Source: Candidatus Aminicenantes bacterium
Lineage (GTDB): Bacteria > Acidobacteriota > Aminicenantia > Aminicenantales > Saccharicenantaceae
Direction: 5' to 3'
DNA: 59,163 nt
NCBI GenBank assembly: GCA_013178315.1
Contig: JABLWX010000025.1
Location: 1 to 59,163 of the forward strand
The notes beneath the pieces were generated by a model. It searched no databases. It worked only from the letters and a program-made list of their open reading frames with translations, and had not been told where the DNA came from. Shown in pieces: positions 1-59,163 of the stretch (position 1 is the first letter of the stretch; every line of letters starts with the position of its first letter). The translations under genes and the position numbers were made by a program.

Positions 1-1
1 G

Positions 2-1984
2 GCCCGGGAACCTGAATTCAAGGTCAGGGAGATTATCTCCTGTCCTCCGGATTCTGTTGCCCTGCCGGAGGTTATAGTCAAATTTGCCCTGGAACTCTCC
101 GAACGAAGCCTGACCGCTCCCGGGCTGTTGCTGGAGATGGCCGAGCCCCCGGCCGCCAGGGAAAAGCCCCGGCTCAGGTTGACCATAACCGAAAAGGGGT
201 TAAAGGAGCTGGTTTCCGGCCGGCTCAAGGGCCGCCGGGGCCAGATATTGAGCCTGCTGGCCGAGCGCCAGTTAAGCCCGGTTTACATCAAAAGAAAGCT
301 CAAGCTTCGGGAGATCAATTCCTACCTGAAAAGCCTGGGGCAGGAGGGCCTGCTGGAAATCAGGGAAAAGGCTACCAGGAAGAAGCCAGCCCGGCCGGTT
401 GGTGCCGATAATTCCCGCCAGCTGGTGCTGCCGGTGCGGCCGGAAGGCCTGCCCGAGGCCGGCCAGCCCCTGCTCGAAGCGCTGGAGGCCGGCCGGGGTG
501 GAACGTTTCTGCTGACCGGAAGCCTGGACAGGAGGCTGCGCTTCCTCGAGAAAATCATGGATTATTCGGCCGGACATTACGGGTTCGCCATTTTCCTTGT
601 ACCTGACATCCAGCGGCTGGAAAAATTGAGACCGCTGGAAAAGGCCTTCGGCAGCCGGGCAGCTTTCTGGCACAGCCAGCTTCCGGATAAAGTCAGGAAC
701 AATGCCTGGAACCAGTTGGTCTCAGGCCGGTCCAGGATAATCTTCGGGACCAGGTCGGCCCTGTTTCTACCGGTGCAGCCCTTATCATTGGTGGTCGTTG
801 ATGAAGAACATGACGACCTTTATTACCAGTCAGATGGACCTTCGTTCGATGCCCGGGAAGCAGCCGAGGTCAGGGCCGGGCTGGAAAAAAGCCTGCTGAT
901 TTTCAGTTCAGCCTGCCCGAGGGTCAGCCAGTACCACCGTCACCGCCAGTCGGGGACACTGATCGACCTGGGCGGAGCTGGAGTACAACCCCGGGTCAGT
1001 TTTTACCAGAAGGATATAGCCAGGCTGTTGAAAAAGGAACTGCGGGAAGAAATCTCCCCCTGCCTTGAGGCTGGTGGCCGCATTTTTTTCCTGGTCAACC
1101 GGAAGGGATATGCCGGGTACCTGTTCTGCCCGGGTTGCGGTTATGTCGCCCGCTGTCCCCGTTGCCGGATTGCCCTTAACCTGCAGAAAAAAGATGGGGA
1201 ACTGAGCTGTGGCTACTGCGGCCTGGAAACCCAGTCTCCGGAAGAATGCCCGGTTTGCCACCAGAAACTCAGGCCCGGGCGGATCCGCGGCAGCCAGTAT
1301 TTGAAAGAGCAATTACAGGTTACCTTCCCCGGCCAGCCGGCGGAGGTCCTGGAAGAGGGTGCCGGAGAAAAGGCTGCCGAAAAAAGCCTGAAGAGAATAG
1401 TTTCCGGGAAAAGCCGGCTGGTGGTCGGCACCGAGTATGCCCTGCGCCGGCTGCCGTCGAATCATTTCTCGTTTCTGGTTCTGGTCAACCCGGAGACCAG
1501 CCTGAACCGGCCTGATTTCACGGCAGCAGAAAAGACGGTGGCCCTGGCCCGGGCCAGCCTGGAGTTGCTCAGGGCTGGAGAAGGCTCCACGGTGGCAGCG
1601 GTAACTGCCGGGCCCCCGCCCGAAACGATTGTCCAGGCCCTGTCCGGGGATTATCCTGGTTTCTTCGAGCGGGAAATTGATTACCGCCGACTGCTGAACT
1701 ACCCGCCGTTCAGTTTCCTGGTCGAGGTTGGACTGGACAGCCGGTCGCTGCGGGGGGCTGGACGTTCCTCCCGGCTGCTTCTGGAACAGCTTGGCAGAGA
1801 TTTCCCCGGCCTGGAACTCCTGGGACCTAAAGTCTCGAGGAAAGCCTGGCGGAAGGAGCAGCGAGAAGTGAGGTTGATGGTCAGACTGTCTGCGGAAACC
1901 GAGATCGAAGAACTTCTCTCTTACCTGAAGAAATTCCGGATGGAAAAACCCTCCACCCGGCTCTGGGTTCGAGTCTGGCGATAA
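2..1984 (+). CDS. priA: Primosomal protein N' (PriA), 5'-truncated by the window edge; helicase motifs degenerate
   Basis: GTRSALFLP, VVVDEEHD and NRKGYA motifs, four CxxC pairs (CPGC, CPRC, CGYC, CPVC) and C-terminal YPPF. The frame is open from position 2. The Walker A position reads LTGSLDRR. Confidence 0.9.
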   Translation, partial: AREPEFKVREIISCPPDSVALPEVIVKFALELSERSLTAPGLLLEMAEPPAAREKPRLRLTITEKGLKELVSGRLKGRRGQILSLLAERQLSPVYIKRKLKLREINSYLKSLGQEGLLEIREKATRKKPARPVGADNSRQLVLPVRPEGLPEAGQPLLEALEAGRGGTFLLTGSLDRRLRFLEKIMDYSAGHYGFAIFLVPDIQRLEKLRPLEKAFGSRAAFWHSQLPDKVRNNAWNQLVSGRSRIIFGTRSALFLPVQPLSLVVVDEEHDDLYYQSDGPSFDAREAAEVRAGLEKSLLIFSSACPRVSQYHRHRQSGTLIDLGGAGVQPRVSFYQKDIARLLKKELREEISPCLEAGGRIFFLVNRKGYAGYLFCPGCGYVARCPRCRIALNLQKKDGELSCGYCGLETQSPEECPVCHQKLRPGRIRGSQYLKEQLQVTFPGQPAEVLEEGAGEKAAEKSLKRIVSGKSRLVVGTEYALRRLPSNHFSFLVLVNPETSLNRPDFTAAEKTVALARASLELLRAGEGSTVAAVTAGPPPETIVQALSGDYPGFFEREIDYRRLLNYPPFSFLVEVGLDSRSLRGAGRSSRLLLEQLGRDFPGLELLGPKVSRKAWRKEQREVRLMVRLSAETEIEELLSYLKKFRMEKPSTRLWVRVWR

Positions 1985-2016
1985 GCTCGGCCGAGCCCGC
2001 TCCCGATTAAACCCTT

Positions 2017-2595
2017 CTACTGCTGGTCAACATAATCGGCGAAGCGAACAGTTATCTGGCCGGTCTGCTTTACCTGCCGGTTTCTCAGGTCATGACCGAT
2101 TAACTCAATCCTGGCGGTGCATTCGAGCACACCCGTTCCCAGAGTGCTCAGGGGCGGCTGGGTCTTGGCCACGTCACGGACGATCAGCAAGGGAATGCTG
2201 ACCGAGGAACCCACGGGTACCAGGGTGGACATGGTGCCCTCAAAATGGTAGGGGACATCCGTTCCTTCGCCGGTGGCTCCGTCGCTTCTGATGTAGGTCA
2301 CTATGTAGTTCGTAATCATGACATCGCTGTACTGAGAAACGCCCATTATCGGGTTGGGGTCCAGGGTGGCCGCCCGCACGGTCAGGTTCACAAAATCGGA
2401 ATAGACCATGCCGTTGGTGATGATATCCGAGAAGACCACGGTGGAATCATTGCCCTGGGTGTCCTTGCCGATTATGCTTTCTATGATCAGAAAGCTCCCG
2501 GAGTTGGTTGCCCTTTCCACCGGGTTGCAGGAAAAAAGAATCAGGGCCAGCACCAGGACCGATATTATCTTAAGGCCGGAGATGATTTTCTTCAT
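2017..2595 (-). CDS. Hypothetical lipoprotein (beta-rich), last gene of the pil operon
   Basis: MKK N-terminus, hydrophobic core and LFSC lipobox; RBS GAAGGAAG; starts 19 bp after the pilQ stop. Confidence 0.8.
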   Translation of the reverse strand: MKKIISGLKIISVLVLALILFSCNPVERATNSGSFLIIESIIGKDTQGNDSTVVFSDIITNGMVYSDFVNLTVRAATLDPNPIMGVSQYSDVMITNYIVTYIRSDGATGEGTDVPYHFEGTMSTLVPVGSSVSIPLLIVRDVAKTQPPLSTLGTGVLECTARIELIGHDLRNRQVKQTGQITVRFADYVDQQ

Positions 2596-2614
2596 GGCTT
2601 CCTTCTCCTCTCGC

Positions 2615-4903
2615 TTATTTGATTATCCTTGGAGTTATAAATATCAGCAGTTCCCTGTTCTGCTTGGTCCGGGCAAAGGACCTGAACAGAGTTCCCAGGA
2701 CAGGGATACTGTGCAGGTAAGGAACGCGTTCTCTGGTGATTGAATCTTCCGTCCGGTAGATTCCACCAATGACCGTGGTGCCACCGTCGGGGACCATGAC
2801 CGTGGTCTTGGCGCTCTGGGTGGTGATGGGCGGGATGCCGTTGACCAGGTTGGCGAAATCGGCCGCGTTGTTCTGAATTTCAATGTTCATTATGATGGTG
2901 CCCTCGGCCGTGATCTGGGGAGTGGCCCGCAGTTCCAGGGCGGCATTGACGTACCTGGTGGTAACGGTGAAGTTGGCCACGGTCTGGACGGGAATCTGGC
3001 GGCCCTGAACGATTTCGGCAGCCTGGTTGTTCTGGGTGGTTACCTTGGGAGAAGATATGATGCGGCCGTTACCTGAGGTCTCCAGGGCGGACAGGGCCAC
3101 GTCCAGCCTGAAGGTATCGAGCACGTTGGCAAAGGAGAAGCCCACGGCGGTGTTAAAGGCCGGGGCCGGCAGGTTGATGGCATAACCACCCAGCGGACCG
3201 CCGATGCCCTTGGTCACTATACCCTGAGGGATCATGGCTCCATCGGCCAGGATCTTGTTGGGGAAGGAAATGGCGGTCTGGTTGCCGTAGAAGGGATCGA
3301 TCACACCCTTGTAGCCCCACTGGATGCCCAGGTTCCGGATGAAGGTGGAGGTGGCCTCGACGATTCTGGCTTCTATTGAAACCTGGGGAGTGGGTGTATC
3401 CAGGACAGAGATTAACTTGTCCAGCAGCTCCATCCTGTCCCTGACCTCGCTGATGATCAGGGTGTTGGTCCTTTCGTCGATGACTATTTCCCCGCTCTTG
3501 GACAACCGGCTCTTGAGCAGGCTCTGAACGTCCCTGGCCTTGGAATAGGACAGGGTTACGGTCTTAACCTGGACGGGGCCGGCCAGTTCCTTGCTTTCTT
3601 TAAGCCTCCTTAAATCCTCGTCTTCCCGGGACAGGGTGCTCATGGGGGCGATGCGCAGCACGTTGCCTTCAATGACCTTGCCCATCCTGTTCTGGCGCAG
3701 GACGATTTCCAGGGCCTGGTCCCAGGGAACTTCCTGCAGGTTGCAGGTCACGTTGCCCCGGACCTCGGGGTCGAAAATCACGTTCAGGCCGGCAAAGTCG
3801 GCCAGGAAGAGCACCACGTCGCGCAGGTCGGCGTCCTTGAACTTCAGGCTGATCAGCTCTCCCGAATATTTATCTTCAGCGGCCTGGAGGACCCGGGGTT
3901 TGAACTGGTCTTTTTCCTGGGCCTGGGGTTTGGCCGCCTTGGGCTCTGGTTCTGGCTTGCTTTCAGCAGGTGCCGGCTCGGTTTTTACCGGCTGCATTTC
4001 GGTCTTTTCCTCAACTTTTATGGCCGGCTTCTTGTTGCTCTGGTCTTCCGAAGCGGGCATGGCGTTGGCCAGGGCTGTCTTGACCGGCTCGGTCTTTCTG
4101 ACCGGTTCGGCCGGCTTCTCAGCCACTACCACCGCCTCGGGCGAATAGAAGGAAATCTGGAGACCTCGGGGCGTGGAATCGAGAGAATACCAGCCGGCAT
4201 CCTTCAGGTCAAAAACCAGCCTGGTGATGGGACAGGGGTCGCCAGCCTTGAACTGGGCCACCCTGACCTTTTCCACGTTGGCCCGGCCCACCTGGTAGGA
4301 CTGGCTGGACCTGGGGAAGTTGGTGTTGAGCAGGTCCACCACCAGCCGGCTGGGGTTTTCGAGGGCAAAGGTCTGCAGGGGGGCTTCACCGGTCAGGTTG
4401 ATCAAGAAGCTGACCTTGTCGGCTTCGCTCTTCACATTAAGGTCGGCGAAACTGACCTGGTTTTCTGGCCGGATCAGGGCAGTCATGGCCGGGTCGATCT
4501 GGTAGGAGGAGGCCCTCAGGAATTCGTTAAATTCCAGGATGGTCTGGCCGTCTTCAACCAGCAGGCGGAAGGGGACTTTATCCTTTAACTGGATCTGGAT
4601 TCTGAGGTTTTCTCCGAGCGGTTCCACCTTGATGTTCCTGACCAGGCGGCTGGCCGGTTCCATGGTGGCCGGCAGCTCAACCGGCCTGGCCTTGGCCAGT
4701 TCCATCGACAGCACCGGGGGAGTTTCAGAAACGTAGCTCAGCCCCTTAACCTGGATTGGGCTATCGGCTTTAAGGATGACCCTGGTTGAGAGCAAGCCTG
4801 GCTTGACCTCAATCTTGCTCAGCTCGGCAGCCTGGACCAGGAAAGCCGAGACCAGGATTAAATTTATCGCTGCCAGAATAAGCCAACAAACTTTCCTTTT
4901 CAT
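2615..4903 (-). CDS. pilQ: Type IV pilus secretin PilQ with N-terminal AMIN domain(s)
   Basis: Signal peptide from ATG 4903 (MKRKVCW, RBS GGAG); AMIN motif ENPSRLVVDL; N0 ISLKFKDADL..VPWDQAL; secretin QVSIEARIVE and C-terminal RELLIFITPRII. Confidence 0.95.
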   Translation of the reverse strand: MKRKVCWLILAAINLILVSAFLVQAAELSKIEVKPGLLSTRVILKADSPIQVKGLSYVSETPPVLSMELAKARPVELPATMEPASRLVRNIKVEPLGENLRIQIQLKDKVPFRLLVEDGQTILEFNEFLRASSYQIDPAMTALIRPENQVSFADLNVKSEADKVSFLINLTGEAPLQTFALENPSRLVVDLLNTNFPRSSQSYQVGRANVEKVRVAQFKAGDPCPITRLVFDLKDAGWYSLDSTPRGLQISFYSPEAVVVAEKPAEPVRKTEPVKTALANAMPASEDQSNKKPAIKVEEKTEMQPVKTEPAPAESKPEPEPKAAKPQAQEKDQFKPRVLQAAEDKYSGELISLKFKDADLRDVVLFLADFAGLNVIFDPEVRGNVTCNLQEVPWDQALEIVLRQNRMGKVIEGNVLRIAPMSTLSREDEDLRRLKESKELAGPVQVKTVTLSYSKARDVQSLLKSRLSKSGEIVIDERTNTLIISEVRDRMELLDKLISVLDTPTPQVSIEARIVEATSTFIRNLGIQWGYKGVIDPFYGNQTAISFPNKILADGAMIPQGIVTKGIGGPLGGYAINLPAPAFNTAVGFSFANVLDTFRLDVALSALETSGNGRIISSPKVTTQNNQAAEIVQGRQIPVQTVANFTVTTRYVNAALELRATPQITAEGTIIMNIEIQNNAADFANLVNGIPPITTQSAKTTVMVPDGGTTVIGGIYRTEDSITRERVPYLHSIPVLGTLFRSFARTKQNRELLIFITPRIIK

Positions 4904-4904
4904 G

Positions 4905-5399
4905 TTAACGCTCCTCCGGATTGATTTCTTTAACAACGTCCCTGGGCCTCATCAGTGGTATGCCCCTTTCGTGGGTCTTGCGGAAGACCACCTGCGATTC
5001 GCTGATGGAGTAGACATAACCGTCGGCCAGTCTATCTCCGATTTTCAGGAAGTAGGGGAATTCCTGAGGTCCAGAAACTATGGCCACGAAGCTCTTGGCT
5101 GTCTTGACGATGCCGACCAGGGTGGCATTTTCTATGGTCAATTGCCCTTCGGCCACCGTGGCTTTACCTCCGCTCTTGCCCTTGCCTATCAGGTCCTTGA
5201 ACGGGTCCCGACGCCCGCCCGGGTTATAGGAGGCACGGGGCGGAAGGGTGCTCAGGGCCTGCTGCGGGGAAATTATGGTTTCCTGTTGCTGTTCCTGTTG
5301 TTGCCCGGTTTGCTGAACTTCCTGGCCAAAAGCCGGAGTCAGCCAACCGGGTATTCCTGACATCAGTAAAACCAGGGCCAGAATGCTTATCTTTCTCAT
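4905..5399 (-). CDS. pilP: Type IV pilus assembly protein PilP
   Basis: GRRDPF motif, LVGIV..K.GD.L pattern and position between pilO and pilQ. No lipobox Cys is evident. Confidence 0.8.
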   Translation of the reverse strand: MRKISILALVLLMSGIPGWLTPAFGQEVQQTGQQQEQQQETIISPQQALSTLPPRASYNPGGRRDPFKDLIGKGKSGGKATVAEGQLTIENATLVGIVKTAKSFVAIVSGPQEFPYFLKIGDRLADGYVYSISESQVVFRKTHERGIPLMRPRDVVKEINPEER

Positions 5400-5400
5400 G

Positions 5401-5985
5401 TTATTTCCTCGGCTGTTGCTGGCCGGCCGGAGTCTTGGCCGGTTGAGGCTGTTCTTCCAGAAAATAGTAGGTGGTGGTGACGAACTTGGCGCCTATGGTC
5501 AGTGCGTCTGTCTGGTTACTCAGGGCGCTGATGCTGAAGTTGTTGACGTTGAACAGCCTGGCGAAATTGCTCAGTTTATCGAAGAAAATCCCCAGGTTGT
5601 GGTAGGTGCCGGAGATCTCGATGTTGATCGGCCACTCGGCGTAAAATTCTTTTTTGATCTCACCCCTGGGCTGAAACTTCAGGACATTGAGCCGGGAATC
5701 GTAGGCCAGCTGCTGGATGCGCCTCAGGATTTCGGCTATTTCTTTCTGCTGGGGGATGATCTGCTCCAGGTCTTTGAGGGTGGCATTCAGCACCACCAGT
5801 TCCGCCTCGATCTTGTCCAGTTCTTTCTTTTTTTCCTTCAAGACCTGGACTTCTTTTTCCAGCTTTTCCCGCTGCTGCCGCAGGTCCTGGATCTGTTCGT
5901 TGCGGGGTTTGAAGTAGAAAAAGAAGGCCAGGGCGAAGATAACTACGGCCAGTATTAGGTATCCATACCAGGGCCAGTTTCTCAT
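5401..5985 (-). CDS. pilO: Type IV pilus assembly protein PilO
   Basis: N-terminal TM, coiled coil, EFYAEWPI..GTYHNLGIFFDKL..RL motif. Confidence 0.92.
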   Translation of the reverse strand: MRNWPWYGYLILAVVIFALAFFFYFKPRNEQIQDLRQQREKLEKEVQVLKEKKKELDKIEAELVVLNATLKDLEQIIPQQKEIAEILRRIQQLAYDSRLNVLKFQPRGEIKKEFYAEWPINIEISGTYHNLGIFFDKLSNFARLFNVNNFSISALSNQTDALTIGAKFVTTTYYFLEEQPQPAKTPAGQQQPRK

Positions 5986-5987
5986 GG

Positions 5988-6620
5988 CTATCTCCTTCTC
6001 GTGGTCTGGGGAGTGGGTTTGGGCTTGGCCGGCTGCAGTTGCTCAACCTGGGGCTTCTTCACCGGGACGGTCATATCAAATTCCAGGTAGACCACCCCTC
6101 CCTGGGTTTTCTGGGTTGAGACGATCAGGTTGACCTGCCCGAAGGTCTCGCTGCGTTGCAGGTTGGTGATGAAATCGGCAATCAGGTTGTTAGAAATGGC
6201 TTCGCCCTTGATCTTCAGGGTTTGCCCGTCGAAGCTGGCATCTTTCAGCCAGACATAGTCAGGTATCCGGCGGTTGATTTCATCCATTATCCTGACGGCA
6301 ATGTCCTGGTTGGCTTTCAGCTGTCTGATCAGGTTGATCTTCATCTCCAGGTTGGCCTTCTGCAGCTTGACCTCTTCCAGCTTGGCCACCACGTACTGCA
6401 GCTGGTTCTTTTCCTGCTGGGCCTGGGCAATCAGCTGCTTCTCCTTCTGGATCTGCCAGTGCTGGTAAAAGTAGTAGCCGGCCAGGCTGACGAGCAGCAG
6501 CAGAAAGATGATGGTGCCGAGGCTGGCTCTTTTCCTTTCCTTCGCAACCTTAGGTAAACCTGGCTTTTCAGGTTCCCTGGCTTCCTTGGCTTCCGGTTTT
6601 AATAAGTTAATCCTGATCAT
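5988..6620 (-). CDS. pilN: Type IV pilus assembly protein PilN
   Basis: MIRINLL N-terminal PilM-binding motif, TM, coiled coil, PDYVWL..IKGEA core. Confidence 0.92.
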   Translation of the reverse strand: MIRINLLKPEAKEAREPEKPGLPKVAKERKRASLGTIIFLLLLVSLAGYYFYQHWQIQKEKQLIAQAQQEKNQLQYVVAKLEEVKLQKANLEMKINLIRQLKANQDIAVRIMDEINRRIPDYVWLKDASFDGQTLKIKGEAISNNLIADFITNLQRSETFGQVNLIVSTQKTQGGVVYLEFDMTVPVKKPQVEQLQPAKPKPTPQTTRRR

Positions 6621-6623
6621 GGC

Positions 6624-7700
6624 TCATTTCTCTGCCTTTCTCGTTGAAAGTCCGACGGCCACCCCGAAGACAGGGGCCATTTCATTAAAATAGATGGATT
6701 CGAACTTCTTTTCGTCAAATTTTATCGACCTGAAGGGGTTGAGCAACTCGGTCTTGATCCGGAACTTCAGCTCGAAGGCGCTGACCATGTTGGGGATCAG
6801 GGCCAGGCCACCGCTCAGGAAAATCTGTTCGATGCGGCGTTCCCTCTTTTCCCCGGCCTCATAGAAGGAAAAGGTCTTTTCCATTTCATCCAGCAGGTCC
6901 CGGATGTTCATGGTCAGGACGGAGGCGAACTGGTCGGCATTGATGTTCTTACCCGGTATCCCTTTCAAGGCGGCCTCGGCCTCTTCGAAGGAGACGTTCA
7001 GTTCCTTGCGGATGTTCTCGGTGAAGAAGTATCCGCCCAGCGACAGGTCCCGGAACAGCTGGGGCACGCCGTGCTCCACGATCCCGACGTTGGTGATGTT
7101 GGCCCCCATGTTGATCAGGGCCACGGTTTTATCCTTGAAGATTTCCGGGTAGTTGACTTCGAAGGCGTTGATCAGGGAGAAGATGTCCACCTCGATGGCC
7201 ACCAGGTTCTTCCTGGCCACGCTGACGGCGTTGCTGTAGTTGGCGATTTTGTCCTTCTTGGCTGCCACCAGCAGGATGTCCACCGTACCCTCGGCGCCGC
7301 GGGGAGACCTGACCACGTGGTAATCAACGTTGGTTTCCTCGTAGTTGTAGGGGATGTTGTGCTTGGCCTCCCAGATGATGGACTCGGCCAGTTCCTGCTG
7401 GTCCATGGCCGGCAGGGAGATTTTCTTGATGATGACCGAGTTGCCGGAGATGGAGATGGCCACGTCGCGGGTGGCAATCTTGGCGTTCTCGAATAGCAGC
7501 TTGATGGTTTCGCTGACCGCGGTGGAATCGATGATGGTGCCTTCCACTATGGCGTCGTGGGGGAGTGGCTCGTAACCTATCTTCTGAACTTCGTAATGGG
7601 TGGTATCTCCCTTTTCCTTGATTTTTAATTCGACTGCCTTGACGGAATAGGACCCGATATCGAGTCCGACCACGCTCTTTTCCTTGGATAAACCCAACAT
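6624..7700 (-). CDS. pilM: Type IV pilus assembly protein PilM (actin-like)
   Basis: VGLDIGSYSVK, LLVAAKKD, INMGA and LSGG motifs; VAVGL C-terminus. Confidence 0.95.
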   Translation of the reverse strand: MLGLSKEKSVVGLDIGSYSVKAVELKIKEKGDTTHYEVQKIGYEPLPHDAIVEGTIIDSTAVSETIKLLFENAKIATRDVAISISGNSVIIKKISLPAMDQQELAESIIWEAKHNIPYNYEETNVDYHVVRSPRGAEGTVDILLVAAKKDKIANYSNAVSVARKNLVAIEVDIFSLINAFEVNYPEIFKDKTVALINMGANITNVGIVEHGVPQLFRDLSLGGYFFTENIRKELNVSFEEAEAALKGIPGKNINADQFASVLTMNIRDLLDEMEKTFSFYEAGEKRERRIEQIFLSGGLALIPNMVSAFELKFRIKTELLNPFRSIKFDEKKFESIYFNEMAPVFGVAVGLSTRKAEK

Positions 7701-7711
7701 TTTTACCGCCT

Positions 7712-8224
7712 TTATTTATTGAGATTCTTAAATTTATTCTTAAGGGCCTCTTCCACCACCGGCGGAACCAGGTCCTTAACGCAGCCTCCCAGTTGAAAGA
7801 CTTCCTTGACCAGGTTGGAACTGAGGAATGAGTACTTCAGGCTGGGCATCATGAACAGGGTCTCAATTTCACTCCACAGCTTGCGGTTCATCAGGGCCAT
7901 CTGGAACTCGTACTCAAAGTCGGATATGGCTCTCAGCCCCCTGATGACGGCGTCAGCCTGGTTCTGGCGGGCGAATTCCACCAGCAGGCCGCCAAAGGTC
8001 TTGACCTCGACGGCACTGTCACCGGCAAACGTCTGCCTTATCAGTTCCACCCGTTCCTCCGCTGAAAACAGGGGCATTTTTTTGGGGTTGTCGAGCACAC
8101 CCACAATAATTTTGTCGAAAATCTTCTTCCCCCTTTGAATAATATCGACGTGTCCGTTGGTGATAGGGTCAAATGACCCTGGATAGATTGCCTTCTTCCC
8201 ATTAAGGAGTTCAGTTCCTTGCAT
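7712..8224 (-). CDS. coaD: Pantetheine-phosphate adenylyltransferase
   Basis: AIYPGSFDPITNGH, RGLRAISDFEYE and SSNLVKE motifs. Confidence 0.97.
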   Translation of the reverse strand: MQGTELLNGKKAIYPGSFDPITNGHVDIIQRGKKIFDKIIVGVLDNPKKMPLFSAEERVELIRQTFAGDSAVEVKTFGGLLVEFARQNQADAVIRGLRAISDFEYEFQMALMNRKLWSEIETLFMMPSLKYSFLSSNLVKEVFQLGGCVKDLVPPVVEEALKNKFKNLNK

Positions 8225-8234
8225 GCTTGATTAT

Positions 8235-8263
8235 CAATTATCAAAAATGTTTCTCCGTGTCAA
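8235..8263 (-). promoter_or_regulatory. Putative sigma70 promoter for coaD-pilMNOPQ
   Basis: The minus strand reads TTGACA-N17-TAATTG with a TG extension, about 10 nt upstream of the coaD ATG. The -10 is imperfect. Confidence 0.45.
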
Positions 8264-8445
8264 ATATTTTTTTCTCACAGTTAGTTTTGCCCTCTTCTAT
8301 CCTATCCCAGAGCTTAAAATAATGCCGGAACCGGTCAATCACCGCTTCTGGCTAATCCGGAGGTGATTTTTTAGTGGGTCGCTTACCCTTCAGGGGTGAT
8401 ATCATTTTCTGGCTCTTAAGCTCGGCCTGCTGTAAAATACAAAAT

Positions 8446-9186
8446 GTGCTGAGGCAAAACTTATTCCCGGGACTGCTTCTGCTGGTAATTTTTGCCCTGC
8501 CTTGGCCCGGCCCACAGGGTAAGCAAGATAGGGATGAAGCCTTTTTCCAGAGGAAAAGGGAACAGATGGTCAGGTACCAGGTCGAGAGCCGTGGCCTGAA
8601 GGACGAAAGGCTGCTCCAGGCCCTGCTGGCCGTGCCTCGCCACCTTTTCGTTCCCGAGCAATACCGCCGGGAAGCCTATGAGGACTATCCGCTGCCCATA
8701 GGCGAAGGCCAGACCATTTCCCAGCCTTACATCGTGGCCCTGATGACGGCCGCCGCCGAGGTCAAGCCCGGTGACAAGGTGCTGGAAATCGGCACGGGTT
8801 CCGGCTACCAGGCGGCCGTTCTGAATCAACTGACCGACCAGGTTTTTTCAATAGAAATCCGGGAGACCCTGGCCGGGCGCGCCGCCAGCGTTCTTCAATC
8901 ATTAAATTATGCCGGGGTCAAGGTGCGCTGGGCGGATGGCTATTTCGGCTGGCCGGAAGAGGCTCCCTTTGATGCCATTCTGGTGACCTGTGCTGCCAAT
9001 CATATTCCGCCCCCGCTTTTTCAACAGCTGAAGGAAGGGGGCAGGCTGGTCATACCGGTCGGCAGCACCGTCTTTTTCCAGACACTGACCCTGGTGAGGA
9101 AAAAGGGTGGCAGGCCGGTGGTCAAGCAGCTACTCGACGTCCGCTTTGTCCCGATGGTAGGCGAGATAGAAAAAGAGAAACGCTAA
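8446..9186 (+). CDS. pcm: Protein-L-isoaspartate O-methyltransferase with an N-terminal hydrophobic/signal segment
   Basis: [37 protein letters not shown] and VRFVPM motifs. GTG 8446 chosen as start because TAAAAT at 8433-8438 lies 7 nt upstream (leaderless geometry). Confidence 0.93.
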
Positions 9187-11574
9187 CAGGTAGCAACCGG
9201 CCGAAGCGACAAATACCGACCTGTATCCTAAGAGCTGGGCCTGGACCAGGCCCCAGACCGAGGCCAGCAGGCTGAAGAAAGCATTGGCCGCAAAGGCAAA
9301 GGGTATCATCAACGGCGACCGGGACTGGAAATGGCCGAGTCCGGCCGGGAAAGGAATCCCCAGGCAGAAACCGAGCGGAAATACCAGCAGGAAGCAGAGA
9401 AGCAGGCGCCAGGCCAGGCCGAGCCCGAGAAAAAAATCTGCTGAAAGTTGCAGGAGGACAGTAACCAGCATGATGACCAGGAGGCAGAGAAGCGGCCAGT
9501 AAACCAACCTGGCCTGGCCGATTTTCCGGCGCAGGCTGGCCAGGCTCAGGCTCCCGGCTCCCGAAGCTCCTAACAGGAAAAACAGGACCGCGCTGAGAGA
9601 ATAGGTTGGGTGTCCGATTAGCAGTATGAATTTATGGAAAAGGGTGATTTCCACCAGCATGTAACCGGCCCCGAGGCTGGCGAAATAGAAAGAGGCCAGC
9701 CCCTTGCCGGCGACCTGAGGCAGCAGGTGGCGGGCCGACACCAGAAGCGGAAGGACAATGATGAGCAGGCCTATGGCCAGCGATTGGATCAGGAGAAAGA
9801 CCAGCAGGTACTTGCCGAGAAACAGGGGATAGGCTTTCCGGTTGAAAAATTTCCTGATCTCCGGCCAGCGCTTCCACTCCATAAAATCGCGGAAGAAAGG
9901 CCGGTTGTCATCCGGCGGTCTGACGTCGAAAATATAGTTGCTGTACAGGGCCTGTCGTTTTTCCCGGTCAAAAAGCCACCCGGCCAGTTCTTCCCAGGCG
10001 CGACGGTCAGTCTGAACAGAAGGCCTCGAATCCACCCTGATTTCCTGGCCGGGACTGATCAGGTCGTATAGGCGGTCGTCGGCAAATTTCTTCAGCCGGC
10101 AGATTTCTTCCTGTGTAAACTCCTGCTTTTTAATAAGGTAGGTTATGGTTTCGGCAGTTCTCAGAAAGACGATATGTCTTTCGGGCCTGAGGCCGCGCCT
10201 TTCCAGTCCTTCCACCCACAGGGCCAGGAATCGCAGTTCCTGGCGGGGCGGCGGCAAAAAGTAGAAAAGAGCCGTGACCAGGCCACGCGGGCTCAGGAGC
10301 TCGTAGATCAGGTCGACGGCTTCGGCCGTCATCAAGTAATCTTCTCCGGGCCCGAAAAATCCCGTGCTGTAACTTCCGGGAAGGTCCGGCAGGGGATAAA
10401 CTAACAGGTCAAATTCTTCCTGCCTTTTTCTTTCGTAGCTCAACCCGGCCCGGGGCTCAATGGTTCTGAGGTGGATGGCGGTCTTGGCTTGCCCGGTACC
10501 GAGCAGCTGTCCAATCCGGCTTTTATGCACCTCGCTGAGCAGGTGGTTCTCCATAAAGATGGTAATGAGCGAGGCTTCCGCTTTCAGGCTTAAGAGCAGT
10601 TCCAGGTCGCCGGCAGGATTAAGTAACAGGAACCGGCCACCCCGGTTGAGGTCAAAAACCGGCCAGAGCGGCAGGTAATCCAGGAAAGCCGGTTGACCTT
10701 CGGGCTCAGCCTTATCATTCAGGGCATAAATTCTTTCAGCGTCCAGGGAAAGCCCGGTCTGCTCCGGAAGCGGGCCGTTGTAATTCAGGCTGAGGCCCGG
10801 TGCATAGCGGACGGCCGGCGACTCGAACAGGTCCAGCCGCGTTTTTTCGTCCCAGCGCGTGGCGGTCAGGGCGGCCCCCTTTTGCTTCAGGAAAAAAGAA
10901 AGTGATTTGTAGTCAGAAATACGGAAACAGAGCCCTTTTCCGGACAGAAGCACCGCGGATATGATCAGCGCGGTTCCCAGGATCTGCCTGACCTTTCCGG
11001 AACGGGCGAGGCCGGACCAGGGTATAAAAAACCAGGAGGCTGCCAGCGGCAGAAGAATCAGCAGCCAGATGGCCCCGCGGTCTCCGGCCAGCCTGAAACT
11101 CAAGGAAGATAAAACTATCCCGGTAGCGGCACCGGTCAGGTCGGCAAAATAAACTCTGTGGACGACCTCGGCCAGCCTGGTCAGAGCCAGGGAAATGGTC
11201 AACCCACCCAGCAGAAAGGGTACACTCAGGATCAGGTAGTGAAGGGGCAGGATAAACAGCCTGGCCCGGTCCCAGAGGAGTTCTAAGGGATTGAAGGGCA
11301 GCCGGTTCACCAGGAAAAATACCAGCGGAACCACCAGGCTCGAACCGAGGGTCAGGAAGGCCAGGGCTTCCGCTCTCCCCAGGAACTTTCTGAGATGTCC
11401 GGAAAATAGAAACAGGGAGCCGGCACCAAACCCCAGAAAGGCAAGGCTGACTACCAGGAAAGCATAATGGTAGCCCTGGGAGATGGAAAAGAACCTGGTC
11501 AGGATGAGCTCCAGGGCGAGAATCTGGGCAGAAACCAGAGCCACACCCGCGAGGATTCTTGGTCTTTCCGGCAT
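9130..11574 (-). CDS. Polytopic membrane protein with a central spermidine-synthase-like (class I SAM-fold) domain
   Basis: About 7 N-terminal TMs ([14 protein letters not shown]) and about 6 C-terminal TMs; PPDDNRPFF and [14 protein letters not shown] motifs typical of membrane SpeE-like proteins. Confidence 0.82.
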
Positions 11575-11817
11575 GATTTAATTCAAGGTTATGATATTCA
11601 AAAAGTCCAGTCAATGAAATCGATGCCGGCCTGGGCCTGTTGTGGCCCGGGATTCTTACCAATAAACAGTGAATAAGTTTGGGTCTCTGTCCTGAAGCCT
11701 GCCGTGCGGTTAAGAGTCTGGAAATGAGCAGGGGGGCCCGGTCGCCATCACCGGAAATTCCGCCGAGCCAGGCGGGGGGCGGGTTCTGCGAAGGATGGGT
11801 GGCGGGAGAGCGATTAA

Positions 11818-11846
11818 TTGAAATAAGTTCTTTCTTGTGATAATTT
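11818..11846 (+). promoter_or_regulatory. Putative sigma70 promoter for the phosphohexomutase-ftsB pair
   Basis: TTGAAA-N17-TAATTT with a TG extension. Confidence 0.5.
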
Positions 11847-11857
11847 CTTTTTAATAA

Positions 11858-13273
11858 TTGGTAGAAAAAGCGTCGATGATCAGGTTTGGTACTTCTGGCT
11901 GGCGGGCGGTGATGGGAGAAGAATTTACCTTCTCCAATGTCCGCCGGGTGGTTCAGGCCATCGTGAACTTCCTCCGGGCGCAGTACCCGGAGAAGGAACT
12001 GTCGCTGGCCATCGGTTATGATACCCGCTTCTTGTCAGAAAGGTTCGCCGAAGAGGCGGCTGCGCTTCTTTCCAAAAACAGGTTCCAGGTCTACCTGGCC
12101 GACCGCGATTGCCCGTCGCAGGCCCTGGCCTACCAGATCATCCGCGGTGGACATGCCGGGGGGATAAATTTCACCGCCTCCTTCAATCCGCCTGAGTTCA
12201 ATGGCTTGAAGTTTAACGTGGCCAGCGGGGCCCCGGCCCTTCCGGAGATAACCGACCAGATTGAGAAGGAAGTGGAGAAGATCAGCCCGGACACGGTGGC
12301 TCCTCATTATTACCCGGACCGTTCCTTTATCCACAGGGTGGACCTGCAAAAAGATTACCTGGAGTTCCTGCAGAACAAGATTGACTTCGAGGCCATCAAG
12401 AAATCGGAAATCAGGATCGGCATCGACCTGCTGTTCGGCACCAGCCGGGAATACCTGGATGAAATCCTGGAAGAAAATGGCGTTCCGATCGAGGTCATTC
12501 ACGGCTACATAGATCCGTACTTCGGGGGCATTTCCCCTTCCTGCACCGAGACCAACCTGGCCGAGCTGAAGCGGCTGGTCAGGGAAAGGGATTGCGCCCT
12601 CGGCCTGGCCACCGATGCCGACGGAGACCGCTTCGGCGTGGTGAACGAGAAAGGTCAGGTGGTCATCCCGAATTATATCCTGGCCCTGATCCTGGAGTAC
12701 CTGCTGGCGGTGAAGGGCTGGCGCGGGGGAGTGGCCAGGTCGGTGACCACCACCCACCTGATCGACCGGATTGCCAGGCATTACGACGTGCCGCTTTACC
12801 GCACCCCGGTCGGTTTCAAGTACATGGCCGACCTGTTTCTCCAGAACAAGATCATCTTCGGCGGAGAGGAGAGTGCCTGCCTGGCTGTCCGCGACCACCT
12901 GCCCGAAAAGGATGGAATTTTCGCCGGCCTGCTGGTGGCCGAGATGGTGGCCGTCTGCGGTTTGAGCCTGTCCCAGCTTCTGCAGCAGCTATTCAAGAAA
13001 TACGGCCTGATGGTCGGGGTCCAGCAGAACATTAAACTGACCCCGGACAAGGCGAGGAAACTCGAAGCGCTGATAAAAAATCCGCCCGGCCGCCTGGGAA
13101 AAAGGGTGGTTCAATCGGTGGAAACCATGGATGGTCTGAAGCTTGATTTTGATGACGACCGCTGGTTGATTCTCAGGTTTTCCGGAACCGAGCCGCTCAT
13201 CAGGTGCTACGCCGAGGCCGGAGACGAGAAAGAAGCCCGGGCCCTGCTGCGGGCCGGGCTGGAGCTTCTGTGA
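11858..13273 (+). CDS. Alpha-D-phosphohexomutase (phosphoglucomutase/phosphomannomutase family)
   Basis: FGTSGWR, TASFNP (phospho-Ser loop), DADGDR metal loop, GEES sugar loop and RFSGTEP. Start is TTG 11858 or ATG 11876. Confidence 0.92.
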   Translation: MVEKASMIRFGTSGWRAVMGEEFTFSNVRRVVQAIVNFLRAQYPEKELSLAIGYDTRFLSERFAEEAAALLSKNRFQVYLADRDCPSQALAYQIIRGGHAGGINFTASFNPPEFNGLKFNVASGAPALPEITDQIEKEVEKISPDTVAPHYYPDRSFIHRVDLQKDYLEFLQNKIDFEAIKKSEIRIGIDLLFGTSREYLDEILEENGVPIEVIHGYIDPYFGGISPSCTETNLAELKRLVRERDCALGLATDADGDRFGVVNEKGQVVIPNYILALILEYLLAVKGWRGGVARSVTTTHLIDRIARHYDVPLYRTPVGFKYMADLFLQNKIIFGGEESACLAVRDHLPEKDGIFAGLLVAEMVAVCGLSLSQLLQQLFKKYGLMVGVQQNIKLTPDKARKLEALIKNPPGRLGKRVVQSVETMDGLKLDFDDDRWLILRFSGTEPLIRCYAEAGDEKEARALLRAGLELL

Positions 13274-13584
13274 TGGAAAGGACAAGGACGGGTCGACAGC
13301 CGTCGGCCAGGAAAAAGTTTTTCTACCTGCTGGTTACCATATTCCTCCTGGCCACCCTGTTTACCACCTTTTTCGGGAAAAAGGGTTTTCTCGACATCCA
13401 GAAGTCCAAGAAAAGATACCAGGAACTCCAGGCCCAGATTCAGGACCTGACGGCCCGCAAGGAAAAACTTGAGGCCGAAATCCGGGAACTGGAAAAGAAC
13501 CCGGCCGCCCTGGAGAAAGAAGCCCGGGAAAAACTCTGGCTGATCAAGCCGGACGAGAAAGTCATCGTCAGGGAAAAAAAGTAA
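13273..13584 (+). CDS. ftsB: Septum formation initiator FtsB/DivIC family
   Basis: TM, FGKKG, coiled coil and EKEAREKLWLIKPDE motif; ATG overlaps the upstream TGA. Confidence 0.88.
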   Translation: MERTRTGRQPSARKKFFYLLVTIFLLATLFTTFFGKKGFLDIQKSKKRYQELQAQIQDLTARKEKLEAEIRELEKNPAALEKEAREKLWLIKPDEKVIVREKK

Positions 13585-13622
13585 TCAGCTACCTTTTTTC
13601 GCCTGTCGACCCCAGGTTATTT

Positions 13623-15335
13623 TCAGTACACCCAGAAAGGCATCAGGGCCCAGACTCTGGCCCGGGAAAAAACCTCAATGGTTTTCCGGGCCCGGGACAG
13701 CAGCTCTATTGTTGAGCGAGCCTGGACCAGTTCCGTTTTTCTGCCCAGGATGAGATCCCACAGGCTGCGCTTGACCGGCCAGACCACGAGGCGCAGTTCT
13801 GTTTCCGGTGGAATTCCGGCCAGCTCCCGGGCCGCCTCCATGGCCTGGAACAGGCCGCCCAGGTCGTCAACCAGTTTTAGGTCCCTGGCCTGGCGCCCGG
13901 TCCAGACCCGGCCCCGGCCCAGGCGTTCCACTTCTTCCAGGGGCAGGTTGCGGGCGGTGGCCACCCGCTCCAGGAACTGTTCGTAGATGTAACCGATTTC
14001 TTCCCTCAGGATTTTTCTTTCTTCGGGAGTAAAGTCCCGGTAGGGGGAAAAGGCGTCGGCATTTTTCCCTATAACCAGCCTGTCGGCAGTAAGGCCCAGT
14101 TTTTCCATCAGGCCCGCAAAACTGAACTTGCCGGCTATTACCCCGATGGACCCGGTCAGGGTCTGGGGCTGGGCGATAATCCGATGTCCGCCGAGAGATA
14201 GCCAGTATCCCCCTGAACCGGCCAGTCCGGACATGGAGATAATAACCGGCTTTTCAGACCGGGCCTTGACCAGCTCGTGCCAGATGATGTCGGAACCGAC
14301 GGCCGAGCCGCCCGGACTGTCCACCCTGACAATGATGGCCTCGATGGATTTGTCCTTGACCGCGGCCCGCAACCAGCGACTGAAGGTCTCGCTGCCCAGG
14401 GCCACCTGTTCGGCCGAGCCGCTGAGAATTGTCCCCCCGGCAAAGATCAGGGCAACTTTCTTCCCCAGGTTCAACCCCAGCCCCTCGGGCCTGACGCTGG
14501 CGTATTTTTCGTTGGTGATGCGGGTAAGTTCCCTGTATTTTTCCAGGCTGCTTTTCTGGAAAAGCTGGTCCTCGTAGGCCAGCTCGTCCACCAGGCCGCT
14601 GGCCACGGCCTCTTTTCCCTTGAAGTAGCCCTTATCAATCAGCTGTCGCATCTCCTCTGGAGTCTTGTGCCTGGCCGCGGAGATTTCTTTCAGGTAATGG
14701 TTGAAAATATCCTCATATATCGATTGCAGCATTTCCCGGTGAGCCGGGGTGAAACCAGATTCCGTAAACTGGTTGTAGGCGGTCTTGTATTCTTCGATGT
14801 GTTCGAACTCGGCCTTTATGCCCAGGCGGTCCAGCGTTCCCTTGAAGAAGGGAACATAGGCCGCCAGGCCATTTATTCCCAGCCAGCCCAGGGGGTGCAG
14901 CACGATGCGGTCGCAGGCGGTGGCCAGGTAGTATTCCTTGTCGGCTTCCGGTGATTCCTCGAAGTAAGCAATGACCGGTTTGCCCGATTCCCGGAAAGCC
15001 AGGACCGACTGCCGCAGTTCTTCCATCTTGGCCCAGTCGGCTTCCAGCATTCCGAACTTTATGACCACGGCCTTGATCCTGGAATCCCTGGCCGCCTTGC
15101 GCAGGTTCATCCAGGTGTCATAAAGAGAAACAGTTGTTTCCGGAAAGAATTCCAGGAAGGGGATGGAAGGTGAATAATCTTCGAGCCGGCCTTCCAGCTT
15201 TATTTCCAGGTAAGAATTGCCGGCCACGGCTGCTTCTTTCGGGCCGATTTTATAAAAGAAATAGGACAGGCCGAGGGCGATAAACAACATAAAAAAGAAG
15301 ACAATCAGCAATATCCAGAGCACTCGTCTTTTCAT
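13623..15335 (-). CDS. sppA: Signal peptide peptidase SppA (S49, long two-domain form)
   Basis: N-terminal TM; YYLATACD, EYKTA, VDSPGGS, GSGGY, TGSIGV, GRVWTG and LVDDLGG motifs. Confidence 0.93.
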   Translation of the reverse strand: MKRRVLWILLIVFFFMLFIALGLSYFFYKIGPKEAAVAGNSYLEIKLEGRLEDYSPSIPFLEFFPETTVSLYDTWMNLRKAARDSRIKAVVIKFGMLEADWAKMEELRQSVLAFRESGKPVIAYFEESPEADKEYYLATACDRIVLHPLGWLGINGLAAYVPFFKGTLDRLGIKAEFEHIEEYKTAYNQFTESGFTPAHREMLQSIYEDIFNHYLKEISAARHKTPEEMRQLIDKGYFKGKEAVASGLVDELAYEDQLFQKSSLEKYRELTRITNEKYASVRPEGLGLNLGKKVALIFAGGTILSGSAEQVALGSETFSRWLRAAVKDKSIEAIIVRVDSPGGSAVGSDIIWHELVKARSEKPVIISMSGLAGSGGYWLSLGGHRIIAQPQTLTGSIGVIAGKFSFAGLMEKLGLTADRLVIGKNADAFSPYRDFTPEERKILREEIGYIYEQFLERVATARNLPLEEVERLGRGRVWTGRQARDLKLVDDLGGLFQAMEAARELAGIPPETELRLVVWPVKRSLWDLILGRKTELVQARSTIELLSRARKTIEVFSRARVWALMPFWVY

Positions 15336-15393
15336 TTGGCCTCCTGCCCATTTATTTTACTTCAGGAGCACCCGGAAATAAAAGCTGGCCAAT

Positions 15394-15422
15394 TTGACAA
15401 AGCGACCGGGTTGAATCAAAAT
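15394..15422 (+). promoter_or_regulatory. Putative sigma70 promoter
   Basis: TTGACA-N17-CAAAAT, 22 nt upstream of ATG 15445. Confidence 0.45.
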
Positions 15423-15444
15423 AGCCTGAAATTTGATTACCCCG

Positions 15445-17238
15445 ATGAAAGAGAAGGCGCCAATTTTTTGGGTGAGCTGCTGCCTGTTGTGGGCAGTGGT
15501 CAGCCAGCTCTCAGGAGCTTCCGACCCCAGGCTATCCGTTTTGATTTCTCCGGCCCGGCTTAGGCCGGAGTCCGATTTCCGGCTGCTGGCCGTGGCCGAG
15601 GAAGAACCGGTTGCTGGCCGGCTGGAAATTGTCTTCCGCCGGGAAGGCGGGGAGAAACTGAAGCTTCGACTTAAAAAAAAGGGAGGAGGTCCGCCCTTCT
15701 GGTCCTGGTGGGAGGGCCGGATTGGGGAACCAGGGCTTTACCGGCTTGAAGTGATTCTGGGCAGGAAAATGGTCGAATCGAAGTTGTTGACGGTGGACTC
15801 CGGTCGGCCAGTTCTCCCGGAAACGAACGTTTTCTGGAAAGCTGAAAAGGACTGGGACCGGGCCCAGGAGAATCTATTTTCCGCCTGGCTGGAGGCCCTG
15901 TTCCTGGAGGCCGGCGAAAAGGATTCCTGGCCCGACCTGAATTCCGTTCTCAACCGACCGGACCATAACTTTCTGCATGATCATCTCGGCCAGAACGAGG
16001 ACGACCTTCTGAGACTGAAGCCGGACTGCGCCGATAATCCGTTTTTTCTCCGGGCTTACTTTGCCTGGAAGATCCGGCTTCCCTTTGGCTTCCATGAGTG
16101 TTCGCGCGGCTCGCTGGCCTCGCCTCCTGCCCCCGGCCGCTGGTTTCATAACGAGCTCCCGGCGGGCGCCGGGAATGAGATTCAAAAATTTGCCCGCATG
16201 ATGCGGCAGGTGATGAACGCGGTTCACTCCGGAACGGGCCGGGTGGCTCTCTCTGAAGAAAACTCCGATTATTATCCCCTGCCACTTCGGCGGGAAGCCC
16301 TCAGACCGGGAACGGTTTATGCCGATCCCTATGGCCACACCCTGGTTGTGGTCCGCTGGGAACCGCAGACGGAAGCCAGGCCGGGAGTCCTGCTGGCGGT
16401 TGACGCCCAGCCCGACGGAACGGTCGGGTTAAAACGGTTCTGGAGAGGAAATTTTATCTTTGTCTCTTCCGAAGTTGTGGGAGAGCCCGGCTTCAAGGCC
16501 TTCAGGCCGATAGCCAGGTCCTCGGGTCGCCTGAGGTTGCTGAGCAACCGGGAAATCCAGCAAAGCCCGGATTATGGGCACTACTCTCTCGAACAGCGGG
16601 GGCTTCGGCCGGAGCTTTTTTATAATAAGATGGAAAGGCTCATCAACCCCCGCCCCCTGGACCCGGAAACGGCCCTGAGAGAATTATTCCAGGCTCTTTA
16701 CGAGCAGCTCCTGGTCAGGGTAGAATCGGTGGAAAACGGTGAAAAGTACATGAGGGCTCATCCGGGGCAGGTGATACCGATGCCCTCCGGGGCGGCGGTT
16801 TTCCTGGCTGCCGGGCCCTGGGAAGATTTCTCGACTCCCAACCGTGATTTGCGGCTGTTGATGGCCATGGATACCATCGATGAATTTCCGGACAAAGTTA
16901 TCACCCACCCGGAAATGTACCGATTGAAACCGTCGGAGAAACCCGAAGAGATCCGGGCCAGGCTGCAGAAGCGGTCAGCCGAACTGGCCCGCAGCCTGAA
17001 TATCTCCTACCCCAGGTCCGACGGCCGGCCACAGGTCCTGACCCTGGAAGAAATTCTGAAAAGGAAAGAAGCCTTCGAAATGGGATATAACCCCAACGAT
17101 TGTCCCGAAATCCGCTGGGGCGCACCGCCGGGTTCCGAGGAAATGGCGACCTGTCGCCGCCGGGCCCCGGCCGGCCAGCGGGCCAAAATGGAGCAGCTCC
17201 GGGTCTGGTTCAAGAAGCGGCTCCACCCGCCCACCTGA
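15445..17238 (+). CDS. Secreted hypothetical protein, putative papain-like/NlpC-P60-related cysteine hydrolase
   Basis: Signal-peptide-like N-terminus; DCAD (Cys codon 16027), YGHTLVV (His 16336) and AVDAQ (Asp 16402) in catalytic-triad order. The function is inferred. Confidence 0.7.
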   Translation: MKEKAPIFWVSCCLLWAVVSQLSGASDPRLSVLISPARLRPESDFRLLAVAEEEPVAGRLEIVFRREGGEKLKLRLKKKGGGPPFWSWWEGRIGEPGLYRLEVILGRKMVESKLLTVDSGRPVLPETNVFWKAEKDWDRAQENLFSAWLEALFLEAGEKDSWPDLNSVLNRPDHNFLHDHLGQNEDDLLRLKPDCADNPFFLRAYFAWKIRLPFGFHECSRGSLASPPAPGRWFHNELPAGAGNEIQKFARMMRQVMNAVHSGTGRVALSEENSDYYPLPLRREALRPGTVYADPYGHTLVVVRWEPQTEARPGVLLAVDAQPDGTVGLKRFWRGNFIFVSSEVVGEPGFKAFRPIARSSGRLRLLSNREIQQSPDYGHYSLEQRGLRPELFYNKMERLINPRPLDPETALRELFQALYEQLLVRVESVENGEKYMRAHPGQVIPMPSGAAVFLAAGPWEDFSTPNRDLRLLMAMDTIDEFPDKVITHPEMYRLKPSEKPEEIRARLQKRSAELARSLNISYPRSDGRPQVLTLEEILKRKEAFEMGYNPNDCPEIRWGAPPGSEEMATCRRRAPAGQRAKMEQLRVWFKKRLHPPT

Positions 17239-17361
17239 CATGCGAAAAATTCTTGTTGATTTTGGTTTTTTGCTGTGGCATCATTAATTCTGCCTTTTCA
17301 GTCGAGTTGTTCCTTCCTTAACGGGGGCATCCGATATGGAGAGGTCGAGGAGGTTTTTTTT

Positions 17362-17664
17362 ATGTCTTTAAAGCTTTATGTGGGTAACTTAAACTACAAG
17401 ACCACCGAGGACAGACTGAAGGAATTATTTTCTCAGTACGGAGAAGTTACCTCAGTTAACATCCTGCAGGGTCGGGGCTTTGGCTTTGTAGAAATGTCAA
17501 CCGAAGAGGGCGCCCAGGAAGCCAAGGACAAGCTCAACGGGACCGAGTTCGACGGCCGCAAGATCATTGTCAATGATGCCAGGCCGAAGGGCGAGAAAAA
17601 AAGCGGCGGCGAACGCCGGTTTGGTTCCGGGCCACAGCAGAGAAGAAATTTCCGCAAATTCTGA
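17362..17664 (+). CDS. RRM-domain RNA-binding protein
   Basis: RNP2 LYVGNL, RNP1 RGFGFVEM, Gly/Arg-rich tail; RBS GAGGAGG. Confidence 0.95.
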   Translation: MSLKLYVGNLNYKTTEDRLKELFSQYGEVTSVNILQGRGFGFVEMSTEEGAQEAKDKLNGTEFDGRKIIVNDARPKGEKKSGGERRFGSGPQQRRNFRKF

Positions 17665-17753
17665 TAGATTTCCTGGCCGGAGCGGACTTCAATTACCCCT
17701 ATACCCTATGGAGGGGAGAAGTCCGTTCTCAAAGGTTGAGAATCTTCTGACAG

Positions 17754-17780
17754 GTAAACCTCAGGGTCTTGCTCTCCGTA
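17754..17780 (+). promoter_or_regulatory. Putative ECF-sigma promoter (autoregulatory)
   Basis: GTAAAC-N17-CGTA, matching the AAC...CGT pattern of ECF promoters, 34 nt upstream of the first gene of the ECF operon. Confidence 0.55.
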
Positions 17781-17814
17781 GTTTCTGGTGTAAGCCAGAA
17801 ATGAGGAGAACAAG

Positions 17815-18225
17815 ATGCTACCTGGACTGAAAGCCCTGCTGATAACAGTTGCCGTCCTTCTGACTCTGTCTTCCTGCCTGGTGGTGGCGGTGGAAAAAAC
17901 AGAAAGGGAAGCGGAGGCCGAACTCCAGGGAACCAGGCAGCGGGTTCTTAAATTATCCACCAATTCTTATTCATCTTCATCCCAGCCACACCGTCTGAAA
18001 ATGCTGGTCTACGACCCTGAAGAAGGACAGCTTCTCAGGATTTCCCTGCCTCTCTGGCTGGTCAATAAAGGATTGAATCATGAGGCCGAAAGCCAGGCTC
18101 GTTCTCATGGGCCAGACTTCGAGTTTGATATGAAAGGCTTCAGCCGGGCGGTCCGGGAAATGCCGCCCGGGTTGCTGGCCGAGGTTCTGACTGACCGGGA
18201 AAAGGTGCTTTTATGGCTGGAATAG
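17815..18225 (+). CDS. Hypothetical lipoprotein; copy 1 of the shared C-terminal W[LI]E domain
   Basis: LSSC lipobox (Cys21); RBS GAGGAG; C-terminal LKMLVYD..ISLPLWL..EV..EKVLLWLE. Confidence 0.8.
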   Translation: MLPGLKALLITVAVLLTLSSCLVVAVEKTEREAEAELQGTRQRVLKLSTNSYSSSSQPHRLKMLVYDPEEGQLLRISLPLWLVNKGLNHEAESQARSHGPDFEFDMKGFSRAVREMPPGLLAEVLTDREKVLLWLE

Positions 18226-18271
18226 GAATATACTATGGGCAAAACGACACAGGCTGGGACAGAGTCAGAGG

Positions 18272-18850
18272 ATGGAACAGAAAAATGAACGGACGGTTGA
18301 AACGCAGGTCGAATTTCTGGTTGACCGGGTTAAAAATGGAGACAGGGAAGCTTTCATGAAACTTGTGGCTGCCTATCAGCAGAAGGTATTCATCCTGGCC
18401 TACTCCATGGTCCGGGACAGGGAAGATGCCCTGGACCTGGTCCAGGAAGTTTTCCTCCGGCTGTATGAAAAAATTCAGAGCTACCGGGCTGGTGAAAGCT
18501 TCCAGGCCTGGTTGATGCAGATAGCCAGGAACCTGAGCATAGATTTTCTCCGGCGCAAGAAGACCAGGAAAAAGGACAGCCTGGACGGACTGGACCTGGA
18601 CCGGGCCGACCTGGCTACTGAGCCGGAAGACCCGGACCGGTTTCAGACCGGGGAGTTGATTCACCGGGCGGTCCAGGCCCTGCCGGAAAAACAGCGGCTG
18701 GTGTTCATCCTTCATCATTTTGATGACCTGAAGTACGAGGAAATTGCCGATCGACTGGGGATAGCCGTGGGCACGGTCAAGTCCCTTCATTTCAAGGCCA
18801 TCCAGAACCTGAGGAAGACCCTGGCCCCCAGCCTGGGAGGTGAGCGATGA
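18272..18850 (+). CDS. ECF sigma-70 factor
   Basis: GDREAF, region 2 DLVQEVFL..WLMQIARNLSID and region 4 LPEKQRLVFIL..YEEIA..GTVKS. Confidence 0.95.
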   Translation: MEQKNERTVETQVEFLVDRVKNGDREAFMKLVAAYQQKVFILAYSMVRDREDALDLVQEVFLRLYEKIQSYRAGESFQAWLMQIARNLSIDFLRRKKTRKKDSLDGLDLDRADLATEPEDPDRFQTGELIHRAVQALPEKQRLVFILHHFDDLKYEEIADRLGIAVGTVKSLHFKAIQNLRKTLAPSLGGER

Positions 18851-19638
18851 AGGCCTGCAAGAGATATAAGAAGGAATGGCCGGCTTTCATCGGCGGCCAG
18901 CTTTCTCAGGGTAGAATCGAGGAAATGGCTGCCCATTTAAAAATTTGCGCGGCCTGCCGGGCCGAGCTGGAAGAAACCGGGAAATTGATCTCGCTGGCCG
19001 CGGGCTTCAAAGAAGAGCTGAAAGAAGTCATGGCCACGGTGGACTGGGAAGCGCTCCCCGTAGAAATAACAGATAAAGTCTGGGAACGAAAGGAGCGGAC
19101 AGCTCCGGCATCTGTTCCCTCAGGCTGGCGGCTCTGGAAATGGCAGCCGGTGGTGGCCGGTTTATTCCTGGGGTTGCTTTTGGGCGGGGCCCTGACTTTC
19201 CTGGTCTTGAAGCCGCAGAAACCCGGTACTCTGGCGGCCCGCCAGGAAGCAGGTATTTCCCTGCCGGCGGACCTGGTGGAGCGGGTCGACCTGGCCCTGG
19301 CCCGTAGGGAGACCATAGATTACCTGGAACGCAGCCAGTATCTACTGCTCGACCTTCTTCAAAACGGCCAGCCCGGGGAATCGGGCCTTGTCCGCCAGGA
19401 CAGGATCCAGCAGCTCCTGACCGAGAAGAAATACCTCAACAACCAGCTCGACGACTGGCGGCTGATGAAGGCCCGGGCCATCTGCGACCAGATTGAGCTT
19501 CTTTTCCTCGAGCTCAGCCAGCTGAGCCCCGAGCTGTCGGCCCGGGAACTCGAGAAGGTCCGGGAGATGGTCGAAGAAAAACAGCTACTGCTGAAAATAA
19601 ACCTGGTCAAGAAAGAACTCCAGCAAGGAGAGGTCTGA
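18847..19638 (+). CDS. Membrane-bound zinc-binding anti-sigma factor (ZAS)
   Basis: HLKICAAC (HxxxCxxC), a single TM and an extracytoplasmic helical domain; ATGA overlap with the sigma gene. Confidence 0.88.
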   Translation: MKACKRYKKEWPAFIGGQLSQGRIEEMAAHLKICAACRAELEETGKLISLAAGFKEELKEVMATVDWEALPVEITDKVWERKERTAPASVPSGWRLWKWQPVVAGLFLGLLLGGALTFLVLKPQKPGTLAARQEAGISLPADLVERVDLALARRETIDYLERSQYLLLDLLQNGQPGESGLVRQDRIQQLLTEKKYLNNQLDDWRLMKARAICDQIELLFLELSQLSPELSARELEKVREMVEEKQLLLKINLVKKELQQGEV

Positions 19639-19639
19639 G

Positions 19640-20497
19640 GTGAAGAGAAATATGACGGCGATTCTGATCATAGCACTGCTCCTGTCCCTTGGAGCCGGCG
19701 GGTCGGTCTCCGGCCAGGCGCGGGGGGGTGAGGACGAAAGACTTCTGCAGGAAGCCAAGCTCCTGATCTTTGACAAGAACTGGGTCGAGGCCGAAAAGAA
19801 ATTGTCAGGCCTCATCAATAACCACCCGCAGAGCAGTTATTATTCCCAGGCCCTCTTTTATCTCGGCAAGTGCCAGTCCGAACAGGCCGGGAAAGAGAAG
19901 GCGGCCCTTGATTCCTTCCAGGCTTTTCTGAAAAGGCCGGACCGGCCCCAGGGCCTGGTGGAAGAGGCCGAGATAGCCATCATCGACCTGGCCTTCAGGC
20001 TTTTCAGCCAGGGACAGAAAGAGTACAGCCGCTTGCTCCTGGACCGGCTGTCCAGTCCCAACCGGGTGGTCAGGTACTACGCGGCCATGAAGATGAGTTA
20101 CCTGAAGGATAAGGACCTGGCCGGCCAGGCCCTGCCGGTGCTGCTCAGGTTAATAGAAACGGAAAAAGACCAGGAGCTGGTGGACCGGGCTAGGATTGCC
20201 GTCCTCAGAATTTCTCCCGAGGCCCTGAAAGATGTTCCCGACCGGCCGGGAAGGGAAGGGCTGCGTCTTCTCAAAATCAGGGTCTATGAAAAGGGGAAGA
20301 AGGTCCCCAGTCTGTCAATAAATCTGCCGCTGGCTCTGGCTGACCTGGCCATTCAGGCCATGCCTGAAGAAGAAAAAGCCAGGATGAAGGAAAAAGGTTA
20401 CGACCTCAACCGTATCATTTCCGACCTGGCCAGGGCCAAAGAGAAACTGGTCCGGATAGAAGAAGATGGTAACATCATCGAAATCTGGATTGAATAA
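19640..20497 (+). CDS. Exported TPR + HEAT-repeat protein; copy 2 of the shared W[LI]E domain
   Basis: Signal peptide, TPR-like ALFYLGKC, HEAT-like VVRYYAAM, and C-terminal LKIRVYE..INLPLAL..IEIWIE. Confidence 0.8.
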   Translation: MKRNMTAILIIALLLSLGAGGSVSGQARGGEDERLLQEAKLLIFDKNWVEAEKKLSGLINNHPQSSYYSQALFYLGKCQSEQAGKEKAALDSFQAFLKRPDRPQGLVEEAEIAIIDLAFRLFSQGQKEYSRLLLDRLSSPNRVVRYYAAMKMSYLKDKDLAGQALPVLLRLIETEKDQELVDRARIAVLRISPEALKDVPDRPGREGLRLLKIRVYEKGKKVPSLSINLPLALADLAIQAMPEEEKARMKEKGYDLNRIISDLARAKEKLVRIEEDGNIIEIWIE

Positions 20498-20524
20498 ATA
20501 ATAATCAGAGAAAGGAGAAAAGAT

Positions 20525-20911
20525 ATGAAAAAAGTAATCATGATCACGGTAATGCTTCTTGGCCTGTTGTTCCTGACCTCCAGCCTGCTGCCGGCCGGTG
20601 ACCGGGACGATTACCAGGTTATCAAGAAGGCTGTCCAGGAGACCTCGAAGGTCGAGCCAGCCCAGGAAGTTAAATGGTTCAAGGTGCTGGTTACGGACAC
20701 CAAGACCGGGAAAGAGAGAGTCAAGATTACCATGCCCATCGCCCTGGTGGAGATCTTCGCCCGTTGTGCCGATAGCAAAGAGGTTAAGCTGGGGCGTGAT
20801 GGCTGCAGCCTGAACCTGCCGGAATTGCTGGCCGAGCTCAAGAAGGTCGGGCCGCTGGCCATCATTGAAGTCAACGAGGAAGACGAGACGGTCAAGGTCT
20901 GGCTGGAATAG
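20525..20911 (+). CDS. Exported hypothetical protein; copy 3 of the shared W[LI]E domain
   Basis: MKK signal peptide; RBS AAGGAG; FKVLVTD..ITMPIAL..EV..ETVKVWLE. Confidence 0.82.
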   Translation: MKKVIMITVMLLGLLFLTSSLLPAGDRDDYQVIKKAVQETSKVEPAQEVKWFKVLVTDTKTGKERVKITMPIALVEIFARCADSKEVKLGRDGCSLNLPELLAELKKVGPLAIIEVNEEDETVKVWLE

Positions 20912-20933
20912 TTGATTCGGAAGAGATAACCGG

Positions 20934-20963
20934 AAAGGGCTTCCTGCGGGGAGCCCTTTTTTT
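20934..20963 (+). terminator. Rho-independent terminator of the ECF operon
   Basis: AAAGGGCTTCC-TGCG-GGGAGCCCTTT stem-loop with a 7-T run. Confidence 0.85.
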
Positions 20964-21033
20964 ATGGCCTTCGGGTTTCTGAGGAAAAGAGGGCTGGAGG
21001 GAATCGGGCCACCGGAAACCGCTCCGAACTTAA

Positions 21034-21063
21034 TTGACAGAAAAGTCAAATTTCGGGCATAAT
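21034..21063 (+). promoter_or_regulatory. Putative sigma70 promoter with an overlapping inverted repeat
   Basis: TTGACA-N18-CATAAT; TTGAC-N6-GTCAA dyad at 21034-21049. Confidence 0.5.
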
Positions 21064-21103
21064 AGCAACCTCAACTATCATAAATTCCAGGAGGAGAACC
21101 ATA

Positions 21104-22219
21104 ATGGCAAAATATCGGCTGGCAATTTTGCCCGGAGACGGGATTGGTAAAGAAGTCGTCGAGGCGGCCATGATCGTCCTCGAGCGGATGAATCTGGACG
21201 CAGAGTACATTTATGGCGATATTGGTTGGGAGTTCTGGTGCAAGGAGGGGAATGCCCTTCCCGACCGGACCATCAAGCTCTTGAAGGAAACCGACGCCTG
21301 CCTGTTCGGGGCCATAACTTCCAAGCCCAAGGAAGATGCGGCCAGGGAACTGGCCCCGGAACTGCAGGGAAAAGGCCTGTCCTATGTCAGCCCGATCGTC
21401 AAGCTGCGGCAGCTATTTGACCTTTACATCAACCTCAGGCCCTGCAAGGCTTACCCGGGCAACCCGCTAAATTACAAGGAAGGTATAGACCTGGTGATTT
21501 TCAGGGAAAATACCGAGGGCAGCTATGCCGGGGTGGAGTTCTATCCGCTGCCGGACAAGGTCAGGGAAGCTCTTATGCTTCATCCCAAGATGAAAGATTT
21601 TAAGGATGTGCCGGCCGAGGAAATAGCCGTCTCCACCAGGATCATGACCAGGAAGGGTTGCGAACGCATCGTCCGGGCTGCCTTTGAGTATGCCCGCAAG
21701 TACAAGCGGAAATCGGTCACCCTGGTGGAAAAGCCCAATGTCCTGCGGGAAACGGGCGGGCTGATGCTGAGGGTAGCTCGCCAGGTGGCGACCGAGTTTC
21801 CGGACATTAAGTTCTACGAAGCCAACGTCGATGCCATGTGCATGTGGTTGCTGAAGAACCCGTACGATTATGACGTCCTGGTGGCCGAAAACCTGTTTGG
21901 CGATATCATCTCGGACCTGGCGGCCCAGCTGGTCGGTGGACTGGGTTTTGCCTGTGCCGGCAATATCGGCGATAAGTACGCGGTCTTTGAACCCACCCAT
22001 GGTTCGGCTCCCAAGTACACCGGGATGTACAAGGTCAACCCCATAGCCACCCTCCTGGCGGCCAAGATGATGCTGGACTGGCTGGGGGAAACGGATAAGG
22101 CTGCCGTTCTGGAACAGGCCATTGCCGAGGTGATTAAAGAAGGCAAGGTCAGGACCTACGACCTCGGCGGTTCGGCCAAGACCCTGGACGTGGCCCGGGC
22201 CGTGGCCGAAAAGCTCTGA
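21104..22219 (+). CDS. Isocitrate/isopropylmalate (beta-decarboxylating) dehydrogenase family protein
   Basis: LPGDGIG, LRQLFDLYINLRP, RENTEG, NLFGDIISD and FEPTHGSAP motifs. Substrate unresolved. Confidence 0.92.
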   Translation: MAKYRLAILPGDGIGKEVVEAAMIVLERMNLDAEYIYGDIGWEFWCKEGNALPDRTIKLLKETDACLFGAITSKPKEDAARELAPELQGKGLSYVSPIVKLRQLFDLYINLRPCKAYPGNPLNYKEGIDLVIFRENTEGSYAGVEFYPLPDKVREALMLHPKMKDFKDVPAEEIAVSTRIMTRKGCERIVRAAFEYARKYKRKSVTLVEKPNVLRETGGLMLRVARQVATEFPDIKFYEANVDAMCMWLLKNPYDYDVLVAENLFGDIISDLAAQLVGGLGFACAGNIGDKYAVFEPTHGSAPKYTGMYKVNPIATLLAAKMMLDWLGETDKAAVLEQAIAEVIKEGKVRTYDLGGSAKTLDVARAVAEKL

Positions 22220-22269
22220 GGGGCAGATTACCCAAAATATAAAATTCTTGAGCAAGAAACAGGAACAAG

Positions 22270-22962
22270 ATGCTGCTGCTGGCCGTTGATACCACCACCC
22301 GCTTCGGCTCGGTGGCTGTGGTTGGAAATGGCGAAGTCCTGTCTGAGGTGAACTATGTTTCACCTTCCTCTCATTCGCGCCAGGTCTTCCGGGCAGTGGA
22401 TGAAGCGCTCCGGGTGGCCGGCCTGAAATTCGATGGCCTGGAAGGATTGGCCGTGGCGGCCGGACCCGGTTCTTTTACGGGGATCAGGATAGGGCTGAGC
22501 CTGGTTAAGGCCCTGGCCCTGGCCTCGGGCCGCCCGCTGGCGGCCGTTTCGGCCCTGGAATCCCTGGCCCTGAAGCTGCTGGCTCCCGGGGTCGGATTAA
22601 TGGTGCCGATGATCGATGCCCGCAAGGGAGAGGTTTTTGCCGGCGCTTATCGGCCTGACGGAGTGGGGTTTAAAGAGCTGGTTCCGGCCGGTGCCTATCT
22701 CCCCGCGGATTTTCTGGACCGGTTGCCTTCGGCCGGCCCGGCAACTTTTATCGGAACCGGGGCCAGGCTTTACCGCTCCATGATTGAAGACAGGCTTGGA
22801 ACGCGGGCCATTTTTTCCAGCCGAAGTCTTCACATCGCGGCTGAAGTTGGTCTGATCGGCGAAAAGCTTCTGGCCGGTGGGCGGGGGCTCAGCCCGGCCG
22901 CGCTTCAACCGATTTATTATCGTCAATCCCAGGCCGAGGAGAAAAAAACTGCCAGAGAATAA
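22270..22962 (+). CDS. tsaB: t6A37 biosynthesis protein TsaB
   Basis: LLAVDT, GPGSFTGIRIG, IDARKGEV and P.Y.RQSQAE motifs. Confidence 0.95.
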   Translation: MLLLAVDTTTRFGSVAVVGNGEVLSEVNYVSPSSHSRQVFRAVDEALRVAGLKFDGLEGLAVAAGPGSFTGIRIGLSLVKALALASGRPLAAVSALESLALKLLAPGVGLMVPMIDARKGEVFAGAYRPDGVGFKELVPAGAYLPADFLDRLPSAGPATFIGTGARLYRSMIEDRLGTRAIFSSRSLHIAAEVGLIGEKLLAGGRGLSPAALQPIYYRQSQAEEKKTARE

Positions 22963-22972
22963 TGACGCTCCT

Positions 22973-23419
22973 GTGCTCATCAGGAGAATGAGAGAGGAAG
23001 ACCTGCCGGAGGTCCTGGCCATAGAGAATCTCTGCTTTCCCAATCCCTGGAGCCGAGAGACTTTTCTGGGTGAGATTCAGAACCGGGCCATCTCCTTTCC
23101 CCTGGTGGTGGTTCACCGCGAGCAGAAAAGGATAGCCGGCTACGTGATTTTCTGGCAGATAGGCGACGAGGCCCAGGTCAACAACGTGGCCATCCATCCT
23201 GATTTCCAGGGCCAGGGCCTGGGGGAACTGGCCATGCGCCATGTGCTCGGCCGGCTCAAAGAAAACGGCGTTCATTTTGTCTCGCTCGAGGTCCGGGTCA
23301 GTAACCACCGTGCGCTGTCTCTTTACCGGAAACTCGGCTTTTCCATTCTCGGGGTGCGGAAGGATTATTACAGCCGGCCGGTGGAGGATGCCTACGTCAT
23401 GGGCCTGGTCCTGGGCTGA
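22973..23419 (+). CDS. rimI: Ribosomal-protein-alanine N-acetyltransferase
   Basis: IE..CFPNPWS, NVAIHPDFQGQGLG, LEVRVSN and RKDYY..PVEDA motifs; follows tsaB. Start is GTG 22973 or CTG 22949. Confidence 0.92.
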   Translation: MLIRRMREEDLPEVLAIENLCFPNPWSRETFLGEIQNRAISFPLVVVHREQKRIAGYVIFWQIGDEAQVNNVAIHPDFQGQGLGELAMRHVLGRLKENGVHFVSLEVRVSNHRALSLYRKLGFSILGVRKDYYSRPVEDAYVMGLVLG

Positions 23420-23423
23420 CCGG

Positions 23424-24251
23424 TCAGTAGTTGACCCGCACCAGGCATAGTCCACGGGCCGGGGCGCTGGGGCTGGACAGTGTCCTCTTTCTTTGCTCAA
23501 AAAGAAGGTCGATGTCTTCTGGCTTGAGTCGTCCGCGCCCGGCCATGATCAGTGTCCCGACGATGGTGCGGACCATGTACCGCAGGAAACCGTTGGCCTC
23601 GACCGTGTAAACCAGTTCATCTCCGCAGGACTCCAGCCTGGAACTGAAGACCTGCCTGACCGGGTTGGGATAGTCGCCTGAAGAAAAGGCAGAAAAGTCC
23701 GCTTCCCGCTCAAAGCGCCGGGCGGCTTCGACCATGGCCGGAATGTCCAGGGGATAGGGGTAATGCAGAACATACCGGTAATCGAAAGGACTGATGATGG
23801 GTGAAATCTTTATCCGGTAGCGGTAGACCTTGGAGCGGGCCGACTTCCGGGCATGAAAACCAGGGGAGACTTTTTCCACGTTCAGGATGCGGATGTCGAA
23901 GGGAAGCATGGCATTCAGGGCCCGGAGGAGTTCGGCCTCGCCCAGACGGCAGTTGGCCCGGAAGCTGGCCACCTGGCCCAGGGCATGGACCCCGGCATCG
24001 GTGCGCCCCGCGGCCTGCAGGTTGACCTTCTCGCCCAGGATTCTCATCAGGACGTCTTCCAGTTTGCCCTGGATGGTTACCCGGTTCGGCTGTCTCTGCC
24101 AGCCGTGGTAATCGGTGCCGTCATAGGAAATGGTCAGCTTGAAATTTTCGAGGAGCGGGAGGTCCAGCAGTTGACCTTCCCCGGCCTTTTCAGGCAGGTC
24201 CGGTTCATCGTCGGGGAGAGCGGTTTCTTGCGGTTTGATATCGGCTTTCAT
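23424..24251 (-). CDS. truA: tRNA pseudouridine(38-40) synthase
   Basis: YDGTDYHGWQRQ, AGRTDAGVHA, FHAR and FLRYMVR motifs; about 35-aa acidic N-terminal extension. Confidence 0.96.
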   Translation of the reverse strand: MKADIKPQETALPDDEPDLPEKAGEGQLLDLPLLENFKLTISYDGTDYHGWQRQPNRVTIQGKLEDVLMRILGEKVNLQAAGRTDAGVHALGQVASFRANCRLGEAELLRALNAMLPFDIRILNVEKVSPGFHARKSARSKVYRYRIKISPIISPFDYRYVLHYPYPLDIPAMVEAARRFEREADFSAFSSGDYPNPVRQVFSSRLESCGDELVYTVEANGFLRYMVRTIVGTLIMAGRGRLKPEDIDLLFEQRKRTLSSPSAPARGLCLVRVNY

Positions 24252-24718
24252 CTGATTCCTTCCAGGGCCAGGTCTACCGCTTCTTCCGGAGAGCCGGCCG
24301 GGATGACCCCCGGAATTGACCAGGTATTGAGGCCGATGATTTTTCGGCCAAAAATCCTGGCAAAGGCAATTTCGCTGAGAGTGCCATATTCGCCGTCTAT
24401 GGCTATGACCGCCTGGGCATTCAGCACAACCATGGAGTTCCGGTTATAGCCGATGCCGGTAGCTACCGGAATATCTATGAAATCGTTGGCTTCTTCCACC
24501 CGCTGCCCGGGAAGGATACCAAGGCTGAAGCCGCCGGCTTCCCGGCAGCCACGGGCTGCTGCCTCCATGACGCCGCCCAGGCCGCCGCAGACCAGGATGG
24601 CACCCTTTTCAGCCAGCAGCCGCCCCACCCGGAAAGCTATTTTCAGGGATTCGGGGTCGGGTTTGTTTCCGCCTATCACCGCCACTCTTGGCCTGGAACG
24701 GAAAACCTGTTCTGACAA
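24248..24718 (-). CDS. TIGR00725 family (SLOG/LOG-like Rossmann-fold) protein
   Basis: VAVIGG, CGGLGGVMEAA, GILPG, ATGIG..RN and GTLSEIAFA motifs. Confidence 0.88.
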   Translation of the reverse strand: MSEQVFRSRPRVAVIGGNKPDPESLKIAFRVGRLLAEKGAILVCGGLGGVMEAAARGCREAGGFSLGILPGQRVEEANDFIDIPVATGIGYNRNSMVVLNAQAVIAIDGEYGTLSEIAFARIFGRKIIGLNTWSIPGVIPAGSPEEAVDLALEGIR

Positions 24719-24904
24719 TTTGTTCTCCTTCGTAATCCTGGGATTTCAGGCGGCTTGAATCCTGGCCTCCGGCCGCCTTTTGAAAAAATAGCACAGGCCC
24801 GTGGGGTTTGCAATTTGTTGCCCTATTTTTCAACCACCGGTTCCGTCGGTTGACTAAATTCTTGTGGTATGCTAACAATAGCCCTGATGGGGAGACTGAA
24901 ATAG

Positions 24905-25771
24905 ATGGCCTATGTCAATTTCGTCACCAAGAATATAGCAATCAAAATCGTCTATTACGGACCTGGTCTTAGCGGCAAAACCACCAACCTAAGGTACATC
25001 TATTTCAAGCTGGAACCGGCCTACCGGGGTGAGCTGGTCTGCCTGGAAACCGAAACCGAGAGGACTTTTTTCTTCGACCTGCTGCCCATCAGGGCCGGCC
25101 TCATCAGGGATTTCAAGGTCCATTTCCAGCTCCTGACCGTTCCCGGCCAGGTCTTCTACGAGGCCTCGCGCAAGAGTGTTCTGAAGGGAGCTGACGGAAT
25201 CGTCTTCGTGGCCGATTCCCAGATGCCGCTGCTCGAGGCCAACCAGGAGAGCTTTGACGGGCTGAGAAGAAATTGCCTGGAGCACAACATAGACCTTAAC
25301 CGCATTCCCCTGGTGTTCCAGTACAACAAGAGGGACCTGCCCAACCTCATTCCGGTCGAGACTCTTAACCGCTTGCTGAACCACCGGAATGCGCCCTACA
25401 TCGAGGCCGAAGCTATCAACGGCCGAGGAGTCCTGGAGACCCTGAAGGAGATTGCCCGACTGACCGTGCCCGTCGTCCGGGAACGGGTGCTGGGAGAAAA
25501 GAGACCGAAGGAAACCGAGTCGGAAGAAGCCGAAAGCCGGGAATTCGCCCCGGCTGAAATAGTGACCTCACCGGCCCAGATTGAAACCGCGGCTCCGGCC
25601 CCTGCCCGAAAAAGGGCAGGCAGGAAGCAGCCCGAGGTAAGGATTGATTTTGTCCGCCCCGGCGATGAAACTCCATTTCCCACCACCAAGATAAAGGTGC
25701 AGTCGATCGAAGATATTGAGCAGGAAATAGAACGGCTGTCAAAAGAGTTCGGCCTGACCGCCAAGAAATAA
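24905..25771 (+). CDS. mglA: MglA-family small Ras-like GTPase with a C-terminal extension
   Basis: KIVYYGPGLSGKTTNL, TERTFFFD, TVPGQVFY and YNKRD motifs, plus an extra ~90 aa. Confidence 0.9.
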   Translation: MAYVNFVTKNIAIKIVYYGPGLSGKTTNLRYIYFKLEPAYRGELVCLETETERTFFFDLLPIRAGLIRDFKVHFQLLTVPGQVFYEASRKSVLKGADGIVFVADSQMPLLEANQESFDGLRRNCLEHNIDLNRIPLVFQYNKRDLPNLIPVETLNRLLNHRNAPYIEAEAINGRGVLETLKEIARLTVPVVRERVLGEKRPKETESEEAESREFAPAEIVTSPAQIETAAPAPARKRAGRKQPEVRIDFVRPGDETPFPTTKIKVQSIEDIEQEIERLSKEFGLTAKK

Positions 25772-25818
25772 GCCGCTGAGAATTTTACCGGCCCCTCTTC
25801 GTCTTTCTTTCTGGCATC

Positions 25819-27333
25819 ATGCTCATCAGAATCATCAGTGCTTCCCTGTACGGAATAGAGGCTTACCAGGTTGAAGTGGAAGTGGACATCTCGCCCGGCC
25901 TTCCGGCCTTTATCATCGTCGGCCTGCCCGATGCCGCGGTCAGGGAGAGCAAGGAACGGGTGCGCGCCGCCCTGCGAAACTGCGGCTTTGACTTTCCAGC
26001 CAAAAAAATCATAATCAACCTGGCCCCGGCCAGCCGCAAGAAGGAAGGTTCGGCCTTTGACCTGCCGATTTCCCTGGGCCTGCTGGCCTACCTGGGAATG
26101 ATTCCGGCTGAGAAACTGTCCAGGTTCATTTTTGTGGGGGAGTTAACCCTCGAGGGGAGCCTCAAGGCAGTCCGTGGAGGGTTGCCCTTTTCCCTGCTGG
26201 CCAGCCGTAAGAAGCTGGACGGACTGGTCCTGCCGGGGAGAAACGTCAGGGAAGCCTGCCTGGTCCGGGAAACGAGGGTCTTCGGCGTTAACCACCTCTT
26301 GGAAGTGATTCAGCTTCTCGACGGTCGCAACGAACCAAAACCCTCCAGCTACAGCCTGGAAGAGCTCATCGGTGAGACGGGTAGCGAGCTGGATTTTTCC
26401 GAGGTTCGCGGCCAGCAGCAGGCCAAGCGGGCGCTGGAAGTGGCCGCGGCCGGAGGCCATAACCTGCTGATGATCGGGCCGCCGGGTTCAGGCAAGACCA
26501 TGCTGGCCCGGAGGCTGCCGACCATTCTGCCGGAGATGACCTTTGAAGAAATAATCGAGGTAACTCAGATTTACAGCGCCGCCGGCCTGCTGGGAGAAAG
26601 GGCGGCCATCAGCCAGCGTCCGTTCCGCTCGCCGCATCATACCATCACCGACACCGGGCTGGTCGGAGGCGGCAACTACCCCAGGCCGGGAGAAGTCAGC
26701 CTGGCCCACCGGGGAGTGCTGTTCATGGACGAGTTCCCGGAGTTCAGTCGCCAGGCCCTGGAGAGCCTGCGCCAGCCGCTGGAGGACGGCTGGGTGACCA
26801 TTTCCCGGGTGGCCGGGAGCCTGTCCTATCCCTGCGCCTTCATGCTGGTGGCGGCCATGAATCCCTGTGCCGACGTTTTCCTGGGTTCCGGGCCGGAGGT
26901 CAACTGCACCGAGCAGGAACGAAGAAAGTATTATTCACGGCTGTCGAAGCCGCTGCTGGACAGAATAGATATTCAAATCGAGGTGCCCTCGGTCAGGTAC
27001 CAGGACGTCATCGGCCGGCCGCCCGGGGAGTCTTCAGCTGATATCAGGAAAAGAGTGTCAGCCGCACGGAAAATCCAGCTGGAGAGATTCAGGGGAAGGA
27101 AAATATTTTCCAACTCCGGCCTGACCGCCCGCGACCTCAGGCAGTTCTGTTCTCTGGACCAGGAAGCGTCCAGGCTGATGGAAACGGCCATGAAGCGCTT
27201 TCGTTTCAGCGCCCGGGCCTACGACCGCATCCTGAAGGTGGCCAGGACGGTGGCCGACCTGGGTGGAGAGGAGCGAATTTCAGCCGCGGCCGTGGCCGAA
27301 GCCATCCAGTACCGGATGCTGGACAGGTTCTGA
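25819..27333 (+). CDS. comM: ComM/YifB Mg-chelatase-like AAA+ helicase
   Basis: VGLPDAAVRES, INLAPA, GPPGSGKT, PFRSPHH, GEVSLAHRGVLFMDE and LDRID motifs. Confidence 0.93.
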   Translation: MLIRIISASLYGIEAYQVEVEVDISPGLPAFIIVGLPDAAVRESKERVRAALRNCGFDFPAKKIIINLAPASRKKEGSAFDLPISLGLLAYLGMIPAEKLSRFIFVGELTLEGSLKAVRGGLPFSLLASRKKLDGLVLPGRNVREACLVRETRVFGVNHLLEVIQLLDGRNEPKPSSYSLEELIGETGSELDFSEVRGQQQAKRALEVAAAGGHNLLMIGPPGSGKTMLARRLPTILPEMTFEEIIEVTQIYSAAGLLGERAAISQRPFRSPHHTITDTGLVGGGNYPRPGEVSLAHRGVLFMDEFPEFSRQALESLRQPLEDGWVTISRVAGSLSYPCAFMLVAAMNPCADVFLGSGPEVNCTEQERRKYYSRLSKPLLDRIDIQIEVPSVRYQDVIGRPPGESSADIRKRVSAARKIQLERFRGRKIFSNSGLTARDLRQFCSLDQEASRLMETAMKRFRFSARAYDRILKVARTVADLGGEERISAAAVAEAIQYRMLDRF

Positions 27334-27537
27334 GGGTCGGGGAGTCCGGCTGTGGCCGGGGTGACTCGGAAGGGAAGCCCCTCCGGTTAATTAGAGGAGT
27401 AAGAAAGGAAATAATTTTTTCGACATTTTGACCCGGGTTAACCGGGCCCGGCAGCGGCCTGCTTATACGTTGTGCTTCATGGATGATAAGCGGGATATAA
27501 AACAGGAAACCTTATTACACAAGAAGTAAAAAAGTCT

Positions 27538-27566
27538 TTGCTCTTCCAACCGGCGGTTGATACAAT
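27538..27566 (+). promoter_or_regulatory. Putative sigma70 promoter for the permease gene
   Basis: TTGCTC-N17-TACAAT with a TG extension. Confidence 0.5.
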
Positions 27567-27596
27567 TAGGGAAAAATTGTCGAGGATGAGCCTTTA

Positions 27597-28994
27597 ATGA
27601 GCAACATTACGGCCGGCAACCTCCAGGCGGAAAGAAAGCTACCCCGGGTCCTGACCCGGCTGGACGTGGTCTCCATAGTGATCGGCGGGGTCATTGGCTC
27701 TGGAATTTTCCTGGTACCGGCCAAGATTGCCCTGGAAGTCAAATCGCCAACGGTGATGCTCCTGGTCTGGGTGGTCGGCGGTTTCCTGAGTTTCTTAGGG
27801 GCCCTGGCCTTCGCCGAGCTGGGCGCGGCCATGCCCGAAGCCGGGGGGATGTATGTCTACCTGCGGGAAGCCTACGGACCGCTGCTGTCTTTCCTGTTTG
27901 GCTGGACTCTTTTCCTGGTGATTGACTCCGGGGCCATTGCCACCCTGGCCGTGGCCTTTTCGGCCAATTACCTGCCTTATTTTTTCAAGATGTCACCCCT
28001 GGCTTCCAAGCTGGTAGCCGTGCTGTTCGTCGGCTTCCTGGCTGCCGTGAACTACGTTGGCGTTCGCTGGGGAGCCAACCTGCAGAACCTGCTGACCTTT
28101 ATCAAGACGGCGGCCATCGTCGGCATCTGCGCGGCCATTTTTCTTTTCGGAAAAGGGAATCCGGAAAACCTGGTTGAGCCCCAGCCGGGGAAATTTTCGA
28201 TGGACCTGCTGAGCGCCTTCGGGGTGGCCCTGGTGGCCACCTTCTGGGCTTACAAGGGCTGGGAATCGGCTACCTACAGTGCCGGGGAGGTCAGGCATCC
28301 GGAACGAAACATACCCCTGGGAATCCTGATCGGTCTGACCGCGGTCATTGCCCTCTATCTCCTGGCCAACCTGGCCTACCTGTATGTTCTGCCGGCTTCG
28401 GTTATTGCCCAGACCCCGCGGGTGGCGGCCGAGGCCATGAGGGTGGCGGTGGGCCCGGTGGGGGCCTCCCTCATTTCCTTTATAATCCTGTTCTCGATCA
28501 TGGGCGCGGCCAACCAGAACCTGCTCTGCTCGCCCCGGGTGTATTTTGCCATGTCGCGGGACGGGCTATTTTTCAGGAACATAGCCCGGGTCCATCCCCG
28601 CTACCTGACCCCGCATGTTTCCATAATTGCCATCAGCCTGTGGAGTGTTGTGCTCAGCCTGTCCGGGACGTTCGAACAGCTATTCACCTATGTCGTCTTC
28701 GGGCAATGGCTGTTTTTCGGGCTGACCGGGGCGGCCGTTTTTGTCCTGAGAAAAAAGCGCCCGGAACTGCCGAGGCCTTATAAGACCTGGGGTTATCCGC
28801 TGACCCCGGCTCTCTTTGTCCTGGCCGCCTTCCTGATTTCCCTGAATTCACTTATAAAAGAATTCTGGAACTCACTGGCCGGCCTGGCCATAATTGCCCT
28901 GGGGATCCCGGCTTACTTTTACTGGAAGAGAAAAGAAGCTGCCGGCCCATCAGGTATGGCTGCCGAGAACATGGATACCCGCGCCGGACGGTAG
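27597..28994 (+). CDS. APC-superfamily amino acid permease (LAT/SteT-like)
   Basis: IGSGIF, AELGAAMPEAGG.YVYL, WAYKGWE, GEVRHPERN and RPYK motifs; about 12 TMs. Confidence 0.93.
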   Translation: MSNITAGNLQAERKLPRVLTRLDVVSIVIGGVIGSGIFLVPAKIALEVKSPTVMLLVWVVGGFLSFLGALAFAELGAAMPEAGGMYVYLREAYGPLLSFLFGWTLFLVIDSGAIATLAVAFSANYLPYFFKMSPLASKLVAVLFVGFLAAVNYVGVRWGANLQNLLTFIKTAAIVGICAAIFLFGKGNPENLVEPQPGKFSMDLLSAFGVALVATFWAYKGWESATYSAGEVRHPERNIPLGILIGLTAVIALYLLANLAYLYVLPASVIAQTPRVAAEAMRVAVGPVGASLISFIILFSIMGAANQNLLCSPRVYFAMSRDGLFFRNIARVHPRYLTPHVSIIAISLWSVVLSLSGTFEQLFTYVVFGQWLFFGLTGAAVFVLRKKRPELPRPYKTWGYPLTPALFVLAAFLISLNSLIKEFWNSLAGLAIIALGIPAYFYWKRKEAAGPSGMAAENMDTRAGR

Positions 28995-29022
28995 CCAGGG
29001 TTTTCGGGCGGATTTCCGAGCG

Positions 29023-30390
29023 ATGAAGCGAATCCTTCTAATCCAGCCGCCTCTACAGGATTTTTACACCACGCCCATCCGTCTTTATCCCCTGGGCCTT
29101 CTGTCAGTGGCCTCGGTGCTGAGGGCCTCAGGGTTCGAGGTGGAAATCCTGGACTGTTTGACCCCGCTCCGTCGGAAGTTCCTGCCACTGCCCGAAAAGT
29201 TCTCTTACTTGAAGCCATACCTGGAGTACCCTTATTTTTTCAAGCGCTTTCAGCACTTTGGATTGACAATGGAACAGGTCGTGGCCAGGGTGGGGGAACT
29301 TCGGCCCGATCTCATGGCCATCAACAGTTCCTTTGCCGCCTATTTCAGCACGGTGGCAGAGCTGGTTCGGGCCCTGAAGCGTAAATATAAAATACCGGTC
29401 CTGGTGGGCGGCAACCAGGCCACCTGCTGCCGGGAGGAAATCAAAGCCAGGGTGCCGGAGATTGACCGGGTGCTGGGCGGTCCGGCCGAAAGCTGCCTTC
29501 CATCCTTCTTAAAAAATGAAGGCCTTCTACCCGTGGCAAGCGGACCGGGGGAAGACCAGCCGCTGGACTGGAAAAAGCTGCGACCGTCCCACGAGCTGCT
29601 GGCGCCGGGGCTTTACCGCATCGGTAAGAAAAATTACCTGTCGCTCCAGGCCAGCCGGGGCTGCCCGCAGAACTGTTCGTTCTGCAACGTCCACCTGGTT
29701 TTTGGAAGGCGGACGGAATACCGCCCGGTTTCTTCTGTGCTGGAAGAGATGCGCTGGAATTACAGTTATCGCAACGTCCGGCTGTTTAACTTTGAAGACG
29801 ATAACCTGAGCTTCGACCGTAACTGGCTGGTCGAGTTCCTGGAAGCGGTGGCCGCCGACCCGGAGCTTCAGGGCAGCGAGCTGACCTTCATGAATGGCCT
29901 GGGTTATGAAAATTTGGATGAAAACCTGCTGGAATTGATGAAGCGGGCCGGGGTCAGGAAGCTCGACCTGTCCTGGGTATCCGGTAACCCGGCCGTAAGG
30001 CAGCAGCATCACCGGCCGCAGAAAAAGGATGAAGCTGAATTTTTCGAGCTGGTCAAGATAGCCCGGCGGCTGGGATTTTTCGTCACCGTTTACCTGATCC
30101 TGGGGCTTCCCGGCCAGACCAGGGAAGAGATAGTGACCACAACCGAGAAACTGCTGGAGGCCGGGGTGCTGGTCGGTCCCTCGGTCTTTTACCTGACGCC
30201 CGGGAGCGAGTTGCAGCGGAGCCTGGAGCTTCCGCCTGAGATTGCCGGAGATTGGGACATGTACCGGGCCACGGCCTTTGCCGTGGAGACGAAAGAGCTT
30301 AGGCGCAGCGACCTGGTTGAGCTTTTCCTCTACATCAGGAAACGCAACCTGGAAAGAAAGACCCGGGCTTTCAGAATTTCAACTTCCTGA
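29023..30390 (+). CDS. B12-binding radical SAM protein
   Basis: N-terminal LLIQPP..PLGLL..VGG B12 domain; SRGCPQNCSFC (CxxxCxxC); FEDDN and ILGLPGQT motifs. Confidence 0.92.
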   Translation: MKRILLIQPPLQDFYTTPIRLYPLGLLSVASVLRASGFEVEILDCLTPLRRKFLPLPEKFSYLKPYLEYPYFFKRFQHFGLTMEQVVARVGELRPDLMAINSSFAAYFSTVAELVRALKRKYKIPVLVGGNQATCCREEIKARVPEIDRVLGGPAESCLPSFLKNEGLLPVASGPGEDQPLDWKKLRPSHELLAPGLYRIGKKNYLSLQASRGCPQNCSFCNVHLVFGRRTEYRPVSSVLEEMRWNYSYRNVRLFNFEDDNLSFDRNWLVEFLEAVAADPELQGSELTFMNGLGYENLDENLLELMKRAGVRKLDLSWVSGNPAVRQQHHRPQKKDEAEFFELVKIARRLGFFVTVYLILGLPGQTREEIVTTTEKLLEAGVLVGPSVFYLTPGSELQRSLELPPEIAGDWDMYRATAFAVETKELRRSDLVELFLYIRKRNLERKTRAFRISTS

Positions 30391-31459
30391 TTTTTTGGTG
30401 GGCTGTTTCCTGCTCTTCGGCCGGTAGATACTTTTTGGGAATGCGGGCCACGACCGTGTAGTTCGGGTCGACCACCTGGGCGATCCGGGCCTCCCCGACC
30501 TGGGAGAGAAGCTGGTAGGCATCCATCGTTTCCAGGTGGTAATCGCTCACCAGCCAGTCGACAAGGTCCCGGTGGGCTATCCTGAAAGCGTCTTCCAGTG
30601 GCCGGTAACTGCCGAGGCTCATGAGAAATTCGTCGCTCTCGATTCTCGGCCAATCGATCTTCCTGTTCTTGACAAGGTCCACGTAAAGAACGGCTTTCAT
30701 GGCCGCCTCCACTGCCGTTCCGATTATTTCTCCTTCACCCTGTACCAGGTGACCATCGCCGAGAAAGAGAAGGGCCCCCTTCACGTTAACCGGGAGATAG
30801 ATGGTATGACCGGGCCGGACCTCGGGTGAATCCAGGTTGCCGCCGAAGGCCTCGGGCACCACCGTGGTCCTGACTTCATTATCGGCCGGGGCCACGCCCA
30901 GGCAGCCCAGAAACGGCTTGACCGGCAGTTCGCAGGAAAAGTTCCCCTGTCGGGCCCGGAACCGGACGGTTCCTTTCTTTTTATCAACCTGGTACCACCA
31001 GACTGTCTCCGGGAGGGGAGGGTTGAGCAGGGCGGTGTACCGGGTTGAGGTCAGTATTCCGAATCCCGGGAAATAGCTGCTGATGGCGTAATCGCGGACC
31101 GGTTCCAGGGAAATAAGATGGACGACCAGGGTATCGCCGGGCTCGGCGCCCTCGATGTAAAAAGGTCCGGTCTGAGGGTTGTCGTGGCCGGGCGGGATGA
31201 CCGCGGTCGGTAAGTCACCGGGTTTTTTGACCCGGCCGTCGTAGCAGTCTTCGGTATAGGTTTCTATGACGGTGCCGGGCCTGACCTTCATCACCGGGCG
31301 GCTCTGGCCGAAGGTATACTTGAAATCATCAGGACCCGGCCGGTAGGTTACCCTCTTGACCTGGGAATAAAGGGCCGTGGATGATATGGCCCAGGTTGTT
31401 AGAGCCAGGATTAAGAAGAAAACCAGCGGGCCGGGTCTTTGAGTTCTGATATTATTCAT
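30371..31459 (-). CDS. Acetamidase/formamidase (FmdA/AmdA) family protein with a signal peptide
   Basis: TGPFYIEGAEPGD, PFLG..GVAP, GGNLD and GDGH..QGEGE motifs; hydrophobic N-terminus. Confidence 0.9.
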   Translation of the reverse strand: MNNIRTQRPGPLVFFLILALTTWAISSTALYSQVKRVTYRPGPDDFKYTFGQSRPVMKVRPGTVIETYTEDCYDGRVKKPGDLPTAVIPPGHDNPQTGPFYIEGAEPGDTLVVHLISLEPVRDYAISSYFPGFGILTSTRYTALLNPPLPETVWWYQVDKKKGTVRFRARQGNFSCELPVKPFLGCLGVAPADNEVRTTVVPEAFGGNLDSPEVRPGHTIYLPVNVKGALLFLGDGHLVQGEGEIIGTAVEAAMKAVLYVDLVKNRKIDWPRIESDEFLMSLGSYRPLEDAFRIAHRDLVDWLVSDYHLETMDAYQLLSQVGEARIAQVVDPNYTVVARIPKKYLPAEEQETAHQKIRKLKF

Positions 31460-31590
31460 GTTGCCATCTCCTTGCTCTTCTGAATTTACAATATTTGGCT
31501 GAAGAAATCATCTGGCTTTCCGAACGGCCGGGCTTAACCCGGTTCGCCCCGGCTCCGGAGACTGGGGCCCGGGCCAGCCGCAAACCGGGA

Positions 31591-31614
31591 ATATATGAAT
31601 GGCCATTCATATAT
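31591..31614. promoter_or_regulatory. Perfect 24-bp palindrome, probable transcription-factor operator
   Basis: ATATATGAATGG|CCATTCATATAT in the hutI-formamidase intergenic region. Confidence 0.6.
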
Positions 31615-31711
31615 CGGCGGTTAAAAGTCAGGTTGGGCAGATTCCAGATGGAAACAATTTATGGAATAAAGAAGAGATTGAGGAAAGGACAGGAATTGAC
31701 CCGGCTGCGAT

Positions 31712-32986
31712 TCACCCGGTGAGGCGGCCGTCTTCGACCGCCACCCGGCCGGCCTTGATGACCGTTTTGACCGGGTTGCGGCCCAGCTCATAGGCCAGGG
31801 AAAGGTAGGAAGGAAGGTCGCAGAGAATGAGGTCAAAATCCTTTCCGGGCTCAAGCGAGCCGCAACGGTCCTGGCGGTCTATGGCGTAGGCGGCATTGAT
31901 GGTGCAGGCATTGATGGCTTCCTCCACCGTCAGCCGCAGGGTGAAGACGCCGAGCTGAAGCACGAAAAGCATCGACAGAAGGTGAGAGCTGCCCGGGTTG
32001 AAATCACTGGCCAGGGCCACGATGGCTCCCCGGTCGAGGAGTTCCCGGGCCGGAGCCCTTTTTTCCATCATCAGGAAGAAAGATACTCCGGGGAGTAGCA
32101 CGGCCGCGGTCCGGCTGCGGCTAAGTTTTTCCACTCCCGCGGATGTAATGTTTATGAGATGCTCGACCGAGCGGGCGCCAAGCTCGACCGCCAGCTCGGT
32201 GCCGCCGATGGGCACGAACTCGTCGGAATGAATCTTGAGCTTGAAGCCGAGCCTCAGGGCCGCTTCGGCCAGCTCCCTGGTTTCTTCCAGGGTGAAGACC
32301 GTCGGCTCGCAGAAGATGTCGAAGAATTCAGCCAGCCGGCGGCGCCTCACCTCCGGCATGACCCTGTTTATTAATAATTCAATATAGGCCCTTCGTTCTG
32401 CTCTGTATTCCGGTGGAATTTCATGGGCACCCATGAAGGTCGGCACCAGGCTGACCGGCTGCTCGGCCTCCAGCTCCCTAACCACCTCCAGCTGCTTGAT
32501 TTCATCTTCGAAGTTCAGCCCGTACCCGCTCTTGGCTTCGACCGTGGTTGTCCCGTTGAGCAACATGGTCTGGAGCCGCTTCCGGCAGAGGTCCTTGAGT
32601 TCCTCCCGGCTGGCTTCCCTGGTGGCGCGGACCGTGGTCTGGATGCCCAGGCCCATGGCCGCCAGCTGCTGATAGGTGTATCCCTGGAGACGCAGTGAGA
32701 ATTCCTTCTCCCGGTTGCCGGCAAACGGCAGGTGAGTATGGCAGTCGACCAGGCCGGGCAGCCCGACCAGGCCCCGGCCGTCTATAACCCTGGCTCCCTC
32801 CACAAGTTTGACCTTCTCCCGGAATTCTTTTTCCGGGCCGATAAAGACAATTTTGCCCTGGCAGCCGGCAATCCAGGCCTTTTCCAGCAGGCCGACCTCC
32901 CGCATGGCCGGTCCGGTCCTGGGGACCGGTCCACCGCAGGTCAGGAGCTGGTCGAGGCCAGCCACCACCAGGTCAGCGCAGGTCAT
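31712..32986 (-). CDS. hutI: Imidazolonepropionase
   Basis: [34 protein letters not shown] and ASDFNPGS motifs. Confidence 0.95.
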
Positions 32987-34196
32987 TGGGCGTTTTCCTC
33001 ATCGGGCTCTGCTTGGTTTTCCTGATGAAGGCCGGGGTATTGAGCTCGTTCCAGTCGATTTCGGAAGGAGCGGGGTCCATGATAGCCGGAGCAGCCTGCC
33101 CGCCCTTGGGTTCAAACAGGTAGGGCGGGGTATCGCCCTTGACCATAACGGAGGTTTGAGTCGGTGGGTTGCTGGCCGGCCTTCTGATGATTTCCGGAGT
33201 GGCGGTCCGGGGTTTTTTACGGTCGAAGCCGGTGGCAATCACCGTGACCTTGATGGTCTCCCGGACTTCTTCATCCAGAACTGTTCCGAATATTATGTTG
33301 GCTTCCGGGTCGGCCAGGCTGGTAATCAGGTCGGAGGCCTTGGACACTTCGTGCAGGGTCAGGTCCTTGCCTCCGGTGATGTTGATGAGCACACCCCGGG
33401 CTCCCTCTATTGAAGTATCTATGAGCAGCGGGCTGCTGATGGCTTTCTGGGCTGCCTCCACCGCCCGGTTTTCCCCGCTGGCGATGCCGGTGCCCATGAA
33501 GGCCATGCCCATGCCCTTCATGATGGACTTGACGTCGGCAAAATCAAGGTTGATCAGGCCGGGCCTGGTGATCAGGTCGGAGATACCCTGGGCCGCCTGG
33601 CGCAGGACATCGTCGGCCATGCGAAAGGCTTCGGGGATGGTGGTATCCAGGTTGACGGTGTCAATCAGCCTCTGGTTGGGAATGGCGATGACCGTATCCA
33701 CCACCGCCTTGAGCTCCTGCAGGCCCTCTTCGGCCTTCTTGGCCCTGATCCTGCCCTCGAAGGCAAAGGGCATGGTGACGATGGCGATGACCAGCAGGCC
33801 CATCCCGGAGGCCAGGTTGGCGATGACCGGGGTAGCCCCGGTCCCCGTGCCGCCACCCAGGCCGGCGGTCAGGAAGACCATGTCGGCGCCTTCCAGGATC
33901 TCGGCCAGGTGCTCGGTGTCCTCTTCCGCCGCCTGGCGGCCGACCTCGGGGTCGCCGCCCGAGCCGAGGCCCTTGGTCAACTTGGTTCCGATCTGGATCT
34001 TGAGGTGGGCCCGGTTGTTGTTCAGGGCCTGGCGGTCGGTGTTGATGGCGATGAATTCCACTCCCTCGATTCCGCTCTCGATCATCCGGTTGACGGCGTT
34101 ACCGCCGCCGCCGCCGATGCCTATCACCTTGATCTTTGCTCCCGGGTTTTCTTCAGCCAGGTGAAACTTGATTTTGTTGCCGAAGTCATCGCGCAT
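32973..34196 (-). CDS. ftsZ: Cell division protein FtsZ
   Basis: GGGGGNA, GGGTGTG, NLDFADV and C-terminal LNTPAFIRK; ATG 34196 has RBS AAGGAGG. Confidence 0.98.
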
Positions 34197-34206
34197 GTTT
34201 GCCTCC

Positions 34207-35427
34207 TTATTCATTGAACCAGTCTTTAATCCTGGTCCAGAAGCCTTTCTTTTTGTCCTTGATAAAACCGCGTTCCTTGATCTGGTTGTATCCGTAAAGG
34301 ATGAGCCCGACAGCCGTGGCGTAATCGGGCGTGCTGACGCGGTCGATCAGCCCGCCTATGTAGTTGGGGTCGCCCCGCCTCACCGGCAGGTCGAAGATTT
34401 CCTCGGCCACCTCTTCCAGGCCGTCCAGCAGGGCGGTGCCCCCGGTCAGGACCAGCCCGGAGTTGAGCGACTTTTCGTAGCCCATCCTCTTGATGTCGGA
34501 GTCCACCAGGCGGAAGATTTCCTCGGCCCGGGGCTGGATGATGTCGGCCAGTATCTGCCGGGACATCACCCGCGATTTCCGGCCCTTGCCGACAGTCGGA
34601 ACTTCAATGGTGTCCTGTTCCTCGGTTACCGGCAGGGCCACGCAGCCGTATTTCTTCTTGATCTTCTCGGCGTCGGGAATGGGGGTGCGCAGCCCGACGG
34701 CTATATCGTTGGTGAAGTTATCGCCACCCAGCGGGATGGTCGAGGTGTACCAGAGGGCACCGCGCTCGAAGATGGCCACCTCGGTGGTGCCGGCCCCGAT
34801 GTCGATCAGGCCGACGCCCAGCTCCCGCTCGTCGTGGGTCAGCACCGAGTGGCTGGTGGCGATCTGGTTGAGGACTATTTCCTGGATGCCGATTCCGGCC
34901 CGGTCCAGGCAGTTCTTCAGGTTCTGGATGGAGGTGATGGCCGAGGTGACGATATGGACGTTGACCTCGAGCTTTATTCCGCTCATGCCCAGCGGGTCCT
35001 TTATTCCGTCCTGTTCGTCCACGATGAATTCCTGGGGGATGATGTGGATTATTTCCCGGTCGGGTGGAATGGACAGGGCCCGGGCCTGGTCGATCACCCG
35101 TCGGATGTCCTCGCGGGAAATCTCCCGGTTCTTGCCGGACACGGCCACCACCCCGCGGCTGTTGAAGCTCTTGATGTGCGAGCCGGATATGCCCACGTAA
35201 GCCGATTCTATCTCCACGCCGGCCATCAGCTCGGCTTCTTCCTGGGCCCTTTTTATGGCCGAGATGGTCAGGTCCAGGTTGACCACCACTCCCTTCCTGA
35301 TGCCCTTTGATTCGGCCACCCCGATACCGATGATTTCAACCTTCTGTTCTTCGGTGATTTCTCCGATGATGGCCACCGTCTTCTTGGTGCCGATATCCAG
35401 ACCTACCAGATAGTTGTTTCTGGCCAT
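34207..35427 (-). CDS. ftsA: Cell division protein FtsA
   Basis: GLDIGT, DPLGMSG, DIGAGTT and LTGG motifs; amphipathic C-terminal helix FWTRIKDWF. Confidence 0.97.
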
Positions 35428-36278
35428 TAACTTACCTCCTTTTTCTGCCCCCTGGACTCGCTGGCCGAAAGTTCCAGGGGCTTGACGTAGGCCCGTCCCT
35501 GGATCCTCAGGTCAACATACTCCAGCGGGCCGAACAGCCGGGCCCAGGCTTCTCTGTTTGCCAGGTAGAAGGGCAACTGTTCCTGGAAATTTTCGGCGTT
35601 GATGATGACCCGGACCGGGTCCTCGGCCAGCTCCACTTCCAGCTGTCCATCAGCCTTAAAAATCAGGCGGCGGATGAGCTGCCTGGCTTCGGGAGACAGA
35701 CCGCTGAGGGCCTGGCCGGCCAGCCTGACCTTGTCCTGGTAGGCCAGGTTGAAACCGGCATCATCTTCCAGGACCGGATAGGCCGGGTCAGAAGGTTCAG
35801 CTTCGCTTCTGATGACCTTGCCTTCTTCATCCACCAGGAAGAACAGACCCCGGTGGACATAGAACCTCGGTGTCCTGGGATAGACTTCAACCCGAAGGGT
35901 AGAGGGCAGAATCTTTTCCGCCCGGACTTCCTTGACCCCGGGCAACGAGGTCAGGTTCAGCCGGAGATAGTCCAGGTTGCAGATCAGGATGTTGCCGGGG
36001 TTCCGGCTCAACAGGAAATTTTCCACCCGCTGCTTGAGCTCCGGGCTGGATGATATGACTTCAACCTTCTTGATTCTGAGTTCATCACAGGTAATAAGGT
36101 AATAATACAGCTGGGCCACACCCAGAAACAGAACGATCACAGCGAAGAAGAGACCGAGGAGATGAGTCCAGCGCAGCGGCTTTTTGCCGCTCTTGCTCCT
36201 GGGCCCGACGGCCCGGGCCGAACGGTGGAAAACCACGGCCCCGGCAGCGTTCAGGGGATATCCATTTTCAACGGCCAT
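35427..36278 (-). CDS. ftsQ: Cell division protein FtsQ/DivIB
   Basis: TM, POTRA-like domain, YVDLR motif; immediately upstream of ftsA. Confidence 0.88.
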
Positions 36279-37668
36279 GGTCTTTTTCTCCCTGCAACAG
36301 TCTTATCGTTTCCGGAATGATCCGGCTGATATTTCCAGCTCCCAGGACGAGGAGCATATCGTTCGGGGCGAGAATTTCCGCCAGCCTCTCGGGGATCCGG
36401 TTCAGGACTGGCTCAAAGAGGACATTCTTGTGACCGAATTGCCTGATGGCCTCGAACAGGGCCTGGCCGCTGACTCCCTCGATGGGGTCTTCGCCGGCGG
36501 CATAGATTTCGGTCACCAGGAGGATGTCAGCCTGGTTGAAGGCGGTGGCAAAATCGGGGAGCAGCCTGGCCAGCCGGCTATAGCGGTGGGGCTGGAATAC
36601 GGCCACCAGCCTTCTGTCCCAGCCGGTTCGAGCCGCCTCCAGGGTGGCCCGGATTTCGGTCGGGTGGTGGGCATAATCCTCGATGACCATGATGTCCCCG
36701 ACCAGGCCCTTCAGCTCAAACCGGCGGCCGGTTCCGGAGTATTCCTCCAGGGCCTTGAGAATGGTCCGGGCCGGGATGTCCAGGTCCAGGCCCACGGCCG
36801 TGGCCGCCATGGCGTTCAGGATATTGTGCTTTCCAGGAACGTTGAGCTTCAGGCGTCCCAGCCGCTGTCCAGAGGCATACAGCGTTGACTGGCTGGAGAA
36901 CTCCGAGAAGGTAAAATCCCTGGCCTGGATGTCGGCCTGTGTACTGAAGCCGTAGGTGATGATCTTCCTTTCCAGGTCGGGAATGATCGACTGCAGGTTG
37001 GGGTCATCCAGGCAGAGGATGACCGGGCAGTAAAAGGGAACCTTGTTGGCGAAGCTGACAAAGGTCTTCTTGATTTCGTCCAGGGTGCCGTAGTGGTCCA
37101 GGTGCTCGGCGTCGATGTTGGTCAGGACCGCGATGAAGGGGGAAAGGTAAAGGAAAGAGCGGTCGCTTTCGTCGGCCTCGGCCACGATGAAATCACCCTC
37201 GCCCAGGCGGGCGTTAGCTCCCAGGGTATTTAGCCGGCCTCCGACTATCACCGTCGGGTCGAACCCGGCCACTTCCAGCACCATGGCCGTCATGGAAGTG
37301 GTGGTGGTCTTGCCATGGGCCCCGGCCACTGCAATACCGTATTTCATCCGCATCAGCTCGGCCAGCATCTCGGCCCTGGGTATGACCGGGATCTTGCGGG
37401 CCCGGGCCTCGAGCACCTCAACGTTGTCCTCGCGCACCGCGGAGGAGATAACCACGACATCAGCCTGGCCGACATTTTCGGCGGCATGGCCACGGTGAAT
37501 TACGGCTCCGAGCCTGGTCAGCCTCAGGGTGGCTTCATTTTCCTGCAGGTCCGAGCCGGAGACCTGGTAACCGAGATTGAGCAGGACCTCGGCGATGCCG
37601 CACATGCCGGTGCCGCCAATGCCAACCATGTGAATGCGGTTCAACTTACGGTAACCTTTCTTAACCAC
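36268..37668 (-). CDS. murC: UDP-N-acetylmuramate--L-alanine ligase
   Basis: [27 protein letters not shown] and FQPHRYSR motifs. Confidence 0.97.
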
Positions 37669-38761
37669 GATCGCCTCCTGCGCGGGTCTTCATCCTCTCC
37701 AGACAGAGACCGGCAATTTTTTCGGCCACGCCCTCCGGCCGCAATTTTTCCAGGTTCTCTTCCATCCGGTCGAGAACTTCTTTATGGCCCAGGTAGTATT
37801 TTATTTTTTCGGCCAGCAGCCCGGGCTCGAAATCCTTTTCCAGGATGACCTCGGCCCCGCCGGCCTTTTCCAGCTCGCGGGCGTTGAATTCCTGGTGGTT
37901 GTCGGCGGCGGCAGCAAAAGGCACCAGCAGGGCTGGCTTCCGGCCGGCCACCAGCTCGGCGCAGGTGGTGGCTCCGGCCCGGCAGATGACCAGGTCGGCT
38001 CTGGCCAGGTAGTCGGCCATGGGTGAGAAAAAGGCAGCCACCACCGCCCGGGAAAAGCCGTGCTCCCGGTAGGCCCGGCTAACCCGGTCGAAGTCTCTTT
38101 CACCTGTCTGGTGGTAAATGACCAGGGAATCCCTGAGTTCCTCAAGCTCATCGAGAGACTCAATCAGCCGGTCGTTCAGGAATTTCGAGCCCTGGCTACC
38201 GCCGAAAATCAGCAGGGTCAGGGCCTGCTCTCTCCGCTTTCTTGGAATTTCATAGAATTCCGGACGGACCGGGTTGCCCACCAGCACTGCCTTGTCCCCG
38301 AAATAGGTGAGCGAGCTGGCGAAGGAAACCACCACCAGGTCGACAAAGCGACCGAGCTTGCGGTTGGTGAAGCCGGGCAGGGCATTCTGTTCCAGGATGA
38401 CCGTTGGCTTTTTCATCAGGGCGGCCAGCAGCACAATCGGCCCGGAGCTGAAGCCGCCCACCCCGATTACCAGGGCGGGACGGAACCGCAACAGTACGTA
38501 GAATGACTTAAGAAAAGCCAGCGGGAGAAGGACCAGGCCCCGCAGCTTCTTCAGTCCCCGGCCCTTGAGTCCTTCCACGGGCAGGGTCAGGAAGCGGTTG
38601 ACCTCGGCCGACATGATCTTTTTTTCCACGGCCCTGGAACTGCCGACGTAGACCAGCCGGAGGTCGGGTCGCAGGCGGAGCAGGGTGCGGCCCAGGACCA
38701 GGGCCGGGTAGAGGTGCCCGCCCGTGCCACCACCGCTGATGATCACCGTCTCCTGTTTCAT
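37661..38761 (-). CDS. murG: Lipid II GlcNAc transferase
   Basis: GGGTGGH, EQN, GNPVR, GGSQG, RAGA and HQ..NA motifs. Confidence 0.97.
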
Positions 38762-39870
38762 GGGGTCGAGCTAACCTCCAGCTTTCTTTGAGAAATATTC
38801 AGCAACAGGCCCACGGCCAGCAGGTTGCAGACCAGGGCCGAACGGCCGAAGGAAATGAAGGGCAGGGGAATGCCGGTAACCGGTCCCAGCCCCAGGACGA
38901 CGCTGATGTTGAGAAGGGCCTGGATGATTATGCTCATGGTCAGCCCGTAAGCGATCAGCCTGTAATTGGCATTGAGGGTCTGGCCAGCTATTTTCAGGCC
39001 GCGGAACAGGAAGAGCAGGAACAGGCCCACCGTGCCCATGGTGCCCAGCAACCCGACCTCCTCGCCGATGATGGCGAAGATAAAATCGGTGTGGGCGCAG
39101 GGCAGGAAGTAGAGTTTCTGAGTGGAAGAGCCGATGCTCACTCCCAGCAGGCCGCCGGCCCCGACCGCCAGCCGGGATTGCCTGACCTGGAAGGCCTTGC
39201 CCAGCGGGTCCTGCTCGGGCGATAAAAATCCGTGCAGCCGGTTTACCCGGTAATCGGCGGAGAACAGGAAGATGATGAATATGACCAGCAGGACCAGGGC
39301 TGCCGGAGCAAAGTACTTGAACTTGACTCCTCCCAGGTAGAGCATCAGGGCCGAAATCAGGAAGATAAAAACGGCCGTGCTGGAATCGGGCTCCAGCAGG
39401 ATGACCAGGACGAAGGCCAGCACCACGCCCACCGGGACCATCAGGGTTTTCCAGTGGTTGATGGTGTCGGCTTTCCGGTAGCAGAAGTTGGCCAGGAACA
39501 GGATCAGGACGACCTTGGCCAGCTCCGAGGGCTGGAAACGCACCCCCATGAACTGGACCCAGCGGTGAGCGTTGGCCGAGGGGGGCATGACCAGGCAGAG
39601 CACCAGGAGCAGGAAGGTAAAGGCGGTGGCCAGGTAGATCAACCTGGTCATGGTGAAAAACGGTTCCCGGATTGAAGCCACGATGACCATCAGGATCAGG
39701 CCGAAGACCGCGGCCATGATCTGGTTGGTCAGGAAGTAGAAGCTCTGCCGGTATTTTTCACCGGCCAGGATGGCCGAGGAGCTGAAGACCATGATGATGC
39801 CAAGGATGAGCAGCAGCAGGGTGTTGACCAGCAGGACCTTGTCGAAGGCGAATCTCTTGAAGACTTCCAT
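38758..39870 (-). CDS. ftsW: SEDS peptidoglycan polymerase FtsW
   Basis: RW..FQPSELAK, HTDFIFAIIGEE and GIPLPFISFG motifs. Confidence 0.96.
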   Translation of the reverse strand: MEVFKRFAFDKVLLVNTLLLLILGIIMVFSSSAILAGEKYRQSFYFLTNQIMAAVFGLILMVIVASIREPFFTMTRLIYLATAFTFLLLVLCLVMPPSANAHRWVQFMGVRFQPSELAKVVLILFLANFCYRKADTINHWKTLMVPVGVVLAFVLVILLEPDSSTAVFIFLISALMLYLGGVKFKYFAPAALVLLVIFIIFLFSADYRVNRLHGFLSPEQDPLGKAFQVRQSRLAVGAGGLLGVSIGSSTQKLYFLPCAHTDFIFAIIGEEVGLLGTMGTVGLFLLFLFRGLKIAGQTLNANYRLIAYGLTMSIIIQALLNISVVLGLGPVTGIPLPFISFGRSALVCNLLAVGLLLNISQRKLEVSSTP

Positions 39871-41240
39871 CAGCTCTTCTTCCTCCTGTCCAGCTTCCTG
39901 GCCAGGTAATTGACTTCTTTCTTGAACAGCCGGCCCCGTTCCTCGAAGTTCCGGAACATGTCCCAGGAGGTGCAGGCCGGCGCCAGCAGCACCACGTCTC
40001 CCGGCCTGGCTGCCTGGTAGGCCCTGGCCACCAGCTCCCGGAAGGTGCTGACCTCTTCCAGCGGGAAGGCACCTTCCAGGGCTTTCCTTATTTTCTCTTT
40101 GGCTTCTCCAATCAGCAGGATTTTTCTGACCCTGTTTTTTAGCGCGCGACGCAGGGGGGAGAAGTCTCCCCCCTTGTCGCGCCCCCCGAGGATTAGCACG
40201 ATTGGGCGTGAGTAGGACTGAACAGCTTTAACAGTAGCGGCAACGGTAGTGGCTTTGGAGTCGTTCACGAACAGGACCCGGTTTATGGTGCGCACTTCTT
40301 CCAGTCGGTGTTCTAACCCCCTGAAGTCTCTGGCGGTCTGCCGGATGGCCGGCAGACTCGCCCCGGCCAGGCGGGAGGTGACCACAGCAGCCATGATGTT
40401 TTCCAGGTTGTGAACCCCTCTCAGCTTGATGTCCCTGGTTTTTATTACCGGAAGTTCTTCCTCAAGCTTCAACCAGATCGTTGAGTCCTTGAGGTAGCAA
40501 CCCCGGGGTACCTTATGCTTTCGGCTGAAAGCATAGAGATCTGATTTTTTATCGCGGCGCCAGCTCCGAAGGATGGCGTCGTCGCGGTTGAGAACGGCCA
40601 GGTCTCCGGGCCGCTGGTGGTCGAAAAGTTTCTTCTTGGCCCGGATATAGTTTTCATAGGTCTTATGCCAGTCCAGGTGATTGGGTGAAATATTCAAGAA
40701 TACCGCGATATCGGTGCGGAATTTTTCGGTGAACTCCAGCTGGAAGCTGGAAATTTCGGTTACGATGATGTGGTCCGGGCGGCTCTTTTTCACGAAGGAG
40801 ATCAGCGGGGTCCCGATGTTTCCGGTCAGGTGGACCTTGAGGCCACTGTTCTTTAACATCCGGTAAATCAGGGTGGTGGTGGTCGACTTGCCGTTGGAGC
40901 CGGTGATGCCGACCAGCCGGCAATTCAGGAAGTGATAGGCCAGTTCTATCTCGGAAATTACCTTTACACCCTTCTCCCGGGCCTCCAGAATTTCCGGGAG
41001 CGGTGGTACGCCCGGGCTGACCACGATCAGGTCGGCCGCCAGGAAGAGTTCCAGCCGATGGCGGCCGCAGTCGAATTCCACGCCCCGTGCCCGGTATTCG
41101 GCGACCCGCTCCAGTTCGCCTTCGGGCTTGCGGTCGCTGACCGTCAGCTGCCCGACTTCTTGCTCCAGCAGAAAATCGCAGACGGCCTGGCCGGTCCGGG
41201 CGAAACCCACGACCACGACCTTTTTTCCTCTGAGTTCCAT
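39870..41240 (-). CDS. murD: UDP-MurNAc-L-Ala--D-glutamate ligase
   Basis: SPGVP, TGSNGKST, EISSFQL, HRLE, NDSKAT and PACTSWDMF motifs. Confidence 0.97.
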   Translation of the reverse strand: MELRGKKVVVVGFARTGQAVCDFLLEQEVGQLTVSDRKPEGELERVAEYRARGVEFDCGRHRLELFLAADLIVVSPGVPPLPEILEAREKGVKVISEIELAYHFLNCRLVGITGSNGKSTTTTLIYRMLKNSGLKVHLTGNIGTPLISFVKKSRPDHIIVTEISSFQLEFTEKFRTDIAVFLNISPNHLDWHKTYENYIRAKKKLFDHQRPGDLAVLNRDDAILRSWRRDKKSDLYAFSRKHKVPRGCYLKDSTIWLKLEEELPVIKTRDIKLRGVHNLENIMAAVVTSRLAGASLPAIRQTARDFRGLEHRLEEVRTINRVLFVNDSKATTVAATVKAVQSYSRPIVLILGGRDKGGDFSPLRRALKNRVRKILLIGEAKEKIRKALEGAFPLEEVSTFRELVARAYQAARPGDVVLLAPACTSWDMFRNFEERGRLFKKEVNYLARKLDRRKKS

Positions 41241-41242
41241 CT

Positions 41243-42331
41243 TTACCTCAACTTCAACGTGGTTAAGCTGAACAGGGCGAAGATTATGCCTATGATCCAG
41301 AAACGGATGACCACCTTTTCTTCCGGCCAGCCGGCCAGCTCAAAATGATGGTGCAGGGGAGCCATCCTGAAGATCCTCTTGCCGCCCGAGAGTTTGAAGT
41401 ATGAAACCTGGAGCATGACCGACAGGGCTTCCAGGATGAAGACCCCGGCCACCGCAAACAGCAGGAATTCCTGCTTGATCAGGATGGCAATCAGCCCCAG
41501 CGTACCTCCCAGTGACAGGGCCCCCACGTCGCCCATGAATATTTCCGCCGGATGGCAATTAAACCATAGAAAGCCCAGGCAGGCGCCGGACAGGGCTCCC
41601 ACGAACACGGTCAGCTCGGCGGCCAGGGGAACGCGCAGTATGTTGAGATACTGGGACCAGACGGCGTGACCGGCGACATAGGTCAGGGCCGTCAGGGCCA
41701 CGGAAGCAATCAGGGTTAAACCTATGGCCAGCCCATCCAGACCGTCGGCCAGGTTGACCGAGTTGGAAGAACCCACCAGTATGAACAGGATCCAGGGCAG
41801 GTAAAACCAGCCCAGGTAAGGTGTCCATTCCTTGAAGAACGGGAAGGTCAGGTTCAGACTGAACTGGCCCCTCAATCCGATCAGGACCAGGGTCAGGGCC
41901 AGCGCCCCCGACACCAGAAATTGCAGGATAAGTTTCTGCCGGGGAGTCAGGCCCAGGGAGCGCCGCCAGCGGTATTTTATGAAATCATCGGCAAAGCCAA
42001 CCCCGCCGAAGAACAGCATCCCACCCATGGCCAGCCAGACGTAGATGTTTTCCAGGTTGCCCCAGAGCAGGGTGGAAACCAGGGTGGCCCCGATGATCAT
42101 CAAACCGCCCATGGAAGGGGTACCCTTCTTGTTGAGATGGCTGGACGGCCCTTCCTGCCTTATTTCCTGCCCGATTTGATGTTTTTTAAGGAGCCTGATG
42201 AATATGGGTGTCAGGATGAACATCAACAGAAGGGCGGTGATTCCACTCAGGGCGGTCCTGACGGTGATGTAACGGAAGACGTTGAAAAAGAAGTAATACT
42301 CCCTGAGCGGAACAAGCAACCAGTACAGCAC
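41243..42331 (-). CDS. mraY: Phospho-N-acetylmuramoyl-pentapeptide transferase
   Basis: KKGTPSMGG, DD, VNLADGLDGL, FMGDVG and MAPLHHHFE motifs. Confidence 0.97.
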   Translation of the reverse strand: MLYWLLVPLREYYFFFNVFRYITVRTALSGITALLLMFILTPIFIRLLKKHQIGQEIRQEGPSSHLNKKGTPSMGGLMIIGATLVSTLLWGNLENIYVWLAMGGMLFFGGVGFADDFIKYRWRRSLGLTPRQKLILQFLVSGALALTLVLIGLRGQFSLNLTFPFFKEWTPYLGWFYLPWILFILVGSSNSVNLADGLDGLAIGLTLIASVALTALTYVAGHAVWSQYLNILRVPLAAELTVFVGALSGACLGFLWFNCHPAEIFMGDVGALSLGGTLGLIAILIKQEFLLFAVAGVFILEALSVMLQVSYFKLSGGKRIFRMAPLHHHFELAGWPEEKVVIRFWIIGIIFALFSLTTLKLR

Positions 42332-42332
42332 T

Positions 42333-43721
42333 TCAGGCCTCCATCTCTTTTTTTAGAAAAGTAACGATGCGGTCCAGGGCCAGGCCGTGGGATCCCTTGA
42401 CCAGGACCAGGTCCCCGGCCTTTAAAAAATGGCGCAGCCACTCGGCTGCTTCCAGGGCTTCATCGAAAGAATGGACAGACCCGGCGTCGAATCCGCGCTC
42501 GACCGCTCCTGCGGCCAGGTGCCTGGCTCTCGGCCCGACCGTAACCAGGACGTTCCAGCCGTTTTCCGGAACCCTGCGCCCGGCCTCCCGGTGGAAATCA
42601 ATTTCCTGCGGCCCGAGTTCCAGCATGTCACCCAGGACCGCAATTTTCCTGGGAGCTGCAATTCGCCCCAGGCTTTCCAGAACAGATTTCAGGGCCACGG
42701 GGTTGGAATTGTAAGAATCATCGTAGACTCGTATTCCGTTCTTTAATTCCAGGAGCTGGCCCCGGTGTTCAACCGCCGGCAGGTCGCGCAGGGCCGGGAG
42801 GAGCTCTCCGGACTTGAGTCCGAAGTAATGGGCTACGGTGCAGGCGGCCAGGAGGTTTGAGACCAGGGCCCGGTTTAGGAAAGGCAGCCTGATTGAAGAC
42901 CGCTCTTGGCCCAGGACCAGGTCAAAGCGAATACCTTCCAGTCCGAGGTGTTCAATGTTTTCAGCCCTGACCGGGGAATCATGTCCTGAGCCATAATATA
43001 GCACCCGGCCACCGCTCCAGGTTCCACCGATTTTTCTGAGAAGCGGGTCATCGCCGTTCAGAACGGCCAGGGCCCCGGGCCTGGCCCCGTCCAGGATTTC
43101 TTTCTTGGCCAGGGCGATGTCTTCCAGGTCCCGGAAGAATTCCAGGTGAACCGGGGCGATAGCGGTAATAACCGCCACGTCGGGCGGAGCTATCTCGGTG
43201 AGCTTTCGGATTTCTCCCCGCTGGCTCATCCCCATTTCCAGGACGGCGATGTCCTGCGAGCCATCCATGGAAAGTATGGAGATGGGAACGCCGATCTGGT
43301 TGTTGAAATTGCCGGGCGATTTCAGCACCCGGAATTTTTCCTGGAGCAGGCGGGCGGTAAATTCCTTGGTTGAGGTCTTGCCCACGCTACCGGTGATGCC
43401 CACGACTTTTACCGGGTGAAGGTCAAGCCAGCGGGCGGCCAGGGTCTGGAGGGCCTTCAGGGTATCGTCGACTCTTATCAGGCCGAAGTCCGGTGGCAGG
43501 CCGCTCACTTCCTCGGAGATGCAGGCAGCCGCGGCCCCTTTCTCGTAGGCGTCGCGGACAAACTGGTGACCATCTCTCTTGTCTTTGAGAGCAAAGAACA
43601 GGGCTCCCGGGGCAGCCTGCCGCGAGTCAAAAGTATAGGACAGGATTAGAGTTTCGGGTCGGCCCTGAAGCAGTCGGCCTCCGGCCAGCCTCGCTACCTG
43701 TCCCAGAAACAAACCGGCCAT
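42333..43721 (-). CDS. murF: UDP-MurNAc-tripeptide--D-Ala-D-Ala ligase
   Basis: DSR, TGSVGKTSTKE, NNQIG, EMGM, DSYNSNP and LGDMLELG motifs. Confidence 0.96.
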   Translation of the reverse strand: MAGLFLGQVARLAGGRLLQGRPETLILSYTFDSRQAAPGALFFALKDKRDGHQFVRDAYEKGAAAACISEEVSGLPPDFGLIRVDDTLKALQTLAARWLDLHPVKVVGITGSVGKTSTKEFTARLLQEKFRVLKSPGNFNNQIGVPISILSMDGSQDIAVLEMGMSQRGEIRKLTEIAPPDVAVITAIAPVHLEFFRDLEDIALAKKEILDGARPGALAVLNGDDPLLRKIGGTWSGGRVLYYGSGHDSPVRAENIEHLGLEGIRFDLVLGQERSSIRLPFLNRALVSNLLAACTVAHYFGLKSGELLPALRDLPAVEHRGQLLELKNGIRVYDDSYNSNPVALKSVLESLGRIAAPRKIAVLGDMLELGPQEIDFHREAGRRVPENGWNVLVTVGPRARHLAAGAVERGFDAGSVHSFDEALEAAEWLRHFLKAGDLVLVKGSHGLALDRIVTFLKKEMEA

Positions 43722-43722
43722 C

Positions 43723-45189
43723 CTATTTCTTCTCCAGACTGTCAATTATTTCCCGGGCGGTTTCCACGTCGCTAAAGGGAACCGTCCTATCCTTGAATAC
43801 CTGGTAGTTTTCATGGCCCTTACCGGCCACCACCACCCAGTCGCCCTTCCTGGCCATGACCAGGGCAGTCTCGATGGCCCGGCGCCGGTCGACTATTTTT
43901 TCGTAGTTATGGTTGCCCAGCCGGCGGAATCCTTCTTCAATTTCCGAGATTATCTGTTCCGGCTCCTCGGACCGGGGGTTGTCAGAAGTGATGATGGTCC
44001 AGTCAGCCAGCCTGGCAGCCACCTCTCCCATCCGGGGACGTTTCAGGCGGTCGCGGTCGCCGCCGCAGCCAAAGACCAGGATGACTTTTTTGGGATTTAG
44101 GCTCCGGACGGCCTGCAGCAGGTTTTCCAGGGCTCCGTCGGTATGCGCGTAGTCGACGATAACCTTGATTCCCAGGCCGTTGGGAACGTTTTCGAAGCGG
44201 CCGGGAATCCTCTTGACCGAGGAAATTCCCTTCAGGATATCCGGAACCGGAATCGAGAGGACCAGGGCGGCCGAAATGGCTGCCAGGAAATTATAAAGAT
44301 TGTGTTTGCCGATCAGGCTGGAGGTGAAGGTCAGCTGACCGAGGGGCGAGGAGACGGTGGCCGTCATTCCTTCCTGGTTGATGGTGAACTTCTCGGCCCT
44401 GACCACGGCTTCGGGCTTGAAGCCGAAGCTTATCGTCTGCATCGGCAGTTCTGACAGCAACCTTTCTCCCCAGGGGTCGTCGATGTTGACGACGGAAGCC
44501 TGGCGCTTATGGTTCAAGAAGAATAGTTTTTTCTTGGCCTCGAAGTAATTTTCCATGGTCTGGTGGTAATCGAGATGTTCGCCGCTGAGGTTGGTAAAAA
44601 CGGCCACGTCGAAACCGATTCCCCAGACCCGCTTGAGTTCAAGGGAATGAGAAGAGACTTCCATCAGGCAATGGCTGACGCCCTCTTCCACCATCTGCCG
44701 CAGGAACTTCTGGATGTCCGGTGCTTCGGGCGTGGTTCTCTCGGCTGAGTACTGACGGCCGGCCCAGCGGTATTCCACGGTGCCGACCACTCCGGGCCTG
44801 AAGCCGGCGGTATTAAGAATTTCTTCCAGGATGTAGGTAATGGTGGTCTTTCCCTTGGTGCCGGTGATGCCCACCACCTTCAGCCGGGAAGAGGGATGAT
44901 CGTAGAAATTGGCGGCCAGCAGGGCCATGGCCTCGCGGGCATCCAGCACCTGGACCCAGGCCCGGTCAATTTCAGCCGGGCGTGGCCTCTCGGAAACTAT
45001 GACCGCGGCCCCGCGTTCCAGGGCTTCCGGCAGGAAATCATGGCCGTCGGCCCTCTGTCCTTTCAGGGCAATGAAGATGTTCCCGGGTTCAACCCCTTTA
45101 GAAGAATAGGCTATGCCTGTGATCTCCGGGTCTGCGGCCGCCGCCAGGCTGACCACCCGGACATCTTTCAGCAGTTCCGATAACTTCAT
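43723..45189 (-). CDS. murE: UDP-MurNAc-dipeptide--meso-diaminopimelate ligase
   Basis: TTPEA, MEVSSH, DYAHT, GCGGDRD and AGKGHE motifs; DNPR indicates meso-DAP specificity. Confidence 0.97.
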   Translation of the reverse strand: MKLSELLKDVRVVSLAAAADPEITGIAYSSKGVEPGNIFIALKGQRADGHDFLPEALERGAAVIVSERPRPAEIDRAWVQVLDAREAMALLAANFYDHPSSRLKVVGITGTKGKTTITYILEEILNTAGFRPGVVGTVEYRWAGRQYSAERTTPEAPDIQKFLRQMVEEGVSHCLMEVSSHSLELKRVWGIGFDVAVFTNLSGEHLDYHQTMENYFEAKKKLFFLNHKRQASVVNIDDPWGERLLSELPMQTISFGFKPEAVVRAEKFTINQEGMTATVSSPLGQLTFTSSLIGKHNLYNFLAAISAALVLSIPVPDILKGISSVKRIPGRFENVPNGLGIKVIVDYAHTDGALENLLQAVRSLNPKKVILVFGCGGDRDRLKRPRMGEVAARLADWTIITSDNPRSEEPEQIISEIEEGFRRLGNHNYEKIVDRRRAIETALVMARKGDWVVVAGKGHENYQVFKDRTVPFSDVETAREIIDSLEKK

Positions 45190-45190
45190 C

Positions 45191-46978
45191 TCAGTCGGTC
45201 ACTCCTGCTGTGGAGTTTTCTTTCCTGGCCAGGATCAGGCCATCTGGTAATTTCTGCGGGGGTTGATTGAGGTAGAGCAGAACTTTTCTGGCCACTTCCC
45301 TGAAGACCGGAGCGGCCACCTGCCCTCCATAGTGAAACTGGCCCCGCGGTTCGTCAATAACCACGACCATGGAAATCAGGGGCTGGTCGGCCGGAACGAA
45401 ACCGGCAAAGGAAGCCACGTGCCTTTTGCTGGAATAAGCCCTGAGCTCCGGGTCATATTTCTGGGCGGTTCCAGTTTTGCCGGCCATCAGGTAACCGGGA
45501 AGGCCAGCCTCCCGGCCGGTGCCGGTTTCAACCACCGGCTCCAGGACCAGGTCGACCAGTTGCCGCACGGTTTCAGGCCTTAGGACGGACTGGCTGCCGG
45601 CCGGTGGTTCCAGGGCGGCGGTGATTATTCCAGACAGGGGAGAGGGCTGTTCCAGCCGGACCCTGGGTTTTACCAGGTAACCGCCGGTGGCAAAGACATT
45701 AAGTGTTCTCAACACCTGGATGGGCGTGGCCGAAATCTCGTAGCCGATGGCCACCCGCAGGGATGATTTCCGCCATTTTTCCAGCGGGTGAAAGATGCCG
45801 GACTCTTCACCGGGCAGGTCGATGCCGGTCTTTTCGCCGAAGCGGAAGGCCCTGAACATCCGGTAGATATTTTCAGCGCCGATGCGTTCGGCGATCTTTA
45901 TGGTTCCCACGTTTGAGGACTGGATGAAGACTTCGGGAAAGCTCAGCACGCCCATCCGGACGTGGTCCCGGACTATGGTTCCACCGAAAACCAGGTAACC
46001 CTGGCTGCAGTCATAATGGGTGTTCCAGTCAATCCCGGCCAGTTCCCGGGCGGCCGCGGCCGTGACCATCTTGACCGTCGAGCCGGGTTCGTAGGTATGC
46101 TGGATGGCCCGGTTGGGCATGACGTTTTCCGGCGGCGGGAAGTAGTTCGGGTCGTAGGAGGGATAGCTGGCCATGGCCAGGATTTCACCGGTCTGGGGGA
46201 CCGAGACGATGATGGTTCCCCAGTTGGCCTGGTGCTTTTCCACCGCCTGCTGCAGTTCCTTTTCCGCTATGTACTGGATGGTGGAATCTATCGTCAGGTA
46301 GAGGTCCTGGCCGGGCCTGGTTTCCTTGATGGTCTCGATGAAAAATTCCCTCTCGCGGGCATCCTTCATGATCAGCTGCTGGCCCTCTTCTCCCCTCAGC
46401 AGGGAGTTGTAATAGTACTCAACCCCGGCCAGCCCGAAGTCGTCCACGTTGACCCCGCCCAAGACATGGGCGGCCAGCGGGCCCTGCGGGTAGAACCTTC
46501 GGTTCTCTTCCAGCAGGTAGATACCGGGCAACTTGAGGCTCCGGATCTTTTCCGCCAGTTCGGGTGATATTTTTCTTTTGATCCAGGTAAAACGTTTTCG
46601 CTTTTCTATGGAACTGACTATTTTTCTTAGTTCCTGGTCCTTTAAGTCCAGCAGATTTTTCAACCGGTGGACGCTCTGGAGCTGCTGTTCCAGGCTTTCG
46701 CCTTTAACCGGCGAGAAGAACACCGAGGCTGCCGGCAGGCTGCGGGCCAGGATTTTCCCGTTCCGGTCGAATATCGTGCCCCTGGTGGGCAGGACGGTGA
46801 TCAGGTCCTGGCTCTGTTCCAGCACCTCGGCCTTTAATTTCTTGTGTTCCAGGACCTGGAGTTCCAGCAGCCGGACGCCGATGACCGCAAACCAGAAGAG
46901 GACGGCCACCAGTACAAACTTTACCTTCTGGCGGTGGCTGGTGGAAAAGGGCGACCTGTCCTGGAGAATAAGCCTCAT
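45191..46978 (-). CDS. ftsI: Class B penicillin-binding protein FtsI (PBP3)
   Basis: RGTIFDRNG, EPGSTVK (SxxK), SSN and KTGT motifs; no PASTA domain. Confidence 0.95.
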   Translation of the reverse strand: MRLILQDRSPFSTSHRQKVKFVLVAVLFWFAVIGVRLLELQVLEHKKLKAEVLEQSQDLITVLPTRGTIFDRNGKILARSLPAASVFFSPVKGESLEQQLQSVHRLKNLLDLKDQELRKIVSSIEKRKRFTWIKRKISPELAEKIRSLKLPGIYLLEENRRFYPQGPLAAHVLGGVNVDDFGLAGVEYYYNSLLRGEEGQQLIMKDAREREFFIETIKETRPGQDLYLTIDSTIQYIAEKELQQAVEKHQANWGTIIVSVPQTGEILAMASYPSYDPNYFPPPENVMPNRAIQHTYEPGSTVKMVTAAAARELAGIDWNTHYDCSQGYLVFGGTIVRDHVRMGVLSFPEVFIQSSNVGTIKIAERIGAENIYRMFRAFRFGEKTGIDLPGEESGIFHPLEKWRKSSLRVAIGYEISATPIQVLRTLNVFATGGYLVKPRVRLEQPSPLSGIITAALEPPAGSQSVLRPETVRQLVDLVLEPVVETGTGREAGLPGYLMAGKTGTAQKYDPELRAYSSKRHVASFAGFVPADQPLISMVVVIDEPRGQFHYGGQVAAPVFREVARKVLLYLNQPPQKLPDGLILARKENSTAGVTD

Positions 46979-47277
46979 TTCACCACCTGCTTTTCGAAGA
47001 TGACCTGGTCGGGCTTGGGGTCCTGGAGCTGGAGCTCGTTCCGGGCCACCCGGTCAATCCTTTCCAGGGACAGCAGGGCCTCCTTCCGGGTCTCCAGTTT
47101 CTTGATTTCCTCTTTCAGCTTTTCAACTTTCATTTCCAGTTCATGAATCCGGTAGCCCAGCCGGACCGATTCACTCTGGTACCAGATGTAAAAGGTCAGG
47201 TTGCCCAGGAACAGCACCGCCAGCCCGACCCCCAGGGCCAGCTGTTTCCAGCTATATTTTTTCCTGACCATGCTCAT
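46975..47277 (-). CDS. ftsL: Cell division protein FtsL
   Basis: TM plus coiled coil with RIDRVARNEL; lies between rsmH and ftsI. Confidence 0.88.
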   Translation of the reverse strand: MSMVRKKYSWKQLALGVGLAVLFLGNLTFYIWYQSESVRLGYRIHELEMKVEKLKEEIKKLETRKEALLSLERIDRVARNELQLQDPKPDQVIFEKQVVK

Positions 47278-48176
47278 ATTCGCTCCGCGGCCCGCAGCTT
47301 GGCCGAATGGCTGCGGGAATTGGTTTCTATTTCTTCCTGGGAAGGCCGGACCGGCTTGCGGGTCAGAATCTTGACCAGCGGCTGGCCCTTCTCCCCCGAA
47401 GCCAGTGACTGGAAAGCCTTTTTGACCAGGCGGTCCTCAAGGGAATGGAAGGAAATTACCACCAGCCTGGTGCCGGGCAGGCACTTCCTGGCCAGCCGGT
47501 CGAGGAAAACATCCAGGTTCTTAAGCTCCTGGTTGACCTCTATCCGCAGGGCCTGGAAGACCCTGGCCGCCGGATGCAGATGGTTCTTCTGCGGAACCCA
47601 GCGGTAGACTTCTTCCACCAGCCTCTTCAGGTCGGTGGTATTTTTTAGGAGCCCCAGCTTGCGCTGGCTGGCAATCTTGCGGGCCAGCAGCCGGGTGTGG
47701 TGCAGTTCTCCATACTTCTTGAAGATCTCGGCCAGGCGGGACTCGGGATAGGTCATCAGGACCTTTTCGGCCGTGGTCTTCTGTCTCGTGTCCATTCTCA
47801 TATCAAGCGGACCTTCCAGGTTGAAGCTGAAACCGCGCTCCGGGTTGTCGAGCTGAAAGGAAGAAATTCCCAGGTCGGCCAGAACGCCCTTAACTTCCTC
47901 AAAGGGAACGAGCTCCTGGAATTCCAGCATCTCCCTGAAATCCAGCTGAAACAGCTTGACCCGGTCCTTGTATTCGGCCAGCCTTTTGGCCGCAGCCTTG
48001 AGCGACAGTTCATCCAGGTCAAACCCGATTATTCTGGCTCCGGGATTTCTCCTCAAAATCTCCAGAGCATGTCCCCCCAGGCCTATGGTGCAATCTATAT
48101 AGAGCCCCGGCCGCGAGGCCTGCAAATAGGCCAGGGTTTCCTCAACCAGGACTGGCCTGTGCCCGCAATCTTTCAT
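47274..48176 (-). CDS. rsmH: 16S rRNA m4C1402 methyltransferase
   Basis: HRPVL, DCTIGLGGH, DLGISSFQLD, PLDMRMD, FQALRIEVN and SFHSLEDR motifs. Confidence 0.97.
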   Translation of the reverse strand: MKDCGHRPVLVEETLAYLQASRPGLYIDCTIGLGGHALEILRRNPGARIIGFDLDELSLKAAAKRLAEYKDRVKLFQLDFREMLEFQELVPFEEVKGVLADLGISSFQLDNPERGFSFNLEGPLDMRMDTRQKTTAEKVLMTYPESRLAEIFKKYGELHHTRLLARKIASQRKLGLLKNTTDLKRLVEEVYRWVPQKNHLHPAARVFQALRIEVNQELKNLDVFLDRLARKCLPGTRLVVISFHSLEDRLVKKAFQSLASGEKGQPLVKILTRKPVRPSQEEIETNSRSHSAKLRAAERI

Positions 48177-48655
48177 TCAGTCTTTCCTCGGGGGACAAGA
48201 CGGGCAATATTTTCGAAATCCTCCTCGCTCAGGGGCCGTTTTTCGATTATCGATTCCAGGACTTCCTTGTTCCAGATTTCCAGGTGGTTGTTAAGTCCGA
48301 TCACCTCCACTTCGGTGTTGAGCCTGGCCTTTTCGCGGAGCGTCTGGCTGATCAACACCCTTCCCTTGGCATCGATCTGATGATGACTGCCTTTCAGGTT
48401 AACCCGCAGCAGGAAGCGCCTGACGTCGGGACGGAGGGCCAGGGCCCCCTCGTTGGCGATGCTGGTCATCTGTTCCCAGACCGCCAGCGGATAGAGCTGC
48501 ACCGCTTCGTCGGTGAGAGAAGTTATGAAGACATCCTTACCGAAAGACTGTTCGATGATGTCGCGGAATTTTTCGGGAATTTTCAGCCGGCCGCTGCGGT
48601 CGAGGCGAGCCGAGTAGCTTCCGATCAGCAAGTTGTTGGCGGCTTCTTTTCCCAT
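48173..48655 (-). CDS. mraZ: Transcriptional regulator MraZ
   Basis: Two DxxGR repeats (LDRSGRL, IDAKGRV) and HLEIW; first gene of the dcw cluster. Confidence 0.94.
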   Translation of the reverse strand: MGKEAANNLLIGSYSARLDRSGRLKIPEKFRDIIEQSFGKDVFITSLTDEAVQLYPLAVWEQMTSIANEGALALRPDVRRFLLRVNLKGSHHQIDAKGRVLISQTLREKARLNTEVEVIGLNNHLEIWNKEVLESIIEKRPLSEEDFENIARLVPRGKTE

Positions 48656-48680
48656 TTTATCCCGTTTTATCCCATTTTGA
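48651..48680 (-). promoter_or_regulatory. MraZ-binding direct repeats (3 x 10 bp)
   Basis: The minus strand reads AAAATGGG-AT-AAAACGGG-AT-AAAATGGG with 10-bp period; the last repeat overlaps the mraZ ATG. Confidence 0.7.
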
Positions 48681-48684
48681 GTTA

Positions 48685-48713
48685 AATATAAGAAAGAAAA
48701 TTGCAAAAGTCAA
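48685..48713 (-). promoter_or_regulatory. sigma70 promoter of the dcw cluster (Pmra)
   Basis: TTGACT-N17-TATATT on the minus strand. Confidence 0.65.
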
Positions 48714-48785
48714 GAAAAAAATCCCATCAGAATAAAATATTTTTAGGCGGTGATAACAGAGAGAAAAAGGGAGGGGAGGGACCGG

Positions 48786-49502
48786 TTAGTCTTCGGTCCG
48801 CGAAGGGGCGTATTCTTCCAGCAAATGCCGGGCCTTTTCCAGGTCCTTCTGGAGGACCATGATTATGGTTTCGCCGAGCCCGTCCATGGTGAAAGGATAG
48901 ATGGAGTGGACGATCTGGCCCTTGAGAAGGCAGTAGATGCCGTTGGTGCCAAGAAAGCTCTTGATGACTTCGGCCTCGGCCAGGCTCCAGACCCGGGTCA
49001 GCTCGACCAGCGTTTCTTCCTGTTCGGGTCCCGTTTCGGAGGAAGGTGTAATCTGGCCAGGTTCAACCCGGTCCTGCTCGGCGGGATGTTTTTCCCGCCA
49101 GGCGAAATAATCATCAAGTATCTGTCTGTGGTCAAAGGCTAGCGGAAAATTAATTTCTTCGCGGGTGAAGACCCCGGCTTTCCCGGCGTCGTCGGCGGCC
49201 TCCGGCGTTCCTTCCGCCCGGGCGATGAACACGGTTGATATGGTGTGGCGTCTCGGGTCTCGTCCCGGGTCCGAGTAGGTATGGAACTGCCTGATGAGTT
49301 CAACCTGGAGCGAGGTTTCTTCCCTGGCCTCGCGGATGGCAGCCTGTTCCAGGGTCTCTCCGTAATCCACGAAGCCACCGGGAAGGGCCCAGCCATGGGG
49401 TGGATTCTTTCTTTCGATCAGCACTATACCGGTTCGCCCATCGGGCAGCCTGATTTCTATGATCAGATCTACAGCCGGGACAGGATGCTTTCTTTCGCTC
49501 AT
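48786..49502 (-). CDS. Nudix hydrolase fused to a DUF2007-like C-terminal domain
   Basis: Nudix box [28 protein letters not shown] and LAFDH; C-terminal [15 protein letters not shown]...DLEKA. Confidence 0.85.
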
Positions 49503-49520
49503 GGTGAATGCTTCCCGGCT

Positions 49521-49549
49521 AAAATACTGCCGGCAGTCGAAAAAGTCAA
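49521..49549 (-). promoter_or_regulatory. Putative sigma70 promoter for the Nudix gene, with a palindrome in the spacer
   Basis: TTGACT-N17-TATTTT; perfect ACTGCCGGCAGT dyad at 49526-49537. Confidence 0.45.
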
Positions 49550-50646
49550 TCCGAGAGCTTAAACTTCTTTTCCAGCTGCTTCAGCTTTTCCACCACCCCG
49601 CCATACTCCAGCTCGGAGTAAGGCAGCATGGACGGCCCGCAGAATCCCTGGCGCCTGATTTCCGAGGCCTTCAGGGCAATTTGAGTCCTTATGGCTTCCC
49701 AGTATGGGTGGTCGAAAACGTCGGCCGGTTCCGACAGACGGCCCTCTTTCATGGAGAAGGCTGCCCCGGTCACCACCGGCGGGCCGTCGAAATAGGAAAC
49801 AGTGGCATTCAGCCGGCAGGGCATCAGCGGCCCGATGTGGCTGCCACGCATGAATCCGGCCACGTAATGTCCGATGTTAAACGGGGCCAGGACTTCGCCC
49901 GTGGCCGGGAATTCTCCCTGGACCCGGACCAGGGCCACCGGGTCGTCCTTTCCGGTGTACTTGCCGGCGATGTTATGCAGGCGCTGGGTGGAGATGGCCA
50001 CGGCCTGGTTCCCGGTGCTGCGGGACCAGATGCTCTCGATGACATATTTTTCGGTGTCCCGGAGCAGGGCGGCAATATCGTAAAGTTCTTCCGGGGCCAC
50101 CAGCTCAATTACCTTATTTTTTTCGGTGTAGCTGACGTCGATGATTCGGAACCTGTAACCCTGGCTCATCTTCGGACTGAGGATCAGGCCGGAACAGTAC
50201 ATCGGGTCGGCGAAGGCCAGGTAAAAGGGCAGATTGTAAGCACCGGGGTCGGTCTTGTCGGCGGCAAAAAAGATGAAAGGCTCGTTTTCCCTTTCCTCGA
50301 TCTCCATTTCGGCCACGGCCGGCCCCAGTCCCTTGACGTTCCCGGAAAAAGCGTCTTTTAGCAGGTCCTGACCTGCTCCATACAGCCCGGTCTTTTTGGC
50401 CACGGCCGTGCCGGCCAGGAAAGCTTCCCAGGCCAGCTGGTGTATCTTTTCGTTGCCGGTTCCACCGGTGTGGGTGCAGAGGATGGCGATGTCATCCCCG
50501 GTGGAACTGATGTAGTAATCAATCAACAGGTCCTTGCTCCTGGCGGCCACGAAATTCCTGACCTCCTGGAGAAGAGCCAGGCTGGGCTTGATATGGCCGC
50601 CGATGCTGCCGATATCGGCTTTTAAGACACTGATTGTGATTTTCAT
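49546..50646 (-). CDS. fbp: Fructose-1,6-bisphosphate aldolase/phosphatase (class V FBPase)
   Basis: [47 protein letters not shown] and AGFMRGSH motifs; ATG 50646 with RBS GGAGG. Confidence 0.95.
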
Positions 50647-50677
50647 ACCTGCCTCCCGAAAATGATTCCCGTCTATA

Positions 50678-50706
50678 AATTTAAGCAGGCTGATGTTGGA
50701 AGTCAA
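50678..50706 (-). promoter_or_regulatory. Putative sigma70 promoter for fbp
   Basis: TTGACT-N17-TAAATT. Confidence 0.5.
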
Positions 50707-50913
50707 ACACCAATCTTGTAGAGAGAGGCGGGTGGGGAGTCGACCAGGAGTGATCGGAGTTGCGAGCGGGCAATCACTTGGGATGGGTTCCGCCCGGCTC
50801 GGGATAACTTCTACCAGAGAAGCTCCGTTGTGCCAGGTTGGTCATTATCTGGCCGAGCGGGTGAAAGAGTATTTTTGCGGAGCCCTGTGCCCGGGAAAAT
50901 TTTTCCAGCCAGC

Positions 50914-52167
50914 CTAAAAGTAGGTCGCCGGGAAAAAAAGGAGTATCTGCAGAGCCCGGACCTTCTGCTCGAAATCTGGCTGGTAGCGCGAGGGCAGAGG
51001 TTCGGCCGGCTGGAATTTCCAGCTCAGGGGGTTGACGTACTTGCCATGGTAGAGGAGCCGGTAATCAAGATGGGGACCGGTTGACTCGCCGCTCGAGCCG
51101 ACGTAACCGATAACCTGCCCACCCTCCACCCGGGCTCCGGTTTTAATCCCCGCGGCCAGTGATTTTAAGTGCAGGTACATGGTTTCGTAGGCATTCTTGT
51201 GGCGGATCCTGACCATGCGGCCGGCGGCTCCATTCCAGCCGGCAAAGGTTACCACTCCGTCAGCCGTGGACTGGACGGGAGTGCCGATGGGAGCGGCATA
51301 GTCTATACCATAATGCGGCCTGTAAATCTTGCGGATGGGGTGGAGGCGGCTGGAACTGAAGCGCGAGGTGATCCGGGCGTAACGCAGGGGCGATTTCAGG
51401 AATTCCTTCCTGAGCGAACCGCCGCCGGCTTCAAAATAATCGGCCTTTCCGCTGTCCGGAAAAACATAGCGGTAGGCTTCGAACACCTGGTTCTTGTTCA
51501 CGAAGCGGGCGGCCAGGATCGGGCCGTAACCGCTGAACTGGCCGTTGATGTATTTTTTTTCGACCAGCAGCCGGAAGCTGTCGTCCTGCCGCAGGTCAAC
51601 GTAGAAATCAATTGCCCAGCCAAAAATCTCGGCCATCATCAGGGCCAGAAGGTCCTGTTCACCGGCCTGATTAACGGCCGCGATCAGAGAGTCCTTGATG
51701 ATTCCCTCCACCAGGACCAGCTGCCTGGTCACGGGGTGGTACTTGATGCTGGCTGAAGGTGGAGATTGGGTGAGGTCAACTTCCAGGTAGCTCTCGGGGT
51801 CAAGGTCGAGCTGAAAGGCGGTATAGGACTCGCCCTGCCGGAGCAATCTCAACTTTTTTCCGGCCGGAATCCTGGCCAGGTCGTAGACCTTCATGGTGGC
51901 CTCCCTGATTTCAATTACCCGGGAGGCTGAAAAACCGGCGGGAGCCAGGAGGTCGGTTATGGTCTTACCGGCTGGAATTGTGAATTCCTCGGTTATGATT
52001 GGCGGAGCTTCTGGCTCTTGGCTGGCTTCGGTAACTTCGGGCCTGGCCGCCTGTTGGTCGGAGCTTCTCGAAATTAGCAGGATGAAGGTGATGATGGCCA
52101 GCAGCAGGAGCAGAAGGGCTACCGCCAGTACTTTTTTTCGGTTGATCCTGGCTCTGGCTCTCATCAA
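50914..52167 (-). CDS. M23 peptidoglycan DD-endopeptidase (MepM/Csd3-like)
   Basis: N-terminal TM; FLKSPL, RLHPI, HYGID (HxxxD), YLHL and STGPHLDY motifs. Confidence 0.92.
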   Translation of the reverse strand: MMRARARINRKKVLAVALLLLLLAIITFILLISRSSDQQAARPEVTEASQEPEAPPIITEEFTIPAGKTITDLLAPAGFSASRVIEIREATMKVYDLARIPAGKKLRLLRQGESYTAFQLDLDPESYLEVDLTQSPPSASIKYHPVTRQLVLVEGIIKDSLIAAVNQAGEQDLLALMMAEIFGWAIDFYVDLRQDDSFRLLVEKKYINGQFSGYGPILAARFVNKNQVFEAYRYVFPDSGKADYFEAGGGSLRKEFLKSPLRYARITSRFSSSRLHPIRKIYRPHYGIDYAAPIGTPVQSTADGVVTFAGWNGAAGRMVRIRHKNAYETMYLHLKSLAAGIKTGARVEGGQVIGYVGSSGESTGPHLDYRLLYHGKYVNPLSWKFQPAEPLPSRYQPDFEQKVRALQILLFFPATYF

Positions 52168-52177
52168 GTCAGCGGGA

Positions 52178-52960
52178 TTATTCCTTGGAGTCGAGGGATT
52201 TGCCGGCTTCGTGTTTTTCAGCGACGGGCCTGGGTGCTGTCTTCCTTCTCAATTTGAGCACCAGGAAGTCAACCGGGCCATAGATAACGTTGAGGGTGGT
52301 GAACAGCAACAGGAAGTATTTCGGACGGAAAAGCAGGCCGGTCAGGACCACGGCCAGCAACAGGCCGGTCTTCATGTCCACCGGTCGGTTGATGATAAAG
52401 GAGATAAAGTTCCGGTAACGGAGGGTGCTGATCATCAGCAGGCTTACTATTACCACCAGGGCGGACAGGTAAAAGGCGCTCACGGTCTGATAGTTTGGCT
52501 CGGGGTGAAAAATAACCAGAGAGGCCAGGAAGATGGCTGCCGAGGGTACGGTCAGGCCCTGGTAAAAGCGCCGGTCTGGCAGGCTCTTGGTTCTGACGTT
52601 ATAGCGGGCCAGCCGCAACAACCCGCCCACGATGAATAGAAAGCTGAAAAATATGCCGGCCGGTCCCAGAACTTTGAGGCCCCAGAAGTACATCAGAAGA
52701 GAGGCGGCCGCGGCGAAAGAAATAGCATCGGCCAGCGAATCCAGCTGGATACCGAAATCAGAACTGGTCCTGGTAGCCCTGGCCACCAGGCCATCCAGGC
52801 CGTCCAGCATGGCCGCGATTATGATCCAGAGAGCTGCCCAGCGGTAGCGCCCGTAAAAGGTTGAAGTCAGGCTGAGAAAACCGAAGAAGACGTTGGTCAG
52901 GGTAAAAACGCTGGGCAGAAAGTAGAGCCGGGGAACCGGTTGCTTAATTCTGACTTTCAT
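52178..52960 (-). CDS. pssA: CDP-diacylglycerol--serine O-phosphatidyltransferase
   Basis: DGLDGLVAR..FGIQLDSLAD CDP-alcohol motif and LRLARYN; adjacent to psd. Confidence 0.93.
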   Translation of the reverse strand: MKVRIKQPVPRLYFLPSVFTLTNVFFGFLSLTSTFYGRYRWAALWIIIAAMLDGLDGLVARATRTSSDFGIQLDSLADAISFAAAASLLMYFWGLKVLGPAGIFFSFLFIVGGLLRLARYNVRTKSLPDRRFYQGLTVPSAAIFLASLVIFHPEPNYQTVSAFYLSALVVIVSLLMISTLRYRNFISFIINRPVDMKTGLLLAVVLTGLLFRPKYFLLLFTTLNVIYGPVDFLVLKLRRKTAPRPVAEKHEAGKSLDSKE

Positions 52961-53585
52961 CTCTCCACTCTCCGATGACCGACAGACCTCCTTTAACCTT
53001 CTGGTTCAGGCCGACCTTAAGCTCAACATTTCCGGGCAGGTACAGGTCAACCCTCGAGCCGAAGTACATCAGGCCGATTTTCTGCCCGGCAGCCACCCTG
53101 TCTCCGGGCTTAACATAGCACTTTATCCGCCTGGCGGCAACCCCGACCATCTGCTTTAAGAAGATGCGGCCCTTTTCTCCCTGCAGCAGCAGGCTGTTGG
53201 ATTCATTCTGGCTGCTGGCCTCTTCCCGGTAGGCCGGGAAAAACTTGCCGGGCTGGTAATCCACTCTTATAACCTCGGCTGCCAGGGGAGCGCGGGTGAA
53301 ATGAACGTCGAGCAGGGAGAGAAAAATGCTGACAACTTTTCCGGAGCCGCCCAGGTCCGGGTGGCTGGAAAATTCTTCAATTTTTATAACCTGCCCGTCG
53401 GCCGGCGACAGCACCAGGTTCTCTCCGGCCGGTGGCCTTCTTTCCGGGTCGCGGAAAAAGAAAATGAACGCGGCCGAGAGCAGCAGGAAAAACAGGCTGG
53501 CCAGCCACCAGCCGAGCACCAGTGTCAGTAAAAAAACCAGCAGCGACGGCAGGTAAAATATCGAACCTTCTCTGGCAACTTTCAT
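52944..53585 (-). CDS. psd: Phosphatidylserine decarboxylase proenzyme
   Basis: FFRDPER, SPADG, DVH..RAP, NE and FGSRVD self-cleavage motif; start at ATG 53585. Confidence 0.93.
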   Translation of the reverse strand: MKVAREGSIFYLPSLLVFLLTLVLGWWLASLFFLLLSAAFIFFFRDPERRPPAGENLVLSPADGQVIKIEEFSSHPDLGGSGKVVSIFLSLLDVHFTRAPLAAEVIRVDYQPGKFFPAYREEASSQNESNSLLLQGEKGRIFLKQMVGVAARRIKCYVKPGDRVAAGQKIGLMYFGSRVDLYLPGNVELKVGLNQKVKGGLSVIGEWRDESQN

Positions 53586-53619
53586 TCTATGTCCCTCACC
53601 TTGCTTATTATTATAGGGC

Positions 53620-55104
53620 TTATCTATCAGCCAGGAAATAGACTGACAGGAAGGATACGCGGGCAATACTGCCCATGATCTCGGGGTTGATGCGGTAAAT
53701 GGTGTCGCCCGTACCGTGGTAGGCCAGGTGCGGGCCGTTAGAACCGAGGCTGGCGCAGGGAATCCCCTTGAGGAAGAAAGGTGCAAAATCGGAGCTCCTG
53801 ACCCCGATGTTTCTGATCACCCCGTATCCCCTAATAATATTGATTTGCCGGTTGGCCTGTTCAATGGTTTCTTTGAGGAAGGAAGGTTCGGCGCTGACTC
53901 CGCACCAGGCGCCATCGCCTTCACCTTCCATGTCGAAATTGAACATGGCCACCACCCGGTCAAACCCGGCCGGCAGATGGTCAGCAAAGTAAGTGGAACC
54001 CTGCAGCCCCAGTTCCTCGCCTCCAAACAGGACAAACATGACCGACCTCTTGGGCTTCGGGTTCAGGGCAGCGAAAGCCCTGGCCAGGGTCATCACCACC
54101 GCCGAGCCGCTGGCGTTGTCGTCGGCTCCCGGGAAGAGCAGGCCCAGGTGACGGCCGCAGTGGTCGAAATGGCCGCCGATGATGATCAGTTCTTTCCTGA
54201 GCTTCGGGTCGGACCCTTCCACCCAGCCGGCGATGTTATAACCGGTGGAATCGGGGAAATTCCTGGAGCTAACCCGGTATGATAGCCGGGCCTTGAGGTC
54301 AAAGGAGATGGGCCGCTTGAAGGTCTGCAGGGCCTTCTTCAATTCGGCCGTGGTGGAGTTTATTTCCTTGAAAATCAGGTCGGCAGTTTTTTCGGTTATC
54401 ATGCCGGGCATGAAACCGGGGAGCCAGTCGCCGTTGGGGTTGGCCTGGGCTTCGGGATAGATGTAGATCAGGCCCAGGGCACCCTTTTCCCTGGCCACCT
54501 TCATCCTTGTCCGGTGTTCGTCGTGAGACTGGAACTCGCGCCGGCCGGGGTCGGGGGTTCCCCGGAAACAGAGAACAAATTTGCCTTTCACCTCGACTCC
54601 GGCATAATCGTCATAGTTGAGTTCGGGCGCGGAAATACCCCAGCCAACGAAGACCAGGCCGGCCGTGTGGTCTCCGGAGTCCGAGTAAAGAAGCGGCAGG
54701 AAATCCTTTTCCGGTTTCAGCTCCACCGTTTCGTATTGAGGCTGTCCGTCGCTTCCGGTCTTACCCGGCAGGTGAAGAATCATGGAAGCCTGGTCGATGA
54801 CGGTATGGGGAGAAAGATAAGACTGGAGATAACCGTTCCTGGCATCGAGCGGCCTCAGTCCCCATTCCTTGAATTTGGCTGCGGCCCAGCGGGCAGCCCG
54901 GGTATAGCCTTCATGGCCGGTCAGGCGGCCGGCAAATTCTTCCGAGGCCATGGTCCTGGTGAGCTGGTAGGCCAGGAGCGGGTCGATGCCACCCACCGCC
55001 TTCTGGAGACGGGTGGGCAGCTCGGCCGCAGCCAGCCAGCTGAAAATTGTAAGCGAGAGGACCAGAATTAATGACAGACAAGCCATTTTCTTTTTAGTTT
55101 CCAT
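53620..55104 (-). CDS. Secreted M28 aminopeptidase with PA domain
   Basis: Signal peptide; GRLTG, YDDY, GGHFDH, GADDNASG, GEE.GL.GS, NFDM, SD and YH...D motifs. Confidence 0.92.
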   Translation of the reverse strand: METKKKMACLSLILVLSLTIFSWLAAAELPTRLQKAVGGIDPLLAYQLTRTMASEEFAGRLTGHEGYTRAARWAAAKFKEWGLRPLDARNGYLQSYLSPHTVIDQASMILHLPGKTGSDGQPQYETVELKPEKDFLPLLYSDSGDHTAGLVFVGWGISAPELNYDDYAGVEVKGKFVLCFRGTPDPGRREFQSHDEHRTRMKVAREKGALGLIYIYPEAQANPNGDWLPGFMPGMITEKTADLIFKEINSTTAELKKALQTFKRPISFDLKARLSYRVSSRNFPDSTGYNIAGWVEGSDPKLRKELIIIGGHFDHCGRHLGLLFPGADDNASGSAVVMTLARAFAALNPKPKRSVMFVLFGGEELGLQGSTYFADHLPAGFDRVVAMFNFDMEGEGDGAWCGVSAEPSFLKETIEQANRQINIIRGYGVIRNIGVRSSDFAPFFLKGIPCASLGSNGPHLAYHGTGDTIYRINPEIMGSIARVSFLSVYFLADR

Positions 55105-55206
55105 GAGCCTTCTCTCAAATTAAATTTTATAGGCGATTATATCACATAACCGGATTCAGGCGGCAGGCAAAAGCGCCGGAACTTGAGCCGGGCCCCGGCA
55201 GGATCT

Positions 55207-55404
55207 TTATCTTTTCCGTCGCTTTTTCTTGCGGCTTATTTCTTTAAGAACGGCCTGGTGGAGAACTATGAAATAATAGGCAGCCAGGAAAACCAGCAGA
55301 ACCGCTCCGGCCAGCCAGCGGCCTCTTACCAGGTTCCATATGGAGTAAGATAGGAGACCCAGGAATAGGGCCAGGTGCGCAAAGGCAAACAGCCATTCGA
55401 ACAT
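55207..55404 (-). CDS. Small two-TM membrane protein with a basic tail
   Basis: 65 aa with two hydrophobic segments and a C-terminal RKKKRRKR; co-oriented between the cyclophilin and M28 genes. Confidence 0.6.
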   Translation of the reverse strand: MFEWLFAFAHLALFLGLLSYSIWNLVRGRWLAGAVLLVFLAAYYFIVLHQAVLKEISRKKKRRKR

Positions 55405-55453
55405 CGGTCCGGTCGGGAACAGCCTTCGATCTTAACTTCGACTGTGGCTCAGT

Positions 55454-56026
55454 TTACTGAATCCTGGTAACAGAAATAATTATGATGGGTTCAACCGGAA
55501 CGTCGCGGTACATGCCCTTGGTGGTGGTGGCTACCTCGGCAATGGCATCGACCACTTCCATCCCCTGAATAACCTTGCCGAAAACGGCATAACCGAACTT
55601 CTTGGGATCGTTGGGCACGTGGTCGAGAAACGGATTGTCCACCAGGTTTATGAAGAACTGGCAGGTGGCGCTATCGATCTCAGGGGTCCTGGCCATGGCA
55701 ATCGTCCCGCGCAGGTTTTTTAACCCGTTGTTAGCCTCATTCTTGATTGGCGGCCGCTTTTCTTCCTTGGTTTGCAGGTCCGGGGTCAGACCGCCGCCCT
55801 GGACCATGAAGCCTTTGATCACCCGGTGAAAAATGGTGCCATCGTAGAACTTGTCTCCGACATAGGTCAGAAAGTTCTTGACGGTAATCGGGGCCTTGTC
55901 AGCGAACAGCTCAATCACTATGTCTCCCTTGCTGGTTTTCATCAGGATCCGGGGATTGGCCGCCAGCAGGGAGCTTATGGAGAAGATCAGGAGCAGGCTG
56001 AAAAAAATGAAAATAGCTTTATTCAT
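55454..56026 (-). CDS. ppiA: Periplasmic cyclophilin-type peptidyl-prolyl isomerase
   Basis: Signal peptide; [34 protein letters not shown] and YAVFGKV motifs. Confidence 0.92.
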
Positions 56027-56186
56027 TTTCTACCTCCGAATAAGAACTTACGATACCAAATAAAATAAAAATAATCAATTTCAGGATTGTTGGCAGAAAT
56101 TTTGTCCCGAATTTCAGCTGCCGGGCGATATGGCTTGACTTTCCCGGTTGGAGGTGGGATAAAATGACTGAAAAGGAGGCTGCGAC

Positions 56187-57017
56187 ATGCCAAAATCGGC
56201 AGTCAGGACACTCGGGGCACTGCTTGTTTCATTCATGATTTTATCTTCTCCGCTGCTGGCGGACGGTAACCTGGAGTTTAACGTTCATTATTCCTACTGG
56301 ACGCTTAACGTGGTCCGGGGTCTGGTGGAGAAGATGGTCAGCGACACCCTGGAGAACGACCTCAAGGACCGCTTCCTGCAGCAGATTCAGGCGGACTATC
56401 CGACCCTGGTCGAGAGCGGTTACCAGCAGGATGTCAACTTCGATGCGCCGGGCCACAATGTCGGGTTTGAACTCCGCTTTTATCCGGGAGGACGGGGAGG
56501 AGCCTTCAGTCTCGGGCTGGCCGTCGAGCAGACCACCATGAAGATCTCTTTTCCATCGGTTACGGCCAGGCTGGACCTTGTCGACCTCAACCTGAACCAG
56601 ACGGCCACTTTCAACGGCCAGGCCGGCGGGGAATTCATCATCAAGCCGTTGTCCTTCCACCTTAACATGCGCTGGGAATTCCTGCCTTCCAAAGTTATCT
56701 CTCCTTACCTGACCATCGGGGCGGGAATCTCCACTTCCAAGAGCTTTTTCGATGCCCGGTACCGGTACGAGTACAGCGGAACGCTCACCCTTCCCGACAG
56801 TTCCACCGAACAGTATTCTGATTCCGATACCAAGACCCTGAGGCAGATCAAGGACGAGCGGCTGGCCGAGGGAAAGGACTTCCCGCTGAATTTCTTGCCC
56901 ATCTTTCAATTCAACCTCGGGTTGCGAGCCAGGCTATCCAGGGCCTTGAACCTGGTGGCCGACGTCGGAATCTTTGACGGGTTTCTTTTCCGTGGAGGAC
57001 TGTCCATCAGGATATAG
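56187..57017 (+). CDS. Putative outer-membrane beta-barrel protein
   Basis: Signal peptide, alternating amphipathic strands, SPYLTIGAG and C-terminal RGGLSIRI; RBS AAGGAGG. Confidence 0.7.
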   Translation: MPKSAVRTLGALLVSFMILSSPLLADGNLEFNVHYSYWTLNVVRGLVEKMVSDTLENDLKDRFLQQIQADYPTLVESGYQQDVNFDAPGHNVGFELRFYPGGRGGAFSLGLAVEQTTMKISFPSVTARLDLVDLNLNQTATFNGQAGGEFIIKPLSFHLNMRWEFLPSKVISPYLTIGAGISTSKSFFDARYRYEYSGTLTLPDSSTEQYSDSDTKTLRQIKDERLAEGKDFPLNFLPIFQFNLGLRARLSRALNLVADVGIFDGFLFRGGLSIRI

Positions 57018-57159
57018 AGCCGGCTGAAGTCTTCGGCCAGACAGGTCTGGTTGCCACCGGCGAACATGATACCTCACAGCTGATCCGCAGAATTTTTTTT
57101 ACACCGGCCCGAGACCTGCGGTAATATATCTCCCTTAGATTTAAGCAGGGAGAAGTGCG

Positions 57160-58707
57160 ATGAAAAATAACTTCAGAGAAGCAGGCGGCTGGCTGATCAT
57201 CCTGGTGCTGGTCCTGTACCTGGGACAGCTGGCCACTCCGGCTCAAACTCGACCGGCGGATGACAGCCAGAAGTTGCTGCGGGTATTCCACACCATTTCC
57301 AGTAACACCCTTATTGAGTATGTCAGGGAGCTGACCCTGGAAAAGTATGCCGGTCGCCTGACCGGCACCGAGGGTTATAACCTTTCGGCAGCCTGGGTCA
57401 TCTCCAGGCTGAAAGAGTGGGGCGTGGAGCCGGCCGGGGATAACGGGACCTACCTCCAGGCCTTCCCCAATCCTTACACCCTGATCCTGGACAGGGGTGA
57501 AGTGTCCATGCATCTCAAGGTGGGCAAATCCGACCCGAAGAGCCAGGCCACTGTCAAGAAATACTATCTTTATGAGGATGAATATTTTCCCGGAGGCACC
57601 TCGGCCTCGGGCCAGGTCACGGCCGAGGTGGTTTACGTTGGTTACGGCATCACCGCTCCCGAGCTCGGTTACGATGATTATCGTGGTGTGGATGTCCGAG
57701 GAAAGATCGTCCTGATGGAAAATGAAGTTCCATACAGCCCGGACAAGGACCCGGAAACCTTTAAGAAGTGGCGCCCCTATTCCTTCCACCAGTACAAGCT
57801 GCAGAATGCTGCCGCTCACGGGGCCAAGGGCATGCTGTATTATTATGGGCCGATCTGCAATCCCAACAATGATTACATCGAAGGCTTCATCTACAGCCAT
57901 GTCGGCCTGACAGTGGTCGAAGATATCTTTGCCGGTACCGGCCGCACCTACCAGGCCACCGTGGAAAAAATCAGGACGGCCCTGCAACCCCAGTCTTTTG
58001 CCACCGGCAAGGTCTTCACCATCAGGAACAAGACCGAGCATCATCCTGAAGGCGTTGGTTATAACGTGCTGGCTAAAATAAAAGGGACCGACCCGGTGCT
58101 CGGGAATGAAGTCATCATAATCGGCGGGCATCTCGACCACCTGGGGCTTTTCCCGGAGCTGATGCCCGGGGCCAACGACGACGCCTCGGCAGTGGCTGTC
58201 ATGCTGGGTCTGGCCGAGGCCATCAGCAGGTGCGAGATAAAACCGAAAAGGACCATACTCTTCGCCTTCTTTGGAGCAGAGGAACAGGGAGTAAAAGGCT
58301 CCGAGTATTACGTCAAGAACCCGGTCTATCCGGTTGAAAAAACGGTGGGGCTAATTAACATGGATGGAGTGGGCAGCGGGGAGCGGATTTTTGCCCTGGC
58401 CGGGAAGAATTTCCCCTGGCTGTACGCTCCATTTGAAAAGGCCAATGCTGTCTACCTGCACCGGGAAATGGGTACCAATTTTTGGTCCAACCTGACCCGA
58501 CCGAGGCTGGATGCGGCCCGGTTCATGGACAGGAATATTCCGTCGCTGTCATTCTCCACTTCGGGTTTGAGGTTGCCCTATTCGACCTACCATAACACCC
58601 GGGATAATCTCAGCCTGATCAATCCCGAGATGCTGGAGGATATGACCAGGCTGATGTTCCTGGCGGTTATGGAACTGGCCAGTGCCCCGGCTGAAAGCCT
58701 TAAGTAA
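57160..58707 (+). CDS. Secreted M28 aminopeptidase with PA domain (paralog of 53620-55104)
   Basis: Signal peptide; GRLTG, YDDY, GGHLDH, GANDDAS, AEE.G..GS, INMD and YH...D motifs. Confidence 0.92.
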   Translation: MKNNFREAGGWLIILVLVLYLGQLATPAQTRPADDSQKLLRVFHTISSNTLIEYVRELTLEKYAGRLTGTEGYNLSAAWVISRLKEWGVEPAGDNGTYLQAFPNPYTLILDRGEVSMHLKVGKSDPKSQATVKKYYLYEDEYFPGGTSASGQVTAEVVYVGYGITAPELGYDDYRGVDVRGKIVLMENEVPYSPDKDPETFKKWRPYSFHQYKLQNAAAHGAKGMLYYYGPICNPNNDYIEGFIYSHVGLTVVEDIFAGTGRTYQATVEKIRTALQPQSFATGKVFTIRNKTEHHPEGVGYNVLAKIKGTDPVLGNEVIIIGGHLDHLGLFPELMPGANDDASAVAVMLGLAEAISRCEIKPKRTILFAFFGAEEQGVKGSEYYVKNPVYPVEKTVGLINMDGVGSGERIFALAGKNFPWLYAPFEKANAVYLHREMGTNFWSNLTRPRLDAARFMDRNIPSLSFSTSGLRLPYSTYHNTRDNLSLINPEMLEDMTRLMFLAVMELASAPAESLK

Positions 58708-58866
58708 GACTTCACCCGACCGGGCTGGCAGAGTTTTTTCACCATATCCTTTTTATTATTTATTTTTTAGCTCAAGTCTCGGGAACATGACCGCTCCCTT
58801 ATCGAATCCGGAGCCCGCGAACCGGATATCCTCATTTTCCGGTGAGACCAGCCGTCCTCGATTTTT

Positions 58867-59163
58867 TTAAAGATGCAGCTCAACCGTGTCTTCGTCGTTC
58901 AACAGGTATTCCCTGGTCACCCGCAGGCCGCTAATCGTGCCCGGCTTGTTCCAGACCCGGGCGTAGTTGAGCTTCTCGGCAAAATCCTTGTGAACCTGCC
59001 GGGCCAGGTCCATTATGTTGCTACCTTTTCTAAGGATGAAGGGAGAGTCGTAATCTGGTTTCTTGCCCGGCACCTTGCTGTAAACCCTGACAATCTGTAG
59101 CAGGTCGAAGACCCGTCGTCTTAACGTTTCCAATCCCTCTGCCGTTACCGCAGATACCAGGAA
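58867..59163 (-). CDS. 3' end of a DRG/OBG-type GTPase with TGS domain (5'-truncated)
   Basis: The frame is open to the window end. G5-like VSA is followed by RVYSK.PG, VHKDF..YARVW and L.DEDTVELH. Confidence 0.85.
   Translation of the reverse strand, partial: FLVSAVTAEGLETLRRRVFDLLQIVRVYSKVPGKKPDYDSPFILRKGSNIMDLARQVHKDFAEKLNYARVWNKPGTISGLRVTREYLLNDEDTVELHL

Follow-up and report, generated by a model that had tools for sequence, protein, structure and literature searches.

A conserved ECF sigma factor operon of Aminicenantia encoding three predicted exported proteins with one shared C-terminal domain

Few signalling devices are as common in bacteria as the extracytoplasmic function (ECF) sigma factors, but the signal and the extracytoplasmic partners of the anti-sigma factor are known for only a minority of their groups. 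In the rpoE-rseA-rseB(-rseC) system of Escherichia coli, an autoregulated ECF sigma factor is encoded with a single-pass anti-sigma factor and a co-transcribed periplasmic modulator. Bacteroidota carry operons in which an ECF sigma factor and its anti-sigma factor are accompanied by DUF4252 lipoproteins, i.e., small exported or lipid-anchored proteins of unassigned function. SHOCT-like and Toastrack proteins have been linked to the phage-shock (PSP/Lia) systems, and the SHOCT-like element is described as a pair of helices by which intracellular proteins are anchored to the membrane (PMC11237479).

The locus described here lies in a window of 59,163 nucleotides (the whole stretch of DNA that was analysed) from an Aminicenantia bacterium, which public records list as Candidatus Saccharicenans, an uncultured organism from sediment, anaerobic sludge and subsurface communities. 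Positions 17815-20911 hold a five-gene operon on the + strand, framed by an ECF-type promoter-like site and a terminator on the same strand. Its genes encode a lipoprotein (17815-18225, 136 aa), an ECF sigma factor (18272-18850, 192 aa), a single-pass zinc-binding anti-sigma (ZAS) factor (18847-19638, 263 aa), an exported TPR/HEAT protein (19640-20497, 285 aa) and a small exported protein (20525-20911, 128 aa). All five open reading frames are found exactly in the order that the first-pass annotation had listed, followed by the terminator. They are closely packed: the sigma and anti-sigma genes overlap by 4 bases, the TPR/HEAT gene follows after 1 base, and the small gene after a further 27 bases. 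The terminator (~20932-20965) consists of a 13-pair hairpin (-26.3 kcal/mol, z -2.4) followed by a U run; this hairpin is absent from the list produced by a simple terminator scan.

The sigma factor consists of sigma-70 regions 2 and 4 only, the architecture of ECF (group IV) factors: it matches the Pfam families Sigma70_r2 (6.9e-20) and Sigma70_r4_2 (4.8e-18) and the NCBIfam model TIGR02937 (119.7 bits, cut-off 42.9), and none of the 11 Pfam matches listed belongs to a region 1 or region 3 family. No NCBIfam equivalog model is matched at its cut-off. In the passages of the 2021 ECF classification considered here (PMC7826278), none of the groups named has a TPR/HEAT protein encoded next to it. 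The anti-sigma factor is of the ZAS type, judging by the motif H30-x3-C-x2-C (HLKICAAC at residue 30) within a zf-HC2 match (E 1.6e-5, 25.3 bits, cut-off 22.2), and has a single hydrophobic, TM-like stretch at residues 101-121. The extracytoplasmic domain beyond this stretch (~140 aa) is conserved in the alignment and probably helical, is assigned to no family, gives no significant match to PDB sequences, and was found in 69 of the 301 genomes sampled from the phylum.

The site at 17755-17781 reads AAC, 17 bases, CGT, and the lipoprotein gene starts 33 bases downstream. Of 40 Aminicenantia operons, 34 have the motif T[GA]AACCTTT...CGTA[AG] ahead of their first gene, and the site is the top match to the resulting position weight matrix in its own genome (score 21.4), being itself among the 34 training sites. 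A cognate anti-sigma gene adjoining the sigma gene, together with an AAC...CGT motif upstream, is the pattern expected of an autoregulated ECF operon, and the site is regarded as a putative promoter. Scanning the genome with the same matrix revealed no convincing second target.

The operon resembles that of rpoE in that a putatively autoregulated sigma factor is followed by a single-pass anti-sigma factor and then by a periplasmic protein. The components differ, however: the zinc-finger anti-sigma factor bears its own outer domain, a TPR/HEAT scaffold takes the place of the accessory protein, and an extra domain is distributed over two or three separate proteins. None of the accessory proteins matches the RseB/MucB family in Pfam or NCBIfam, so that their likeness to it is confined to gene position and presumed role. 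With the DUF4252 operons, the locus shares the encoding of small exported or lipid-anchored proteins in an ECF operon; yet DUF4252 (PF14060) does not occur among the 25 families listed for 101 tails of the shared domain at E<=1, nor is it matched in the genome itself at E<=0.01.

The extra domain forms the C-terminus of the three accessory proteins, whose N-terminal parts are unrelated. In the lipoprotein (copy at ~17992-18222) it is preceded by the lipobox LSSC, the cysteine of which is kept in 20/20 lipoprotein-type sequences. In the TPR/HEAT protein (~20261-20494) it caps a region that matches TPR_6 above the cut-off (3e-6, 27.9 bits against 26.3) and HEAT_2 below it (1e-4, 22.9 bits against 27.7); the protein has no significant match among PDB sequences. 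The small protein (~20675-20908) comprises a predicted signal peptide, a short conserved DDYQVIKKAV stretch and the domain, with Cys81 and Cys94. It was found in 101 of the 150 class genomes searched, and no more than 20 of 41 orthologues retain the two cysteines. The chains end in WLE, WIE and WLE, respectively, as had been read from the sequence.

When the C-termini are compared in pairs, BLASTP finds no significant similarity (E 1.2, no alignment, and 0.49), and a phmmer search of the genome with the small protein finds only the small protein itself. The kinship emerges when profiles built from orthologues are compared: hhalign joins the small and TPR tails with 98.6% probability (E 5.8e-16, 79 columns), the small and lipoprotein tails with 98.4% (E 9.7e-15, 77 columns) and the TPR and lipoprotein tails with 94.7% (E 6e-8, 75 columns), whereas the small tail against the anti-sigma periplasmic domain, as a control, yields 0.2% (E 0.32, 2 columns). 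Single sequences from other genomes match across the families down to 6e-10. A domain HMM retrieves the small (8.7e-30), TPR (5.7e-26) and lipoprotein (6.6e-20) copies, which are all the copies in this genome (93.7% complete). By these profile comparisons, the three tails are homologous along their whole length and represent a single domain, so that the shared domain proposed at first is upheld end to end, at the level of orthologue profiles.

The domain (~78 aa) has a tryptophan that is invariant in 101/101 aligned tails, as well as a near-invariant proline and leucine. Small-protein tails end in W-x-E in 41 of 41 cases, and TPR tails in W-x-[ED] in 37 of 40. Neither Pfam nor NCBIfam has a family for it, whether whole proteins, the tails alone or the 101 tails are searched; the commonest Pfam name is met in 3 of the 101 (E 0.034). 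Its profile has no significant match among PDB sequences (best E 0.028, a designed TIM barrel), and a profile of the tandem form draws four Roadblock/LC7 chains at E 0.24-0.65, which serve as a lead only. A literature search found no description of the domain or the operon, and matches in a protein atlas are solely to unnamed clusters, from Aminicenantota, Acidobacteriota and Gemmatimonadota, none of them with a structural model. The view that the domain is undescribed thus agrees with Pfam, NCBIfam and PDB sequences. At E<=0.001 its relatives number 1547 cluster representatives. Among the best 150, the domain lies at the extreme C-terminus in 145 and is present twice per chain, with one copy internal, in 70; longer fused forms among the 120 matches listed are TPR orthologues only.

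The first-pass annotation had likened the tails to those of cytoplasmic SHOCT-like proteins linked to Psp/Lia loci, a comparison that is supported in part only. One relative (P0207, 1 of 20 representatives scanned) carries a PF22746 SHOCT-like helix pair flanked by two copies of the domain. Signal peptides were called by a crude hydrophobicity rule and by reading of the N-termini; by the former, N-termini that resemble signal peptides occur in 129 of the best 150 relatives. PF22746 is matched neither by the three proteins nor by their tails, and does not appear in the list of families obtained with the 101 tails. Unlike the intracellular proteins described with the SHOCT-like element, the three proteins are predicted to be exported, and the domain they have in common is a distinct, globular module.

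The genes also stay together in other genomes, in keeping with the initial proposal. Of 40 Aminicenantia loci retrieved, 39 keep the gene order sigma, anti-sigma, domain-bearing TPR protein and small protein, and in 39 of 40 the TPR/HEAT gene stands directly 3' of the anti-sigma gene; 19 of 39 related operons encode the lipoprotein copy and 20 lack it. Among the 27 genomes of the class in the phylum sample, 15 have both the domain and the anti-sigma periplasmic domain, 3 the latter only, 9 neither and none the domain only. Outside the class, 50 Acidobacteriota loci with a homologous anti-sigma periplasmic domain were compared. In 17, a TPR/HEAT protein lies directly downstream, of which 16 end in the domain and one is cut by the contig end. 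Tandem-domain genes in a divergent pair are found at 5 loci, and a TPR/long-HEAT protein that lacks the domain at 13 (HEAT_2 in 10/10 scanned); at the other 15 nothing was detected. The five-gene layout recurs at three loci (L139, L141 and L152), with a further one (L140) cut by the contig end. The association of the domain with this type of sigma/anti-sigma pair therefore extends to distant lineages and other gene arrangements, and its recurrence within the class and in other Acidobacteriota supports a functional link to the sigma system. On the other hand, no domain copy lies within 5 kb in 28 of the 50 loci, and of the 16 operons outside the class whose TPR protein bears the domain, 10 show no small copy within 5 kb. 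Since lipoprotein and small copies are often missing, a three-part complex cannot be obligatory.

The operons with TPR/long-HEAT proteins are among the systems closest to the locus: the sigma factor, the anti-sigma periplasmic domain and the TPR (YfiO/BamD-like) N-terminus are homologous. In their TPR/HEAT proteins, 2 to 9 HEAT_2 units are found and the terminal domain is lacking, whereas in the protein studied here the HEAT part is short and the domain follows it, with free domain copies encoded alongside. A published description of these operons was not found.

The resulting hypothesis, to which we assign a probability of roughly 0.42 as a whole, is that the operon is an autoregulated envelope-signalling unit in which a periplasmic complex built from the domain controls the anti-sigma factor. 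The ECF sigma factor would be held at the membrane by the single-pass ZAS anti-sigma factor with its system-specific helical outer domain, and the TPR/HEAT protein, in an RseB-like operon position, might be the periplasmic partner of that anti-sigma factor. The W-x-E-ending domain could act as a homotypic association module, by which the TPR/HEAT protein would recruit the free small copy and, where encoded, the lipid-anchored copy. The membrane-tethered complex might then set how easily the anti-sigma factor releases the sigma factor. What is shown is the homology of the tails, the conservation of the operon, the promoter motif and the co-occurrence of the domain with this type of anti-sigma factor; all physical contacts, the direction in which control runs and the kind of signal are inferred. 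Relatives with two copies per chain and paired genes would be expected if the domain associates with other copies of itself. A complex prediction for the TPR tail with the small-protein tail scored 0.01 and 0.00, which speaks neither way on binding. The more specific proposal, that the domain is a new periplasmic self-association module and that a heteromeric co-sensor of TPR/HEAT, free and lipid-anchored proteins gates the anti-sigma factor through its outer domain, is considered possible but unlikely. If true, it would represent a signalling architecture without a characterised counterpart, found Acidobacteriota-wide in single, fused and tandem forms.

Alternatively, the domain proteins might be the output of the response, i.e., envelope-protective or remodelling proteins that are induced by the sigma factor and, in Aminicenantia, happen to be carried on the autoregulated operon; this, too, is a doubtful though serious possibility. 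It draws on tandem-domain genes elsewhere, which are mostly adjacent paralogue pairs (36 loci), with the second paralogue as the sole conserved neighbour when neighbourhoods are clustered. At most of the ~48 distinct loci no sigma gene lies within 6 kb, as would be the case for members of a regulon; where one is near, it is immediately divergent (7 loci) or, in a few cases, 1-5 kb away. A promoter-matrix match of at least 12 lies no more than 200 bases from the start of the ORF in 7 of 36 tandem-domain genes, compared with 0.6% of 2078 background windows, but the matrix was trained on Aminicenantia, and scores in other classes are rough. In one Acidobacteriota family, AAC...CGT motifs separate from that of the sigma gene point toward the divergent tandem-domain genes at 5/5 loci; these loci, however, are close relatives and do not count as five independent cases. 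The failure of the matrix to find a convincing further target in the genome would likewise fit operon products that are themselves the main output. Against an output role, the position of the TPR/HEAT gene, 1 base after the anti-sigma gene and kept phylum-wide even where the protein lacks the domain, is one typical for regulatory partners. The ECF-like promoters of some tandem-domain genes fit output and sensor roles alike.

A further alternative would retain the TPR/HEAT protein as co-sensor but let the domain bind a small envelope-derived ligand, for which the free copies compete or which they buffer. The conservation of the sequence, with its tryptophan, proline and leucine, the free C-terminus fixed after W-x-E and the very C-terminal position in nearly all of the best relatives would suit a binding site; tandem copies and paired genes are more simply explained by self-association, and we regard this proposal as improbable. 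In type IX secretion, cargo proteins carry C-terminal domains, and by comparable logic the domain could be a sorting or secretion tag that sends unrelated proteins to one destination. Its length, extreme C-terminal position and combination with signal peptides and unrelated N-terminal parts would agree with such a tag, but the small protein is nearly all domain and has no cargo, almost half of the best 150 relatives contain an internal copy, and Pfam and NCBIfam models of sorting domains are not matched, so that this explanation is rejected as very unlikely. That the tails are alike by chance or composition, as the BLASTP values taken alone might suggest, is ruled out by the profile-profile and cross-family matches, the unrelated control and an HMM that retrieves no other protein of the genome.

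The locus is a clean, phylum-wide case of a sigma/anti-sigma pair with a TPR/HEAT protein and a domain unnamed in family libraries. Its free, lipid-anchored, scaffold-fused and tandem forms constitute a natural experiment on accessory additions to an anti-sigma factor, and it supplies a defined candidate promoter, a set of few genes suited to heterologous reconstitution and, for the databases, a domain family that is probably new. The interest is basic rather than applied, as the hosts are uncultured and come from anaerobic sludge and the subsurface. At one further locus (L106), an exported DUF4097 Toastrack protein is encoded after a sigma/anti-sigma pair, beside a pair of tandem-domain genes.

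The operon at 17815-20911 comprises five open reading frames on the forward strand, followed, 3' of the last gene, by a hairpin of 13 pairs and a U run, which is the layout that the first-pass annotation had described. The genes encode a lipoprotein of 136 aa (17815-18225), an ECF sigma factor of 192 aa (18272-18850), an anti-sigma factor of 263 aa (18847-19638), a TPR/HEAT protein of 285 aa (19640-20497) and a small protein of 128 aa (20525-20911). The sigma stop and the anti-sigma start overlap by 4 bases, and 1 base separates the anti-sigma stop from the start of the TPR/HEAT gene. In Pfam, the sigma factor matches Sigma70_r2 (6.9e-20) and Sigma70_r4_2 (4.8e-18), and NCBIfam TIGR02937 assigns it to the ECF superfamily (119.7 bits against a cut-off of 42.9), with no NCBIfam equivalog. 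The anti-sigma factor has an N-terminal zf-HC2 match (Pfam, 1.6e-5), the motif HLKICAAC at residue 30 and a single hydrophobic stretch at residues 101-121, which leaves about 140 residues outside the membrane. Neither the sigma factor nor the ZAS N-terminus stands out within its family, and the operon belongs to a known kind, i.e., ECF sigma/anti-sigma operons with periplasmic accessory proteins. Near-identical proteins in public records come from Candidatus Saccharicenans or Aminicenantes.

Pfam holds no family for the lipoprotein or the small protein; the TPR/HEAT protein matches TPR_6 above the cut-off (3e-6) and HEAT_2 below it (1e-4), and NCBIfam returns nothing for the accessory proteins except sub-threshold YbgF/BamD-like TPR matches. 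The lipoprotein carries the lipobox LSSC, whose cysteine is present in 20/20 sequences of this type. Signal-peptide-like N-terminal stretches, assessed by eye and a crude rule, are found in the TPR/HEAT and small proteins.

At their C-termini, the three proteins end in WLE (lipoprotein), WIE (TPR/HEAT protein) and WLE (small protein), and the first-pass annotation had proposed that they share one terminal domain. Single-sequence comparison by BLASTP shows no significant similarity between the tails (E 1.2, no alignment, and E 0.49), and orthologues were therefore gathered for profiles. Of 150 genomes sampled from the class Aminicenantia, 101 encode the small protein, and the surrounding DNA was fetched for 40 of these. 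Among these 40 loci, single-sequence searches already cross between the three families, with E down to 6e-10. When profiles are built from the final 80 residues of each family, they align with one another along their whole length: small against TPR over 79 columns (E 5.8e-16, probability 98.6%), small against lipoprotein over 77 columns (E 9.7e-15, 98.4%), and TPR against lipoprotein over 75 columns (E 6e-8, 94.7%), in agreement with a further hhalign run. As a control, the anti-sigma outer domain aligned to the small tail over 2 columns (E 0.32, 0.2%). Chance similarity of the tails is thereby excluded, and the proposal of a shared domain holds: as these profiles show, the three exported proteins contain one homologous domain. 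When all 101 tails are aligned together, every one of them has the tryptophan, and a single proline and a single leucine are each conserved in 90% or more. The small proteins end in W-[LFIV]-E (41/41), the TPR proteins in W-[IV]-[ED] (37/40) and the lipoproteins in W-x-x (20/20). The Cys pair noted earlier in the free copy is present in the window's small protein, but is kept in only 20 of 41 orthologues. In the window's own genome (93.7% complete), the three operon copies are the only hits of a domain HMM at E values up to 10.

The domain itself does not correspond to a named family. Neither Pfam nor NCBIfam has a model for it: when the 101 tails were compared with Pfam, the commonest family name matched only 3, at E 0.034. 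The protein atlas yields unnamed clusters only, and the domain profile has no match among PDB sequences. With the profile of relatives carrying two tandem copies, Roadblock/LC7 chains appear in the PDB at E 0.24-0.65, none of them significant. Four distinct Roadblock/LC7 dynein light-chain sequences align to positions 80-120 of this tandem alignment; the repeated matches are a lead only, suggesting a candidate fold. Searching 1.84 billion cluster representatives retrieved 1547 proteins at E<=0.001, 340 of them at E<=1e-10, annotated as hypothetical in their sources. Among the best 150 of these 1547, 80 have one copy and 70 have two in tandem; the last copy ends at most 8 residues from the C-terminus in 145, and 129 have a signal-peptide-like N-terminus by the crude rule. 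The first-pass annotation had pointed to similar tails in cytoplasmic SHOCT-like proteins. SHOCT-like is described as a two-helix element that is attached to various globular domains in intracellular proteins (PMC11237479). One relative, P0207, lacks a signal peptide and has two domain copies flanking a SHOCT-like element (PF22746, 3.3e-9). Of the 20 representatives scanned, which had been picked as atypical, no other has this combination. The shared domain would be one of these globular partners and distinct from the SHOCT-like element.

Within the class, a conserved gene neighbourhood, which had been named beforehand as a test, was found: sigma, anti-sigma, TPR with domain and small protein occur in the same order in 39/40 loci, related genomes being non-independent cases. 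Of the 39 operons, 19 include the lipoprotein copy upstream, and its presence varies even inside the genus (present in loci L051-L056, absent from L057 and L059). At the remaining locus (L041; wider view L138; G149:C3), the small-protein gene (domain HMM 2e-26) stands alone, and sigma, anti-sigma and TPR genes were not found within about 6 kb of it. At another locus (L050:2365-2905), the sigma gene is split into two ORFs (86 and 102 aa), which may reflect a frameshift or an assembly error. A motif, T[GA]AACCTTT-spacer-CGTA[AG], with a constant AAC-to-CGT distance of 17 bases, precedes the first operon gene (the lipoprotein gene, or the sigma gene in operons that lack it) in 34/40 operons. Such a motif is typical of an autoregulated ECF promoter. 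In the window, the promoter-like site lies at 17755-17781 on the forward strand, 33 bases 5' of the lipoprotein start; it is the top match in the entire own genome to the matrix derived from these operons, and itself one of the 34 training sites. The operon is conserved, tightly packed and probably autoregulated.

Beyond the class, a triad spans the phylum Acidobacteriota: the sigma factor, an anti-sigma factor with this outer domain, and a TPR/HEAT protein. The domain associates with the triad repeatedly, in differing arrangements. Two-copy tandem proteins occur in 114/301 phylum genomes sampled (111/298 without three unpublished genomes), mostly encoded by two adjacent paralogues (36 loci), and the anti-sigma outer domain in 69/301 (67/298). 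Of the 27 class genomes in this sample, 15 have both the domain and the anti-sigma outer domain, 3 have the outer domain without the domain, 9 have neither, and none has the domain by itself. Among all 50 out-of-class loci with the outer domain, unpublished genomes left out, a TPR/HEAT protein directly follows the anti-sigma gene in 17; 16 of these proteins terminate in the domain, the remaining one being cut by a contig end. Six of these loci also encode a small copy farther downstream, and four encode one upstream of sigma; the five-gene layout is therefore older than the class. In five of the 50 loci, all from one family, two divergently transcribed tandem-domain genes are found instead of the TPR/HEAT gene. 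Another 13 encode a longer protein of TPR plus HEAT array that lacks the domain (HEAT_2 in 10/10 scanned, E 6e-25 to 3e-90), and in 15 nothing further was detected. In the literature searched, no description was found of the shared domain, of the anti-sigma outer domain, of a coupling to a TPR/HEAT protein across the phylum, or of one domain deployed free, anchored, fused and in tandem. The group descriptions of the 2021 ECF classification (PMC7826278) may name the sigma group.

How might the domain act? The TPR/HEAT gene occupies a position resembling that of RseB, a periplasmic partner of an anti-sigma factor, which suggests that the TPR/HEAT protein would be the anti-sigma partner here. Relatives often have two domain copies per chain or in adjacent genes, and in the own genome the domain is confined to proteins of one operon; the terminal domain may therefore be a self-association module that recruits the free and lipid-anchored copies. 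We tentatively assign this combined reading a probability of about 0.4. The main rival, that the domain proteins are products switched on by the sigma factor rather than its controllers, appears somewhat unlikely; it fits observations on the tandem-domain genes. In about 48 distinct loci, these are immediately divergent from a sigma/anti-sigma pair in 7, a few more have a sigma gene within a few kb, and the majority have none within 6 kb. Moreover, promoter motifs precede tandem-domain genes: AAC...CGT motifs point at them as well as at sigma in five divergent loci, and near the start of 36 others a score of at least 12 is reached in 7 (background 0.6% of 2078 windows), with a matrix trained on one class, the window's own site included. 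A co-sensor and an output are compatible, because the partners in an autoregulated operon are also response products. A ligand-binding role of the domain is less well supported and improbable, and that it serves as a sorting tag is very improbable.

The intergenic regions of L161, L162, L170, L171 and L172 contain two successive AAC...CGT motifs facing the tandem-domain genes and a third, different motif, CTAACC...CGTC, facing the divergent sigma gene; the spacers differ, whereas the boxes are conserved. At an acidobacterial locus (L106:1605-5218), the gene after a sigma/anti-sigma pair encodes an exported DUF4097 Toastrack protein (4e-10) and is convergent with a tandem-domain gene pair; a similar protein cluster was seen in 4 of the loci examined. 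Taken with the SHOCT-like element of P0207, the arrangement gives a hint that the domain may be connected with envelope stress modules of the Toastrack type.

In the window, a 601-aa ORF (15433-17238, forward strand) lies just upstream of the operon region; it has a signal-peptide-like or membrane-anchor-like N-terminus and no Pfam match at E<=0.001. Between it and the operon promoter sits the gene of a small RRM-type RNA-binding protein (17362-17664, forward strand; RRM_1 5.9e-23), and downstream of the operon follow an isocitrate/isopropylmalate dehydrogenase (21104-22219) and a TsaB-like gene (22270-22962). These three genes look unconnected to the operon. The matrix scan of the own genome gave no further convincing target. 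Two weaker matches on the reverse strand lie 110 bases 5' of an exported 356-aa repeat protein (C67:7636, score 19.3) and 40 bases 5' of a 414-aa protein with a membrane-fusion (HlyD-type)-like N-terminus, judged by eye (C107:7385, score 17.3); both genes are possible regulon members.
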